Part shown: one piece after another, positions 1 to 64,000 of the stretch
Layout of the letters: every line of letters begins with the position of its first letter
Numbering within the stretch: position 1 is the first letter of the stretch
Assembly: GCA_025201805.1 (NCBI GenBank)
Contig: MU619284.1
Location: forward strand, 84,484 to 148,483
Direction: 5' to 3'
Source of the DNA: Parasitella parasitica NRRL 2501
Taxonomy: Eukaryota; Fungi; Mucoromycota
Length of the DNA stretch: 64,000 nt
Notes under the pieces: generated by a model
Databases searched by the model: none
Told to the model about the DNA's origin: nothing
The model's input: the letters and a program-made list of their open reading frames with translations, nothing else
Translations under genes and position numbers: made by a program

Positions 1-460
1 AGTGGGCGTCAGAAAAGACGAATTTTGAAGAACACTCATGGTAAGAGATAAAAAAATGCATTGAACGTATAACATCTGATATCTCTCTGTTTACAGTATA
101 TAGCTCCTGAAGTAGCCGATCTAGGCAAGCTGTTTGATGAAAAATCTGATTTGTGGTCTCTTGGCATTTATTGTATGAATTGGTTGCAGGCATTCCATTA
201 GTAGATGACTATACTCGAGAAGAAATATACGAAAAGAGCATCTTGCAGGCTCAATAAATACTGTCTACTAGGCATCCATCTACTCTTCAAGTAACTGATG
301 TCTCAAAATTACATCGACTTGGTGCATTCTTAGTTGCAAACTAATCTAGAGTATTGCCCTAGGCCAGCTGCACTTTTAAAAAACATGGTACGTACAATAT
401 ATTGTGTTGTGAAGTATGTATTTTCTTATTGACGTGATCTATTTAGAGTCATTTCCATCA
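1..460 (+). pseudogene. C-terminal fragment of a Ser/Thr protein kinase, frameshifted (pseudogene or assembly error); 5' part lies outside the window
   Basis: After an intron (GTAAGA at 42 to TACAG at 97) it reads YIAPEVADLGKLFDEKSDLWSLGI (subdomains VIII-IX). The expected continuation LYELVAGIP..TREEIYEK is in a shifted frame (one T short at ~167-169) and then meets a stop. Confidence 0.5.
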
Positions 461-885
461 CTTCAAAGTTGGTACCAGACACAAACAAACGAGAAAAGCA
501 TTTGCAAAACTTATACGTAAAGCTTGACGCTGATAAACGCTCAAGTACATTAAATGAATCGGCCTTAATCTATAGTTTAATAAATACCCTTGATTCGCGA
601 TATGGAAGTACTCAAGAAAACCAAGCTTTATTTAGAATTGGTGGCATTGCTTTTATGGTTATATTTACTTGGTTGAGCATTTTAAATAGCTGTTCACACA
701 TCAATCTCATGGTTATTTTAGTGATGATTACTCATTCGCTTGATTTAAGTTCAATGAAAAAGAAAGATGTGTCACTTTAAATAACCCAGCCAATGTATTT
801 TTGGCTCAACATTACATTTCTTGTTCTTTTTTCTTGCCTTTTTATACTTTTTTTGTTTTTTGTTGATTCCTTAGCCTCATTAGAC

Positions 886-2273
886 ATGAGCCATGATATC
901 AAAACCGTTGGCTTAATTTTTACAAGAAAGAAAATCGAGCGTTCAGGATTTATCGGTCTAGAGGATTATGCAATGTGAGTAGGTTTTATTTGTTTTTGTT
1001 TTTGTTTTTTGGAATCAAATGAATATACTGATTCACCTTGCCTAGTAAGCGAAATATCCGTATTATTCATATTGATCTCTCTATTCCTATTGAAGAACAA
1101 GGAAATCTAGACTTGATTGTACACAAAATGACGGATTTGGTTGCAAAAATTGAACGTGGTGATACCGAGGCAGAGGCATTATATCAAAGATTTATCGTAA
1201 GTGATATTTTAATGATTATTCAATTTCAATGGTAACTAAGGAGAGAGTAAAACAGACTTTTAGTAAAAATCATCCCAAGGTAATAATCATCGATGCTTGG
1301 CCGAATATCGAAAAAGTGCTTGATAGAATGCTTTTATATCATCATACAAAAATCTGCGCTGCCAAGGATGTAATAGGTAATAATACATGTAAATTTGATG
1401 TTGGATTGGTGCCCATATAATAGAATAGATGGTAAACCGCTATTTAATGTTCCCAAAAGCATTGCCCTGGATTCTATAAAAGATTGGAAGGATGATATGG
1501 AAATAAGTTTCCCGGTAAGGATAGTATAAATCACTAGGGATACTATACTAAAAAAAAATGGTGTGAACAGACAATGTGTAAGCGCAGAACAGCTTGCTCC
1601 TCAACTGAGGCTCACCAAATGACACTTATACCCTCTGTACAAAGAATGTCACAAATGGAACCACACGTTAAAAATGATGCGGTGATGTTGCAAGAGTTTA
1701 TTCAACATGATGGAGTCATAGTAAAAGTATATGTGGCAGATGGAAAGATCAGTGCTTCAACACGCCCATCATTTAAAAATTTAGATAGTCATGGAGGTAA
1801 GCGGTGTGAAAAGAAAGCAAGTGAGGGGTTGATTTATACAGATATCTGAACATGCTTCTCTCATAGATGTCGTGCATTTTGACAGTCAAACTCTACCAAA
1901 GAGTTTTGAAACTAAAATCGAGCTTTCTCATGATCTCGATAAAGTGTTTCTTAGATCTGATCCAAATGAAATACACCTTTATAAAGAATCGCTTTTAGAC
2001 GATTCAAAATTACAAAAAATTGCGGACTGCCTGCATCGTCAGCTGGTAAATTTATTTATAAAAATGCTTATTTGTATAAATTATACTAATCAAGTTTTTT
2101 TTTTTTTTTTTTTTTTTTTGGGCCTGACATTTTTTGGATTTGTTTTTTTTTTGCAATCACAAACAAACGATTATTTTGTTGTTGATGTCAACTACTTTCC
2201 CAGCTTCAAAGATGTCGAGAATTTCCATTCCATGTTTGTTGATATCCTGGAGAAAAGATTAGCACCATCTTAA
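886..2273 (+). CDS. ITPK1: Inositol-tetrakisphosphate 1-kinase / Ins(1,3,4)P3 5/6-kinase (ATP-grasp), multi-exon
   Basis: Exons give IDLSIPIEEQGNLDLIVHKMTD, EAHQMTL, LQEFIQHDGVIVKVYV, GLTFFGF and VVDVNYFPSF. The last acceptor is hidden in a poly-T run (~2095-2120). Confidence 0.85.
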
Positions 2274-2489
2274 TAAAAAGGACCTCGTCCCCCCTCCAAA
2301 AGAAAAAGCACAAAAAGTACATAAACAGTTGTAAATTATTCCCTCTCCTTGTTAAAGCAATAATAAAACACGCCATTAATCAGAAATTAAACATCCAACT
2401 TATGTTCTATTCGAATGACACAAAAAAAATTGATTTTATTTAAAAATTTTTTTCAAGATCTTGATACTTTTTCTCAAACTAAAATGAGT

Positions 2490-3473
2490 TTAGTTGGAGG
2501 CAGCAGCAGCTCTACGGCGATCACGCTCTTCAGTGATGGAGAGCTTGACACCCTTACCCTTGGGGAGGGAGACCATGGGCTTGGAACCTTGGCCGATAGT
2601 GAAGACGTTGGAGATACGGGTAGCGAAAACACGGTCAAGAGCATCCTTGATGTGGACGATTTCGAAACCACCAATGTGGCGTTCACGGTGAACAAGTTGA
2701 CCAACACGACCAATGTTACGACCACCAGTAACCATAACAACATTACCGACGTCGAACTTGACGAATTCTTCAATCTTGTTGGATTCGAGGTTAAAACGAA
2801 TGGTGTCGTTAACCTTGATCAAAGGATCGGGGTAACGAATGGTACGACCATCATGGGTGGTGATGTAAGGGATACCCTTGGAACCAACAAGGACCTTCTT
2901 GACCTTACAGAGCTTGTACTTGGCCTCCTCATCAGTGATGCGGTGGATGGCGAAACGACCCTTAACGTCATAGACGAGACGGAAGTTTTCACCAGTCTTC
3001 TCAATAGAGATAACATCCATGAAACCAGCGGGGAAGGTGGAATCGGTACGGACCTTGCCGTCAACCTTGACCAAACGTTGCATGAGAATAGATTGGACTT
3101 CACGACCGTTAAGAGCATACTTGAGACGGTTACGGATGAAGACGATCAAAGGAAGACACTCACGTTGCTTGTGGGGACCGGAAGAAGGCTTAGGGGCATA
3201 AGCACCTGTATAACTTTTAATATACTGTATAGCGCAACTCTGATCATAGCCAACACATACCTAAAAGTTTGTCAAGCATCCAGTGCTTGGGAGCTGCCAA
3301 ACGCTTCATATGTTTCTTAGGACCACGACCCTATAATAACAAGCATTTTTTTTTAGCTCAATATTCACATCCATCAATTCGTCCATCCATCAACAAATGT
3401 ATCGATCCATCCATTTCAAGATTATATTGATAACTTTGATGGATGCATCTACAATCTATTGCCAACATACCAT
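2490..3473 (-). CDS. RPS4: 40S ribosomal protein S4 (eS4); 2 introns, first coding exon is ATG only
   Basis: M|[21 protein letters not shown]..|[32 protein letters not shown]...[15 protein letters not shown], with strong codon bias. Confidence 0.97.
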
Positions 3474-4906
3474 TATGAGATAATTATCAAGGGGATTAAA
3501 AAGGAGGGATCAAAGTTTGGAAAACCACATTTTGCTTTATCAACATTTACGGGAATCAAATTGGTGGCTTGATTCAGGCTTCTGTGACTAGAATGAATGG
3601 TGAAAACTCAATGCGCAAAGATATTGGAAAGGATACAAATGTTTCAGCGCCAATGGATGATTGTTTGATAGGACACAGTTGTGTATGATACAACATTTTA
3701 AATCTTATTAGGCTTACATGGAGATATTAGGCATCAATTCATCGGCCTTCTATTCATTATTTCGTTACGCATGGGCCCATCTAAACAAGATATCAAAAGA
3801 AATGCAAGTTTCTCCTCAAAAAATTTAGATATAGACCCAAATAATGCCATCATTGATAGATGCTCATTTTTGTTTGTTTAAGCATTGAGAAACAAATTGA
3901 TATGAAAACAGCATCAAAAACGACATCTTCAGATAATTTAATTCATCCCAAATTATAGACAAAGACAAGTCTCTATTCGTTTTTGGGAGATATTTGTACC
4001 AGTACAAGCATTGATCATTTCTTTGTAGCATAAAGTATTCAAAAGAGGCCTAGCAATACCACTATATTTATTGGACGCAATCCCTTTCAATTTGAATAAT
4101 ATGTTTAGCATTGAAACACTGCCAGACATTTATCTAGTATCCCCCCCCCTGATTCATAATTTGTTGATTAGCCTTCTCAACAACATTGTACAAAGTCGTA
4201 TCCATAGTATTATTAATTTAATTATCTGACTAGTGCACGTCAAATATTTAATCTTTCACATACTTAAACATCCGGGCATACAAACATGTAATGCCAAATA
4301 TTTTGCGCAAACAAACTCTGTTAATTCACACTGGTGTGTGCCAACATTTAATTTTTCAGTCTCCAGTGCATGCTGGATGTGCTTCGATCCTTAATATGTA
4401 TAATACAAAAATAGAAAAAGGCATCCTTGACGCGGTATTGTGTATAGTAAAACATTCGTGTGCATTATCATTATACATTTATAGGAGTGGTCAAGTATAT
4501 GTGTACACGCAATGTTTATTCGAACAATTATCCAGAGAGTGAACGATGTACATTATTATTATACAAGTGCATTATGCAAATAAATAGTAGTAAAATCAAA
4601 AAACTAGTAATGCTGATATGTAGTTGTACTTGCAGCTTACAGACTCGAAATACATATGAAATGACAGTAATGATGGTCTATCATGCCATTGTATATTAGT
4701 ATTGTTTATGTAAAAATATATGTATAAATGTATACTGTAGAATATAACTTGTGATCTATTTTATATAATTTTAGCTTCAAGGATACATAAAGGGATCGCA
4801 GTATCAGCTACCCAGAAAATAAATCAGGGACGCAATAGGAGTGGTCAAAAGGAATATGCCAGCGTAAAAAAAAACAATGGACGAACGAGACAGCATAGAG
4901 CACATG

Positions 4907-5551
4907 CTATGACTGATAGGGTGTCGCTACGAAATGATGCTGATGAGGTAAAATCATCGGTCTTTTAGATGCTGGCGGTGACAGTGTAGAATTGGAAGCA
5001 TTCTCTAACGTTAATCGTAGCTGGACGCTTGGAGGCTGATTCTTTATGAGATTTTCATCTTGATAATGGTGTTTCTGAGCAATTGTTGAGCTGGTAGATG
5101 ACCAGGCAGAACAAGAGGAAGATGAAAATTTACTGCTATACGTTGATTCTGGCGTGGTGATCAATTTTTCGTTTGTAAACACCATAGGAGGGTGATTATT
5201 CCATTCAAGATCTGCTTCTTGCAGTGCTTTATGTCTCCTTTCAAATGAGAAAGGCCCAGACCATCCGACCTTATCCATCCTCTTTTCATTTACTTTACGT
5301 CGAATGCGACTGCAGTTCAAAATAAAGCATGTCAAGATAACTAAAAAGACGACAATTACTATAGTAAATGGTCCCCATGTGGTGGTTGGTATTCGCTCCG
5401 TTGTGGCTCTAGCAGGTGTATATATGTCAGTGATCATTGCCATGTCGGTGGATGTGGTCGGCTTGCCATGGTTTTGATGCTTATGTTTAGACGATAAAGT
5501 AGCAGAAGCAGTAGCAGCAGTAGGAGATGCTATGACAAGGAATGGATCCAT
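4907..5551 (-). CDS. Hypothetical single-pass membrane protein (Ser/Thr-rich N-terminus, one TM helix, basic juxtamembrane segment)
   Basis: Intronless 214-aa ATG ORF. TM segment FTIVIVVFLVILTCFIL is followed by RIRRK. Confidence 0.6.
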   Translation of the reverse strand: MDPFLVIASPTAATASATLSSKHKHQNHGKPTTSTDMAMITDIYTPARATTERIPTTTWGPFTIVIVVFLVILTCFILNCSRIRRKVNEKRMDKVGWSGPFSFERRHKALQEADLEWNNHPPMVFTNEKLITTPESTYSSKFSSSSCSAWSSTSSTIAQKHHYQDENLIKNQPPSVQLRLTLENASNSTLSPPASKRPMILPHQHHFVATPYQS

Positions 5552-6044
5552 GATTTAAGGGTATAAAACCAATTTCAGTCCAGAGAAAACCAAGAGAACA
5601 AGAGATGAAAAAGTTTAAATGCTTCCTTTTATACATTTTTCTGTAGACTTCAAAAGGGGCTCAAAGATGGAGGACATTTATCAGGGGACGAGGATGAGGG
5701 AGGAAGGGGGTAACCATGATAGACTATATCATGGACAAAAGCAAATCGCCACATTTGAACTGATACCTTTTCTTTTTCTTTTTTTTCACAGTGAAGCAAA
5801 CTTGAACAAAATCAACGTGATTTAAGCATGAGATTTGATCCCTTGATATGAACACAGTAGTCCCCTGGATCGGATACTGTACCAAGCAATAATGACACAC
5901 GCGAACGCTTTTTTTTTTAAAAAAAAAAACTTCTTTTCAAAATGTCAAAATCATGTATCCCGCGTGCTTTTATTTCATTCAACCATCTATTATAAAAGCT
6001 TGAAAAAATTAAGAAAAATGAGAAAAGTTACAATTTACAATTTT

Positions 6045-7879
6045 TTAGTGCATGGTAGGCATGGAAACGGCAGCACGGGTGTGCTCAGAATCACTCTCCT
6101 TCCATAAGGAAGTTACGGTCTTGGGTTTGGTATAGAAGTTAAGGCCGCTCTTTCCGTAAAAGTTCATGTCGCCCAAAATGGAGCCACGGCTACCGGTGAA
6201 AGAGAAGGGAGGGACAGGGACTGGGATAGGCACATTGATACCAACTTGGCCAACATCAATTTCATGTTCAAACTTGCGAGCACTGGGGCCAGAGTTAGTA
6301 AATACAGCGGTACCGTTACCGTAAGGGTTCTTATTGATCAGTTCGATAGCTTCGTCCAGAGTATCGACATTCAAACAAACCAAAACAGGGCCAAAAATTT
6401 CCTCTCGGTAGCATTCCATGTGGGTTTTGACATTAGTCAATAAGGAAGGACCAACAAAGTTACCCTTCTCAAAGTTCTTGACAACGACACCACGGCCATC
6501 CAATATCAAATCAGCACCTTCATCAACACCGCTTTGGATAAGACGCTCAACACGTTTCTTGGATTGGACAGTGATCAGGGGTCCAACATCAGTATCAGGA
6601 TCCATACCGTAGCCAACCTTCAGTTCACGAGCACGCTGAGCCAACTCTGGCATCCAATCTTTGGTCTCACCTACACACACCAAGGTGCTCAGAGCCATAC
6701 AACGTTGGCCAGCAGCACCGAATGCAGCACCAGCAATGGCATTTAAAGCAGATTGCTTGTTGGCGTCGGGCAAGAGAACAGCATGGTTCTTGGCGCCCAA
6801 GTTGGCTTGTACTCTCTTACCATTGGCATTACCACGAGTGTAAATGTGTTCACCAGCCTTATCAGAACCGACAAATGAGATGGCCTTGATCTCGGGCTCA
6901 TCGCAAATGTAGTTGACACAATCAACGGAACCATGAACAATGTTTAAGACACCGTCGGGTACGCCTGCTTCAGCAGCCAACTTGGCCAACATCATCAAGG
7001 CGCCGGGATCCCGTTCAGAAGGCTTCATGATGATAGAGTTACCAGCAGCAATAGCGAGGGGGAACATCCACAAAGGGATCATGGCAGGGAAGTTGAAGGG
7101 ACAGATACCTGCAACAACGCCCAAAGGCTCGCGATACGTGTCTATTTTGAAAGCGTTATTTATACACAAAACGCCCTCCTTTTTCCTTTTTCTTTTTTTT
7201 TTGTCTGTTAGGCGAATTAATACTTACATGTCTCCATATCCTTTGCTACAGTCAATTTCTCGCCCATCAACATGTTTGTAAGTGCACATGCTTGTTCGAC
7301 AACCTGGAGCCCACGGAAGACATCGCCCTTGGCATCAGCAAAGGTTTTGCCTTGCTCTTGAACAATGTTTTCGGCAATGGCATCTTGGTTTTGACGAATC
7401 AAGTACTGCAAGTCCATCATGACTCTTTGACGAGCCAACACGGTTGTCTTTTTCCATTCTTTGGCAGCAGCAGCAGCAGTCTCAGTAGCTTTGTTCAATT
7501 CCTCGGGAGTTGATTCAGGGACATAGCCGATCAAGTCTTGAGTGGCCTATGATCACTTTTTTTAGTTTTTTTTTTTTTTTTTTTTTTTNNNNNNNNNNTT
7601 TTTTTTTTTTACACAATCATGGTTAGAGACTCATCATCTTACGGGGTTGTATAATTCGATCCATTTATCAGTCTTTGACTCTGTGAATTTACCGTTGATG
7701 TAATTCTTGACAGTTTCTACACCGGCAACTCTTTGCAAAGCAGGAAATTGAGTGCTAAATGCTCTACGAGCAAATGGAGTACATCTAGTTGATCTTTTTA
7801 GAATCGCCGCCAGTCTTGTCATTGCTCATGTTTACCTTTGAATAGCAGTCGAAGAAGACTTTAAAATCGATGAAAGCAT
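6045..7879 (-). CDS. ALDH6A1: Methylmalonate-semialdehyde dehydrogenase (acylating), mitochondrial
   Basis: Motifs [41 protein letters not shown] and EEIFGPV. Predicted exon 1 [15 protein letters not shown] (ATG 7879) splices over intron 7835-7764. An N-gap at 7589-7598 lies in an intron. Confidence 0.93.
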
Positions 7880-8447
7880 CTTGCAAAAAAGTGTGAGAAA
7901 AAAAACCACCTAATACGAAAAGAGAAAAAGGGCATCTAAGCTTTTTGCGTTTATTTATACACCCAAGATACCGTGCGAAAAAACAACAAACGAAGCATGA
8001 TTGCTGTGTTTTATGTGACCGGCTCGGATATCCTATGTCTGCGATTTGCATACCTGCTTGTGCATGTGAATTATCTCCAATGGGATATGTAGTGACATGC
8101 ACATTAGTGTGTACAGTTCGTACTGCCTGTAACCAAAGCAGAGGGAGGGATAGACGGTGAATGACAAAGCAATACGGCCGTATATAGATTATCTTGGCTT
8201 GAGCGTGAGAAGGCGTCAAGGTACGGTATATTACATTTATACAAGGCTAAAGATATTTTAGCCGCTAATAGGGATACACGCTCAACTGCCAAATATATTT
8301 ATATAAAATCACTAGAATGTAACTTGACGTGTGCAAATATTACTGCTGTGTTCAGTTTCTTGTACCTGAAGAGCCCTTTAACCGGGTATTCCTTATATTT
8401 ATGCATATGCCAACATTACAAACATTAGTAAAATACTACTATATAGT

Positions 8448-10718
8448 CTAGTTTTCGTAGTAAACACCACTCTGCTCCATTTCAACGCCAAACTGTTCAT
8501 ATGTCACCTTGTACTTGAGACGTAAATGCTCCTGCAACATACACCAGTCAGTACACATAATTACAGCAAAATGTGTTGCATATATGTATATATACCTTTT
8601 TGGGATTCTCGATACTGATGGCTTGAGTCACTGCATTTTCTGATTTAGGGGGCACAGAGTTAGATGAAACTGGACTCATTTTTAAATGCATCGACTTGGA
8701 ATAAGCGTTAATAAAAATTGCCTTACACTTGTAAATAGCACTACCTTTGGCGCTGCCAATGATAATGTCATTTTATCCATTGGCGCAGTTGACTTGTTTG
8801 AATAACAAGCCTTCAATTTCCACACTTCACCTACTGAATAAGCTTTCAACTGAATAACCAGGCCATTTTTGTTGATCAAATTGGCTGCAAATTTTTGATT
8901 AATTCGTGCAATGATTGGCTACACAAGCGACTTACTTGATTTTTTAGCCTGTTCTTGATCAGAATGATGATTGAATGTAGTATCAATGTTGGTATTAAGA
9001 TTGGATAGATTAGAACCTGAAGGAGGGGTTAGGCTTGATTGCACAGTCTGTGATAACATATCAAAGGCGTCTGTGGATGATGTACTCGTATCGACGGTCG
9101 CTTTTTCGCCAAACATGTCTACCAAGTCATCCAAGGCATTCTTTGCAGTGGTAGTCCCAGAAGTAGGAAGAGATGGGGAGGACGAGGATGAGGTATTCTC
9201 AAATGCATCGTCTAGATCAATTAAACTAATGGGCTGGCGGGGTGCACTCTTATCTGATAAGCTGTTGGATTCGCTCTTAAACTTGCCACTAATATCATAC
9301 TCGGTATCATATCGACCGTGCTTAACATCCTGATATTTCAGTACAACGCCTTTGATGATAGAATTAACTTCGTTCAGCCTTTCGATCTTTTCGGCGTCCT
9401 CTACATCCTTCAACATGTTTTTGATTTTTGGCAGGGCACTTTGACAGGCATTTTTCAGCTCTTCTATGGTACCAGCCTCTTCAATGACATCCCCTTGCTT
9501 CATATTATCCAACATTTCGTACAGCAAACAAGCTTTGTTTTGAATTTTGTGTAACTCTTCAACAAACTTTTCCTTGAAATTGGTTTGGTGTTTTTGATCC
9601 TAAATTTAACACGGCATTTTAGTGAAAATTCATGCAAAATAAGTCTTTGATTCATACATATCCTGTCATAATTTTCATCAACTTGTTAGCTTCAACCAAA
9701 TCTTGAGGTCTGCCCCTTCTAATCAATTCTTGCAATTTCTAGAGAAGCAGATTAGTTGGCGAGTTATATATAAGCAATGCCCCTCCCCCCTAATTCGCCC
9801 AACTTACAGCTGATTTAGCTACACGGTCCTCTTCTTCTAATTCATGAGCGGATTTCAGCGTCTACCAGATAGTTAAATATACACACATGTCATATCGGCA
9901 ATCTCTGTTTTACCTCAGTAGGAGCTAAAGCGGCAATTGAAGAATCTCGAAGTTCTGGAAATTGGTATCCTACATGGATGTTAGCTTGTAACTGTTCTGT
10001 AGGTGGGATTTGCAAAGGCGCACATACCTTTGAATTTCAATAATCGATACATGTCTTTTATATGCGCCATATCCTCCTTGTATCGAGAAAGTTCGGCCAA
10101 GGCGATTTTCCATTCCTTGATCAAGTACAAAATACGGTCCATGACTGGATTGGACAAGAATTGTTGAGGTGGCACATAATCAAAGTGATTCCATTGATTT
10201 TCTGGGGCAGATTGAACTGGATTCGGTGCATATCGAGCTGGAGGGCGCTCAGGAAATCGACGAACAAGGTTGTTTAAGAATTCTTTAGATGCAATTTGAA
10301 GATGGAACGGATACCCGCAGTTCTTCACACAATTGTCCAGCAACTAACCAAAGTCATCTATCAGTATTGGACTGTGCGGCTGGGTGAAGAAGAAGAAAAA
10401 ACTTACGGTTAAAGCCAGCATGGCCTGGTGGACTTTGGTGCTATTGACAAGTCGTACAATTGCTAGGGCTGCAACTCGAGGGCTTCATTGAGTGTGTTGA
10501 GTATATGTCCAAGAAAGGAGTCAAGAAAACATACTTACGCATTGCCTTGTTTTTTATTGATTGTCTCGCAAACTTCGAGGTTGACAGCGAGGTTAGGGTC
10601 AAAGCGAGATGGGCTACATGCTCTTTCTAATTTCTGATAGTTAGCATTCCTTTTTTTTTTTCGTAGAAATTTCTCTGCCTCTTTGCATACCTATTAAACC
10701 GGGTAAAGAATAGGTCAT
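8448..10718 (-). CDS. GGA: GGA-type clathrin adaptor (VHS, GAT and GAE domains)
   Basis: VHS motif LLDNCVKNCGYPFHLQIASKEFLN, GAT motif ELIRRGRPQDLVEANKLMKIMTGY, SLIDLDD clathrin box, and C-terminal GAE (LSLAAPK, LRLKYKVTY). Confidence 0.88.
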
Positions 10719-10931
10719 TTTCTAATTGAAATAACAGTGATAAGACGTTGACTTTATAGGGTAAAAAGAAGAGAAATATTTATTTATTTATTTTCGTAGA
10801 AAATGGGATTCATTTATAGTTGCACCATCGTGTTCGGATGTTAAACGCTAGAGATGGAATCCATTGGCCCTGCTCTTTCCCTCTCTCGCTCTCCTTCTCA
10901 TTTTAAGTATAAAGCATACTTGATAAATACC

Positions 10932-11774
10932 ATGGAGCCAGCCGAATACTACGAAAGCGTCGATTTGCATATACGATGGACGGAAGGACAGGACCTTATA
11001 CTACGTGCATCTCCACAGGACCCTATAGATGCGATTAAAGAGAAGGTACTCATACAACAACTGTGTATATAATGCAAACTAAAAAAAATAAAAAAAAGCG
11101 TAGATACGACAATCCTCCAGCAGAGCAGAGAACAAATACATTAGACTTATCCATAACGGTAAAATGCTCGAAGATGCAAAGACGCTCAAAGAGTACGGCA
11201 TAGGAAAGATCATCAGAGCAGATTCAAAGGCAAGATTAGAACCGCCTTCGCCAGTGTATTTTCACTGCTCATTATCAGACTTTACTCCACCCAATTCACA
11301 AAATGTATGTAGATATGCAGACCAAAGCGCTTGTGTTAACATTTACTAGAACCAGCCCCAGATGACTCCTCCAACAGGGTTTGATAGACTTCTGGAATCA
11401 GGATTTACAGAGGAAGACATCCAAAATATCAGGACCCAATTTCATAGAATGCATGGGACATCGTTTGAAGAAACACCAACTGAAGAGGCTAGAAATTTGG
11501 AGGAACAGTGGATGGATAATACTGGAGAGACGCTACCAGACGGAAGTGAGTATAATTGGCAGGGCATCAAAGGGTGAGCATGTCTAATCAGTGCATGGCA
11601 GCGATACAGGGGACATACAAGGAAATGATGTGGGGATTGATGCTTGGCTTTTTTCTCGGTATTATATGTCTTTTTTGGTTTCGAGAATCTGTCTTTTCAA
11701 GAAGACATCAGATGGGAATTGTTGCTGGCATACTGATCAACATCTCATTTGGCGTGCTTCATGTCTACTATTAA
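10932..11774 (+). CDS. DSC3: Dsc3-like subunit of the DSC E3 ligase (ubiquitin-like domain plus C-terminal TM region)
   Basis: IRLIHNGKML, VYFHCSLSD, PTGFDRLLESGFTEEDIQNIRTQFH, RNLEEQWMD, GLMLGFFLG and RHQMGIVAGILINISF. Confidence 0.85.
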
Positions 11775-11840
11775 AAATTTCCACCTTCCGCCTTCCGTTC
11801 TGAATACATCTTTTTCTCTCTAATCTCATACATTGCATCC

Positions 11841-12755
11841 ATGTATCTGATCATTTTTATATGTACATGTTTAATAATACTCGCTATCCTAAGTATCTGC
11901 GCTCAACAACTACACGAACTGCAGGCTTCTGTACTGTCTTATGGAAAACTAAATCTACACAACAATAAAAAGCCCACAACAAACTGGGCTTATCGACTTT
12001 CAAAGCTCACAGTACGCAAACGCTGTTTCAGCCATTTTTACGTTGTTGGATTGACAACAGCAATCATCTCCATCGCCGAGCTAACGTCCTTGTCTTGTTA
12101 CAAGAAGCCGCTTTTCTTTATGTATTTGCTAGATCGCTACGATAATCGTGCTGGCAGCCATCATTTGCCACAGCAGCAGTGTATAATTGGATTGATACTT
12201 GTAACGTGTCATCTAAGTAGACGTGTATATGAATCCTTTTGCGTAGAGAAGCCATCCAAGACAGCAACCATGCATGTTTCCCACTATTTAATCGGCATTG
12301 GCTTTTACGGTGCCATGGTGCTTGGTACCTGGCTCGAGGGCGTCTCTAATTTTGAACCATTGCAGCAGCAGCAGCAGCAACAGCCATTGCTCAACATGAT
12401 AAATGTAATGGCAATCATTTTATTTTTTTACGCTTCATACCACCAACACAAATGCCATGTCATTTTATCGTCATTAAGGTCCAACAATCAAGAGAACTAC
12501 TCTATCCCAAGAGGAGATTGGTTTGAGACCTTGGTAACACCCCACTACTTTGCAGACATTCTTATATATCTCGCACTCAACATCCTCTATCGCTTCCGAA
12601 ATTATATTATACTGTGTGGCCTGATTTGGACAGCAGTCAATTTATCCATCGTGTCCCAAGAAACTCAAACATGGTATCGCACGCATTTCTCTACTGAAAA
12701 GTATTATCAAGCCTTTCCTCGTGGTCGTAAAAGGATTATACCAGGTCTTTACTAG
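11841..12755 (+). CDS. DFG10: Polyprenol/polyprenal reductase (steroid 5-alpha-reductase family, SRD5A3/Dfg10)
   Basis: SYGKL, FSHFYVVG, HLSRRVYES, HYLIGIGFY, HQHKCHVILSSLR and YSIPRGDWFETLVTPHYFADILIY; intronless. Confidence 0.9.
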   Translation: MYLIIFICTCLIILAILSICAQQLHELQASVLSYGKLNLHNNKKPTTNWAYRLSKLTVRKRCFSHFYVVGLTTAIISIAELTSLSCYKKPLFFMYLLDRYDNRAGSHHLPQQQCIIGLILVTCHLSRRVYESFCVEKPSKTATMHVSHYLIGIGFYGAMVLGTWLEGVSNFEPLQQQQQQQPLLNMINVMAIILFFYASYHQHKCHVILSSLRSNNQENYSIPRGDWFETLVTPHYFADILIYLALNILYRFRNYIILCGLIWTAVNLSIVSQETQTWYRTHFSTEKYYQAFPRGRKRIIPGLY

Positions 12756-12810
12756 TTTATGACATAAAGATGGAGAGTTTTTTTTTCTTTTTTTTTATTA
12801 CTGTACAAAT

Positions 12811-12881
12811 TGTGTGCGACTGTATGTGTTCCTGTGTGCGTGTGTGTGTGCATGTGTGTTTGTGCGTGTGTGTATGTGTGT
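12811..12881. repeat. Imperfect (GT)n microsatellite
   Basis: Interrupted TG dinucleotide run between the convergent DFG10 and RSM19 3' ends. Confidence 0.8.
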
Positions 12882-12899
12882 CTACATAGCTTGGAATGT

Positions 12900-13216
12900 C
12901 TATTTGGCCTTGGTAAAACGATAGGTGAAACGCTTTCTAGTAAAAGCAAATTCACCCAACTTGTGCCCGATCATTTCTTCAGTGATATGAACTGGTAGAT
13001 AGTCTTTACCATTGTGCACTAGGAATTTGAGACCTACAAAAGATGGTAAAATGGTGCAGCTACGAGCTTATTGTTCGAGAGAAAGTCAGATTTGGCTGTT
13101 TTATAATCAATGTCAAAAGACAAACCTTGCGTGGCAATAGGAGTGCCAGCTTGAACGGCCTGCTTTAATCCAGGGAATGCTACGAAAAATGGACCTTTCC
13201 AAGCTGCACGAGGCAT
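12900..13216 (-). CDS. RSM19: Mitochondrial ribosomal protein uS19m, one intron
   Basis: [11 protein letters not shown]...TQ|[45 protein letters not shown]. Confidence 0.92.
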
Positions 13217-13525
13217 TGTATGTTAGAATTGAACAAAAGGTGACAAGGGATAGTGGGAAATGAGGGGTGTCAAATCATTGTAAAATGGATGAGAAAGCCA
13301 CCCCGGCCCCTACTCTGTGTGACGATTTCCACTGCATGCATTGAGATGGCGAGTTGTCAGTCAATGAGAGATGAAGAGTCGACATATCTGGGCTACTCGT
13401 ATACAGTCGCAACTATGGTTAATAGAGTTACTGCAAAGATAAAACTGACCCCCTAAATCATGGACGAAAGCCCATTTGACGCTTCGAATTGCGGATGAGA
13501 AGAGCAGAGGAGCAATAAAAGACGC

Positions 13526-14090
13526 TATGCAGTTCACTCTGATGAAGACAAGACTCAATCCATTCATTTACTTTTCAGCAAATGCTTGAATGCATTTTTT
13601 CTGCTGCAGGACAGTTATCCTCTCATTCCAAGCAATGCAGAAACTGGTCAGATGCTATTGTGAAGGCCCTGAGGGTATCTTTTGAAGAAGAGGAAAAAAG
13701 TCAGGTTGTCGTTGCAACTCGACTAATTTGAAGGTTTCCTGTATTGTACACTGTTTGCAATTATGGCACGTGTCCAAACTGTGCAACGAAATAGTTTGGC
13801 AAAGATTTCTTAGCAGACTCTGTCTTTCTTGATGAATAAGCGTTCCAAGAAGGGTACTCCTGTTCTAAATACAATGTGTACAACGAAGGCATGGCCCCAA
13901 TCGGTTTGAAAGTTGTACGTATAAAATGAGAAGGCTTGGACGTGTAGCTCTGATAGCCAAAACCTCGGAATTCAAATGCCACTCTTGAAAGAAGGACAAT
14001 ATCCTGAAATGAAGAGATCTCGCCTCATCATGGATAATGTTTCTGTCCATAGTTCGACTGCTATAGGAATATATATTCATTCTCGCGAAA
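13526..14090 (+). mobile_element. Degenerate Tc1/mariner (IS630-Tc1, DDE_3) transposase relic
   Basis: Motifs occur in the right order across stops and frameshifts: HTH-like SDEDKTQSIHLLFSKCLNA...QKLVRCYCEGPEGIF..KKSG, then DFLADSVFLDE*AF (first Asp, ~13831), then QYPEMKRSRLIMDNVSVHSSTAIGIYIHSR (second Asp, ~14033). No third-residue motif or TIRs were seen. Confidence 0.7.
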
Positions 14091-14607
14091 GCATCCCCCT
14101 CGTCGACTTACCCACGGCCATAATTCAGAAGATATATTTCGTATTATATATTTGCTGAAAGATAAATCGTGTTCTTAAAAAACGAGTTCTTCAAAATGAT
14201 TATAACAACGGACATTTGCAATCTGTAAGCCAAAAATTTCCACCTGTTCTTATGTGTTTACATAAGAGCTACAAGATATCAAGAATTTTTTGTAATTGAT
14301 ATTTGAAGCACATATAATTAGTTACTCAATCACGAGCCTTTTTTGTTCAACAGTTAAAGATGCTCATTATTAACCATTATGATTCTTCTCTTTGGTATGA
14401 ATGGTTCAAAAGCTACTTGAATCTTAAAAAAATCGCAGTTGAGAGACTATCTGCCCCATTCATAAATCTTTGTTGAGTGTGTTATCTGTCCCAAAGGATT
14501 ATGCATGCGAAACAAAAAGCCATGCTATTGTAAGGTAGCCTTAGTGCTCCAAGGAGCTCAAATATTTAGCTGTCAACATAATTTTTATTGAAGGGATACA
14601 ACGCTTT

Positions 14608-15033
14608 TTAGTAACACGCAGCGGTAGCAGCGTCAACTTTAATCTCTCTGGTCAGTTGGGAAGTCCAAGGGCAGTAGAAACAGCCAGGCAAGAAAGCACC
14701 ACAGGCTTCGTCAAGATGATCATCGACATAAGGAAGGGAAGCATCACAGACCTCAATGGCCATCAAGAAAAAGGAAACAGTGTCAGAGTCATAATGGAAA
14801 TCGTAATGAGGATTATATGGGACTCTGGACTTCTTGATTCTTCCCATGATATGGACACTGTTGGTTTCTTCACCATTCAGGATTCTTCTGGCTTCAGCAA
14901 TTTTAGCATCATTTGTAAGCTTGACGACAAAGTCATTTCGAGAACCAAGAGTACTGAAAGCAAAATAAGCAGTTTCGGCAGCGACGAAAGAGGCAGCAAT
15001 AGTAGCCAACAAGAGCAGAACCAACTTGAACAT
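14608..15033 (-). CDS. Secreted BP74-like / CaM-BP15-like protein, copy 1
   Basis: Signal peptide, then FVVKLTNDAKIAEARRIL, HIMGRI, YNPHYDFH, FFLMAIEVCDA and FLPGCFYCPWTSQLTREI; intronless. Confidence 0.8.
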   Translation of the reverse strand: MFKLVLLLLATIAASFVAAETAYFAFSTLGSRNDFVVKLTNDAKIAEARRILNGEETNSVHIMGRIKKSRVPYNPHYDFHYDSDTVSFFLMAIEVCDASLPYVDDHLDEACGAFLPGCFYCPWTSQLTREIKVDAATAACY

Positions 15034-16785
15034 GTTTTGATAAGATGAAAGATGAGTACAAGTTAAAGTTAAACGAAAGGTTTCTGCTTTATATAACTTT
15101 GTTTTTCTGTGCTCAAAGTAATCGCGACGGATTTATGTTTTGAAAAAGTCTTATGTATCCCAAAAATGAGATGGCAAGGTTGTGTAATCGATCAAGTTTT
15201 GTTTCAAGTACGAGCCTGTCATGCTGTGTACACAAATTCCTTGCTCGATTTGTTTGCTGTTAGTTTACGACGCTCTATGTGCCCATGTTTACTCTTTTGT
15301 CACTGAAACAACTGCATGGGTTGCCTCCTTGTAAATAATGCACGGTATGCGCAAGCGCATAACATCCAAAATTAAAGAGCATGTGTATATAGAGATTGAG
15401 AACGCGCCCGTAATAAAGATAGATCGCTATACATTATCTATTTAGTGATGGAGTTGACATTTACGTAGTTGTTTCAAATGCCAACAAAATATTACTTTTA
15501 CCAATATGGTAATCGTCAACGTACAATTACGCCACATCAACGCATGAATCAAACACATTAGCGCGTTCATCTACGATATGCAGAAATGCATATAATAATA
15601 AACCAAAAAGAAATTAAAACCGGCAGCAAACGCTGGAAGCTGTGGCCCAATTTTCCCTGTTTATTTGCTGTTTCATCTACATGATTATTACTTGCAATGC
15701 CTTATAATATGGAAATAGTGTGTCATGCATACATAAACAGTAAGTTCTGGGTCATCATCTTATCAACAAAATCACGCTATAGCACCACATTTGCTATTTA
15801 GCCGTAAATTACCCTAAATCAGAAGCAAGTGCAGCAGTCAAGTAAATAGTAAAAACAAATTATAAACATCAGCTAATCACCTTTTCAAAGGCCAGAAAAA
15901 AACTAAATCCGAGGATGGAATACAGGACCTTTTCCAAGCAATTATCAGTTGCAATTTTATTTATGTCTTCAAAGATTATTGAAACAAACAGTTCAGTTTT
16001 TGGTTATTACGGCAAATGCTGGTGCCTCTTTATTTTATTGAGCGTTGCAGAAGCATGGAATGTCCAGTTCTAGAGTGTGTAAGATGGATTGAACAACATG
16101 TTGGCTCTAGCTGCTCTGTGTAATACCCCTCATACTCTGATATTTTGGAAAAGTAAAATGTACCGTACATTGTCCAAGTCTGTAGTGTTCAACTCCTTCA
16201 AAGTTTGCAACAGGCTTGTTTGCTTACAGTTTTGATGCACGTAAAGCCTAATAGTTTTACACAGACTTGGTCGATAGGGGTTCTCAAGATCACACCAGAA
16301 TAGTTCTGCTTAACTTATTACCCAGCGAATGAATTTGCTAAAAGGCAAATTTTCAAAACCTTGACGTAATGGCCCTTGAGGCCAAGTCATTGTAGATTCG
16401 ACCTCATACATATTCAAATTGAAAATAGAAGCTACTCGAAAAAAAAAAAAAATGTCCAGAAGCTATATTTAATACGTACATAACTAAAGTCAATAATAGA
16501 TTTAAGACACTAAGCATAATATAACAAGAAAGCTGCGATTGATCAATACGAACAAAGCGCATTTTCATGGCGCTGATGCTTAAAAAAAAAGGTTTTGATG
16601 AACTTGTTACTAAAAATGGAACCGCTGCAAAGCAAACGTAGCAGCTATGCAGGTATCTGACCAAGAAGATCCTTGGCTCCATATGATGTGTTCTTAGGTA
16701 TATTTTGAAATCACATGAAGAAAAAATAATAGTAGAACAACGATTGTCTTTATTTAATCAGAGATGATACATAGCTGTAAATAGA

Positions 16786-17217
16786 TTACCAGAAGGGATT
16801 GCAAGAGGATGAGGCAACATCTGCTTTGATCTCTCTGGTAAGTCTGGAAGTCCAAGGGCAGTAGAAACAACCAGGCAAGAAAGCACCGCAGGCTTCGTCA
16901 AGATGATCGTTGACATAAGAAAGGGAAGCATCACAAACCTCAATTGCGTGTAAGAAAAAGGTAACAGTTGCAGGGTCGAGGTAGAAATCGAAGCGAGGAT
17001 TGTAAGGAGCTGGTCTTTTAATGATTCTTCCCATGACATGGACGCTGTTGGTTTCTTCACCACTCAAGATTCTTCTGGCTTCAGCAATTTTAGCATCATC
17101 TGTAAGCTGGAAAACGAATTCTTGAGATTCATAAGTCTTGAATGCAAAATAAGCAGTTTCAGCAGCGACGAAAGAGGCAGTAATAGTAGCCAACAAGAGC
17201 AAAACCAACTTGAACAT
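16786..17217 (-). CDS. Secreted BP74-like / CaM-BP15-like protein, copy 2 (diverged paralog)
   Basis: Same motif set (HVMGRIIKRPAPYNPRFDFYLDP, AIEVCDA, CPWTSRLTRE); ATG at 17217. Confidence 0.8.
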   Translation of the reverse strand: MFKLVLLLLATITASFVAAETAYFAFKTYESQEFVFQLTDDAKIAEARRILSGEETNSVHVMGRIIKRPAPYNPRFDFYLDPATVTFFLHAIEVCDASLSYVNDHLDEACGAFLPGCFYCPWTSRLTREIKADVASSSCNPFW

Positions 17218-18705
17218 TATTTGAGAAGATAGAAGATGAAGATGAGTCAAAACCAAATGAAAGGAGCATCCATTATATAGTTTTTGCTATGTTCTTTTTA
17301 AGTAACTTCAGTGGATTTATGTTATACATGGTTTTAAATGTCCTAGAGACGACCTTTTTTGTTTTGTTTCAGATGTGCTGTCTCTGCCGTCAACCGATTC
17401 GCTTTGCTATTTTTCTGATTTATGTGTACAATGCGCTATCTGATAACTTTTCGAAGCAAAGTGGAATACTGTAATATTTTGCATAAAGCAAACTATAACC
17501 TATACGTATTTGCTTTTCTTGCTGTTCATGTCCTACAATAGTAATAATATCTACGTAATAAAATCAGAAGTTAAACTATAGTTACGTCGAATACATTCAA
17601 ACACACAAAAAAGCACAAGCGCAAGATTAATACAAGTGAGATGCATTTACATCACCAGTATACCTTTTACCGATATGGTAATCACCACCATACCAATTAC
17701 GCCACTAGAATTGCATGAATTAAATTATTTTAGCAGGTTCAGGTACACGAACTGTTAATAAACTAAAAAGAAATTTAATCCGAGAGATCTTCTAGGCGTT
17801 TCAGGTCAATCTAATAAAGCTGCAGTTCCCATCTCCTTGTTTACTGGTTTTACAATACACATATAGTGTAGACAAAGGTGCCATCGCTTCAACTAAAGCG
17901 CTTCATCGCACCACATGCTACAACAGCATGTATTTATTACGAGGCCCGAAGGCTTTAAGTAAACAAAATAATATAGGACGCGAATATAGTATTTGTACAA
18001 TTCTAATGAACCTTGTCGTCCAAAATTTAGCATGTATGTTGCTGAGATGTACAGTATTGGATGTAAATGCACAGATGTATTTGATATTGCGGAGCAAGTA
18101 GTAGCAATATCAAATACTCTTTTCCATGTGAGATTTGCAGGCACTTTGAACGTTTCATGTAAATTACATTGTACATAAAGACATAGAGTACAGTATAAAT
18201 TTACTCTATTAGAGTTATGCGAAGCCCACCAGCGAAATTTTGGGAAGCCATTGTTTTAGAATGTAGTAAATCATTAATATTCAACATTTAAGAAAAAAAA
18301 AAAAAAAAAGACGGGTACTCAAGTCTAACGCTCAACATGTTTAGATGTAAAGCTGTAGCGCGGATGAAACGACCAAAACAAAAGTTTGTAAGCACAATTA
18401 CGCGATTGAGCTCGCTAAAATGTGTTCATGTCGCGTAAGAGTACGTATGCGGTACTGTTTGATAAATGCGGTGATCGTACTTGTATATTTGTAACGCAAA
18501 CACCTTTTCTAGGTTTTGCCAATGCCATCTATGCTCGATCATCAGAAAAGGTACGTATCATCATAACCTACACCTGAAACAAAATAAACTGCCATACATA
18601 CTTACAGATCCGTCTTTGATGCTTTTGAAAGAAAAACGAATATATATCAGAAGCCATATCTTTTAATTTCAAAATATCCATAAAAAACTTTTATCGTCTC
18701 AAAAC

Positions 18706-19140
18706 ATGTTCAAGTTGGTTCTGCTCTTGTTGGCTACTATTGCTGCCTCTTTCGTCGCTGCCGAAACTGCTTATTTTGCTTTCAGTACTCTTGGTTCTCG
18801 AAATGACTTTGTCGTCAAGCTTACAAATGATGCTAAAATTGCTGAAGCCAGAAGAATCCTGAATGGTGAAGAAACCAACAGTGTCCATATCATGGGAAGA
18901 ATCAAGAAGTCCAGAGTCCCATATAATCCTCATTACGATTTCCATTATGACTCTGACACTGTTTCCTTTTTCTTGATGGCCATTGAGGTTTGTGATGCTT
19001 CCCTTCCTTATGTCGATGATCATCTTGACGAAGCCTGTGGTGCTTTCTTGCCTGGCTGTTTCTACTGCCCTTGGACTTCCCAACTGACCAGAGAGATCAA
19101 AGCAGATGTTGCCTCATCTTCCTGCAATCCCTTTTGGTAA
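18706..19140 (+). CDS. Secreted BP74-like / CaM-BP15-like protein, copy 3 (inverted; copy-1 body with copy-2 tail)
   Basis: Protein is identical to copy 1 up to LTREIK, then ends ADVASSSCNPFW as in copy 2. Confidence 0.8.
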   Translation: MFKLVLLLLATIAASFVAAETAYFAFSTLGSRNDFVVKLTNDAKIAEARRILNGEETNSVHIMGRIKKSRVPYNPHYDFHYDSDTVSFFLMAIEVCDASLPYVDDHLDEACGAFLPGCFYCPWTSQLTREIKADVASSSCNPFW

Positions 19141-19689
19141 TTCATTTTATACTATGTATCATCTCTGATTAAATAAAGAAATTGTCTTTTTTTTTTACCA
19201 TTGCGAACATGTTATTTTTTTTAAAACCGATTTCATGATATGCCATGCCTCTCGCAGACCGCCATAATACTCAAAATACCTTTTAGGCAGTACTATCCTC
19301 TTTAAATTATCTCATTAGAAACCAAGTCTGATATCGTCCTAGGCATTCAATGATTATATGCATAATACAGAGCTTTATAGCTTATCTTGAACGAAAATAT
19401 ACTTTTTGTACCAAGTATTAGGCATATCAGTAAAAATATGTTCAAGTGTGCTGCGATCGACTAAAGCAGTATTCGAGTTTCATGCATGTTTTCTGCCTCT
19501 GCCGTTAGCGCCGAAGCTGATGAACCCTGTTCTAACAGTTAGATTCGTTTTCAGATTGCTAAATAGATGTGCATACACGGCTACATGCATGTCAAGATGA
19601 GAACCGTGCTCTATAAAGTTTAAGTTTTATTATTAATATGTTACAAGTGTATGAAATGATAAGGGTTTTTGGCAAAAAAAAAAAGCATT

Positions 19690-22600
19690 TTAATGCTTAG
19701 CACCACTACGCTTCAATAAGGTAACTTCGGCCTGCAGCTCAGGCAAAGCACGGTAACCAGGAGATGGTTGAGGCATATAACCAACCTTGATCAAATAGGC
19801 AAGATAGAGACCCAAAAGGTCATCATCCATCCAAGGTAGTTTAACACCATCCAGAGACAATACAGCTTGAGTATGAGTATCGTTTAATTGAGCGCTCTTG
19901 GTAGATGTTGGCAAATCGTCAAGGACGAAGTGGAGAAGAGGGAACAAAGAGTGGTCTTGCGATTTGAGAGTGTATTCCATCAGCTTGTTTCTCCAATCAA
20001 TATACTCTGTTTGTTGGCATTGATAGCCATAAGTAAGCAGTGAACCAAACAGTTCGTTGTAAGTGAATCCAGCAGGGTGTGTAACTTGAAGTACACCCAG
20101 CTTGGTAGACTCTCGATCGTGGTAGGCAGCTCCAGAAACAACAGAGGCTACATAATCAACAGCACAGCAGTTTATGTCGTTGGACATGGCAGGAAGATAG
20201 CCAAGTTCGACACAACCCTTCAGCAAGCGCCAAATAAAATCATCAGTGTTGGTGACACCTGAACGAGAATCACCCAAAATGTAACCAGGACGAACAATGG
20301 TTGCAGGCATACCTCGGCTTCTCGCTTCCATGATCAACTTTTCAGCAACCCACTTGCTCTGACCATACCCATTTTCGAGACCAACACGGCCATCTTCTAA
20401 ATCGTTGTTTTCATATACAGGAGCGCCAGTCTCAAGGAAAGCAGGTGTATCGAGAACAGATGTAGACGAGACGAAATGGAATGACTTTTGACGTTGCTCA
20501 GTAGCTAAACGCATAGCCCAGAGGGTACCCACCACATTAGGGGCTCGCAATTGATGGTAAGGGTAAACCCAGTGAACAAGAGCGCCGTTGTGGACCACAG
20601 CATCAGCACTGGAGGCACAGCGAGACCAATCCTCCTCGGACAAACCAAGATGATCACTTCCCAAATCACCACAGACGGCTTCAATGCGACCTTCCCAAGC
20701 ATCGCTCCAAAGCAAATGGTCAATAGAGGCTTGCTTGATACGTTGGAAAGCACCGGCGTTATCCTTGGCACGAACAACACAGATAACCTTCTTGGTATCC
20801 TTGAAGCTAAGAAGCTTGTCCAGAATGAAGGCACCCAAGAAACCAGTTCCACCAGTTAACACAAACGTGCGACCCTCAGCAGAAGGAGCAGCTAAAGGAC
20901 CATAGAATTCGGCAAGGAATTCCTTTGCCAAGGGCCCAATGTCGGCAGCATAATCAACAACCTCCTTCTTCTTTTCTTCTGGCTGTTGCGCGAGGTTGTC
21001 TTCCAGCAAAAGATCGCCATTTTGCAGTTTGTTGACCTCGCGAGCAAGACCGGCAATAGTGGGTTCAGCAAAAACAAGGCCGAGGGGAGCATCCACTTGG
21101 AACTTTTGTCTGATTTCAAAGATGAGACGAGTAGCAATCAATGAGTGGCCACCAATGTCAAAGAAGTTTTCATGGAGGCCTATCACAGGGTCAGACGAAG
21201 GCAAGAGTTCTTTCCAAATAGCATGTATAGTGGCTTCATTTTGAGACATGGCAGGAAGTGCAGTGCTGTCAGCTGCATCAGCTGCTGTGGCATTCTTATT
21301 GAATTGTGCAGTATCGGGGAAAGGCAAAGCATTCTTATCAACTTTACCATTAGGTGTCAGAGGCATACGAACCAAAGGCACAAAAACAGCAGGAATAGCG
21401 TAAGAAGGCAGCTTTTGCTTCAAGTAATCACGGACATGCTTGATGAGTCTTCGGAAACGATGGCTGGAGCGAACATCGCTGTCGTCGTAATCAGCCTCTC
21501 CTTCAGTAGCACTAGCAAAGTCGCCCTCGGCGCCGTCCAAGTTGGGGACGAAATAAGCAACAAGGGTTTGCTCTTCGTTCTTGTCACGACGAACCAAGGT
21601 AACGTTTTCACGGATACAAGGATGTTGGGACAAATGCGTGTCGATTTCGCCCAGCTCAATACGGAAGCCTCGGATTTTGACTTGGTCATCGGCACGGCCA
21701 GTGCATTCCACATTGCCGTCAGGACGATAACGGCCCAGATCACCAGAACGATACATGCGATCACGCTTGCCGAGATAGAATTGCTTCCAAGCATCACCTT
21801 CAACGCAAGACTCGTCTACGCCGTCATCTTGACAAGGATTAGGAACAAACCAGTTAGGAATGAACTTTTCTGCAGTAGCTTCAGGCAGTTGAAGATAGCC
21901 CTCAGCAAGACCAGGAGCACGCACGTAAATCTCCCCAATCTCTCCAACACCGCACATTTTGCTGCGATCATGACGGTTGACAACCAAAAGCTGCACATTG
22001 ACCATGCCCTTACCAGCAGCGATAACTTCCTTTTGAGAGCTCAAGAAAGCAGGGTGGGATGAACGAGCAGGCACAATGAAATGGGAGACAGAGCGTTGGG
22101 TTTCAGTGGTGCCATACATGTTGATGACGGCTACGTTGGGAGCGTACTTTTGAATACGAGCAGCATCACGTTTGGTCAAGATATCACCCACAAAGAAAGC
22201 ATTGACGAGGGAAGGGATTTCAACCTGAGCATGAGAAGACAAGAGCTGACCCATAGCTGGTGTCAAGTGGGTAACGGTGACCTGGCTCTTGTTCATCCAT
22301 TCAGCAAGACGGCCGGGAATGCCAATGTCTTCAGACGTAGGAATATGCAACTCGGAGCCCAAGAAAAGAGGAGTAAAAATGTCTCGCTGGATAGGGTCGT
22401 GGGCAATACCAGAGAGCATGGTGAACTTGTCTTGCCTGGAGAGGCCAAATGTCTCGGCCATCCAGGGGTAGAAATGTGTCAGAGAGAAATGTCTGCCACG
22501 AACACCCTTGGGGATACCCGTGCTCCCACTAGTAAAACTTAGAGTACCAATGCTATCGGGGCCGATGACAATACCGGTGTCTTGAGAGGCCTTTCCGCGA

Positions 22601-24048
22601 ACGTCATCCAGCAAATCTCCATTACCATCAGCAGATGCTGATCCACCATACAAATGACCATCTCGGCCAATCTTGAGGCTGGGGATTTCGCACACTATGT
22701 TTTGCTCCTTCTTGATATAATCTCTTACGGAATCAGCAATATTACCAGCTTCTTGTAAAACAATCAAACCGCTAGGCTTGGCTACAGAAAGATAGATTTC
22801 TTGACGAGCAGGAGGATAAGCAGGATCTGTAGCTCATGTTAGTAAATTTGTCTGATAGCTATAACTCACCCCCCCTCTCTCCTCTTTATATATATATATA
22901 TATAAACAATTTACCAATAACACTAAATGTGGCACCAGCCTTGAGGACGCCCATAATGGCAATGACAAGATCAACGCCTCTGTAGGCATAAATCATGACA
23001 ACGTCCTCTCTTTGAATTCCATTTGCCACAAGATAATGAGCAACAATGTTGGATGCATGATGAATTTGCTGGTAGTTGTAAGTAACAGTGGCATCAGATT
23101 CATCCAAAGATTCTACGATACAGGTACGTTCAGGATGCTTGTTGGCATTTGCAGAAAAAATGTCAGTGATGGCGCCTCTCCATTGAGACCAGTGCAGGTC
23201 AGATGTAGGATTAGGCAGTGGCGAGCCTTGCAATCCCGAATCAGACAATGGAATTTGACCCACTGCAAGTTCTTGCGACTTGGCACCAATTTCAACCAAT
23301 GTCGTCAATTGAGAAAAGAGATATTCAATACGTCTAGGAGAGAATAAGATTTGATTATATACAACACGGATGGAGACAGGGCGAAGGAAAGAAGTTCGAA
23401 GCGACGAGGATTGCTCGGGAGAAGAGATGAAGACGGTCAGGTCTGAACTAGCAGAGGTACTAGCCAAATGCTGCTGAGAAGGTGTGTCTATTTCATTGTA
23501 AAAACGAACACGGCAAAGTGGACGTCTGCTCTCGGGATCTGTATCCTTGAACACAGCTTCGTATAACTGATCAAAAGGGACTTCTTGACTTAAAGCCTCT
23601 TTCTCAACCTATGCATGTCCCCACAAACACGCACACACACATAGACGCAAGTTAGACATATTCTAGTGAAAAAATCTCCATCCGCATTCCTTACCTCTGT
23701 CACCATCTGAATGATACTGGACAATGTGCTTGCGGGATCGATGTTGAGACGTAGTAAAAGAGGATTTCCAGTAGGGGACGAGGTGCCAATGGCGAATTCT
23801 TCGTCGCCAGTGTAGCGTTGAAGAAGAACCGAGAATGCGGCCAGAATGATCGAGAAGGGCGTAGGTCGAGAGGGAATCATGGAGAATTGAGCAAGGCTCA
23901 ATAGTGTTTGCTCCGAAAGATCAAACGATTGAACCTCTTCGACAGTACGAGCAGGTAATGGTCTAGGATAGTCTGTAGGCACTTGCAAATCTGTCAGATT
24001 TTGGAGACGAGACTTCCATAGTGCAATGTTGTCAGCTGTATTCACCAT
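19690..24048 (-). CDS. LYS2: L-2-aminoadipate reductase (NRPS-like A-T-R), 2 introns
   Basis: TLSFTSGSTGIPKGVRGRHFSL, SGIAHDPIQRDIFTP, NMYGTTETQR, YRSGDLGRY, carrier motif FFDIGGHSL, reductase motifs LTGGTGFLG and GYGQSKWVAE. Confidence 0.96.
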
Positions 24049-24343
24049 GTTTAAGTATTATATATAATGGAAAGAGAAGAGGTGTTTTTTTTTATTGATG
24101 GAGAATTGCATTATATATATAATCCTCTCCCGCTATCTTCTTAATATGGTAATTGATGTATAGATGGAATACCTTCAGAAAGATCAACAGTCATTCCGCC
24201 TCTGGAATTCAACAAGCACTCTAAAAGATCGAATTCCATAAAAGGTGTTGCGCAAGATTATCAGTTTAATTGATAGATCAAACCACCAGTTTTTATTTTT
24301 CTTTGCGCCTAATTATTTTTTGGCTGCAAAGTGTGTCTAAATG

Positions 24344-25164
24344 TTAATCCTGTGCTGGCTTGGCTGCTGGCTCGGCTCTTTTATTGGAAATCGTGTCTTC
24401 AAGATCGATGTTCTCTGTAGATACCTTTGAATAATTGTTTTTGTTGATGGTTTTGTAGTAGCGGGTGACAACAAATGCAAAATAAAACTAAATACATTGA
24501 ATTAAATTTGACATTTTCAGCCAGACAAGTCAGTTTAAACTTACATGGACCAATCTTAGCACCACAAGAACAGCGATACTGACTTGACTCTCCATCCTAA
24601 ACACACGATCATGCTCTGCTAACTTTTCTGGATCATCTGTCAATTCGGGTAAGCTGTGGTCAGTGTACATAAACCAAGTTACTGCGAACCAAACTGTCGT
24701 AATTAAACTAACAAAGCAATCCAGCCAAAATATCATGGTGTACCAGCGAAGAATCCGAATGTTATCCTACATAATAAATCGTTTGAGATTACTTGCAGCA
24801 GCTGTATCAAGTGGAATGCAAAGCATACTGTATAGAGACCGTAAAGACCATACGAAAATATCACTATGGCAACAAGAGAATATATGTAGATCAAGGTAGC
24901 AAAAACATCGCTAAAATCAAACGATAAAATGCCATAGAAACCAGAGAGTTTATTCAGCTAGTTGAACAAAGTAAATGTACAAGAAACACTCAGTTTGATA
25001 AAACAATGACTTACAATACCAAATATTGTAATGAGCAATACTCCTAATTTCAGGTTGAAAGTATGCCTTAAATTCAATGACTCATTATCGATAAAATAGA
25101 TTATGTAATTACCGGTTTTGATAGGTACAAATCCACAGCATAGTCTTCCCTTTGAGAATGGCAT
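24344..25164 (-). CDS. KEI1: Kei1-like IPC synthase regulatory subunit (DUF1753), multi-exon
   Basis: CCGFVPIKTG|VLLITIFGI|LNKLSGFYGIL, LDCFVSLITTVWFAVTWF and ESQVSIAVLVVLRLVH|FYFAFVV. Confidence 0.75.
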
Positions 25165-25582
25165 GTTTTTCTTTTTCAAAGTGGAGGAAAAAGAAATTTT
25201 TGTTTATATTTATGTTTGTGGTGTATACCAATGTCCGAATCCACAATCCATCGCTCAACGGTTAATCCGTCGGTGCGTATCTTTTACCGTGCAACCACTT
25301 AAATAAAATCGCATCATGGGTTGGCAAATACATTTTAAGCTGGCATTTTAGTTGTTGTGTGAATTTCACTGATTATACCTTTACAGCAGTTTAGAGATCT
25401 TTGTGTTTCAACATTTTTTGCAAAACAGTGGACTATTCTATTTGATCCTTCTCTCTTTCGTATCAAGCAAAGCGAGACATGCCTGAGTTTCAACCAGGAA
25501 TAAAGCAAATTGGAATAAAATACAACTGAACCCTTAGTTTACTCGAGATACATCCTTCTTTCGCTCTAGTTTCACTTGAAAT

Positions 25583-28267
25583 ATGACCTACACAGGCGTA
25601 GGCGCCTTTTTTCAATTGCTAAGGACATATGCTCCTTTAGAAAATAAGGCTCTGCTGAAGGAAGTGGCTCCGTTCACCTTGATTTTATTCTTGATTGTGT
25701 ATGCCTGTGTGCTCATCGCCGACGGCTACTACTTTCTCTTCTTCCTCATGCTTGGTTTCGCGGGTGGCCTTTTTTATTCCAGCAATGGGTCCACTAGCCC
25801 TGACTTTACACAGTACGAGCAGAGCATCTTCTACAAAGAGCAGACATTAGAGCAGGTAACAAATGCACATTGCCATGCAGACACAACCGAGAATTGTTTA
25901 CACGTTAGACCAGTTTAGTAACAGCCTAGAACCTGCAAAACAAGTCGAACTTTATTATCCGCCTCTAACCATTGTTGTTAATCAATTGCTTGACTATGTT
26001 ATGCGTGATTTTGTCTCTAGCTGGTGGACGCCCATCAACGTGCACCAAGATCTTACATTTGAACGGCTGGCAAGAGAACGGCTCAATGCTGCATTTTTGA
26101 ATGTCCAAAAGATCCTGCTAAATCAAGAGAGAAATGATATTGTCATGTCAACATTGTACGGCGTAGCGAATACATTGATTATTCACATGGTAAAAAAAAA
26201 TTTTTTTTATCAGCACTTGGATCGTTTGCTCCTTATTTTGATTTATTGACAAAGTCTCCCTTTGATATGTAGAGAGAGTGCAGAGCCTTTGAAGAGTCAG
26301 AGCTGTCCATGGATGACTATGTCGTGGAAAATCCCCAATCACCTTTTGCCCAGCTACTCTCTAAAGAAGAGCAGCACCGCCATCTTCGAGCGCTTGGTCA
26401 AACATTTTTAAAACGCTCGTTGCCAAGCACAGACAGAGATTCGCTTCTGCTGATGAGCCTCTTCAAGGAGTTGCTGGCTAATTTTTTATTCGGGGGCATT
26501 CTGGACAGTTTAAGCGATCCCGATTTCCTCAATTGTTGGATTGTTGACCTCTTATCTGACAAGGAAAAGGCCAAGGCAATCTCTTCCACCGTGTCTGCCG
26601 CTGCGATAGTCGTGACACCAGAGGTCGGGTTAGTAGAGCCATTGTCTATAGTAGAGCAGCCGTCCGATTCGATGATTAGAAAATCAACTGAAGATGACGA
26701 CAGTACTACAAGCAGCCTAGATCAAGTTACGCCGCCAGGTACGCCAGAGCCTGTACGATCGACAACTCTCAAACCCGCACCCATTGTAACAACACCCAAG
26801 CAAGAAACAACCATGCTGGCATCATTGCAATCTCCTCCTCCTCCTCCTCAGTCCTCGTTATCCTCGCCCATCATGATATTCAGTCGTGGCTCAGTCAATT
26901 TCACCATCATGGACATCTCTGCTCCTCAGCCGAGCGATCAGCCGTTGAATAAGTGCGAGCTAGTGTATATAGTGCAAATAGAGCGACCTGCCATGGATGA
27001 CCATGCGGGCTCTGAAGGCGGAGGTTATGTGATAACGAGAAGTTATGCCGACTTTGAGACTTTCAATGCCATCTTACATGCACGACATGCTAAACGGGCA
27101 GCCAAACTGCAACTCAAGCTCCCACTAGACACAGCACTCAAGTCATGGCTAAAGAAACCAGCAGTACAGCAAAAGAAAAAAACACAGCTGGAAGCAGTGG
27201 GCATGGGGCTGGAGAAATACATAGATACCGTGGTGCAGGATGAAGAGCTGGGAACAGATCAGATCATTCTGCCATTTTTGAGAAAGGAAAGAAGGGCTGA
27301 AATTGCGGATGGCACAGTTACGTCGTTTGCAGAAGAATACAAGGACGAGGTCGCAACAGCTGCAGCAGCAGCAGCAGCGGCGGCGGCGGCGGCGGCGACA
27401 GCAAATAGCGCGGCATCGGATACTGCATCCATCTCGACTAGTAAGTCAAGGTCCCTGTTTTCTCGCAACAGCACAAGCACTATGAATGCAGTAGTCCCTT
27501 CTTTGCAAAAGACAATAGATATGGAGGAGAGGCAGAGCATAGATTTTGATATTAACAATAAATGGTTTGCGCCAAAGCAGAAGACAAGACAGGGATCTGT
27601 GTCGAGCGTCCAGAGCAGCCTTTCGAGGGATAGCCTTGCAACAACAGTGGTGAAAGAAGAGGAAGAGGAATCTGAAGGAGACAAAAAGCCAGCTGCGACT
27701 GAGGCTTTTGTAGATGACGACAAAATCAAACGTCAAAATACCCCATCTACCAGCAAAATCAACCACAAGCCGCTTTCACCAATGGACGTCGAGCTCTTGA
27801 TTGAAACCACATACGCTCTCGTAGTCGAAATCTTCAACCTGACAACTTCCAACAACAAGGCGTGGATGCGCAGGTCTATTTTGAACCTGCTGCGAGAAAT
27901 TGTGCGTCGTTCCTACGCACAGTTCATCTCTGAGCAGTACGCTGATTTTGTGGAAGAGTACATGTCCCCGGATGCTATTGTTGGCCGTCTGAATCAGCTG
28001 GGAGAGCAGTTTTGGCCCGAGGGCAAATGGATGTTGGACGGAAAAGAGCAGGCCGAGAGGACACAGCAAGATAAAGAAAAGAGCAAGCGGCTGGCGAGGA
28101 CCATGTTGATGACTGAATTAATTCCTAACGCTGTGAGGCAATTGATTGGGGATCAAAACTGCAATACGGCAATGGATCGCATTTGGGCTCGTTGTCAAGA
28201 CCCTAATTTGAATAGAGTCCTTATTCTGCAAGTGATGGAGCGTATAATCAAGCCTATTTTGAGTTAG
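25583..28267 (+). CDS. PXA-PX-Nexin_C sorting-nexin-like membrane protein (Mdm1/SNX13-14-19-25 class)
   Basis: N-terminal TM helices; PXA motifs LLDYVMRDFVSSWW and LSDPDFLNCWIV; PX motif ITRSYADFETFNAILH; Nexin_C motifs AWMRRSIL and QFWPEG. Confidence 0.8.
27353..27397 (+). repeat. GCA/GCG trinucleotide run encoding poly-Ala inside the PXA/PX gene
   Basis: gcagcagcagcagcagcggcggcggcggcggcg. Confidence 0.85.
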
Positions 28268-28827
28268 AATAAAATGTACATATATTGATATTATATTTGC
28301 CTTGTGTGGATCATTCTTCTACTATATATTCACATGCAGTTTAAATATGTATTTTCTGCTCTTTGTAGTTCATGTGATCAATGCTTAAAATTCTGTATTC
28401 ATGTACATGCTTGAGTTGTCATTCGGGTTGTTGCTAGTATCTGCTGATGCTCTTCTGAAAGTATCCTTTATTATTGTAAAGAGGGGGGGAAGGGAGGTAG
28501 CACACACATTCGTCTGTTGCTGGAGCTCTTTGTCTTTACACACATACATTTACACAATGACTAAATTTATGGTGACTCGAGGATTGCATGATTATATTTC
28601 ATTGTTAAACGCCCCATTAGCGTCATGGCTGTATTCAGGAGCAGCTACAAAGTTGTTGTTCTGTGCTTTTGAACACAATCAATCTTCGTCAGTAAAGAGT
28701 GGCCCTACTTTGCATTTCACATGTTCCCTTCAATGAGCAATATTACAAGAAAGGCGCTAATTTACATCAAGTATAAAAAGCTCAGTGCAGAGTGTCTAAT
28801 TTCTGCATCTTTTATTCAAATTCAATA

Positions 28828-29441
28828 ATGAGAAGCATGCTCTTGCCTTTACTAGCCATCTTTGCTGCAATCTCAACCGTTTGCGCGAGCGAGGATTTCA
28901 ACGACGCCGATTTTCAAAATCAAGTACTAGAGACACACAATAAAATAAGAAAAGAGCATAAAGTAGAGCCACTCGTATGGGACGACGAACTTGCAAAACA
29001 TGCTAAGAGATGGGCGAATACATGTGTGTGGCATCACAGTAACGTATGTGTGTACAAATAAGTATCTATGTATAGTTTAATTAATTATCTTTGTATAATG
29101 TAAAGGATACCCGCCCTTACGGTGATAAATGTGGCGAAAACATATCATACGGCCAACCTTCGATTTCCGCCGCCATCGCAGAGTGGCATGATCTTGAAGT
29201 TAATGATTACAACTTTGGCACTGGAGAATCAAAAAATGGAAACGAAATTAGACACTTTACTCAAGTCGTATGGAGGAAAACGCAGAAAGTTGGATGCGCC
29301 CAGCATTACTGCGATAATGATCCAGATACCAATAAGGATTTAGATGGCAATTTCTATGTTTGTAATTATTACCCTCAAGGAAACATAAGAACTGCGGAGG
29401 CCTACACGCATAATGTTTACAGCAGCTCTTATGAGCAATAA
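28828..29441 (+). CDS. Secreted CAP/SCP/PR-1 (Pry-like) protein, one intron
   Basis: Signal peptide, HNKIRKEH, LVWDDELA, GENI, HFTQVVWRKTQKVGCA and YVCNYYPQGN. Confidence 0.92.
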
Positions 29442-30614
29442 CATACACACATATATTACAATAATAGTTGAATAAAAATAATCCTTTCAAGAAGCAGTTT
29501 TTTGTTTTAACTAATGCAAAAAAACTTTTTGTACGATATGTACAATCACATTTGCCACAAGTCCATGCGTATATAGTTCAAATAGTGGTATGATTTTATT
29601 GCTCTAAGAAGGTCGTCTTACCCCTTAATGATGGAAAAGGAGTTTGAGCATAAAATCGGGAAAATCATAAACCCACCAACATCAATACTTGCCCACCCAA
29701 AGCTTGTATTCGACAAAATTAGAAACATCATCATCAACAAAGCATTGCAAAGAGCCACAAAATATCTAGTAAATACGTAATACTTTGCAGCTGTCAAAAT
29801 TACTGGTACAAAGAATTTCAAGATGAAGTATTACCACTTTGATGGTGTTTTTCAGAGCCTTTTTGATGGATTAAGAGCTCAAAATTATACCAAACGACTC
29901 TCCATAACTTGCAGGTGCCATATGATATATTTACAGAAAAAAAAAGATCGACAAAAAATCTATCGATTTTTGACGATTTCGCATGATGGTCCATAAGGCC
30001 AAATCAACAAAAATCACTCTATCTTAAATTTGACCTCAAAAATAAAGTTTTCTGTTATGGTGTATATTAATCGAAAACAACCCCAAATGTTCAACTACTA
30101 TTATGCGATTACCTATTTAGGTTTTGTATATGCAAGAAATGAACTTTTAGCCGAAAAACACGTTTTTTTTCAAATAGACAAATCTCAATTTTTTTAGTAT
30201 AGAATTTTTAATCAAAATGCACAAAAAGATAGAAAACTTGATTCCCTACAAAAATTAATTAAAATGTATTGTATACTTGGCTAGTAAATTTTAGAGATAT
30301 GGACGAAAAAGTGCAAATTTTTTCCAAATTGGTTCCAGGTTTGGTCGTATTCCTCTAATAACGGATCCTAGTGCGGAGAATGAATATTTTTAGCAACAAA
30401 TGAATTCAGTCTGAATTAGGATGCAAAATGCCTCACAAAAGGGCATAATAAAGATTGAGCATCGTGAAGGATTAAAATTTTAAAATGCATGTTAAAGCTG
30501 AAATGGTAGGAATGTCTCGCAGCATTTTAAAAGATCTTTGAGTAGTACATGAGCATGGATAAACATAAATTTATTGAGATTCACATTACGCTATCAGTTA
30601 CCGTATTTCTACTT

Positions 30615-31824
30615 AATAGAAAAATTAAACTTTCAGTTATACACCGTCCATTTTTTAGAGCTTGCCTGGAAAAGTCTTTAAACACACTTGCTTCTACACA
30701 AGTTTACCGTGTGCTATACGGCGATTCTTTTCTTTTTTATAGATAGATGGACGACCTTCCCCACTCCAATGTGCCGTTGATATACTGGCCATATTCTTGT
30801 TGGCGTTCATGCCCCGGTCCCACAGAATTGGACAGTTTTTGCAATCTTGAAGCCCATAAAACCTTTGTCTATATGTAAATTTTAAATCATGCTCTTAACT
30901 CTACATGAGGAACAAACCAATCAAATTTGTGAAAATTAGCCCCTAGTGGCTTTCGTTTATTTCTTACCTTCAATGTATTATATTCATTCACCGCGACAAC
31001 AGCTGTTGTTAACTGTTTTGATAATATTAGTTGGACAGCGGTCAAATAATGTTGAAATGGCTAGCATTTTTCTGGATGGAGGTAAAAAAAATACAATAAA
31101 TCAAACCGGAAGAAACCAACAGAAATAAGAGAAGGAAACGAAAGAGAAGAAAATAAGTAGTTAAGGACAAGTTCAGGCAACATATATGACAAATTATGAA
31201 AAAAGAAGACCAACTGTTTTTGCAGATAACTTTTGATAGACGCAACGAGCAACTTTCTTCCAAAAGAGCCGGTTTACAAGAAATCCAAGTTTACCCCATC
31301 GGTGAAAGTTTCTGTGGTTGTGTTTGGGACGAAGGCTTAAAAAATAAGAAAAATGCTCTCATGAAAGGGCTTCTCTCTGGAACCAGTGGTGTTCTTCCGA
31401 TGTCACTATACTAGAGATCAAAACAGTTAACAACAGCTGTTGTCGCGGTGAATGAATATAATACATTGAAGGTAAGAAATAAACGAAAGCCACTAGGGGC
31501 TAATTTTCACAAATTTGATTGGTTTGTTCCTCATGTAGAGTTAAGAGCATGATTTAAAATTTACATATAGACAAAGGTTTTATGGGCTTCAAGATTGCAA
31601 AAACTGTCCAATTCTGTGGGACCGGGGCATGAACGCCAACAAGAATATGGCCAGTATATCAACGGCACATTGGAGTGGGGAAGGTCGTCCATCTATCTAT
31701 AAAAAAGAAAAGAATCGCCGTATAGCACACGGTAAACTTGTGTAGAAGCAAGTGTGTTTAAAGACTTTTCCAGGCAAGCTCTAAAAAATGGACGGTGTAT
31801 AACTGAAAGTTTAATTTTTCTATT
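30615..31824. repeat. Long inverted repeat: 408-bp arms (30615-31022 and 31417-31824) around a 394-bp spacer
   Basis: The left arm AATAGAAAAATTAAACTTTC...AACTGTTTTGAT is the reverse complement of the right arm ATCAAAACAGTT...GAAAGTTTAATTTTTCTATT. Arm lengths are equal and no mismatch was seen in the parts compared by eye. Confidence 0.95.
31030..31745 (+). pseudogene. Fanzor (eukaryotic TnpB-like RuvC nuclease) C-terminal fragment, degenerate, with a 50-nt intron
   Basis: Ordered motifs: GQR..VEMASIFLDGGKK; VVVFG/DEGLKNK..MKGL.SG; VVAVNEYNTLK (RuvC-II-like); intron 31472-31521; VCSSC..DCKNC (Zn ribbon); LWDRGMNANKNM (RuvC-III-like, NRD Asp replaced by Gly); WSGEGRP. It carries several stops and frameshifts. 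Confidence 0.78.
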
Positions 31825-32283
31825 TTATTTTTCTGAAGGTCATCCAAAGTAATACTGTAAATGTATAGTCATTTCACCGAGTTTGACTGATTTATACATT
31901 GTCTTTTAATGTTGTGGTCTCTGATTATGGTGTGACACAAGTAAGATACTTTTCTATGATATGCTATAATCGGCGCTAATTTAGAAAGATAATCAAAAAA
32001 GATGGATAAAAAGAAAGGGTGTAAAACAAACAAGGAAGAATCTGAGATTATCGTCTTAGATTCAAGCAAGCCTGGATTGATCACGAAAGCATGATTGGGC
32101 CATTTCATATACGGCAATTCAATCACAAGCACTAGATTCGATGCGCTTTTTGTGACTATGTGAAGATGATGATAATCAGTTTTGATGGGAGGTTCTTCTA
32201 TATAAAACATTCCAGATTCTCAAACATCTCTTTCGGTTTCTTATTTCTTTACACAATCTACCTGAACTAACATACAAATCAAA

Positions 32284-33786
32284 ATGCCTGGAAACGATCT
32301 TCAAGCTAATGGCAACAACAAGCCCAGAGAAGCTTCTGCGTCCCCTTATGCATCCACTGATCCCAACTCAAATGTCAACAATTTCAAGATTATTGAATCC
32401 ACTCTCAGAGGTAAGGCTGATAAACCAAAGCAACCCTTATCGCTGTGTACTGATTTCAATGTTTATTTAGAGGGCGAGCAATTCGCAAATGCTTTCTTTA
32501 CCACTGAAATGAAAGTTGGTAAGTGTGTGTTACGCTGGAGGGTTTTTGAAATAAATCCGCCGAGACAGAATACCTAATTTTTCTTTCATTGATTTAGAAA
32601 TTGCAAAAGCTCTTGATAGCGTTGGAGTTGATTACCTTGAATTGACTTCCCCTGCTGCTTCTGAGCAATCCCGTAACGATTGCACAGTCATTTCTAACCT
32701 CGGTTTAAAGGCCAAAATCCTGACTCATGTCCGCTGTCATATGGACGATGCCAAGTTGGCCATTGACACCGGTGTGGATGGCCTTGATGTCGTTATTGGC
32801 ACGTCTAGCTTCCTCCGCGAGTTCTCTCATGGTAAAGATATGGATTACATCACCAAGCAAGCTATTGAGGTAATTACGTATATCAAGAGTAAGGGTCTTG
32901 AAGTTCGTTTCTCCACTGAGGATTCTTTCCGTTCCGATCTTGTTGATTTGTTGAGCATCTACAAAGCTGTTGACAAGATCGGCGTGAATCGTGTTGGTAT
33001 CGCTGATACTGTTGGTTGTGCAAACCCTCGCCAAGTCTACGAACTCGTCAAGACCTTAAGAAGCGTTGTTAGCTGTGATATTGAATGCCATTTCCACAAT
33101 GACACTGGTTGTGCTATTGCTAATGCCTATGCCGGTAAGCTCCAGATCATAGATTTATTCGTAGTATGTGTGGTATTTACAGAGCATTGTGTTACATAGC
33201 GTTGGAAGCTGGTGCTACACATATTGATACTTCAGTTCTCGGTATTGGTGAGCGTAACGGTATTACACCTTTAGGTGGTCTTTTGGCTAGAATGTATACA
33301 GCTGATAAGGAGTATGTCAAGACCAAGTATGATCTTACCAAGATCCGTGAGGTCGAGAACATGGTTGCCAAAGCTGTTGAAGTTACAGTTCCTTTTAATA
33401 ACTATATTACTGGCTACTGTGCTTTCACTCACAAGGCTGGCATTCACGCTAAAGCCATTTTGAACAACCCTTCAACTTATGAAATCTTGGACCCTACTGA
33501 TTTCGGTATGACTCGTTATGTTAGTATCGGTCATCGTTTGACTGGTTGGAATGCTGTCAAGAATCGTGTTGAACAACTTGATCTGGATTTAACTGATGAC
33601 GATGCCAAGGTAGTTACAGCTAAGATCAAGGAATTAGCAGATGTCAGACCCCTTTCCCTGGACGATGTCGATATCTTGCTGCGTTCATACCATCATGCCA
33701 AGGCTGATGGTGCTCACAAAGACCTCTTGGACATGATTGGGAAGCCCGAACACATTACCTCAATTGGATCTGAAGCAACCGCATAA
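32284..33786 (+). CDS. LYS20: Homocitrate synthase, 3 introns
   Basis: FKIIESTLR|[54 protein letters not shown] and [21 protein letters not shown]. Confidence 0.96.
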
Positions 33787-34166
33787 GCCGACCCACAAAT
33801 TAGCACGCCTTTTACTCCATAAGAACAGCAACGACATTATAAATATTCTACTCCCATTCCTTTTTTTTTTTTTTTCTTTTTGGATAATCTCTATTTATTT
33901 ATTTTGTAAAACTATTTCTTTACCGCCATATTCACACATTCTACTTCCATTACATGTATAAAACAAACCCAAGAAATAAAAAAGAAATATACGATCAAGA
34001 TCTATTATTAATTAATTATATAACCCAATAGATCTTTCCATCTGATCGATTTACTACATTTGGAAATAACACAGTTTGTGAAGTATAAAGGTCTAGATTA
34101 ATGATGTTATTCAGAAATATCAGGAAGTGATGTATACTAGTGCCACACTGAATAAATACGTTTCAG

Positions 34167-34734
34167 TTAATTTAAATTCATACAAACAGGTTTACCAGAG
34201 TATGGACAACAGGGATTAGCAGGGTCTAGTTAAACAATAATTTTTAGTTTTTTCATGCAAATTCATAAAAAAAAAGCCTTACTTTGGAATTCGCAGCTTG
34301 ATTTGCATTCTTTAGGACAAGGCCTAAAGATGACTCTAGGACAAGGACGATCTAAACATGATGTTCTTTTATCATTGTTGTCTTCTTTGTTAGAAACTAC
34401 GTTTCTTTTCGTCTCAGATTCAAATCTCTTGTGATGCGGTGGCCAATTCTTGGGCTTCTCGTTGGGGCAATGAGGCGGATGTGTCTTTGGGCATGGCAAA
34501 TCAGGGTAGATACAGGTATTTCGGCATCTTTTTGGGCTGCATAATGTTAGCTTATTAGCCTCATGATATTTACTGCGTCCCTTATTCTTACCAAGGAACA
34601 ATAGACATGATACAAATTTCTTGATCAGGTTCTACGATGAGGGAATCGTTGCTCGCAGGCAAAGAATCCACGTTTGTAGCGAGGGCAAAAACAGATACTA
34701 GCAAAGTAGCGGCAATAAAAAAGATGGATTTCAT
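34167..34734 (-). CDS. Small secreted Cys/Pro-rich protein with two Cys modules separated by KR sites; 2 introns
   Basis: Spliced product: MKSIFFIAATLLVSVFALA...EICIMSIVP|CPKRCRNTCIYPDLPCPKTHPPHC...HKR..TKR..DKRTSCLDRPCPRVIFRPCPKECKSSCEFQ|NPANPCCPYSGKPVCMNLN*. GT-AG junctions keep the frame, and a TATA-like element lies upstream (~34790-34801). Confidence 0.75.
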
Positions 34735-35227
34735 TTTGCAATAAATGAAAATGTATTGGAAAAAATGGTCAGGAATGAGTTATCAGTGTATATTTATATA
34801 AGGCAAATTCCAAATCTTTGGCTGTCAGAATTCTATGCTCGTGATATAACATGGTACATCGGCAATACTCTTACTCTATATTCACTTTTACATGCATATA
34901 ATAAATAATTATGCGCCAAATGTAAAGTACAGTTCTTAATCTAATTTTATTTACTCCTTGCGCAATATTCCTTTCATAAAGCCATTTTTTATGTGTAAAA
35001 TTCGGTAGTGTACATTATTATTGTCAATTGACATGTACGTATGTATATAATTCAAATTACATGTGTCTCATGGCATGATCGATCATGCAATTTACGGCGT
35101 ATGTGGGCAAAAATACCCATAAATTAAATTTCAAACAATGTGTCTAATATATGCATTGGTTGATATTTAATACGTATAGTTTTTATTATCAAATATTATG
35201 TATATATAAACCAAGAATTTAGTAAAT

Positions 35228-36870
35228 CTACAAGAAATTGAGACCAAAACCAAATTGAATTTTGGGTTGAGGGAGATCTGTAGATTTATATTTTAAAGGT
35301 ATGCAGTAATTTAGTTCAATTTTAGCAATGCTATGATGAAATATCAGACCGAAACCGGCAGAAGTACGGGGCGTTTCGCTAAGAGCCTTGATAGTGTCAC
35401 CAATGCTGACACCTTTGGTGCTAGAAACAATGCTACCAGCATTTATAAATCCATGGGCTTTAACAGGCAAATGGGTAAAGCCAGGGATAGAGGCAATCAA
35501 ACTAGCACCAGCAGCCCAATAACCTTCACCACCAACAGGCTCTTCTATATATGCATAAATCATTTGTGATCAGTATACGTAAATAGTTCCAACTAGCATA
35601 AACATCTTACCGCTCTCCCTAATACCACCCATCTTGAAACCTCTGACAGACAATGGACCGCCCACGTAAAAACGATCAGACATCTTTGGTCCACTGCTGG
35701 CCTTGCTATTTTCCAAAATAGTGGAAAATATACCTGCTCTAAAACTAGTGCTAAGGACAAACGTGGCATTATCTTTACCCTTGCAGTCAATAAGAGGCTG
35801 GTGATAGGATGCGTTCAATTCATGCTTCAAGAAGTTGCTATCACCACGGCCGCCCAACCCAGCCAATTCTTGGAAAACGCCAAAATAATGACCCTTGGTA
35901 GGAAGCACAGTGTTATCACGTTGATCGCGCACAAAAGAGTGATATACAGAGGTCTTTTCGTTTGCACCTGACTGACTACGTACACTATGCAAAACTCGCA
36001 ATCAGAATGCAATCCTTTCTTCAGCACACAAACATTTAACAGCACTTTACCCTTGAGAGGCAGCTGACAAAGCGGTGACATCTCTATGTGTCACCGCATA
36101 GGCAACTTCGTGCTCACCATACTGGGTCCATCCCCTGAGGCGAACGCCAGTTGCCTTTGCACTTTCCTTGTATGCATAAATTTGAGAATGGTCTCTAATG
36201 GAACCATTTACAAAAACACCGATTCTAGTATTGGCATTTCCGCGGAAAGGCGTCTCGAAGGCACCCTATGTGATAAAATACGCTTAACTATACGTCTAAT
36301 TTGCAGCGACCTAGTTAGATAGTCTACTTACCTCCACTGCAGCCTTTGTACGATTACCAAATGCAAAATTAGCAGAGACTGATTCAGCTCCACCGAAAAT
36401 GTTGCGCAAGCCAACCCCACCGTTCTAAATAATCTGCATTTTTAGTCGTACTAGACAGATCAGAGAGTATTGCCATTTCTTACCAATTCAGCTTGGTTGT
36501 TTCCAATATTCAACTTGGTCTCGAACAAACCCTTATCTTTTTCCTTCAAGTGGAGTGTGACATCAACAGTGTCAGCAATATCATGATTCGTGTCGAGATA
36601 GATCTTGATTTCATCGAAAATGTCGTGCTTTTGTAATTGAGCAGCAATGTCTTGGACTCTTTTAAGGATTTCTTCAGTGGTGTTGGCGGTGAACACATTT
36701 GAAGTGACGCTATTCAAGAAGGAATTGCGTGTAGCATTTGTGCCCAAGATGCGCAGAGCATTGACACGGAGAGGTGACTCTGCTGCGACGTGCTGTCTCT
36801 ATGGGTTTAGTCGAGTTTCTATTACATGTCAAAATTGATTACATACAGGAATGGGTGTTTCTGTGGACAT
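35228..36870 (-). CDS. SAM50: Mitochondrial outer-membrane Sam50/Tob55 (Omp85 family)
   Basis: POTRA-like N-terminus, LRNIFGGAES, RDQRDNTVLPTKG, DRFYVGGPLSVRGF, and C-terminal ELNYCIPL..QFGFGLNFL. Confidence 0.92.
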
Positions 36871-37010
36871 CTGTTTTATGCAAATGAATAAATAAAAAGA
36901 AAAAACTGTGTGGGGAAGCAACACATTTTAAGTGTTTAAAATGAACGAGGTCACATCAAAAACAGCAGGTTATTATGATTTCGATGTCCCCCCTGCCAAC
37001 TCCAACGTTG

Positions 37011-38889
<1,879 letters not shown>

Positions 38890-39281
38890 TACCGTTTCTA
38901 TTATNNNNNNNNNNNNNNNNNNNNNNNNNNNNNNNNNNNNNNNNAAAAAAAAAAGAAAAAATAATATAACATTCATAAGGAGTGAATTAGCTGTTTTGCT
39001 TTTATTACTGCTGTGACTAATGTGTCTCGGTGTAGTACAGTACAATAAAACTCACTTTGATGTGTGATAATACAAATGATACTGAAACTAAACATCTACT
39101 CTACTGGAATGTGATATATAGTAGGATTTGGAACAGTAGACTGATTCACACTTGTATTGATTGCGTTCATCATGCCATTCAACCTGCTAGTATGGCCATG
39201 TCTTCCACATGAGCGGCATTGTTGTATTCATTGAATACAATGGGTTACCATTATTTTACATCCGCCATCATGATAACCGTC

Positions 39282-39433
39282 GTCATAGCAACCGTCCCTG
39301 GATCAAATCTATTGTTATAACCTTGTTTGAGAACAAGTCTCAGATGTGATCTGGCAATCGCTGTCATAGTAACCGTTCCTGGATCGGATCCAATATTGTA
39401 GACTTGTTTGACAACTAAATGTCAAATATGATG
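39282..39433. repeat. Diverged tandem duplication with an 81-bp period
   Basis: GTCATAGCAACCGTCCCTGGATC..CTTGTTTGA at 39282 versus GTCATAGTAACCGTTCCTGGATC..CTTGTTTGA at 39363. Confidence 0.7.
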
Positions 39434-41559
39434 TGATTTTATTCATAAATCGATTCAGGTAAAGTTAGTCAAACTAAAAACACAACTTCCTTTCAATTAT
39501 TCGTTGAAGCCCTTAGTTTTGTATTTGTTAAATTCATAATATCCATTAACTTTCCCTTTTTTATCATATACAACCGTCTGCTATACCCTTTTCAAAACTT
39601 AGCATAATAGGCATAAAATATTTACCAAAATGCCTAGTGGTTCAAGATGTCTAACTTTTGCATCTATGATTAACTTCGTGACCTAAACAAACTCTTAACT
39701 TGGTATCTATTATTTAAGCATTGTTTTCTTGCTTTTAATGCCCAATGACCGTAAAATACAGGATCCCATCATTTTAAATAATTTGTAATGCGATGTGATA
39801 ATCACGTACTAATTATCAGTTTACACGCTATAGCGTCTTAACTGCCCTTCAGACGGGCTATTATATCTGCTTGACTGGTAGGAAGTGTGAATGTAAGATA
39901 CGTATTAGATCCTACCTAAAGATTCACTGAATTGGTACTCTTTAAACTTTCAAGAATGTTGCGTATGTCAAGCCGCTTTAGATGATTTGGTTGGCTGCCT
40001 TTTACATCGTTATTACGGCCTCATCCTTAGCATATTTTATACTTTTTTTATATCAGCTGTATGACAAGAAATTCCACACATCCTGTATTACTAAAAAAAT
40101 GTATCATGAATATGGAGACAAGAATAAAAAGAACGACCAACATTTAGGCAAAGGAGACAAATTTGATCGGATTAATTTTATATACAGAATATACCTCTTC
40201 TTTTGTCTCCAATGTTATGCAGCAAATATTTAAGTTTGGTAAACAATTATTTATTGTATTATCATTAAATGTTGAAATTTATAACACAAATGAGCTTATG
40301 TGATCCAATTAGTATTCCATCAGTGGCAACAGAATTTTTTCTTTTGGTATGATTGACCGTCGCCTGATGTGTTTAAAATCAAATCTGCTCCTAGAAAATC
40401 CGATACATGTTTATTTTTTGGATCATCTATTGAAAATGTGCAGAAATTGAAACCTACTAAGGCGAAGCACACGCACTCCGTCTCAAATTTAGCTTGTAAA
40501 TTTGACAGAAATAAATCAGTGTTGTCAATCGCCAGAAACAGTTAGATCTGTTAGTCAATTTAGTTAGTGTGTTCAAAACAAAATGCAATTTGTTTGATGC
40601 AAATTGAGCACTGATAAAGATAATGTCATAACATACAGCTGTTTTTGTGGCGATTGTTTATAGACATACTGGTGAGTTGTAATATTTACATGTACAGTGT
40701 ATGCATGCAGCACAATAATTGTGTTAATTTCCTCTTATGGTCGCAACATTTACCTGTACAATAAAATGAAATATATGGTCATTGCGTCTAACTTCTATTT
40801 TTGATATATTTTTCAGTAACAAGAATACAAATCGTCGCGTGATTGATTTTTGATCAAATTATAAAAAAAAACCAATACATCTACCAAAATGCTGAATTGA
40901 TGAATAGTAAAGTGTATGCAAAAGAAAGAAAAAGGGAATGACAATGCCTGGATTGTATTTGCATGCTAAAATAATCATCCTTGTTGTTTTTGCAATGGAA
41001 AAAAAAAAAGCAAAAAGGTCTAGATTTCTTCAAGGAGGATAAAAATAAATGATCAGGTGAAAATCTAGGTTCTTTTTTTCAGATCGAAATGGTCTTTTTT
41101 ATTCTATTTATTTGTTCACTACACTTGGTAAATCAATGTCGTTTCGTTTCTTCAATGTAATATACGATCAAGTAGTTATTACTTAATTGATTTAATCAAT
41201 CAACATTGAAACATTAAGATAGACTCTTCTCCTTCCATCATCAAAAGGATTAGGAATAGATTACCGGGCTTTTTATTTACTTCCTATATACCCGTGCAGG
41301 TTTCGTACAACGTACACCCCTTTATCTCTCTTTTCGATCCCGGGTTGCCTTTAAATTTACAAGAGACACTACCTTTTTTCCTCTCTTCTTTTCAGTTTTT
41401 CTTTCTTCCTCTTTTATGTTATTTTAACAAACAAAAATAACATAACACTAACTAAATTTATTCGTTTTGACACTTCAATCTAAATTGGCAGTTAACGGGC
41501 CTCTATCCGACTTGGATAGACGTAGTAAACGTAGAAAAGTATCAACATACAAGCCAGCA

Positions 41560-41995
41560 ATGACACACACGCCTCCTCTACCGTCTCCACCAGATTTAAA
41601 AATACAAGATTATGAAGAATTGAGTAGTAAATATATAATAGAGCACTCTTCTCAACAGCAGCAGAATAAAAAAACAACAATACCGCTTTCTCCACCATTA
41701 CAGCCATCAATTGCATCTCCTCCTTGTCTCGAATTGCCATCATCATCCCCAGCATTACCCTTAATAAGCGACTTGTCGCAATTTCATGCATTAGATATCG
41801 TACATGACCCAAGTTACTGTATGTTTAGGATCCAATTAGACAAACAGAATACTGGTAATCAGAAAAGGAACATATATCAAGTGGATGGCATACTAACATA
41901 AATAATCAGCTGCATTATGCTATTTGCCAACTAGATGTAAAAATATCATCGAATTCTATCATATTGTAAATATTTCCATTCTGTACAAAAAATAA
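41560..41995 (+). CDS. Hypothetical small Pro/Ser-rich protein, probably one intron; start uncertain
   Basis: Open frame 41467-41901 with PPLPSPP and PLSPP motifs. First ATG at 41560, GTATGT donor at 41819, CTAAC branch point and CAG acceptor at ~41909. Confidence 0.35.
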
Positions 41996-44900
41996 AAAAT
42001 TAACTACAAAGCCATACTTACTTTATTTCTATTATAGGAAATACCAGTTGCATATCGACATCAAGGTCTAGGCGACCTTTTATTGTACCGAGCATTCCAA
42101 TGGGCAGAGAAGTCGCAACTTCTAGTGATACCGACATGTCCCTTTGTTCGTAAATATTTAGAAACACGTTTTCCCGACCAAAAGAGTGGAGATTGGTCAT
42201 GTATTGTCTTGAGCGAAAGAAAGTCTTCATAGCAACGTTTATTCACAAATGCATCCGCCTTACAGCATTTTAGTCCTTTACATCTTTATCCAACTGTCTT
42301 CCAATAATGCAAATTGCTCCTATTATAACCCTCCTCTTTTTTTCTTTCTTTTTTTTTTCTTGTTTTTTCTCAGTCTCACGCACGCACTCTCTTATAATCC
42401 AACTCGTTCAAAACTCATCTTATTCTCCTCATATCCTTGTACTTTTTTAAACCATATTGTAGCAACACAAAACATATTGCAATAAATTATTCTCATTTAT
42501 TTTTATTCCGGTTTTTATTGTTATCTTTTGTGTGATAAATGCATTTAAATTACAATTAACAAATATTATATAAATCGTTTCTTTAAACATTTGTTATACA
42601 TTTTGAACACAAAGAATACGAGATTGGTAAATCAGATTTTTTGGAAGAACATTTACTCATGCTCTGTTTGATTCCCATGATCAAACCAAGTAAACGATGA
42701 ATAATCTATTGTTGGATGGTACAACGAAGGACAATAATCATATGCCTACGTATAATTTTTTTTTGTTCATTTTGCTGTTTCATCTAAAGAATCCTGCGAA
42801 AAAAGCAATTGACTTACGCTCTTGAAACATAATGCGATCCATGTTTCATTTATATAATAAGTTTGTCCCACTCTTGAATATTTATATAAGGATAAACCTC
42901 ATCAGCTCATACTCTAGCATGTCGAGAGATCATTCAAATAGCGTTTGACGAGTTCACACGCAGTGGGTAAAAAGAATGTGCGAGTGTTCTCGTCAATTCT
43001 ACCGATTATCTGAGTACATACGATATAGGTTCAACTAGTAGTAAGCCAGTACCTTTCTCTTTTTTAAAAAGGCACATTTTCCCGATGTGAGCATGATGAT
43101 GCCCAATCTTACGTTCGCACATATGCTAAATACCCTGAGATTCAAAAAAAATAAGTGTCTTCTCCCTTCAGGAACGACATGTGTTTACCCTGCACCTAGC
43201 AAATGCGCCCTAAAAAAGTGCTACTGTAACATTTGATAGGATTCGGGGCAACAATATTTTGACGTTGTAAGAGTTATAGCAGCTTGATTCAACGTAAGAG
43301 AGTAGACATAACAATCTATGCCCTTTCTTTTAGTCTGTTCTTTTCTCTATCTCGCCCTCTCTATCCTATTCTTTTCTTGCCAGACTATCATCAAACAAAC
43401 ACGCAATGGTAATATGAATTTCTGATTTTAGTTTGCCTGTTTGTTTGCTTGCTGAACCCTAGCACATATTGAGCCGAGTCAAAATTAAACTTTTATGCTT
43501 TTCTGTATTAATCTGGTTAATTATCTTGTCTAATGATATTTATGACGATTCCTGATATTCGTCATACATATAAGATTTACATAAACACAACATATTTATT
43601 TCAATATCCATATATTGAATATCAGAGTTGGAGCGTTAAAGGACAAACATCTCAAAACGAAGTCATTTAAATGCTGTATCTAGCACACATAGAACAGGGC
43701 CTCATCCTCTAAACAAGCATCAAATTGTCCAAAACTAGCACAAACACATTCGTGGCCCCTCTTTAATCGCTCCCCTGATTTTTAGAAGTACATCTTTTGG
43801 AAACCCTATATATACCGCTTTTTTTGGCTCGGTCTAACATGTACCTGAGGTTAAGTTGCCCTAGCCTTATTCGGTAAAATGTCTGAAACTAATTTACTCA
43901 GCCTTTGCCCGCTTTTTGCATCTTCTAGGGAATGCTAGGGAACGACATACATGTTGCTACTGATATCAGGTTCACTGTCAAGGGTTAATTGAAGATAATC
44001 ATATATCTAGCTTCAGCACATAACTGTCACTCTGTATAAAACATTGCCAACTGTAACATAGAATCAAAGAAGGAAGATTCCATCAACCAATGGATTATTA
44101 TAACACTTGAGCTCGTCTGTCAATTTTCAAATTGAGGTTAGCACGAGTATAACGAATTTTTTTGTTATCCAAGCAATATATACACATGTATATAATGGTC
44201 ATGCTGCTTTACCAGCATTGACATCCCAGAGAATGGTTCCAAAATCCAAGTTGAAATGCAAATTTGACAGGGAGAAAAATGAAGCTGCGCTTTAGACAAG
44301 CTACGACTGTTGTTATGCATTATCTTAGCCAAGAATGCGGGTAATAACTCAAAATTGGATGCAGCGCTGATTTATATCATAGAAAAGACTCTATATATAA
44401 GGAGACCTCAGGGTTTGGCGAGGAATGACACCTCCAAGAATTTGATGTTTTGTGGCCTTGAGAAACAATCCAAGCAATGATGTACTTCTTCTCCAGGTGT
44501 TCTCCAAGCCTGTTGACAACAATGTTTAGTTTTGATGAGTAACATGATAGCTAAGGAGATCGTTGATCATGTATATGTATATATATAAGAAGAAGATCAA
44601 GGTTAGTGCAAATATCTATTGGTTGCCTAAAGTCATCTAAAGAACCAGGTAGTTCAGAGTTCCTGCTACTTTCAGTACTGCTCAGGGATTCTGTGTGGAG
44701 AAACTTATTTTCGATCTACATGGCATTGCAAGCATCTTAATTTATTGTAAGATAAATTCAAAAGAGCAGCTTCACTCCAAACCTCCAACTATGCGGCAGC
44801 AATCAGTATAAATAAGCATCTTAATAGCAGTGCCATGCTGATTCTCTGAGTATATCATGCAAATTGTTGATTAATGATTATCAAAAGCCAATCAGAACTT

Positions 44901-45195
44901 ATTAAAATCAGGGACAGTGTGTAGCTTCAAACGCTTTTGTCTCCTTTTTCTCTTGCACAAATGTTAAAGATTTGGTGGTTGATGCTGGAAGCACAGAATA
45001 CAAACTAGTGACCCCTCTTTGCAACCCCCCTTTCATTTTTGTAAATTATATGCACTGTAACACAAGTTTGTCTCTTTAAAAGGAATACAACATTACTTTC
45101 TCGTTCCTTTTTGTATAATTACTTTCTTTCTTCTTTTTTTTTTTTTTTTTTTTTTTTNNNNNNNNNNTGGTACTGAATTACGACAAAAAAAAACA

Positions 45196-48022
45196 ATGGG
45201 AGACAATGTCACCGCTTTTGCAGCAAATCGCAAGAGATCGAGCTCTGTATCGGCAACGAGACAGCACAATAGCAAAGAAACCCTCGCTCGCAAGCATTCT
45301 GAGCGGCACCAAGTTATGAAAGTCCAAAATTATGTTATTTATAGAAAAACTATCGGTGCAGGATCAATGGGAAAAGTCAAGTTGGCTGAATGCCTCACAG
45401 ACGTTCATAAACAAAAGGTAATTCATTTGGAGATGCTCTTTCATTTGCTCTCACTAAGCCTTGTTTGCGCCATGTATAGTATGCAGTAAAAATTATGCCT
45501 AAAGTAGATTTGGCATCCATTCCAACATCAGCCAAAACCCAAGATCCAAAAGATACACCTGAAGAACGTGAGCAACGAACAATTCGAGAAATGGCAATTA
45601 TGCGTCTGTTGAGACATCCCAACATCTGCCAATTGAAAGAATACATAACCGAGGGTGACAAGTACTACATGTTTCTCGAATACGTAGATGGTGGTCAGTT
45701 GCTAGACTATATTATCAAAAACGGCAAACTAAGAGAGAAACAAGCTAGAAAGTTTGCACGGCAAATTGTAAGCGCATTGGACTATTGCCATCGAAATTCT
45801 ATCGTACATCGAGATTTGAAGATTGAAAATATTCTTATAACTCAATCCGAGCAACTCAAAATCATTGACTTTGGTCTATCCAACGTATATTCACCCACAC
45901 AGCAACTCAACACATTCTGTGGATCGCTGTACTTTGCAGCACCAGAGCTCTTACGAGCAAGGCAGTATACAGGCCCTGAAGTGGACGTTTGGAGCTTTGG
46001 TGTGGTTTTATATGTTTTAGTGTGCGGTAGGGTTCCGTTTGATGACACCAATTTACCTGCACTCCATGAGAAAATCAAGGCTGGCATTGTAGAAGATTAT
46101 CCTGACCATCTCGGAAAAGGTATGTGCATGAAAAAGGAGGCAAGAGAAGTTCAGCTGATATGGCTAATATATAGATTGCTTGGATTTGCTTTCCAAGATT
46201 TTCGTCGTTGATCCAAGCCGTCGTATAACATTGTCTGCCATTCAATCACATCCGTGGATGAACAAAGGCTTTGAAGAACCTATTCGCAACTATTTACCTC
46301 ACAGACAAACATTAGAACATATAGACATGGACATTGTAAATGGAATGGATGGGTTTGGGCTAGGAAGTCCTCAGGAGATTGCTGAAAGACTACAAAAGAT
46401 TATTTCATCCTCTGCATACCAAACAGCTGCATTAAAAATTGACCAAAACTTTCAAAAAAAGGCGAGCGACGATCAGTCTTTGGCTAATAAACCGCGTTGG
46501 AGAAGGACATTGTCAACTCGCAAAAAGGTGGTTATGGAAGACGATTTTCAGTCGCTACCTGCCATGTATGACCCGTTCGTATCTATTTATTACCTTGTGA
46601 AAGAAAGACGAGAATCTGACCAAAGAAAGAAACAATTGCTCGAAGCAGAACCAAATACACTTGCCCTCAGCAGGTCAACGAGTACTTTGGTTGTCAGCAG
46701 GCTATCTGCAAAAACCGCTGGGAGTGATATCACTTCTTCTCCCGACGGATCATCGCCACCTCTATCAGGTGTAACTCCATCTCTTACCAGAAGAAGAACG
46801 TTTGATACGTCTAAAAAGTTGCCTGATTTACCATCTCTCAATCGACTAGCCGCTCAAAAACAACAGGAGGAACCAGGCACGCCACTCCCGTCAGTGTCGA
46901 GCAGAAGTGAAAAAAGGAAATCAGCAACTACACTCATCAGAAAAAAGAGTTTACAAGCAGCAAGGAAATTTGGTATCAAGTTAACGGGCACCATGCATCA
47001 AGATTTGTCGTCTCGTGCATCAGATGACAACGGATCAGTAACACCAAATATTTCCAAAAAACATTCTAATACTAGTCTAGTAAACTCGCCATCCTCGTCG
47101 TCAACCACCACTACATCAAAGACCGCCATTACTGCTGCAACCGATCAGGCAGCGGCAACAGCAGCCAAAAGACCGAGTTTTTCCACCAGCGTAACAAGCA
47201 TCCCCTCATCTCCTAGGAAATCTAATTGGTTGAAACTTGAATTAAATAATAGCACAAATAAGCAGCAAATCCAGCAGAAGCGCCAATCTGCCAATTCTGC
47301 TTATAACAGACCATCTTGGAAAAAACTGTCGATTACCCGAAAGAACAATCGTCATTCTATGGATCACTCAACAGGCAATTTACCAACGAAAGACGATCCA
47401 ATGCTAGATAAATCTGCGACGCTTATCAAGAAATCTAGTTCAGCCACCTCAACGAACAACCAACAGAATGGTAATGGTACGTATCCATAAAAAACATTTC
47501 ATTCTGTAATGAAGCTTTAATATACTTTATTGATATTATCTAGACCCTGCTTCGCAGCTACCGCCAACCATAATCTTACAGTGTAGTAAATCCGAACTTA
47601 TTCAATCATCCAAAAAGAAATCCAATGCCAACAATCCCAAAAGCTTATTCCATTTCAATCGGGGCCACTTGATTCGTATCACACCTACACAAATGATGAC
47701 AGACTTGACTTACATCCTTGAGCAGCTGGACATCGAAATTCTAGGCAAGGAACAGTTTCAGTTTATTTGTCGTTGTACATACCGTATTTGGTCCAAATAT
47801 TTGCAAGAAGGAGGCCATGATAAAATTTCCATTCATGCAGGCAATAGTAATAATCACCATGGTGATTTAAAGTTTGTAGTCATGATTTATGAAGCTAGAT
47901 GGGCAGGTGGAAAGATAGGTATCAAACTTAAAGACATGGATGATGGTAATCTCTACACAAAACAGGTGCTCCAAAATATATATCATGCCATTTTAAGTGG
48001 GATTAACAGCTTGACAATTTAA
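45196..48022 (+). CDS. KIN1: Kin1/Kin2 (MARK/PAR-1 family) Ser/Thr kinase, 3 introns
   Basis: [58 protein letters not shown] and [14 protein letters not shown], with a probable KA1-like C-terminus. Confidence 0.92.
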
Positions 48023-49446
48023 TGGCTTGCTTCACCAACTTGTTACCATGTCATTATGCTTTGTATTATTGTAGTACCTCTTTCTATCATCTTTTGTTTG
48101 CATACTTATTTTGTATCATTTAATGACATATCATTCATAATAAATATATATTTCATGGTATATCCTTGTTATAAATACATGTGAACTACTACTATCTGTT
48201 GATTACTTTTGTTTAGGATACAGATCAAATCTTAGCGGTAATGCATTATACTCTGTATAATACATCATAAAGCGAGCATGAGTAGAAATGCGTAGTAGAA
48301 TGGAATGACTTTATTTAGACATGGCAAAGAGACATGAGTGATGCCATTGAATGGCTGATCTTTATCCCAGTACAAAGTGGTGATATCATATGACATGTGG
48401 TTCATGAAATCGATGTTAAATTCTAATGAATGTTCTTCCATCAAAACTACTATGAAGAACATTCTATCCTTCATACGTATCTGCGCTCCTGGTCTTCTGG
48501 TAACTTGGAAACTCTGATCCATCAACCTCCTAGGGATTGGTTCAAGGCGTACCCAATTTTCCCTCATCCTAGATCATGGTCTTATTGCTGCGACACTGTC
48601 AAATAACTATAAATACCTTCAAATTGTACACTAGTTTAAATTCCCATTCAATCTTGGAATAGCAAAATAAATATATTCAGTTCTAATTGTATTTTTCTGG
48701 CTATATTTTGTTATTCTAAACAGGTTCGACGCAGAATTTATCGCTTTACATAAAACATTTAATACGCATACCTGGTATATACCTGCCACCACACTATCTT
48801 GAGATATCTAACAATGAAGATATGAAATGGAAACATGCTGCTAAGATTGAATGTATGGCTACTTCGAAATAAAGAAGCAATATGCTTTGTCAATGGAGAA
48901 GCGAGATGAGTACTTTATAAGTAATTAAAAATGGTGGTATTAACCAATAAGTGAAATACCGTAGTACAATGTGGTTCTAAACACTATTTTTACGTAGCTT
49001 TAAATTTGAATAGAAAAATACCAGCTATGAAAGTATTCATGTTTTCTTCTGCTAGAAGAGTTGTAATTTTTTTTATGTCTATAGTATGTAACCAAAAGTA
49101 ACATGGAAAATGTACTAATATTAGAAGACATCGTTTTAAAAAAAACTACAACAAAAATAGCGGTAACTAATACTTGATGTTTTGTGCGTTAATGAGTAGA
49201 TGTACTAAAGTTGATAATCATTGAAAAAAAGTCAACATTTAGTTTAGTAGCTAGAGTATGCACAAGGATATTCCAAAAAGTTGACTGATTTTAATGATTT
49301 TCATGGTAAAGGGTTTAAAAGCTGGATATATTAATGCCATTGTGATTTCAATATCAACTCGGTATATGATGGTGTATGTGGTATAAATATATAATATCTA
49401 CATATCTACGTATCTATATTTGTGAATCATCTCGTGGTTTTTATTA

Positions 49447-51550
49447 TCACCAACCCAGAATCTTCCACCAGCCCATGCCCACAGTAAAATAGACGCAAAG
49501 ATAAAATATAGCAATTTGGCCACCAACCAGGAACCATTTTGTGCGAGAAACGTAGCCTGGAGCATAATACATGGCCAAACTACCGGTTGAAAAATTTGTC
49601 TGTAGAGATATCCATATTTGTTAGTCATGAAATACATACGCAACTATAGCGACTTACCATGCAGCCTCCAAGAGCACCAAAATAAGCCAGCAAACAAGTC
49701 AATGTCATAGGATTAGCGCCTAATGAATGCCCAGCATCCAAAAAGGTAGCTACAAATGCGACTGTGTGGGCACTCAGGGAAGAGAACATGAATGTTGTAA
49801 GAAAGTAAGCGATTGCCAAGGCAGGAACAGGAGGTAAATTGAGACGGGTGATGGCGAGGGATATTTTGAGTCCTATGTAGTTTGAGGCTCCTGCTTCAGA
49901 GAGTTGGCTGGCAATCGTAACAAAACCACCCAGCCAAAACAATGTTTCCCACTATATATGGATTCATTATTTCAAATACTTTTCACTTGATAATATTAGA
50001 GTGAAGACTTACGGCATTGGTGTTGTTTGCTACGTCCTTCCAACGGATAGTGCCCATGTGTAGTAACGCTACAATACCGATTAAAGCAACCAAGGTGGAA
50101 TCTATTTTAGTATAGCCGGAGGTTACCCACATCACAAGGCAAACAAAGAGAACCAGGCACAGTTGCTATATATATATAAAAAATCAATATAGGGTCTAGA
50201 TTCCTTTTCTTTTCCTGCATACCAGTTCCTTGCTTGACATGGATCCCATGGCATGTAATTCTTTTGAAGCATGTTGAACAATGTCGTCTCCATCCGCCTT
50301 CAACTGTTGGCCCTCTTCGGCCTGAGTAGACGATTCCTTTGATTTAAAGATACCACATGACCAAGCTAAAAGGAGGGGTAAAACAGCAGCGCACACCAAT
50401 GCAGGAACAGAGCTTCCCGTAACCCAGGTCATGAAATTAAACTGCAAATCAGGGTACAGCGAGTTTGCTTTTGCTAAAACAATGGGATTTGGAGCCATTC
50501 CTTTTTGAAATTATTTAATGATGTTTGCATTGAAATAATTCGTATCAACATACCTGTCAAATACATGGAAGCGGACAGCAAGTTGGAGTGAGCTCCAATA
50601 AGCATCAAAAATGCACCAATCTTGGGGTTCTGAGATGGCGTTGACCCTAAAGTGGTAGCGATGGAATGCACCACGGGTAATACGATGCCACCGCCTCGAG
50701 CTGTGTTGCTTGGAACAAAAGGGGCCAGTAGTAATTCTATAAAATGTGGGGTGAGAATTCTGTTTGTACGCTCATATCAGAAACGCAGAAATAGCTAGTA
50801 CCTGAAAGCAAAATAGCATATGCTAAACCTATGACATGTTTGCCAAATGAGCGGATCATTAATAGCGAAATTCTTTTCCCCAGCTGTGTCACTTCGACAG
50901 CTTTTCCCAGATGAAAAGCAGCAAAAATCAGCCAAACAACAGAGCTAGAGAAACCTTCCAAGGAATGATGAAATGCTTCCTGACCACCATCACAATCAAA
51001 TGGGACTTCAGTGATGGGATTTACTTCTCCACAGAGCCGGCATTCTGTGCTCAAACCCGTAACATGATCTTCACATTGGAACGAATGTGTTGTCGATAGT
51101 AAAGCCAGAGCAGTCAATACGAGCACTGATATGTCAACTGATGTGGTTATTAGCGCAAATATACAGCTAAACTTTGTATTAGGCATCAAATAAAAAACCA
51201 ATTCGAACAGCACACTACACATACCTAGTGAACACAGCTAAAAGCCTAATAGCTGTCAATGTTAATTCCTCAGTAGGACTTACACCAAACCAAATGGCTG
51301 ATCCCAAGGCGAGCGAAGGTAAAAGACTAAAGAGTTTGGAGGATGTGAATCTGCGAAGCGTTAAGCTAATTGCGCCTGTAATTTGCAATGCATTGTGAGT
51401 TATGGACTTGTTTATACACATGTTTACATATGTACCTTGTTTATTTGTTGATTCCAACTCCAATGTTGTGTTAAGGCTATCAACAGGTAACAACGAAGTT
51501 CTTTCGTTTGGAACTTCAGTGTTGATAGAAATTTGCTGGATTTTTCTCAT
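49447..51550 (-). CDS. DASS (SLC13) family anion/dicarboxylate transporter of the CitT/DIT type, multi-exon
   Basis: GFSSSVVWLIFAAF, TQLGKRISL, APFVPSNTARGGGIVLP, MYLTGMAPNP, YFLTTFMFSSLSAH and terminal MYYAPGYVS..WWKILGW*. Confidence 0.85.
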
Positions 51551-52060
51551 TTTCGGCACGAGAGAAAAAGGAAAAGAGTGAGAGAGAGATGAAGACTACC
51601 AGTAATTGGAAAAGATGTGCTTATATACAAAAAAAAATCAGCAAATTCTTCCTTTTTTAGTCTTTCTGTTTTAAATAGTAGGCCTGGTTAAGTGATCAAT
51701 ACTGCAGCTGATTTTGGCTTTCTTATGATGTAAATTAGGGTTGTAACTGCATACATAAAGCGGAACACACAGCCGGTTAATCTATTGCCTGGATTCTGCA
51801 GTATTCTCTCCCCCCCCCCCCTTGGTTGATACAAAGAATGATTAAAGGAACACCACATGTCGAGAGAAAAAAAAGTACTTCGTTGTGCTACTTGACAGAT
51901 GACTTTTTCCCTAAAAAACTTGACACACTCGCCATAATTAGATAACTGTATAGTGGAGGTGCTAATTTTCTCATGTGTTTATACGAATCACATTTTTCTC
52001 TCTTGAACGAGGTGTTAAATGACTCATTTTATTAATGACCCTGCATTTTTTGAGTTAATT

Positions 52061-53047
52061 TTAATCATATAGTGCTTCTTTTGCGTGAATAATATACACC
52101 ATCGCCTGATTATATCGCACATCAATACCTCTCTCTCTGCCCTTCTTGCAAATATATCCATTTAAATAGTCGATTTCAGTCAGATTCTTCAGTCGAATGT
52201 CCTGGAGAGTTGAGCAAACATTCTCCCCGGCTTCTTGATTGATTGCCAACACCATGTCCATGAGGGAGTCAACCGTTTCTCCAGGTAAATCATCCCTGAG
52301 TACATCATGCGCTTCTTGACAAATTGCTTTCATCATCGCAATGCCCCCAGGGTTACCGTTTTTGATATTTCCAATGTTCTTGTACATCAGCACAGATGCC
52401 ACAGCGTTGATGCAAGCGTTCACAATCAACTTTTTATACATTTTCACAAGCACTTGTGGCCAAGGCAATCGCGCTGCATTCAGTTCTGAAATTGCAGTGA
52501 TTTCTGCTAAAAGTGCTGGCCGCTGCTGCTGCTGCTGCTGTGATGTATTGTCTACTGGGAATCGCCCAATGCGTATAGCATCCGGATCAGCATAGCCAGA
52601 GTGATGTGTGATATCATAAGGCCCCTTGCGCTCAACTGCATGACGGTTTACACCAACAAAGATGGCAGGTGGGGCAGTGTTTGGCCACAAGTTTTCCAGC
52701 AATTCCTCCGCAACACCCATTCCATTTTGAAGCAGCAAAATGGTGCTATTTGCAGATAGTCTAGAGGCCACAGGAGTCAACGCTTTTAAGGTATGATGAC
52801 CCTTTGTAGCCACTACAAGAGATTGGATGGGCGTTTGGTCTGTTGTATCGCCTACAACGCTCGCTTCAAAACCGGAAATAACGTTGGTTTGGCCTCGAGA
52901 ACGATATGTAATGCTGTTTCGACGGCTGTTGAAGTCGTTTAGATGGCTTTGGGAGCGAAGCAAGAGCGTAACTGGAATTTTGTTCGACTTCAAGACGGAC
53001 GCGATGTGGCATCCGATAGCCCCTGTACCTATAATATGGATACTCAT
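52061..53047 (-). CDS. PAN5: 2-dehydropantoate 2-reductase (ketopantoate reductase)
   Basis: IHIIGTGAIG, LLLQNGMG, KKLIVNACIN, STLQD and TEIDYLNGYI; intronless. Confidence 0.9.
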   Translation of the reverse strand: MSIHIIGTGAIGCHIASVLKSNKIPVTLLLRSQSHLNDFNSRRNSITYRSRGQTNVISGFEASVVGDTTDQTPIQSLVVATKGHHTLKALTPVASRLSANSTILLLQNGMGVAEELLENLWPNTAPPAIFVGVNRHAVERKGPYDITHHSGYADPDAIRIGRFPVDNTSQQQQQQRPALLAEITAISELNAARLPWPQVLVKMYKKLIVNACINAVASVLMYKNIGNIKNGNPGGIAMMKAICQEAHDVLRDDLPGETVDSLMDMVLAINQEAGENVCSTLQDIRLKNLTEIDYLNGYICKKGRERGIDVRYNQAMVYIIHAKEALYD

Positions 53048-53761
53048 GCTTTTGTTTGCTAGTAGCTGAAGAAGAGAATTTTTGTTTTTATAATTTGTAT
53101 TTGCCAATCCGACTTCTCGGTGTAGCATCAATCGAGATGATCAATAAATGTGCTGGCAACAGGATATTCCCTGATCCGAAAGATCAGAGATGTCGATCCT
53201 TAGTTTGCACATCCAGTCCCTAATGTATAATTTGTAGAAAATAAAAATGCCCAAATTCTCAAAATTGATGTCATGAACTTTGTTATTTAACAAAGAACTC
53301 ATCATAGAAGCCACGAATAAAAAACAAGTAGTACAAGGGATCTATTATAGTTTGCATGTAAGGCTGAGACAGCCATAGCTTTCAAGCCTATCATTCGCTT
53401 TGATTTGCACTTTTGTAGTCTAGTTAAAATAGAGAATCATAGCCTCACTGCTTGGAGATGAAACTCTACAAAGATGAGCCAATTTGAACACTGTTCAGAC
53501 AATATATATAGCACCTGCTATAAAGTAGACAAAAGAGCCAAGACTTGACGAATCCTTTTAAGGTGATCGCATAAAATTTCCAAGCCCAAAACCATTAGTG
53601 CAGAAACAGAGGAAACAAAAAAAAGTATTCCAATGTGGTACACCCATTTGTTGCTAAAAATATACAATTTACGTAACAATAATAAATAGGAATAGCACTG
53701 CCAAGATATATTTTGCTATTTCTTTCTCTCTTTAATTTTTTTTTTTTTCACACTATAAAAA

Positions 53762-54779
53762 ATGTCAGCCCCACCTTACCATCACCATGGTGATTATGAC
53801 ACATCTTCACCTCCACCCTTACCACACCATATTGAAACACACCGAGACTCCACGGATCGCTATCCTATGAATGATATTCCTGTCAATTCGCCTTCACCCT
53901 ATCCAGCGTACGATCAACAACATAACGGCTCGTTGGCAGCTATGCAAACTCCACCTCCACATCGCCATAGCGATCAATCGGACATGAAGTTTATGGATCA
54001 TTACGACTCTGACGATGATTTGGAAAAGATTATACCTCGTGAAAAAAAGAAGAGATCTTGCATGGACAAGCTCTGCTGTGGTTGTTGTACTTGTTGTCCT
54101 AAATGGGCCCGTTGGTGTAGTTGCATAATTTTGATCATCATTGTCATTCTTGCCATCATTATTGGCGTGTTTGCTGCGTTGTTCAAGGTGCCAGATGTTC
54201 AATTCACTGGGCTTAAACAGGACCCTGTTTATGCATATGCTAACAATGTGCTCAGTATGACTTTTGATGTTGGCATCAGCGTAGATAATCAGAATTTCGA
54301 AAGTATTACATTCGAGACTATCAAGGCAGACGTAAGTGGAATGGCTGAATGCGTAACGGGGGGCTTGTGCTAAGTATCTGAATGCAGGCTTATTATCCTT
54401 CGCCTTATAATGTGTATATTGGCGGCGGTAACATCACGGATACACATATCGCTTCATATGCCATGACAAACATTACCTTCCCCTTTGCAGTCAAAGTAAA
54501 TTCATCGGATCCAGGACAACAAGGTGTATTAATGGATTTGGTTACCCGATGCGGTCTTGATGGAAGCGCACCACGAAACATTAATTTTGATTATTACATC
54601 TATCCTACTGTTCGTGTTGCTGGTATTGCTATCACACCTAAGATTTCTAAATCGATGTCGCTTGCATGCCCGGTATGTATTATTAATATAACTCCTTGTT
54701 TTTATTGATTCCATTAACAACTTTTTGCAAATAGACTGCTGAATTGAGCCAGTTGTTAGGCGGTGTATTCACAAAATGA
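53762..54779 (+). CDS. Single-pass membrane protein with a Cys-rich juxtamembrane segment and an LEA_2-like luminal domain; 2 introns
   Basis: CCGCCTCCP followed by a TM helix, KVPDVQFTG, ISVDNQNFESITFETIKA, IGGGNI and NITFPF. Confidence 0.7.
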
Positions 54780-55518
54780 TCAAGCCCTCACAAATAAACC
54801 ATGTATATCAGTGTAACAATATTTAGTTGTTTTATTCGAATCAGTAAACATGTCTGTAATATGGCATAATTCTAAGCTTGATTATGGTGGGGTGGCTTTT
54901 TGAAATGTAACCCACTAGGCCTTGTATGAAATAGTATCTTTTAACCTTTTTTTTTTTTTTTTGGCCGAGATCACATTATGCAGCATCAGAATAGGCCCTA
55001 TCCTGAGGCCTCTGTCGACACAAATGTGGTCGTTTAATGATAAACAAAAAAAAATAGGAAGCACTAGGCTAAATGATTTCCCATATTGCAATAATGTCAG
55101 GAATAACAATTTTCTGGCTTATTAAAATAAGCTCTAAATTACAATACCTGTGTACCAGAGCTGATCCAAGTAGGGAGGAAGATGAGAGATAATAGATGGA
55201 GAGCATGTGATATATACATCGTCTTTACATACCTAGATCTGGTTGTTGTTTGTATAGTCGTTCCTACCAAAGCTAACTCATCAGACCATTTCCGTTGTCT
55301 GCTTTGGTAATTCGGCATATATCTTACTTGAGTAAAGCATGATCGTCGTTTGGGAACAATTATTTGTCCGTTTCGAACAAGCATAATCGGTTTCTTGAAT
55401 TGCACGATGAGCACGTCATTATATTCAGGATAATCATAACTTGAATTTGATGCGTTTTTCATACGTATAATTTTAAAATGTAGAGAAATGAACAGACTAT
55501 TTATTTCTTTACATGCAA

Positions 55519-56043
55519 CTAATACTTATTCTTTAATGCGATTTCACGCAATCCGTTGAGCCAGTCTTGGTGGCCGTTCAACATGGGATTAGGGTTAGCC
55601 TTTGCCAGATCAGCAGCGGGCTTACCAATTTGAGATTCTTGAGTCAAGATACGTACCCGACCACCATCAAGGTCCTCTAACAGCCAAGCATGCAAAACAT
55701 CCAACTTTTCATCAGGAGAGCCATCTTGCTTGGCAGTCCAAGATAGCCGAGCAGCTTGACCCTTTATCGGAGCAACAAATTATGTCACCTTTGCACTTAA
55801 AGGAGGGAAGCCGAATGTGCTAAAGCTAAAGTCGAGGTCAGCAGCGAGCTCTGGCCCTCCGCCTTGAGGGAATGTAATATCCGATGCATCCTTGTAGTAT
55901 TTGGTCCAGTGTGTAGTGTTGGCTAAAAATGGCCAGACATCGTTGACAGAGAGACCCTTCACAATGATTTCATTAGAGACAAAATTGTCAGTTAAGCCAG
56001 GTGTGTATTTCTCGGGCCAGTGAATTGCGGATTGATTTGCCAT
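55519..56043 (-). pseudogene. SRPBCC/START (polyketide cyclase/dehydrase-like) protein with one in-frame TAA at 55780-55782
   Basis: The two listed ORFs share one frame: AIHWPEKYTPGLTDNFVSNEIIV...FSTFGFP..KVT*FVAP...LDVLHAWLLEDL.GGRVRILTQESQIGKPA..PNPMLNGHQDWL; intronless. Confidence 0.75.
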
Positions 56044-56559
56044 TATGCAGTTTAAATGATTAAAGATGTAAAATAAAAGAAAGCCAAGGTTTAATGTTCA
56101 TTATATATACACGTTTTTTATGCCATTATTAATCAATTTAGTTTCACTGATCTTGTTTCGGAATACAGTGAGATCATGTACTCACTGTATCTGCATAACG
56201 ACTCAAAAAGATTAAATAACCATATCCAATCAGAAAATAGAATACCCATTGGCTGATATGGTTTTTGAGTTACTGAAAATGGATAAACTTCCTGAGAGGA
56301 AAAGATTAAACTAAATTTGGGTATACACCTTTGATAAGTGTCACAGACTCGTTAAGTTTCGAAGAAACCCTCCCAGAGAAAGACAAGTGCAATTGGATTG
56401 GGGTTTTATGATATTTTAATAGACGTTTAAAAACAAACTCATCATATGTCATTCAAAGAGCTTTTTGGGAGATCTCTTTCTGCGCTAGCCTAGAACATGG
56501 TGTTCTTATATATAAGACTAAATCCTATTAGTCATCTTTGTTACCGAGTGTTTCATGAA

Positions 56560-57400
56560 GGTTTTTCAAGGCGCTGCTAATGATCTCCTACTCCAAGTAC
56601 ATTAGTGCTATACCTAGAAAACGTGTTAAAAAGCATTGCCATGATCTGATCGAGCTTCTCCATTATGGTGAGCAAAAGCGAAATATTATCAGTTGCTTTC
56701 TAATGAAGTTAAACTCGCTTATCTTCATCATTCTGTATTGGCAATTATATTTAAGATCTATTTTAAATGCTGTTGCTACATGATTTAATATATATATTTT
56801 AATGATAATATGGTAGCTTCTACGAATATACTCATCTTTTTTAACGACTTCTGGGTTGGCAACCCTTTGTAATATGAGCTTATTGATACAAGTTTGCATT
56901 TTTTTACCCAGTTTTATTAAATCAGACTCATAACTCTATTGGTAATGGATTTTCTTTTTCTTGACTTCAACAAAACAAAGCATGAAAGTAATTAATGAAT
57001 AGGGTTAAAAAAAAAAACGTAATCAGGCATCGTTAACTGACTCGAAGAAAATTATAGAGGAGAAAGTAGTAAATCTTAAAAATAAAAAATGGATACAAAT
57101 TAAAGTCTACTCATGCATTCTTGCCACTCGTATTTTGCTCCAGTTAGCCGTGAAGTCCAGCAATGTAATAAAAATGGCCGCAACAACTCAATGATTTGGT
57201 TGGCTTCATCTTCTTGTCTATTTAGATATTTGTTGAAAATTTGAGGAATAATACCGCACAAAGGTATCCAAGATGACACAGCAAAAATGGTCAAAGGCGG
57301 TTCGACTTCAGAGTGTTTTCTCGAATTCATAAAGCAGATCATTGCAAGTCTGGATAGAAGTAATGCAGCCACTCATTACTTCATAATGAACAATGTTCGT
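56560..57400 (-). pseudogene. Degenerate PD-(D/E)xK nuclease-like gene of a Mucorales expanded family (CRN/REase-like)
   Basis: Ordered remnants IIELLRPF..KYEWQE, MPDYVF (~57022), FVEVKKK (~56960) and YESDLIKLGKKMQTCINKLILQRVANPEVV, with stops and frameshifts. Confidence 0.5.
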
Positions 57401-60010
57401 AAAAATATCGCTGAATTGATAAAATAAATATGTTAGATGTGAAACAAGGCATTATGTTCACTTTTTGCCAGGATAAAGTCCATTTTAAAAAAACCCTATT
57501 AAAGAGTGCTTCTCTAAATTATATTTCCATATTTAGAGAAAAAGAGTAGCTGCTTTTGTTTTATTTATATAGTGAAAATACAAAGAGAATGTATTGTGAA
57601 ATAAGCTATCTTTAAAACTGAGGTAGCATTCAAAAAAAGTTACTATGATTCTGGGTGCAAGTGTATCCGTTAACTTTGGATCAAAAACCTTTAAATGGAT
57701 TCAGGAACGGAAAACAAAATTGAAGATAAACATATTTATGTCCTTAGAATTTCTTAAATTTCTATACAGATGAATTTTTATGAATGGGTGTATTATCCTG
57801 ATGACAGATCGTTTCCTTATCTCTGGCATTCTCTTAAACCGTCAATTGATCTGGCGTCTTCTAGTGTAGAAGGCCTTGCCGGACAAGTACCAAGCAGTAT
57901 CCAGTTGCACAGCCAAACAGCTAGTCAAACCTGTGTCATCTTTTTCATAATATTGGAATGCTTCGAAAGTGTGTGTCTTTGCGTAGATTTTAGGCGCCTG
58001 ATTTTTTTTTTTATTTTTGGTCTACGCGAACTTTAGTGTGTTATTGTCAGAAAAAAGATAAAAACTGTAAGAAAACAATATTTAGCGATTTTGAGCACAA
58101 AAAAAAAGTAATTCCAAGTAATGCATTAGACTATAAGGCACCTTTTTATTGCACATTTGCATAGTTTAGAGTAAGTTATTGTACTTTTTAAGTTGACATC
58201 TGATGAAGACAGCGGCTTTTTTTTACTTTTTTCGGAAAAGCATTTTTCAAAATCGGAGCGTGAGATCGTCAGGCCAAGTACAGACATGCAAGTGCTACCA
58301 TTGGAAAGCCAAGAAGCACATCATTTAAATAATCTAAGTTATAACTATTTTAATTTTGAATTGGATAACCTATGGCTTTTCAAGCTAATGCTTTCTTGAA
58401 AAAACACCATCTTTCTTTGATAGCGGAGATTAAACGCTTCCAAAATTAGGAAGGAAAAATTCTTTCAGAAACTTTATTTGGACAATTAGAAAACAAAATT
58501 ACTTCTTTGAGGCAAAATATCATCTTCTGATACTATGCATACCACTGGTGGCAATCTATGATAATATCTGTATTTTTGGGCGCTCTACACGATGGTATCA
58601 TTTCATAATTCCCCTATGCTTATGAAAGGAATTCTGCTGAGAAAACCTCAAAAACAGATCAAGAGGGAAAAGTCAATATTTTGCTTAATCAGAGCGCATT
58701 TCCAGTCTTTCAGATTAAGGAATGGTCTTTTACGATCATTTTCTTCTAATATATGCTGTAGTAAAAAGTTGCAATTTTAGGGTCAAAACCGATGATAATG
58801 CATAATCGATGATTTTAGATGGGTGGATACAAGGAAAAAATCGAAAAAATCGGTGATTTTGCATCGAAAAAAAAAATCATGCCCAAATTGCACCAAAATC
58901 ATATATAATATAGTCTTTTCCCAATGGATACTATTCCTGGTGTTTTCAGGGCACTTTTAATAAAAAAATAAAGTATAGAATCCGAATTAGACCGTTAAAA
59001 AAAATGTTGATTATGAAATCAGCCAAAAAAATGTTTTAAGCTGTAAAAAATATCTATCTAGAGATGATAGTTTAGTTCAAAAACCTATATGCAGTTCTTT
59101 GGACTTGTTTAAATATTTGACCTTGTTCAGATGTCAATCTTCAGCATGTAAAAAGTCTTGTTCTCGATGCTGCACATATTACCCTTCGATCTCTGATTCC
59201 CACAAATGTATCTACTTTACAATCACATGCAGAATTTACCTCAAAAGTTTTGTCAAGCACTGCTATTTACCAGCAAATAGGACTTACTGATAAAGATCTG
59301 GCAAACATTAGATAAAATCTAGGCACCTCGAATGCATGCTTTTCAATGAGAAGCTATGGTAAATACCAGATCGTCCCAACTAATGGCGCAAGTGGTAATT
59401 TTAATAAGCTATGAAGCAAGATTTGCTGTAAAAATGACTCGCTGACTTGTAACTTGTTGCAAAAAACGACTCAAACTGGATGCTTCATATGATGAACTAA
59501 TGAGAGTTTACTAGTTTATATTTGATGCAAAAAACAAAAACAACCCTTGTTTTCAGTGTAGGTCGATGGGGTGAAGCAAAGATGCAAGTAATTGCGGTGA
59601 TATTTATTTTGTAATGATGAATTAAGCAAGTTTCAAGCTGTTTTCAAAGGAGTTTTGCCAAGAATAAAAGACAAAAGGCTACCAAAAAAAGAGCATGACC
59701 TAACGGATCTATATACTTTTAGTCAAGGCAGTATATGCTTTTCCGCAAGAATGATAGGCAAACACTCAAAACAAGGTGACGTATTCCTACGTTTCAAAAG
59801 CAATCTTTTGCACACTTTAGTCCGAAGATTTTCGAAACAACGTTTGTGAGTTCCCCTTGACACACTTTTTTCTTTTTTCTCTTCTACATTTATTACTTAT
59901 ACCTTGTCTTTTTCTCTACACATAATAAGGTAAGAGCTAGATGAGACACTATACACATTTGGCAAAGAAAGCGGATATGCTGACTATTTCTTCACTTTAT
60001 AGAATTTAAA

Positions 60011-62366
60011 ATGGTTGGTTATCACTTGGCATCGAAAGTTGGCGTTTATGTGCACAATATATTAACATGCAAGATAGGCTGGAGCACTTGAAAACGCACA
60101 AAGAGACATGCGCAAGATTAGAGACCATGAACGCGAGTCAGATTTCGGTTCCGTCTTCTCCGTATCTGGTCCTGGTAAGATAGCGCCTAAGCATGTCATG
60201 TGTATACACATATTCATCATTTGAAATCCATTCTAGTCGTTATAGCAGAAAACATGCGTGGTTCTGCCATGTACGAGTTGGTATGTTGAGGCTGATGCAA
60301 TGCATCATATATCATTAAAAGTCAAATAATTTACATGAACGACATAAAGGTCCGTGTTGGTCACAATGAACTTGTTGGTGAAGTTATCCGTATCGACGGT
60401 GACAAGACAACTATCCAAGTCTACGAAGAAACTGGTAACTGGATCTCTCTTTTTTTTTATTTTTTATCAAAGTGTTTCAGATATTAACCCTTAATTGTTT
60501 AGGTGGTTTAACTGTTGGTGATCCCGTCTTGAGATCTGGCAAGCCTTTGTCCGTTGAGCTTGGTCCTGGTAAATGAACAAAACCCGTATCTGTACGCGTT
60601 TGATGTGTTTCTTACTGACGATTGCACATGAACCATTTAGGTCTTATGTCCAACATCTATGACGGTATTCAGCGACCGCTCAAGGTAAATAGAAAAATAG
60701 TGCAGACACAAACAAATAAATAACACAACATACCTCACAGGCTATTCAAGAGACTTCCCAAAGTATCTATATTCCCCGTGGTATCTCCACTCCTGCTTTG
60801 GACATATGCTTCAGCTGGAGCTTTGAGCCTACCAACTTCAAGGTACGATATGCAGAGAAAGGACGAGGGAATTGGATCTAACAGTCTGCAATAGGTTGGT
60901 GATCATATTACCGGTGGCGATATTTACGGTAAAGTCTATGAAAATTCTCTTGTCGTTAATCACAGCATCATGTTGGCTCCTGGAAGCCGTGGCACTATCA
61001 CCCACATTGCACCCAAGGGCAACTACACTCTGGACGATGTTGTTCTTGAAACTGAATTCGATGGTGTTACTACCAAGCACACGATGAAGCAACTCTGGCC
61101 TGTTCGTAACCCTCGTCCTGTCGCTGAAAAGTTATCTGCCAACCATCCTTTATTGACCGGTCAGCGTGTCTTGGATTCCCTCTTCCCTTGCGTTCAAGGT
61201 GGTACTACTGCTATTCCCGGTGCTTTTGGTTGCGGCAAAACTGTCATCTCTCAGTCTCTTTCAAAGTACTCCAACTCTGATATTATCATCTACGTTGGTT
61301 GTAAGTATTAGCATGCAATCGTTTGTCATTATTTACTGATCTGAGCCATGTAGGCGGTGAGCGTGGTAATGAGATGGCTGAAGTATTGATGGATTTCCCT
61401 GAACTCTCCATCGACATCGATGGCCGCAAGGAATCCATCATGAAGCGTACAACCTTAGTTGCCAATACTTCCAACATGCCAGTAGCTGCTCGTGAAGCTT
61501 CCATCTACACTGGTATTACCCTTTCTGAATATTTCCGTGATATGGGTAAAAACGTTGCCATGATGGCCGATTCGACATCTCGCTGGGCCGAAGCTCTTCG
61601 TGAAATTTCAGGTCGTCTTGCTGAAATGCCTGCCGATTCAGGTTATCCTGCTTACCTCGGTGCTCGTCTCGCGTCTTTCTACGAACGTGCGGGCAAAGCT
61701 ACTTGCCTTGGTAACCCTAGTCGTGATGGTTCCGTTACTGTTGTCGGTGCCGTCTCTCCTCCCGGTGGTGATTTCTCTGACCCTGTCACAGCTTCCACTT
61801 TGAGTATTGTTCAGGTTTTCTGGGGTCTCGATAAGAAACTCGCTCAGCGCAAGCATTTCCCTTCGGTGAACTGGAACTTGTCCTACTCCAAATACATGAA
61901 GGTTCTTGAGCCTTACTATGAAAAGAACGATCCTGAATACATCCAGCTCCGTGACAAGTGTAAGGAGATTCTTCAAATGGAAGAGAATCTCTCTGAAATT
62001 GTGCAGCTTGTTGGTAAGTCTGGCTTGAATGAAAGTGACAAGATCACTCTGGAAGTTGCTCAAATTATCAAGGATGATTTCCTTCAACAAAACGGTTACA
62101 GTGACTATGATCGTTACTGTCCCTTCTTCAAGACCACATGGATGTTGCGTAACATGATTGGCTTCTATGAAAAGGCTACACATGCTGTTGAGTCATCAAA
62201 CAACCAAATCACTTGGGCCAAGATCCGTGAATCAATGGGTGACATCCTTTACAAGTTAGCTTCCATGAAGTTTGAGAACCCTGCTGATGGTGAAGACGTC
62301 CTTGTTGAAAAGTATAGTGCTCTTTACAAGGAAATTGAAGCTAAATTCAATGATCTCGAAGCTTAA
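60011..62366 (+). CDS. VMA1: V-type H+-ATPase catalytic subunit A, no intein, many introns
   Basis: [19 protein letters not shown]-loop [12 protein letters not shown]|[27 protein letters not shown] and [14 protein letters not shown]. Confidence 0.98.
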
Positions 62367-63302
62367 TATGTTCTTTTATCAACTTTTGTTCCTTATATTC
62401 TCTCACTCTTTTTTTTTTTGATCTCCATAATAAAAATAAAATACATGCATTTTCTTTTTATTGCACATGTTCTTAGTAAGCAATTTTCAGTTAGCAAGAT
62501 CCTCTTTTGTTTTCCAGATACAATCGCAAAGAGAGTTCTGGCGTCCCCAATTTCGTCTATTTTTCTGCATACCGCGTTAAGGGCTGCTTACTTTACTTGC
62601 CTAACAGAAGGGCGAACGCGTAATATAATTTTGGGAATTTCAGACAGTTGGAAGATTTGAATCGAGACAAGGCTACAACGCATGGCATTCATGTTTTCCA
62701 AATTTATTCATCTTGCAGCTCTAATATGATCATCTGGATTTAATTGGCTAGTTTGGCATTTGGAATCAAAGAGCTGTCAGATCAAAAAAATTGTTGCTAG
62801 CGATCAAGAGAGCGATACATGATTAACAAAGTCATATTTTTCATTCTCAAATGCTTGCTTCCAATACCTGCAGTGCAAATCTAGTTTTGAAACAAAAGGT
62901 TTATTCCACATTTTGTACAAACATGACATATAAATAACTCTGTTTAAGGGTTTTAAGGAGTGTATGTTATGGAGTATGGCTCGAAGACATAAGTAATGAA
63001 ATGCTTTCATGAAAGCTAATCAATATTCCACTTTAAACGGCACCATTCCCAACTGAATTCATGTGATCTGATCGAGTTATTTTACTACTTTTGCTATTTC
63101 ATACCCCTCCCCCCCCCCCCTCGCAAGTGGTTCGATATTGTTGTTGGACAGAGAAGGCAATAGGGATGTTACCAATAAGGTCTTCTTTCAACTGCCTAGT
63201 CACGTGTAGCGGTATACTTGCACACTATGGCTACGGCCGTTCCCTTTTAATTTCTTTTCCCCATTTTCTCTCTTATTTCAAGCATTTGGAGAGATAGTAA
63301 AT

Positions 63303-64000
63303 ATGGCTTCTGCCGCAAATATTCTTCAACGACAATTTAAAGGTAATAATATCAATGTCTGTCTTCGAAACAAAGTGGTTAACAAGAAATCTCAGAGCTA
63401 TCACGAAATCCTGTCCCAGGATTTGCTGTTGATTTAAAAGAGGACAACATCTTTGAGTGGTAAGGTTTATTCAAAATACATGGAATTGTTCTAACATAAA
63501 AGTGGGAAAGGGAGGTCGCACTTATTGGCTCACCAAAAACAATATACGAGGGCGGCTATTTCAAGGTAAAACAGCATATTATAAACAGGAAGAAAAACGA
63601 GCAAAACATAGTAAACAACGTAGGCTACAATGGCTTTTCCTGTTGACTATCCATTCAATCCGCCCACATTTCGATTCAACAATACGTTTTATCACCCTAA
63701 TGGTAAGTAATTGACATTTCTACTCCTCAGCTATTCGCTGTGTCCCCCTTCCCCTTTTTTGCTCCTTGTTGTTCTTATGGATCTCTCTTAGTTTACCCTG
63801 ATGGGAGACTTTGTATTTCTATCCTTCATCCTCCTGGAGAAGATCCAGTCAGTGGCGAGAAAGCAGAGGTATGTTGCTACAGCTAATTATCGCTACAAGT
63901 TTTGTAACGTTTTTTGTTATTCAGGAACGCTGGAATCCAACACAGGTAAATTAGAAAAGGCCATTAAATTATTAGGTGTTGATCAGATATTTTGTTTGTA
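63303..64000 (+). CDS. CDC34: Ubiquitin-conjugating enzyme E2, Cdc34/UBE2R type (3' end outside the window)
   Basis: Exons give YEGGYFK|ATMAFPVDYPFNPP..FYHPN|VYPDGRLCISILHPPGEDPVSGEKAE|ERWNPTQ, including the acidic loop. Confidence 0.8.

Follow-up and report, generated by a model that had tools for sequence, protein, structure and literature searches.

A decayed Fanzor1 pseudogene with an inverted-duplicated 3′ end, transcribed and spliced in RNA contiguous with a homocitrate synthase leader in Parasitella parasitica

Analysis of a 64-kb stretch of contig MU619284.1 of Parasitella parasitica NRRL 2501, from now on referred to as the window, revealed the C-terminal third of a Fanzor1 pseudogene on the plus strand (31023-31745), of which only the last ~220 codons survive and whose 3′ end lies within an inverted-repeat structure of 1210 bp (30615-31824). 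We consider it very likely that a Fanzor1 gene decayed and was then converted by one rearrangement into this 1210-bp inverted structure, which is now transcribed and spliced into the leader of a homocitrate synthase gene. An initial annotation of the window had placed a Fanzor remnant at 31030-31745. The remnant is indeed found there, but the element spans 30615-31824 and its inverted repeat had been missed. In addition to the inverted duplication, the splicing seen in sequencing run X7 and the absence of a further DNA copy of this lineage go beyond what had been annotated.

Fanzor1 elements were described in 2013 in Mucor circinelloides (10 families), Rhizopus and Phycomyces (Bao & Jurka, PMC3627910), and a Mucorales Fanzor1, PpFz1 of Parasitella parasitica, has since been solved structurally (PMC11423790). 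Given that Fanzor1 has been known from Mucor since 2013, the novelty of the locus as a family member is low and a dead copy is to be expected. Pieces and exons of the remnant were searched separately. Four stop-free pieces of the window gave no relevant Pfam match even at E 10, so the locus was assigned to the family through transitive and profile homology. Using the 66-aa last piece (31545-31742) as the query, 35 further places with 30-50% identity were found in the 32.8-Mb genome (best E 1e-9 to 1e-10), and many of them coincide with the 36 in-genome places that score above the cut-off of PF07282 (Cas12f1-like_TNB). The same query returned 44 proteins at E ≤ 1e-3 from 1.84 billion representative proteins. 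Seven longer matches from this library (219-690 aa) were scanned, with four passing the PF07282 cut-off, two falling just under it and one giving no match. One library match, P0030, is the Mucor flavus 'Cas12f1-like TNB domain-containing protein', and the sole match of its full-length sequence among solved structures is SpuFz1 (Spizellomyces Fanzor1). A C-terminal profile of the family with the window piece as its first row matched the Fanzor2 ApmFz2 (9b0l, 6e-8) and SpuFz1 (8gkh, 2e-5), and also LaTranC, Cas12m, TnpB, GtFz1, PpFz1 and Cas12 chains. The Fanzor/TnpB kinship proposed from the letters alone is thus borne out by homologues that pass PF07282 and by window-led profile matches to Fanzor, TnpB and Cas12 structures. 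The nearest kin are two short public contigs from Logan assemblies, L068 and L069, with 65-69% nucleotide identity. L069 aligns with the window DNA over 504 nt at 68% identity (E 6e-47), the best local alignment covering 31277-31776, and the protein encoded by the last exon is 52% identical between the window and L068/L069. Homology to both contigs spans 31023-31030 to ~31776-31785, and the part upstream of 31417 also aligns to the library protein P0020. The locus passes as a descendant of an intron-bearing Mucorales Fanzor1 sublineage, a statement about descent and not about function.

All peptides that had been quoted for the remnant are present in plus-strand frames of 31030-31745. GQRSNNVEMASIFLDGGKK is read from 31033, VVVFG and DEGLKNKKNALMKGLLSG are found at 31300-31380 in two frames, VVAVNEYNTLK ends at 31471 with GTAAGA beginning at 31472, LWDRGMNANKNM lies at 31614-31649 and WSGEGRP is found upstream of the gene's stop codon (31743-31745). 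The matches of the 66-aa last piece and the alignment of the window DNA to L069 place this set of motifs far beyond chance. Homology to the family begins with a 'YQGxQR..EM.NIL.NGGKK' motif and then runs, in order, through a Lys-rich linker, a 'VPVVVFGDG..KG' block, the Glu motif, the intron, the zinc ribbon and RuvC-III. The rearranged RuvC-II Glu (VNEY, 31454-31456) is retained and aligns with 'VNEYLTTKTC' of ApmFz2, whose catalytic triad is Asp324/Glu467/Asp501, Glu467 being the rearranged catalytic glutamate (PMC11832414). The VNEY at ApmFz2 464-468 is identical to the window motif, Glu467 included, and the surrounding (D/N)E(Y/F)xTSK feature is kept as VNEYNTLK with a Ser to Leu change in TSK. 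The zinc-ribbon relic (31522-31607) comprises VCSSC (31522-31536) and DCKNC (31593-31607), two CxxC motifs that are recognisable but lie in separate frames with a TAA (31555-31557) between them; the corresponding region of homologues passes the PF07282 cut-off. At the RuvC-III Asp position (31626-31628), equivalent to ApmFz2 Asp501 in the profile alignment, the window encodes Gly, reading WDRGMNANKN instead of W[DNQ]RD. Of the other 11 sequences in alignment A2, 10 have Asp at this position and one, P0010, likewise has Gly.

Stops at 31126-31128, 31412-31414 and 31555-31557 and at least three frame changes leave the remnant without a continuous open frame. Upstream of 'YQGxQR', tblastn of P0030, P0020 and P0007 against the whole 64-kb window found nothing of RuvC-I, WED or REC. 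In full-length relatives the 'YQGxQR..EMxNILxNGGKK' block lies ~110 residues downstream of RuvC-I, and in the window it begins where the left arm of the inverted repeat ends. The window peptide 'IFLDGGKK' was considered as a RuvC-I candidate and rejected, as it aligns to 'EMxNILxNGGKK', ~110 residues past the ..DPGR.. RuvC-I block of relatives. The intergenic left flank contains an old dispersed repeat (29870-30310) with 11 other genomic places at 67-72% identity; as a dispersed repeat lacking similarity to Fanzor proteins, it was likewise rejected as a hidden 5′ half. The view of the locus as a dead copy whose 5′ half is missing therefore holds for the whole window: lacking RuvC-I, REC and WED parts, the RuvC-III Asp and an open frame, the nuclease cannot work, and the relic today is passenger DNA.

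Compared with known systems, the window shares with Mucorales Fanzor1 proteins (the MCi families, PMC3627910; PpFz1, PMC11423790; P0030) the 'IPLIVFGxG..KG' block, (D/N)E(Y/F)xTSK, a recognisable CxxC..CxxC, W(D/N/Q)RDxNAxxNM, W.G.GRP and a Lys-rich, NLS-like linker upstream, and differs from them in its broken frame, the Gly in place of the RuvC-III Asp and its inverted-duplicated 3′ end. The module of rearranged RuvC-II, TNB and RuvC-III is also found in ApmFz2, a mimivirus Fanzor2 (9b0l), and in bacterial TnpB/Cas12f; these, however, are distant (profile E 6e-8) and functional enzymes with an omega-RNA, whereas the window copy is a relic.

An ancestral phase-0 intron of 50 nt interrupts the remnant at 31472-31521, with an intact donor, GTAAGAAATA, and TG instead of AG at the acceptor (31520-31521; GATTG in the window versus GATAG in L068). 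L068 and L069 carry GT..AG phase-0 introns of 52 and 50 nt, respectively, directly after ..EYNTSK, with the same donor, GTAAGAAATA, and the next exon of L069 opens with VCSSC, as does the window after its 50 nt. At the same site, L067 has a 69-nt in-frame intron that the gene caller read through. Within the P. parasitica genome, a young family (L023-L038, at least 10 copies) contains a 65-nt intron at this boundary, one copy having a GC donor, and its last exon is an open frame of 84 codons in which WNRD and the two CxxC motifs are present. The boundary lacks an intron in other in-genome families, among them the P0030-like one; P0030 itself and its in-genome copies thus differ from the window in lacking an intron after TSK. 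These same-site introns in relatives show that an intron with a broken acceptor, as initially annotated from GTAAGA and the terminal TG, is the correct reading, and that the intron marks a sublineage. Likewise, the expectation of spliced relatives elsewhere in the genome is matched by the at least 10 copies of the related in-genome family with an intron and an open last exon. It should be noted that apparent open frames of 650-1266 aa at in-genome paralogues (L061-L066 and many of L023-L056) are due to N runs, as which the upstream parts of most of these paralogues read, and do not represent intact genes. L068 and L069 resemble the window in intron position, donor, the VCSSC exon start (L069) and a conserved non-coding tail past the stop, and differ from it in their open exons, AG acceptor and WDRD over the stretch seen. 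They also continue upstream into coding sequence at the point where, in the window, the inverted arm takes over.

A repeat search of the window showed that 30615-31022 is a 100% identical inverted copy of 31417-31824, giving two arms of 408 nt with 394 nt between them. The right arm (31417-31824, plus strand) carries the pseudogene's 3′ end in the original orientation and a non-coding tail, and the left arm (30615-31022, minus strand) is the inverted copy of these final 408 nt, containing the RuvC-II Glu motif, the intron relic, both CxxC motifs, the Gly-bearing RuvC-III motif, the stop and a 79-nt tail. The RuvC-II-to-stop portion therefore occurs twice at the locus: the sequence from ..RSKQLTTAVVAVNEY to the stop codon plus the 79 nt beyond is present in both arms, tail outward. 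The spacer (31023-31416, plus strand) holds the upstream portion of the surviving Fanzor coding remnant with its frame changes and stops, and the inner end of the left arm adjoins the onset of homology to the Fanzor gene (31023-31030). No DNA copy of the arm beyond these two was found in the 32.8-Mb assembly of the organism itself, even at E ≤ 10, and a nucleotide search of this assembly found no other DNA copy of this Fanzor lineage.

Perfect palindromes are a known artefact of long-read sequencing and of assembly. If the structure had arisen in this way, for example through a chimeric fold-back read, the genome would contain just one Fanzor tail, and the exact identity of the arms would fit such an origin. 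Short-read de Bruijn contigs of the DNA runs X2, X3 and X6 and of the RNA-like run X7 speak against it. The left flank unitig stops at 30644, 30 nt into the arm, and the right flank unitig begins at 31795. The arm forms its own 408-nt unitig in X2 and X3 at a depth of ~1.5-1.7x that of the flanks, and in X2, X3 and X6 the arm's outer end is where both flanks attach. The spacer forms a 454-nt unitig (30993-31446) in X2, X3 and X7 that overlaps the arm on either side, while in X6 the arm and the first part of the spacer lie in one 624-nt contig and the spacer contig breaks at an abundant repeat. The inverted duplication is the only structure that fits this unitig graph. A flank-arm-spacer graph of this kind and the ~1.5-1.7x arm depth are incompatible with a single arm, which makes an artefact exceedingly improbable. 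As the DNA runs may come from the assembled strain and do not represent independent strains, they exclude an assembler error and remain compatible with a strain-specific event.

Beyond the stop codon, a non-coding tail (31746-31785, plus strand) retains 65-72% identity to relatives and likely corresponds to the transposon end, with a putative omega-RNA region. A CCGU..ACGG hairpin within the tail is conserved among three sequences, yet its fold is no better than that of shuffled sequences (z -0.4). Homology fades ~30-40 nt past the stop (31776-31785), leaving the last ~40 nt of the arm with no counterpart in relatives. As the ancestral element end is deduced from just two diverged relatives, the presence of ~40 nt of flanking sequence inside the arms is a soft claim.

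Long perfect terminal inverted repeats could also point to a mobile origin, namely a non-autonomous foldback or long-TIR transposon, composed of two Fanzor right ends, that arrived at the locus as a 1210-bp unit by transposition. Fanzor1 elements of Mucor, Rhizopus and Phycomyces have been described with MuDR-like TIRs and 9-bp target-site duplications (PMC3627910), which would be in line with this proposal. However, no target-site duplication was seen around 30615 and 31824, where the bordering sequences are ...TTTCTACTT and TTATTTTTC..., and the genome contains the unit only once; both observations argue against a mobile foldback element. Further, most of each arm is decayed coding sequence and homology to relatives stops ~40 nt short of the arm ends. 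Taken with these points, arrival by transposition is highly unlikely.

Decay of a resident Fanzor1 followed by one rearrangement, the origin we favor, probably proceeded as follows. A Fanzor1 of the intron-bearing Mucorales lineage would once have been located with a CAP-domain gene on one side and the homocitrate synthase gene on the other. The gene would then have decayed through an AG to TG change at the intron acceptor, the Asp to Gly change in RuvC-III, stops, at least three frame changes and a repeat-derived insertion of ~60 nt. After this decay, a single rearrangement would have deleted the 5′ two-thirds of the element and replaced them with the element's terminal ~370 nt, copied in inverted orientation together with ~40 nt of flanking sequence. 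Every defect is common to the two arms, which implies either that the duplication took place after the decay or that the arms are being homogenised; we infer that decay came first and duplication second. Fold-back or template-switch repair, acting in a single event, would be the presumed mechanism.

A perfect 14-nt palindrome, ACAACAGCTGTTGT, is found at 31429-31442 and 30997-31010, 12 nt into each arm from its inner border, and an 8-nt palindrome, TAATATTA, opens the spacer at 31023. Either could be a former template-switch site, but neither accounts for the 394-nt spacer. The repeat-like insertion within the spacer (31182-31247) covers ~60 nt that are missing in L068/L069, as seen from a gap in alignment A1, and has 80-86% similarity to one unit of an abundant repeat that recurs every ~337 bp. 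A 33-nt core of this repeat has a read depth of ~2500-5500 compared with ~40-155 for single-copy DNA. Many contigs of the assembly have this repeat at or close to their ends (loci L003-L020, such as L003 1081-1318 and 1418-1658); it may be a satellite at which the assembly breaks.

Run X7 is considered RNA by guess only; the GT..AG introns of homocitrate synthase can be recognised in its contigs. A 2062-nt X7 contig begins at 31417, the first position of the right arm, and continues into a coding sequence with its ATG at 32284 that encodes homocitrate synthase of the lysine pathway (Pfam HMGL-like and HCS_D2 on its ORFs). From this contig, a 67-nt GT..AG intron is removed at 31472-31538 on the plus strand (joint 31469>31537, cut +2, i.e. 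31471 to 31539). The splice combines the old donor with a cryptic acceptor 17 nt past the dead one, removing the first CxxC (VCSSC) and yielding Lys-Ser-stop. Leader exons at 31539-31773, 31839-31940 and 32002-32283 follow in the spliced contig, separated by introns at 31774-31838 (GC..AG) and 31941-32001 (GT..AG) that are defined by its joints. The X7 contigs and their joints indicate that the relic is transcribed on the plus strand and spliced, contiguous with the 5′ leader of homocitrate synthase, the X7 contigs in themselves giving neither strand nor abundance locally. Leader and coding mRNA presumably form one molecule, bearing in mind that a contig can chain overlapping transcripts. A 21-nt joint, 31240>31786, in a 5564-nt contig was taken as a chance or short match and has no second place in the assembly.

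Two further features of the transcribed region were observed. Inside the leader exon 31539-31773 lies an ATG-started ORF of 38 codons (31629-31745; MNANKNM...GKLV), which would act as an upstream ORF of homocitrate synthase if the leader is one molecule. To the left of the element, in the CAP-domain gene (Pfam CAP) with its plus-strand ORFs, an X7 contig skips 55 nt (29066-29120) with CT..AC ends, that is, GT..AG on the minus strand; this may represent an antisense spliced transcript or a shifted joint.

Transcription of a perfect inverted repeat raises the alternative of a selected hairpin, in which RNA running through both arms would form a 408-bp duplex to be diced by Mucor RNAi, the resulting small RNAs either silencing the Fanzor lineage or tuning the homocitrate synthase mRNA, whose leader carries one arm. 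The 100% identity of the arms over 408 nt fits this idea. X7 contains the right arm and also the spacer unitig with 30 nt of the left arm (30993-31022), so that some RNA crosses the junction between left arm and spacer, while the left intergenic flank is absent from X7. On the other hand, no other match to the arm exists in the 32.8-Mb assembly at E ≤ 10 and the in-genome Fanzor paralogues are only 38-46% identical in protein, leaving no visible small-RNA target except the locus itself, and a young duplication explains perfect identity equally well. A selected hairpin is therefore a very unlikely explanation. If true, such a locus in the leader or promoter of homocitrate synthase would place a lysine-biosynthesis gene or incoming Fanzor copies under small-RNA control.

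These findings leave the known function of Fanzor unchanged. For the family, they point to a phase-0 intron that is conserved in one Mucorales Fanzor1 sublineage between the rearranged RuvC-II Glu and the zinc ribbon, a site that is useful for gene models since prokaryote-style callers split such genes or read through the intron (P0001, P0002, P0004). For the organism, the locus is a clean, naturally occurring case of a perfect palindrome of recent origin in a fungus and illustrates that the splice donor of a dead transposon gene can survive and find new use with a cryptic acceptor in the leader of a housekeeping gene.

Follow-up and report, generated by a model that had tools for sequence, protein, structure and literature searches.

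A perfect 408-bp inverted repeat of a Fanzor-like relic, partly transcribed toward the homocitrate synthase gene of Parasitella parasitica

Fanzor1 and TnpB proteins are omega-RNA-guided nucleases, PpFz of the Mucorales being one example (PMC11423790). In maize, a portion of the MuDR transposon has been duplicated naturally, in inverted orientation, at the Mu killer locus (Muk), whose hairpin of about 4 kb is identical to active MuDR copies and silences them (PMC3440606). Hairpin transgenes silence at a frequency of 76% in Mucor (PMC3720535), and both exon-derived siRNAs and hairpin-triggered silencing have been documented in Mucor circinelloides (PMC3720535, PMC4395119).

The locus described here lies in a 64,000-nt stretch of contig MU619284.1 of Parasitella parasitica NRRL 2501 (GenBank assembly GCA_025201805.1, contig positions 84,484 to 148,483), referred to below as the window. 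An inverted repeat derived from a Fanzor-like relic is found there upstream of the homocitrate synthase (HCS) gene, and an earlier note on this DNA had raised the possibility of a natural hairpin directed against Fanzor. Palindromes may also form after a break or at a stalled fork, giving rise to fold-back and template-switch inverted duplications. The best explanation of the locus, with a probability of roughly 60%, is that the 3' end of a dead relic was recently duplicated in inverted orientation in a single step. The structure is a real, single-copy and non-mobile feature, fixed in one strain lineage, with no demonstrated function.

Structure of the palindrome and its support in independent reads

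The palindrome comprises the following parts, in window coordinates.

30615..31022, minus strand: left arm, an inverted copy of the relic 3' end, 100% complementary to 31417-31824
31023..31416, plus strand: loop of 394 nt, assembled by itself into a 454-nt contig (30993-31446) whose depth in runs X1 and X3 is that of a single copy
31182..31240, strand not applicable: dispersed-repeat fragment within the loop, not Fanzor, with at least 45 genome matches at 79-100% identity
31417..31824, plus strand: right arm, the presumed ancestral copy, colinear with the Fanzor part of the loop and with paralog proteins across 31416/31417

The 408-bp inverted repeat and 394-bp loop described in the earlier note were both recovered by a repeat search, which returned two arms of 408 nt each with 100% complementarity and 394 nt between them. 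The edges are sharp, the match dropping to 10 of 40 identities just outside the arms and 7 of 40 just inside. The right arm was also correctly placed about 460 bp before the ATG of HCS, which is at 32284. The loop, however, had been taken for the middle of the Fanzor fragment, and this holds only for its last 100-140 nt (from about 31280 or 31322 to 31416), as 31182-31240 is an unrelated high-copy repeat. The summed k-mer depth of this repeat core was about 48,000 in X1, against a baseline of 113. Matches to the core of about 60 bp are often paired some 335 bp apart (for example L004:1164-1217 and 1501-1558) and often lie 20-330 nt from contig ends; the segment is probably a marker of an assembly-breaking repeat family. 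A joint at 31240>31786 in the DNA runs was considered as a variant of the locus and rejected, being a 21-nt side match of a contig from the repeat family.

Elsewhere in the window, a second inverted repeat was observed at 14627-15051 and 18688-19112 (425 nt, 98% identity, 3.6-kb spacer), to which internal arms are related at 85-88% (also 16747-17235). This second structure probably represents a DNA transposon whose terminal inverted repeats are long.

Sequencing runs were searched with sampled 31-mers of the locus, 98% of which were present in five DNA runs from five studies; of the further runs, one contained 88% and another, guessed to be RNA, 53%. Contigs of runs X1, X3 and X7 were then aligned to 28700-33700 (5,001 letters). 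In both X1 and X3 the left-flank contig stops at 30644, which is 30 nt (k-1) into the left arm, a 454-nt contig holds the loop with 30 nt on either side, and a 408-nt contig corresponds to the arm; the right-flank contig begins at 31795 in X1, the only run for which it is listed, holes among contigs proving nothing. Depths in X1 were 112.6 for the left flank, 115.7 for the loop, 221.5 for the arm and 112.5 for the right flank, and those in X3 were 33.6 for the left flank, 31 for the loop and 57.7 for the arm, so that the arm stands at 1.97 times (X1) and 1.7-1.9 times (X3) the depth of flanks and loop. With flanks and loop in single copy and the arm in double copy, the sole possible path is flank, inverted arm, loop, arm, flank, with the loop in either orientation.

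The same picture could have come from a misjoin or from a read that was chimeric or folded back, since perfect palindromes are a known class of artefact and the window does contain small N gaps, but these N runs are all far from the palindrome. The contig layout and the depths together exclude an assembly artefact: the double depth of the arm beside single-depth loop and flanks was seen in two libraries, contigs cover all four junctions in X1, both junctions of the loop are crossed by RNA reads, 98% of the words of the locus occur in five studies, and the structure sits in mid-contig. This alternative is therefore exceedingly improbable. Every run carrying the locus was identical to the window over 5 kb, and the runs thus represent one strain lineage sequenced independently rather than a population sample.

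The polarity of the duplication was approached by tblastn with the C-termini of paralogs. Fanzor homology is colinear across 31416/31417, which identifies the junction of right arm and loop as ancestral; on the assembled orientation of the loop, the left arm would be the derived copy.

The Fanzor-like relic and the absence of related targets

The coding remnant that furnished the arms is the following.

31280..31745, plus strand: decayed C-terminal relic of a TnpB/Fanzor gene, about 140 aa, with FG..KG, NEYNT, CKNC, WDRG-NA-N and GRP

On its plus strand the right arm reads ...TTAVVAVNEYNTLK... and then ...CKNCPILWDRGMNANKNMASISTAHWSGEGRPSIY... until a stop codon at 31743-31745, displaying the motifs VVAVNEYNTLK ... 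CKNC..WDRGMNANKNM ... GEGRP, while a VVVFG motif is found in a different frame at about 31305-31337. A six-frame search of the genome with the CKNCPILWDRGMNANKNMASISTAHWSGEGRPSIY piece returned, besides the two arms, about 35 further sites with identities of 30-46%. Compared with paralogs of its own genome the relic gave E values of 8.9e-10 to 3e-9, and tblastn with paralog C-termini gave 8e-14 (L039) and 3e-12, with homology at 31322-31471 and 31581-31733. The nearest paralogs are 42-46% identical to the arm as protein. In their visible parts the paralogs display the TnpB/Fanzor C-terminal signature, with IVFGAG..KG, IDEFKTSKTC..C, C..C..WQRDINAS.NM and G.GRP. They pass the cut-off of 26.3 bits for Pfam PF07282 (Cas12f1-like TNB domain) with 38.4 and 34.7 bits, and they match TnpB-like chains in the PDB. 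Four relic pieces of the window, searched alone in Pfam, gave no match, being too short and too decayed, and the family was therefore assigned through the paralogs. The comparison covered L039 and the visible C-terminal parts of the paralogs, to which the arm corresponds, as most of their bodies read N.

These N-filled bodies (for example L043:2125-4004, L045:1848-4482 and L046:4644-8001) give false long open frames, and frames of 750-1190 aa at paralog loci, considered as candidate genes, were rejected as N runs. The visible C-termini are near-identical within two pairs of loci, L043/L044 and L045/L046, which suggests recently active families that appear unrelated to the relic at the DNA level.

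Similarity of the relic to TnpB/Fanzor was found over the RuvC-II, zinc-ribbon and RuvC-III region, in keeping with the earlier assignment of the right arm to this region and the downstream end of the gene; of the zinc ribbon only half is left, and the RuvC-III Asp is lost. The RuvC-II Glu is retained (NEYNT), the RuvC-III Asp has become Gly (WDRG-NA, against WQRDINA in the paralogs), and of the zinc ribbon the second pair (CKNC) is kept and the first CxxC is lost (CCLC and CNLC in the paralogs), so that neither an intact catalytic triad in an open frame nor a CxxC...CxxC ribbon is present. Several stops and frame shifts interrupt the relic, its frame ends at once after the verified splice described below, and neither RuvC-I nor the N-terminal half of a Fanzor was found at the relic. 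Judged by its sequence, it is a long-dead fragment of a TnpB/Fanzor gene. The stops, the frame shifts and the Asp-to-Gly change are present in both of the identical arms, and since these lesions are shared, the copy is younger than the decay, as had been proposed for either a duplication or a homogenization.

The genome contains RNAi genes, namely two Piwi-domain, two Dicer and three RdRP loci, so that the host does have the Dicer/Argonaute machinery that the earlier note had supposed, together with RdRP. On this basis the locus was proposed to act in trans, as a hairpin giving siRNAs against the mRNA or omega-RNA of related Fanzors, and the proposal has in its favor that an inverted duplication of a transposon-derived gene acts in this way in maize Mu killer (PMC3440606), that the machinery is encoded and that the region is transcribed. 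What it lacks is a target. When the arm DNA was searched against the 32.8-Mb genome, no other match was returned, even at E<=10, and the longest exact match of the arm to its 14 nearest paralog loci was 14 nt, a length within the 10-15 nt seen with shuffled arms. siRNAs need near-identity with a target over about 21 nt. As nothing else in the genome is similar at the DNA level, the arm cannot guide RNAi against other Fanzor copies, and any siRNAs from the arms would be without a target besides the locus itself. An omega-RNA in the arm tail was likewise considered and found without structural support: 31640-31824 folds no better than shuffled sequences (z -0.13, obtained without close family members for covariation). 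Silencing in trans has thus been largely refuted already, and we regard it as very improbable. If siRNAs were produced from the hairpin, no earlier natural case would exist of a host using a Fanzor fragment as an RNAi trigger, a possibility against which the evidence argues.

The same search bears on a second proposal, in which the unit would be a fold-back, MITE-like mobile element composed of two right ends of a Fanzor transposon. Terminal inverted repeats of 408 bp that include sequence 3' of the nuclease ORF are what such an element would show; nevertheless, only the two arms of this single locus match in the 32.8 Mb, and the genome contains no further member of this Fanzor family that could provide a transposase partner. 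A search of the flanks for a target-site duplication yielded only a chance 'TT'/'TT' and nothing of 3-12 nt. With one copy and no such duplication, mobility of this kind is highly unlikely.

Transcription and splicing toward homocitrate synthase

The genes, introns and promoter elements around the palindrome are as follows.

28792..29441, plus strand: CAP-family (cysteine-rich secretory protein) gene with two exons, Pfam PF00188 on both, its intron spliced in run X7
31472..31538, plus strand: relic intron, 67 nt, GT..AG, X7 joint 31469>31537 (cut +2), reading AAG/GTAAG ... GTAG/AG with slashes at the splice sites
31774..31838, plus strand: 65-nt GC..AG intron, X7 joint 31771>31837 with 3 ambiguous letters, reading CAG/GCAAGC ... 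CTGAAG/G
31941..32001, plus strand: third leader intron, GT..AG, X7 joint 31940>32002
32151..32213, plus strand: HCS core-promoter block and TATA box, conserved in a syntenic relative (L047)
32284..33786, plus strand: HCS gene with several exons, Pfam HMGL-like and HCS_D2 (the query being one exon piece), introns spliced in X7

Transcription and splicing of the palindrome region toward HCS are new in this analysis. Run X7 is RNA, as both HCS and the CAP gene appear in it without their GT..AG introns, and carry-over of DNA was ruled out by this splicing together with zero coverage of the left flank (30036-30644). An X7 contig of 2062 nt, with a mean depth of 1649, runs from 31417 through HCS and lacks the three leader introns. 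The splice-site sequences place the transcript on the plus strand. The intron at 31774-31838 is of the minor donor class (GC..AG) and straddles the outer edge of the palindrome, with its donor inside the right arm and its acceptor outside. An intron of a dead Fanzor gene is thus still spliced, and the remains of the relic are now exons of a transcript that runs into a lysine-biosynthesis gene.

The loop is also represented in X7, by a contig (30993-31446, depth 49.7) that carries 30 nt of arm on each side, and RNA reads must therefore cross the left-arm/loop junction as well. Transcription of the left arm would be diagnosed by three segments: the junction with the left flank (30585-30644), the left-arm counterpart of intron 1, and that of the portion of intron 2 inside the arm. 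RNA contigs covered none of the three (0/3), contigs being unable to prove absence. The bin depths of X7 (565.5 and 1007.3) are fully explained by the loop contig and the 2062-nt contig. Contigs omit rare forms and show neither start sites nor levels, and a contig that spans two features does not prove a single molecule. The region is transcribed toward HCS. The dsRNA of about 400 bp predicted in the earlier note is supported in part: RNA contigs contain the loop and the right arm together with 30 nt or more of the left arm, and none of the left-arm-diagnostic segments. The detectable RNA supports a stem of 30-53 bp and not of 408 bp. This stem was present in every fold of the observed RNA forms when the locally joined spliced leader was folded, and the spliced leader contains 23 upstream ATGs (uATGs). 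These ATGs, the lower depth of the loop and a conserved TATA box downstream suggest that the upstream RNA is either a minor HCS isoform or a separate RNA reading into the HCS promoter.

The syntenic relative has the same gene order (NRPS-like, PXA/PX nexin, HCS, Omp85) with an HCS about 78% identical, and its gap of 1.28 kb between nexin and HCS contains neither the CAP gene nor the relic. Two parts of the promoter are conserved, a 38-nt block at 32151-32188 with 95% identity and the 15 nt around the TATA box, 32199-32213, with 100%; the other intergenic DNA could not be aligned. Since the relic is missing there and conservation resumes only at 32151, the HCS core promoter lies about 330 nt downstream of the palindrome, which is not a conserved part of HCS control. 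Between 28285 and 32151, as compared with L047:7657-8938, about 2.6 kb is specific to the lineage of the window. A second HCS paralog occurs in the same strain, with about 81% DNA identity (window 32792-33563, in reads of X1, X3 and X7), and is weakly expressed, at a depth of 7 against 1649. A paralogous HCS locus also appears to be present in a relative, adjoining MTHFR (L054).

An effect of the palindrome in cis upon HCS, through dsRNA and siRNAs, the upstream ATGs or upstream transcription, is the main rival to a duplication without function. It would involve either a duplex of 30-408 bp diced to siRNAs, whose only perfect targets would be those exons of the long HCS leader that derive from the arm, or an influence on HCS of upstream transcription, of the uATGs or of the stem, which adjoins the first 5' splice site. 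Consistent with this are the RNA contigs, in which 30 nt or more of left arm are connected through the loop and right arm to HCS, the stem found in every fold, the uATGs, the RNAi genes of the host, and the endogenous exon-derived siRNAs and hairpin-triggered silencing of Mucor (PMC3720535, PMC4395119). However, a loop depth of 49.7 against 1649 for the HCS contig makes the long form look minor, the conserved promoter block at 32151-32213 suggests that the main start site is downstream, the syntenic relative has no palindrome, and a single transcript does not follow from a contig over two features. A cis-acting regulatory hairpin is therefore considered unlikely. Its most elaborate version, to which we give little credence, is that the palindrome was co-opted as a module in which a promoter in or near the left arm would drive a long, uATG-rich hairpin leader, and Dicer/RdRP siRNAs would tune HCS; these siRNAs would act against the arm-derived leader exons, possibly with spreading by RdRP into the CDS. 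If co-option were true, a transposon-relic hairpin would be acting on a housekeeping gene and not on transposons.

Age, origin and comparison with known systems

No empty or single-arm site was found among the relatives to which homologs led, all with an HCS only about 78% identical. An exact look-up of an HCS exon gave no match, and run X11, which bears the same species label, was too diverged to align to HCS and gave no single-arm allele. As no strain without the duplication was found, we infer both its polarity and its age.

The age in particular depends on how the identity of the arms is read. Arm-to-arm conversion is known for palindromes, and an older palindrome whose arms were kept identical by intrachromosomal gene conversion would account for 100% identity in a relic that is otherwise deeply decayed. 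Against this, the arms are short (408 bp) and their edges are sharp, with no degraded extension, and the runs carrying the locus are all identical over 5 kb, leaving no variation within the lineage to reveal conversion. Long-term conversion is accordingly improbable in our estimation, while conversion and recency, as causes of arm identity, are inseparable from one strain lineage.

In the preferred reading, an inverted duplication of recent origin, a fold-back or template-switch error of repair or replication would have copied a 408-bp segment, made up of the 3' end of the TnpB/Fanzor relic and about 80 bp downstream, and placed the inverted copy between the CAP and HCS genes, 394 bp upstream of the original. 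A plus-strand RNA, which would begin in or near the inner left arm, runs through the loop and the right arm, loses three leader introns (one of them in the relic) and reads into the HCS promoter and mRNA. The structure would be neutral. Several observations weigh against this reading. The genome encodes RNAi genes, and in Mucor silencing by hairpin transgenes is efficient (PMC3720535); a perfect stem of at least 30 bp is contained in the detected RNA; a hairpin RNA of full length, if diced rapidly, would go unseen, as contigs omit rare forms; and the perfect identity of the arms could stem from gene conversion. The locus nevertheless offers a clean, read-verified and apparently very young interstitial palindrome in a fungal genome, which is modest in scope but useful for studies of palindrome formation and of the exaptation of transposon relics into 5' leaders.

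When compared with Fanzor1/TnpB (PMC11423790), the relic shares a recognizable C-terminal region of RuvC-II, zinc ribbon (TNB) and RuvC-III, contains an intron and belongs to a fungal genome in which about 35 paralogous C-termini occur. Unlike those nucleases, it amounts to about 140 aa with stops and frame shifts, has lost one CxxC pair, carries Gly in RuvC-III, and has neither the N-terminal half nor a detectable omega-RNA structure. As in the Mucor circinelloides work on hairpin transgenes, an inverted repeat is transcribed by a fungus with dcl, ago and rdrp genes; the Mucor cases, however, are engineered constructs or mRNA-derived siRNAs for which small RNAs and targets have been shown, whereas the palindrome, known from DNA and RNA contigs, would have no target but its own leader.

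Muk is matched in that part of a transposon-derived gene has been duplicated in inverted orientation, and in that the palindrome adjoins a host gene and can be traversed by the transcription of that gene, the host being equipped for RNAi. The key difference is that Muk has near-identical targets elsewhere, while the palindrome arms share no more than chance identity with any other copy in the genome; in addition, the arms are only 408 bp long, with a stem of 30-53 bp in RNA. With fold-back and template-switch duplications the locus has in common a palindrome of two perfect inverted arms, a short unique spacer, abrupt junctions and a single copy. No microhomology can be read at its junctions, where any would be hidden inside the arms, and it departs from such duplications in being small and interstitial rather than chromosome-terminal.
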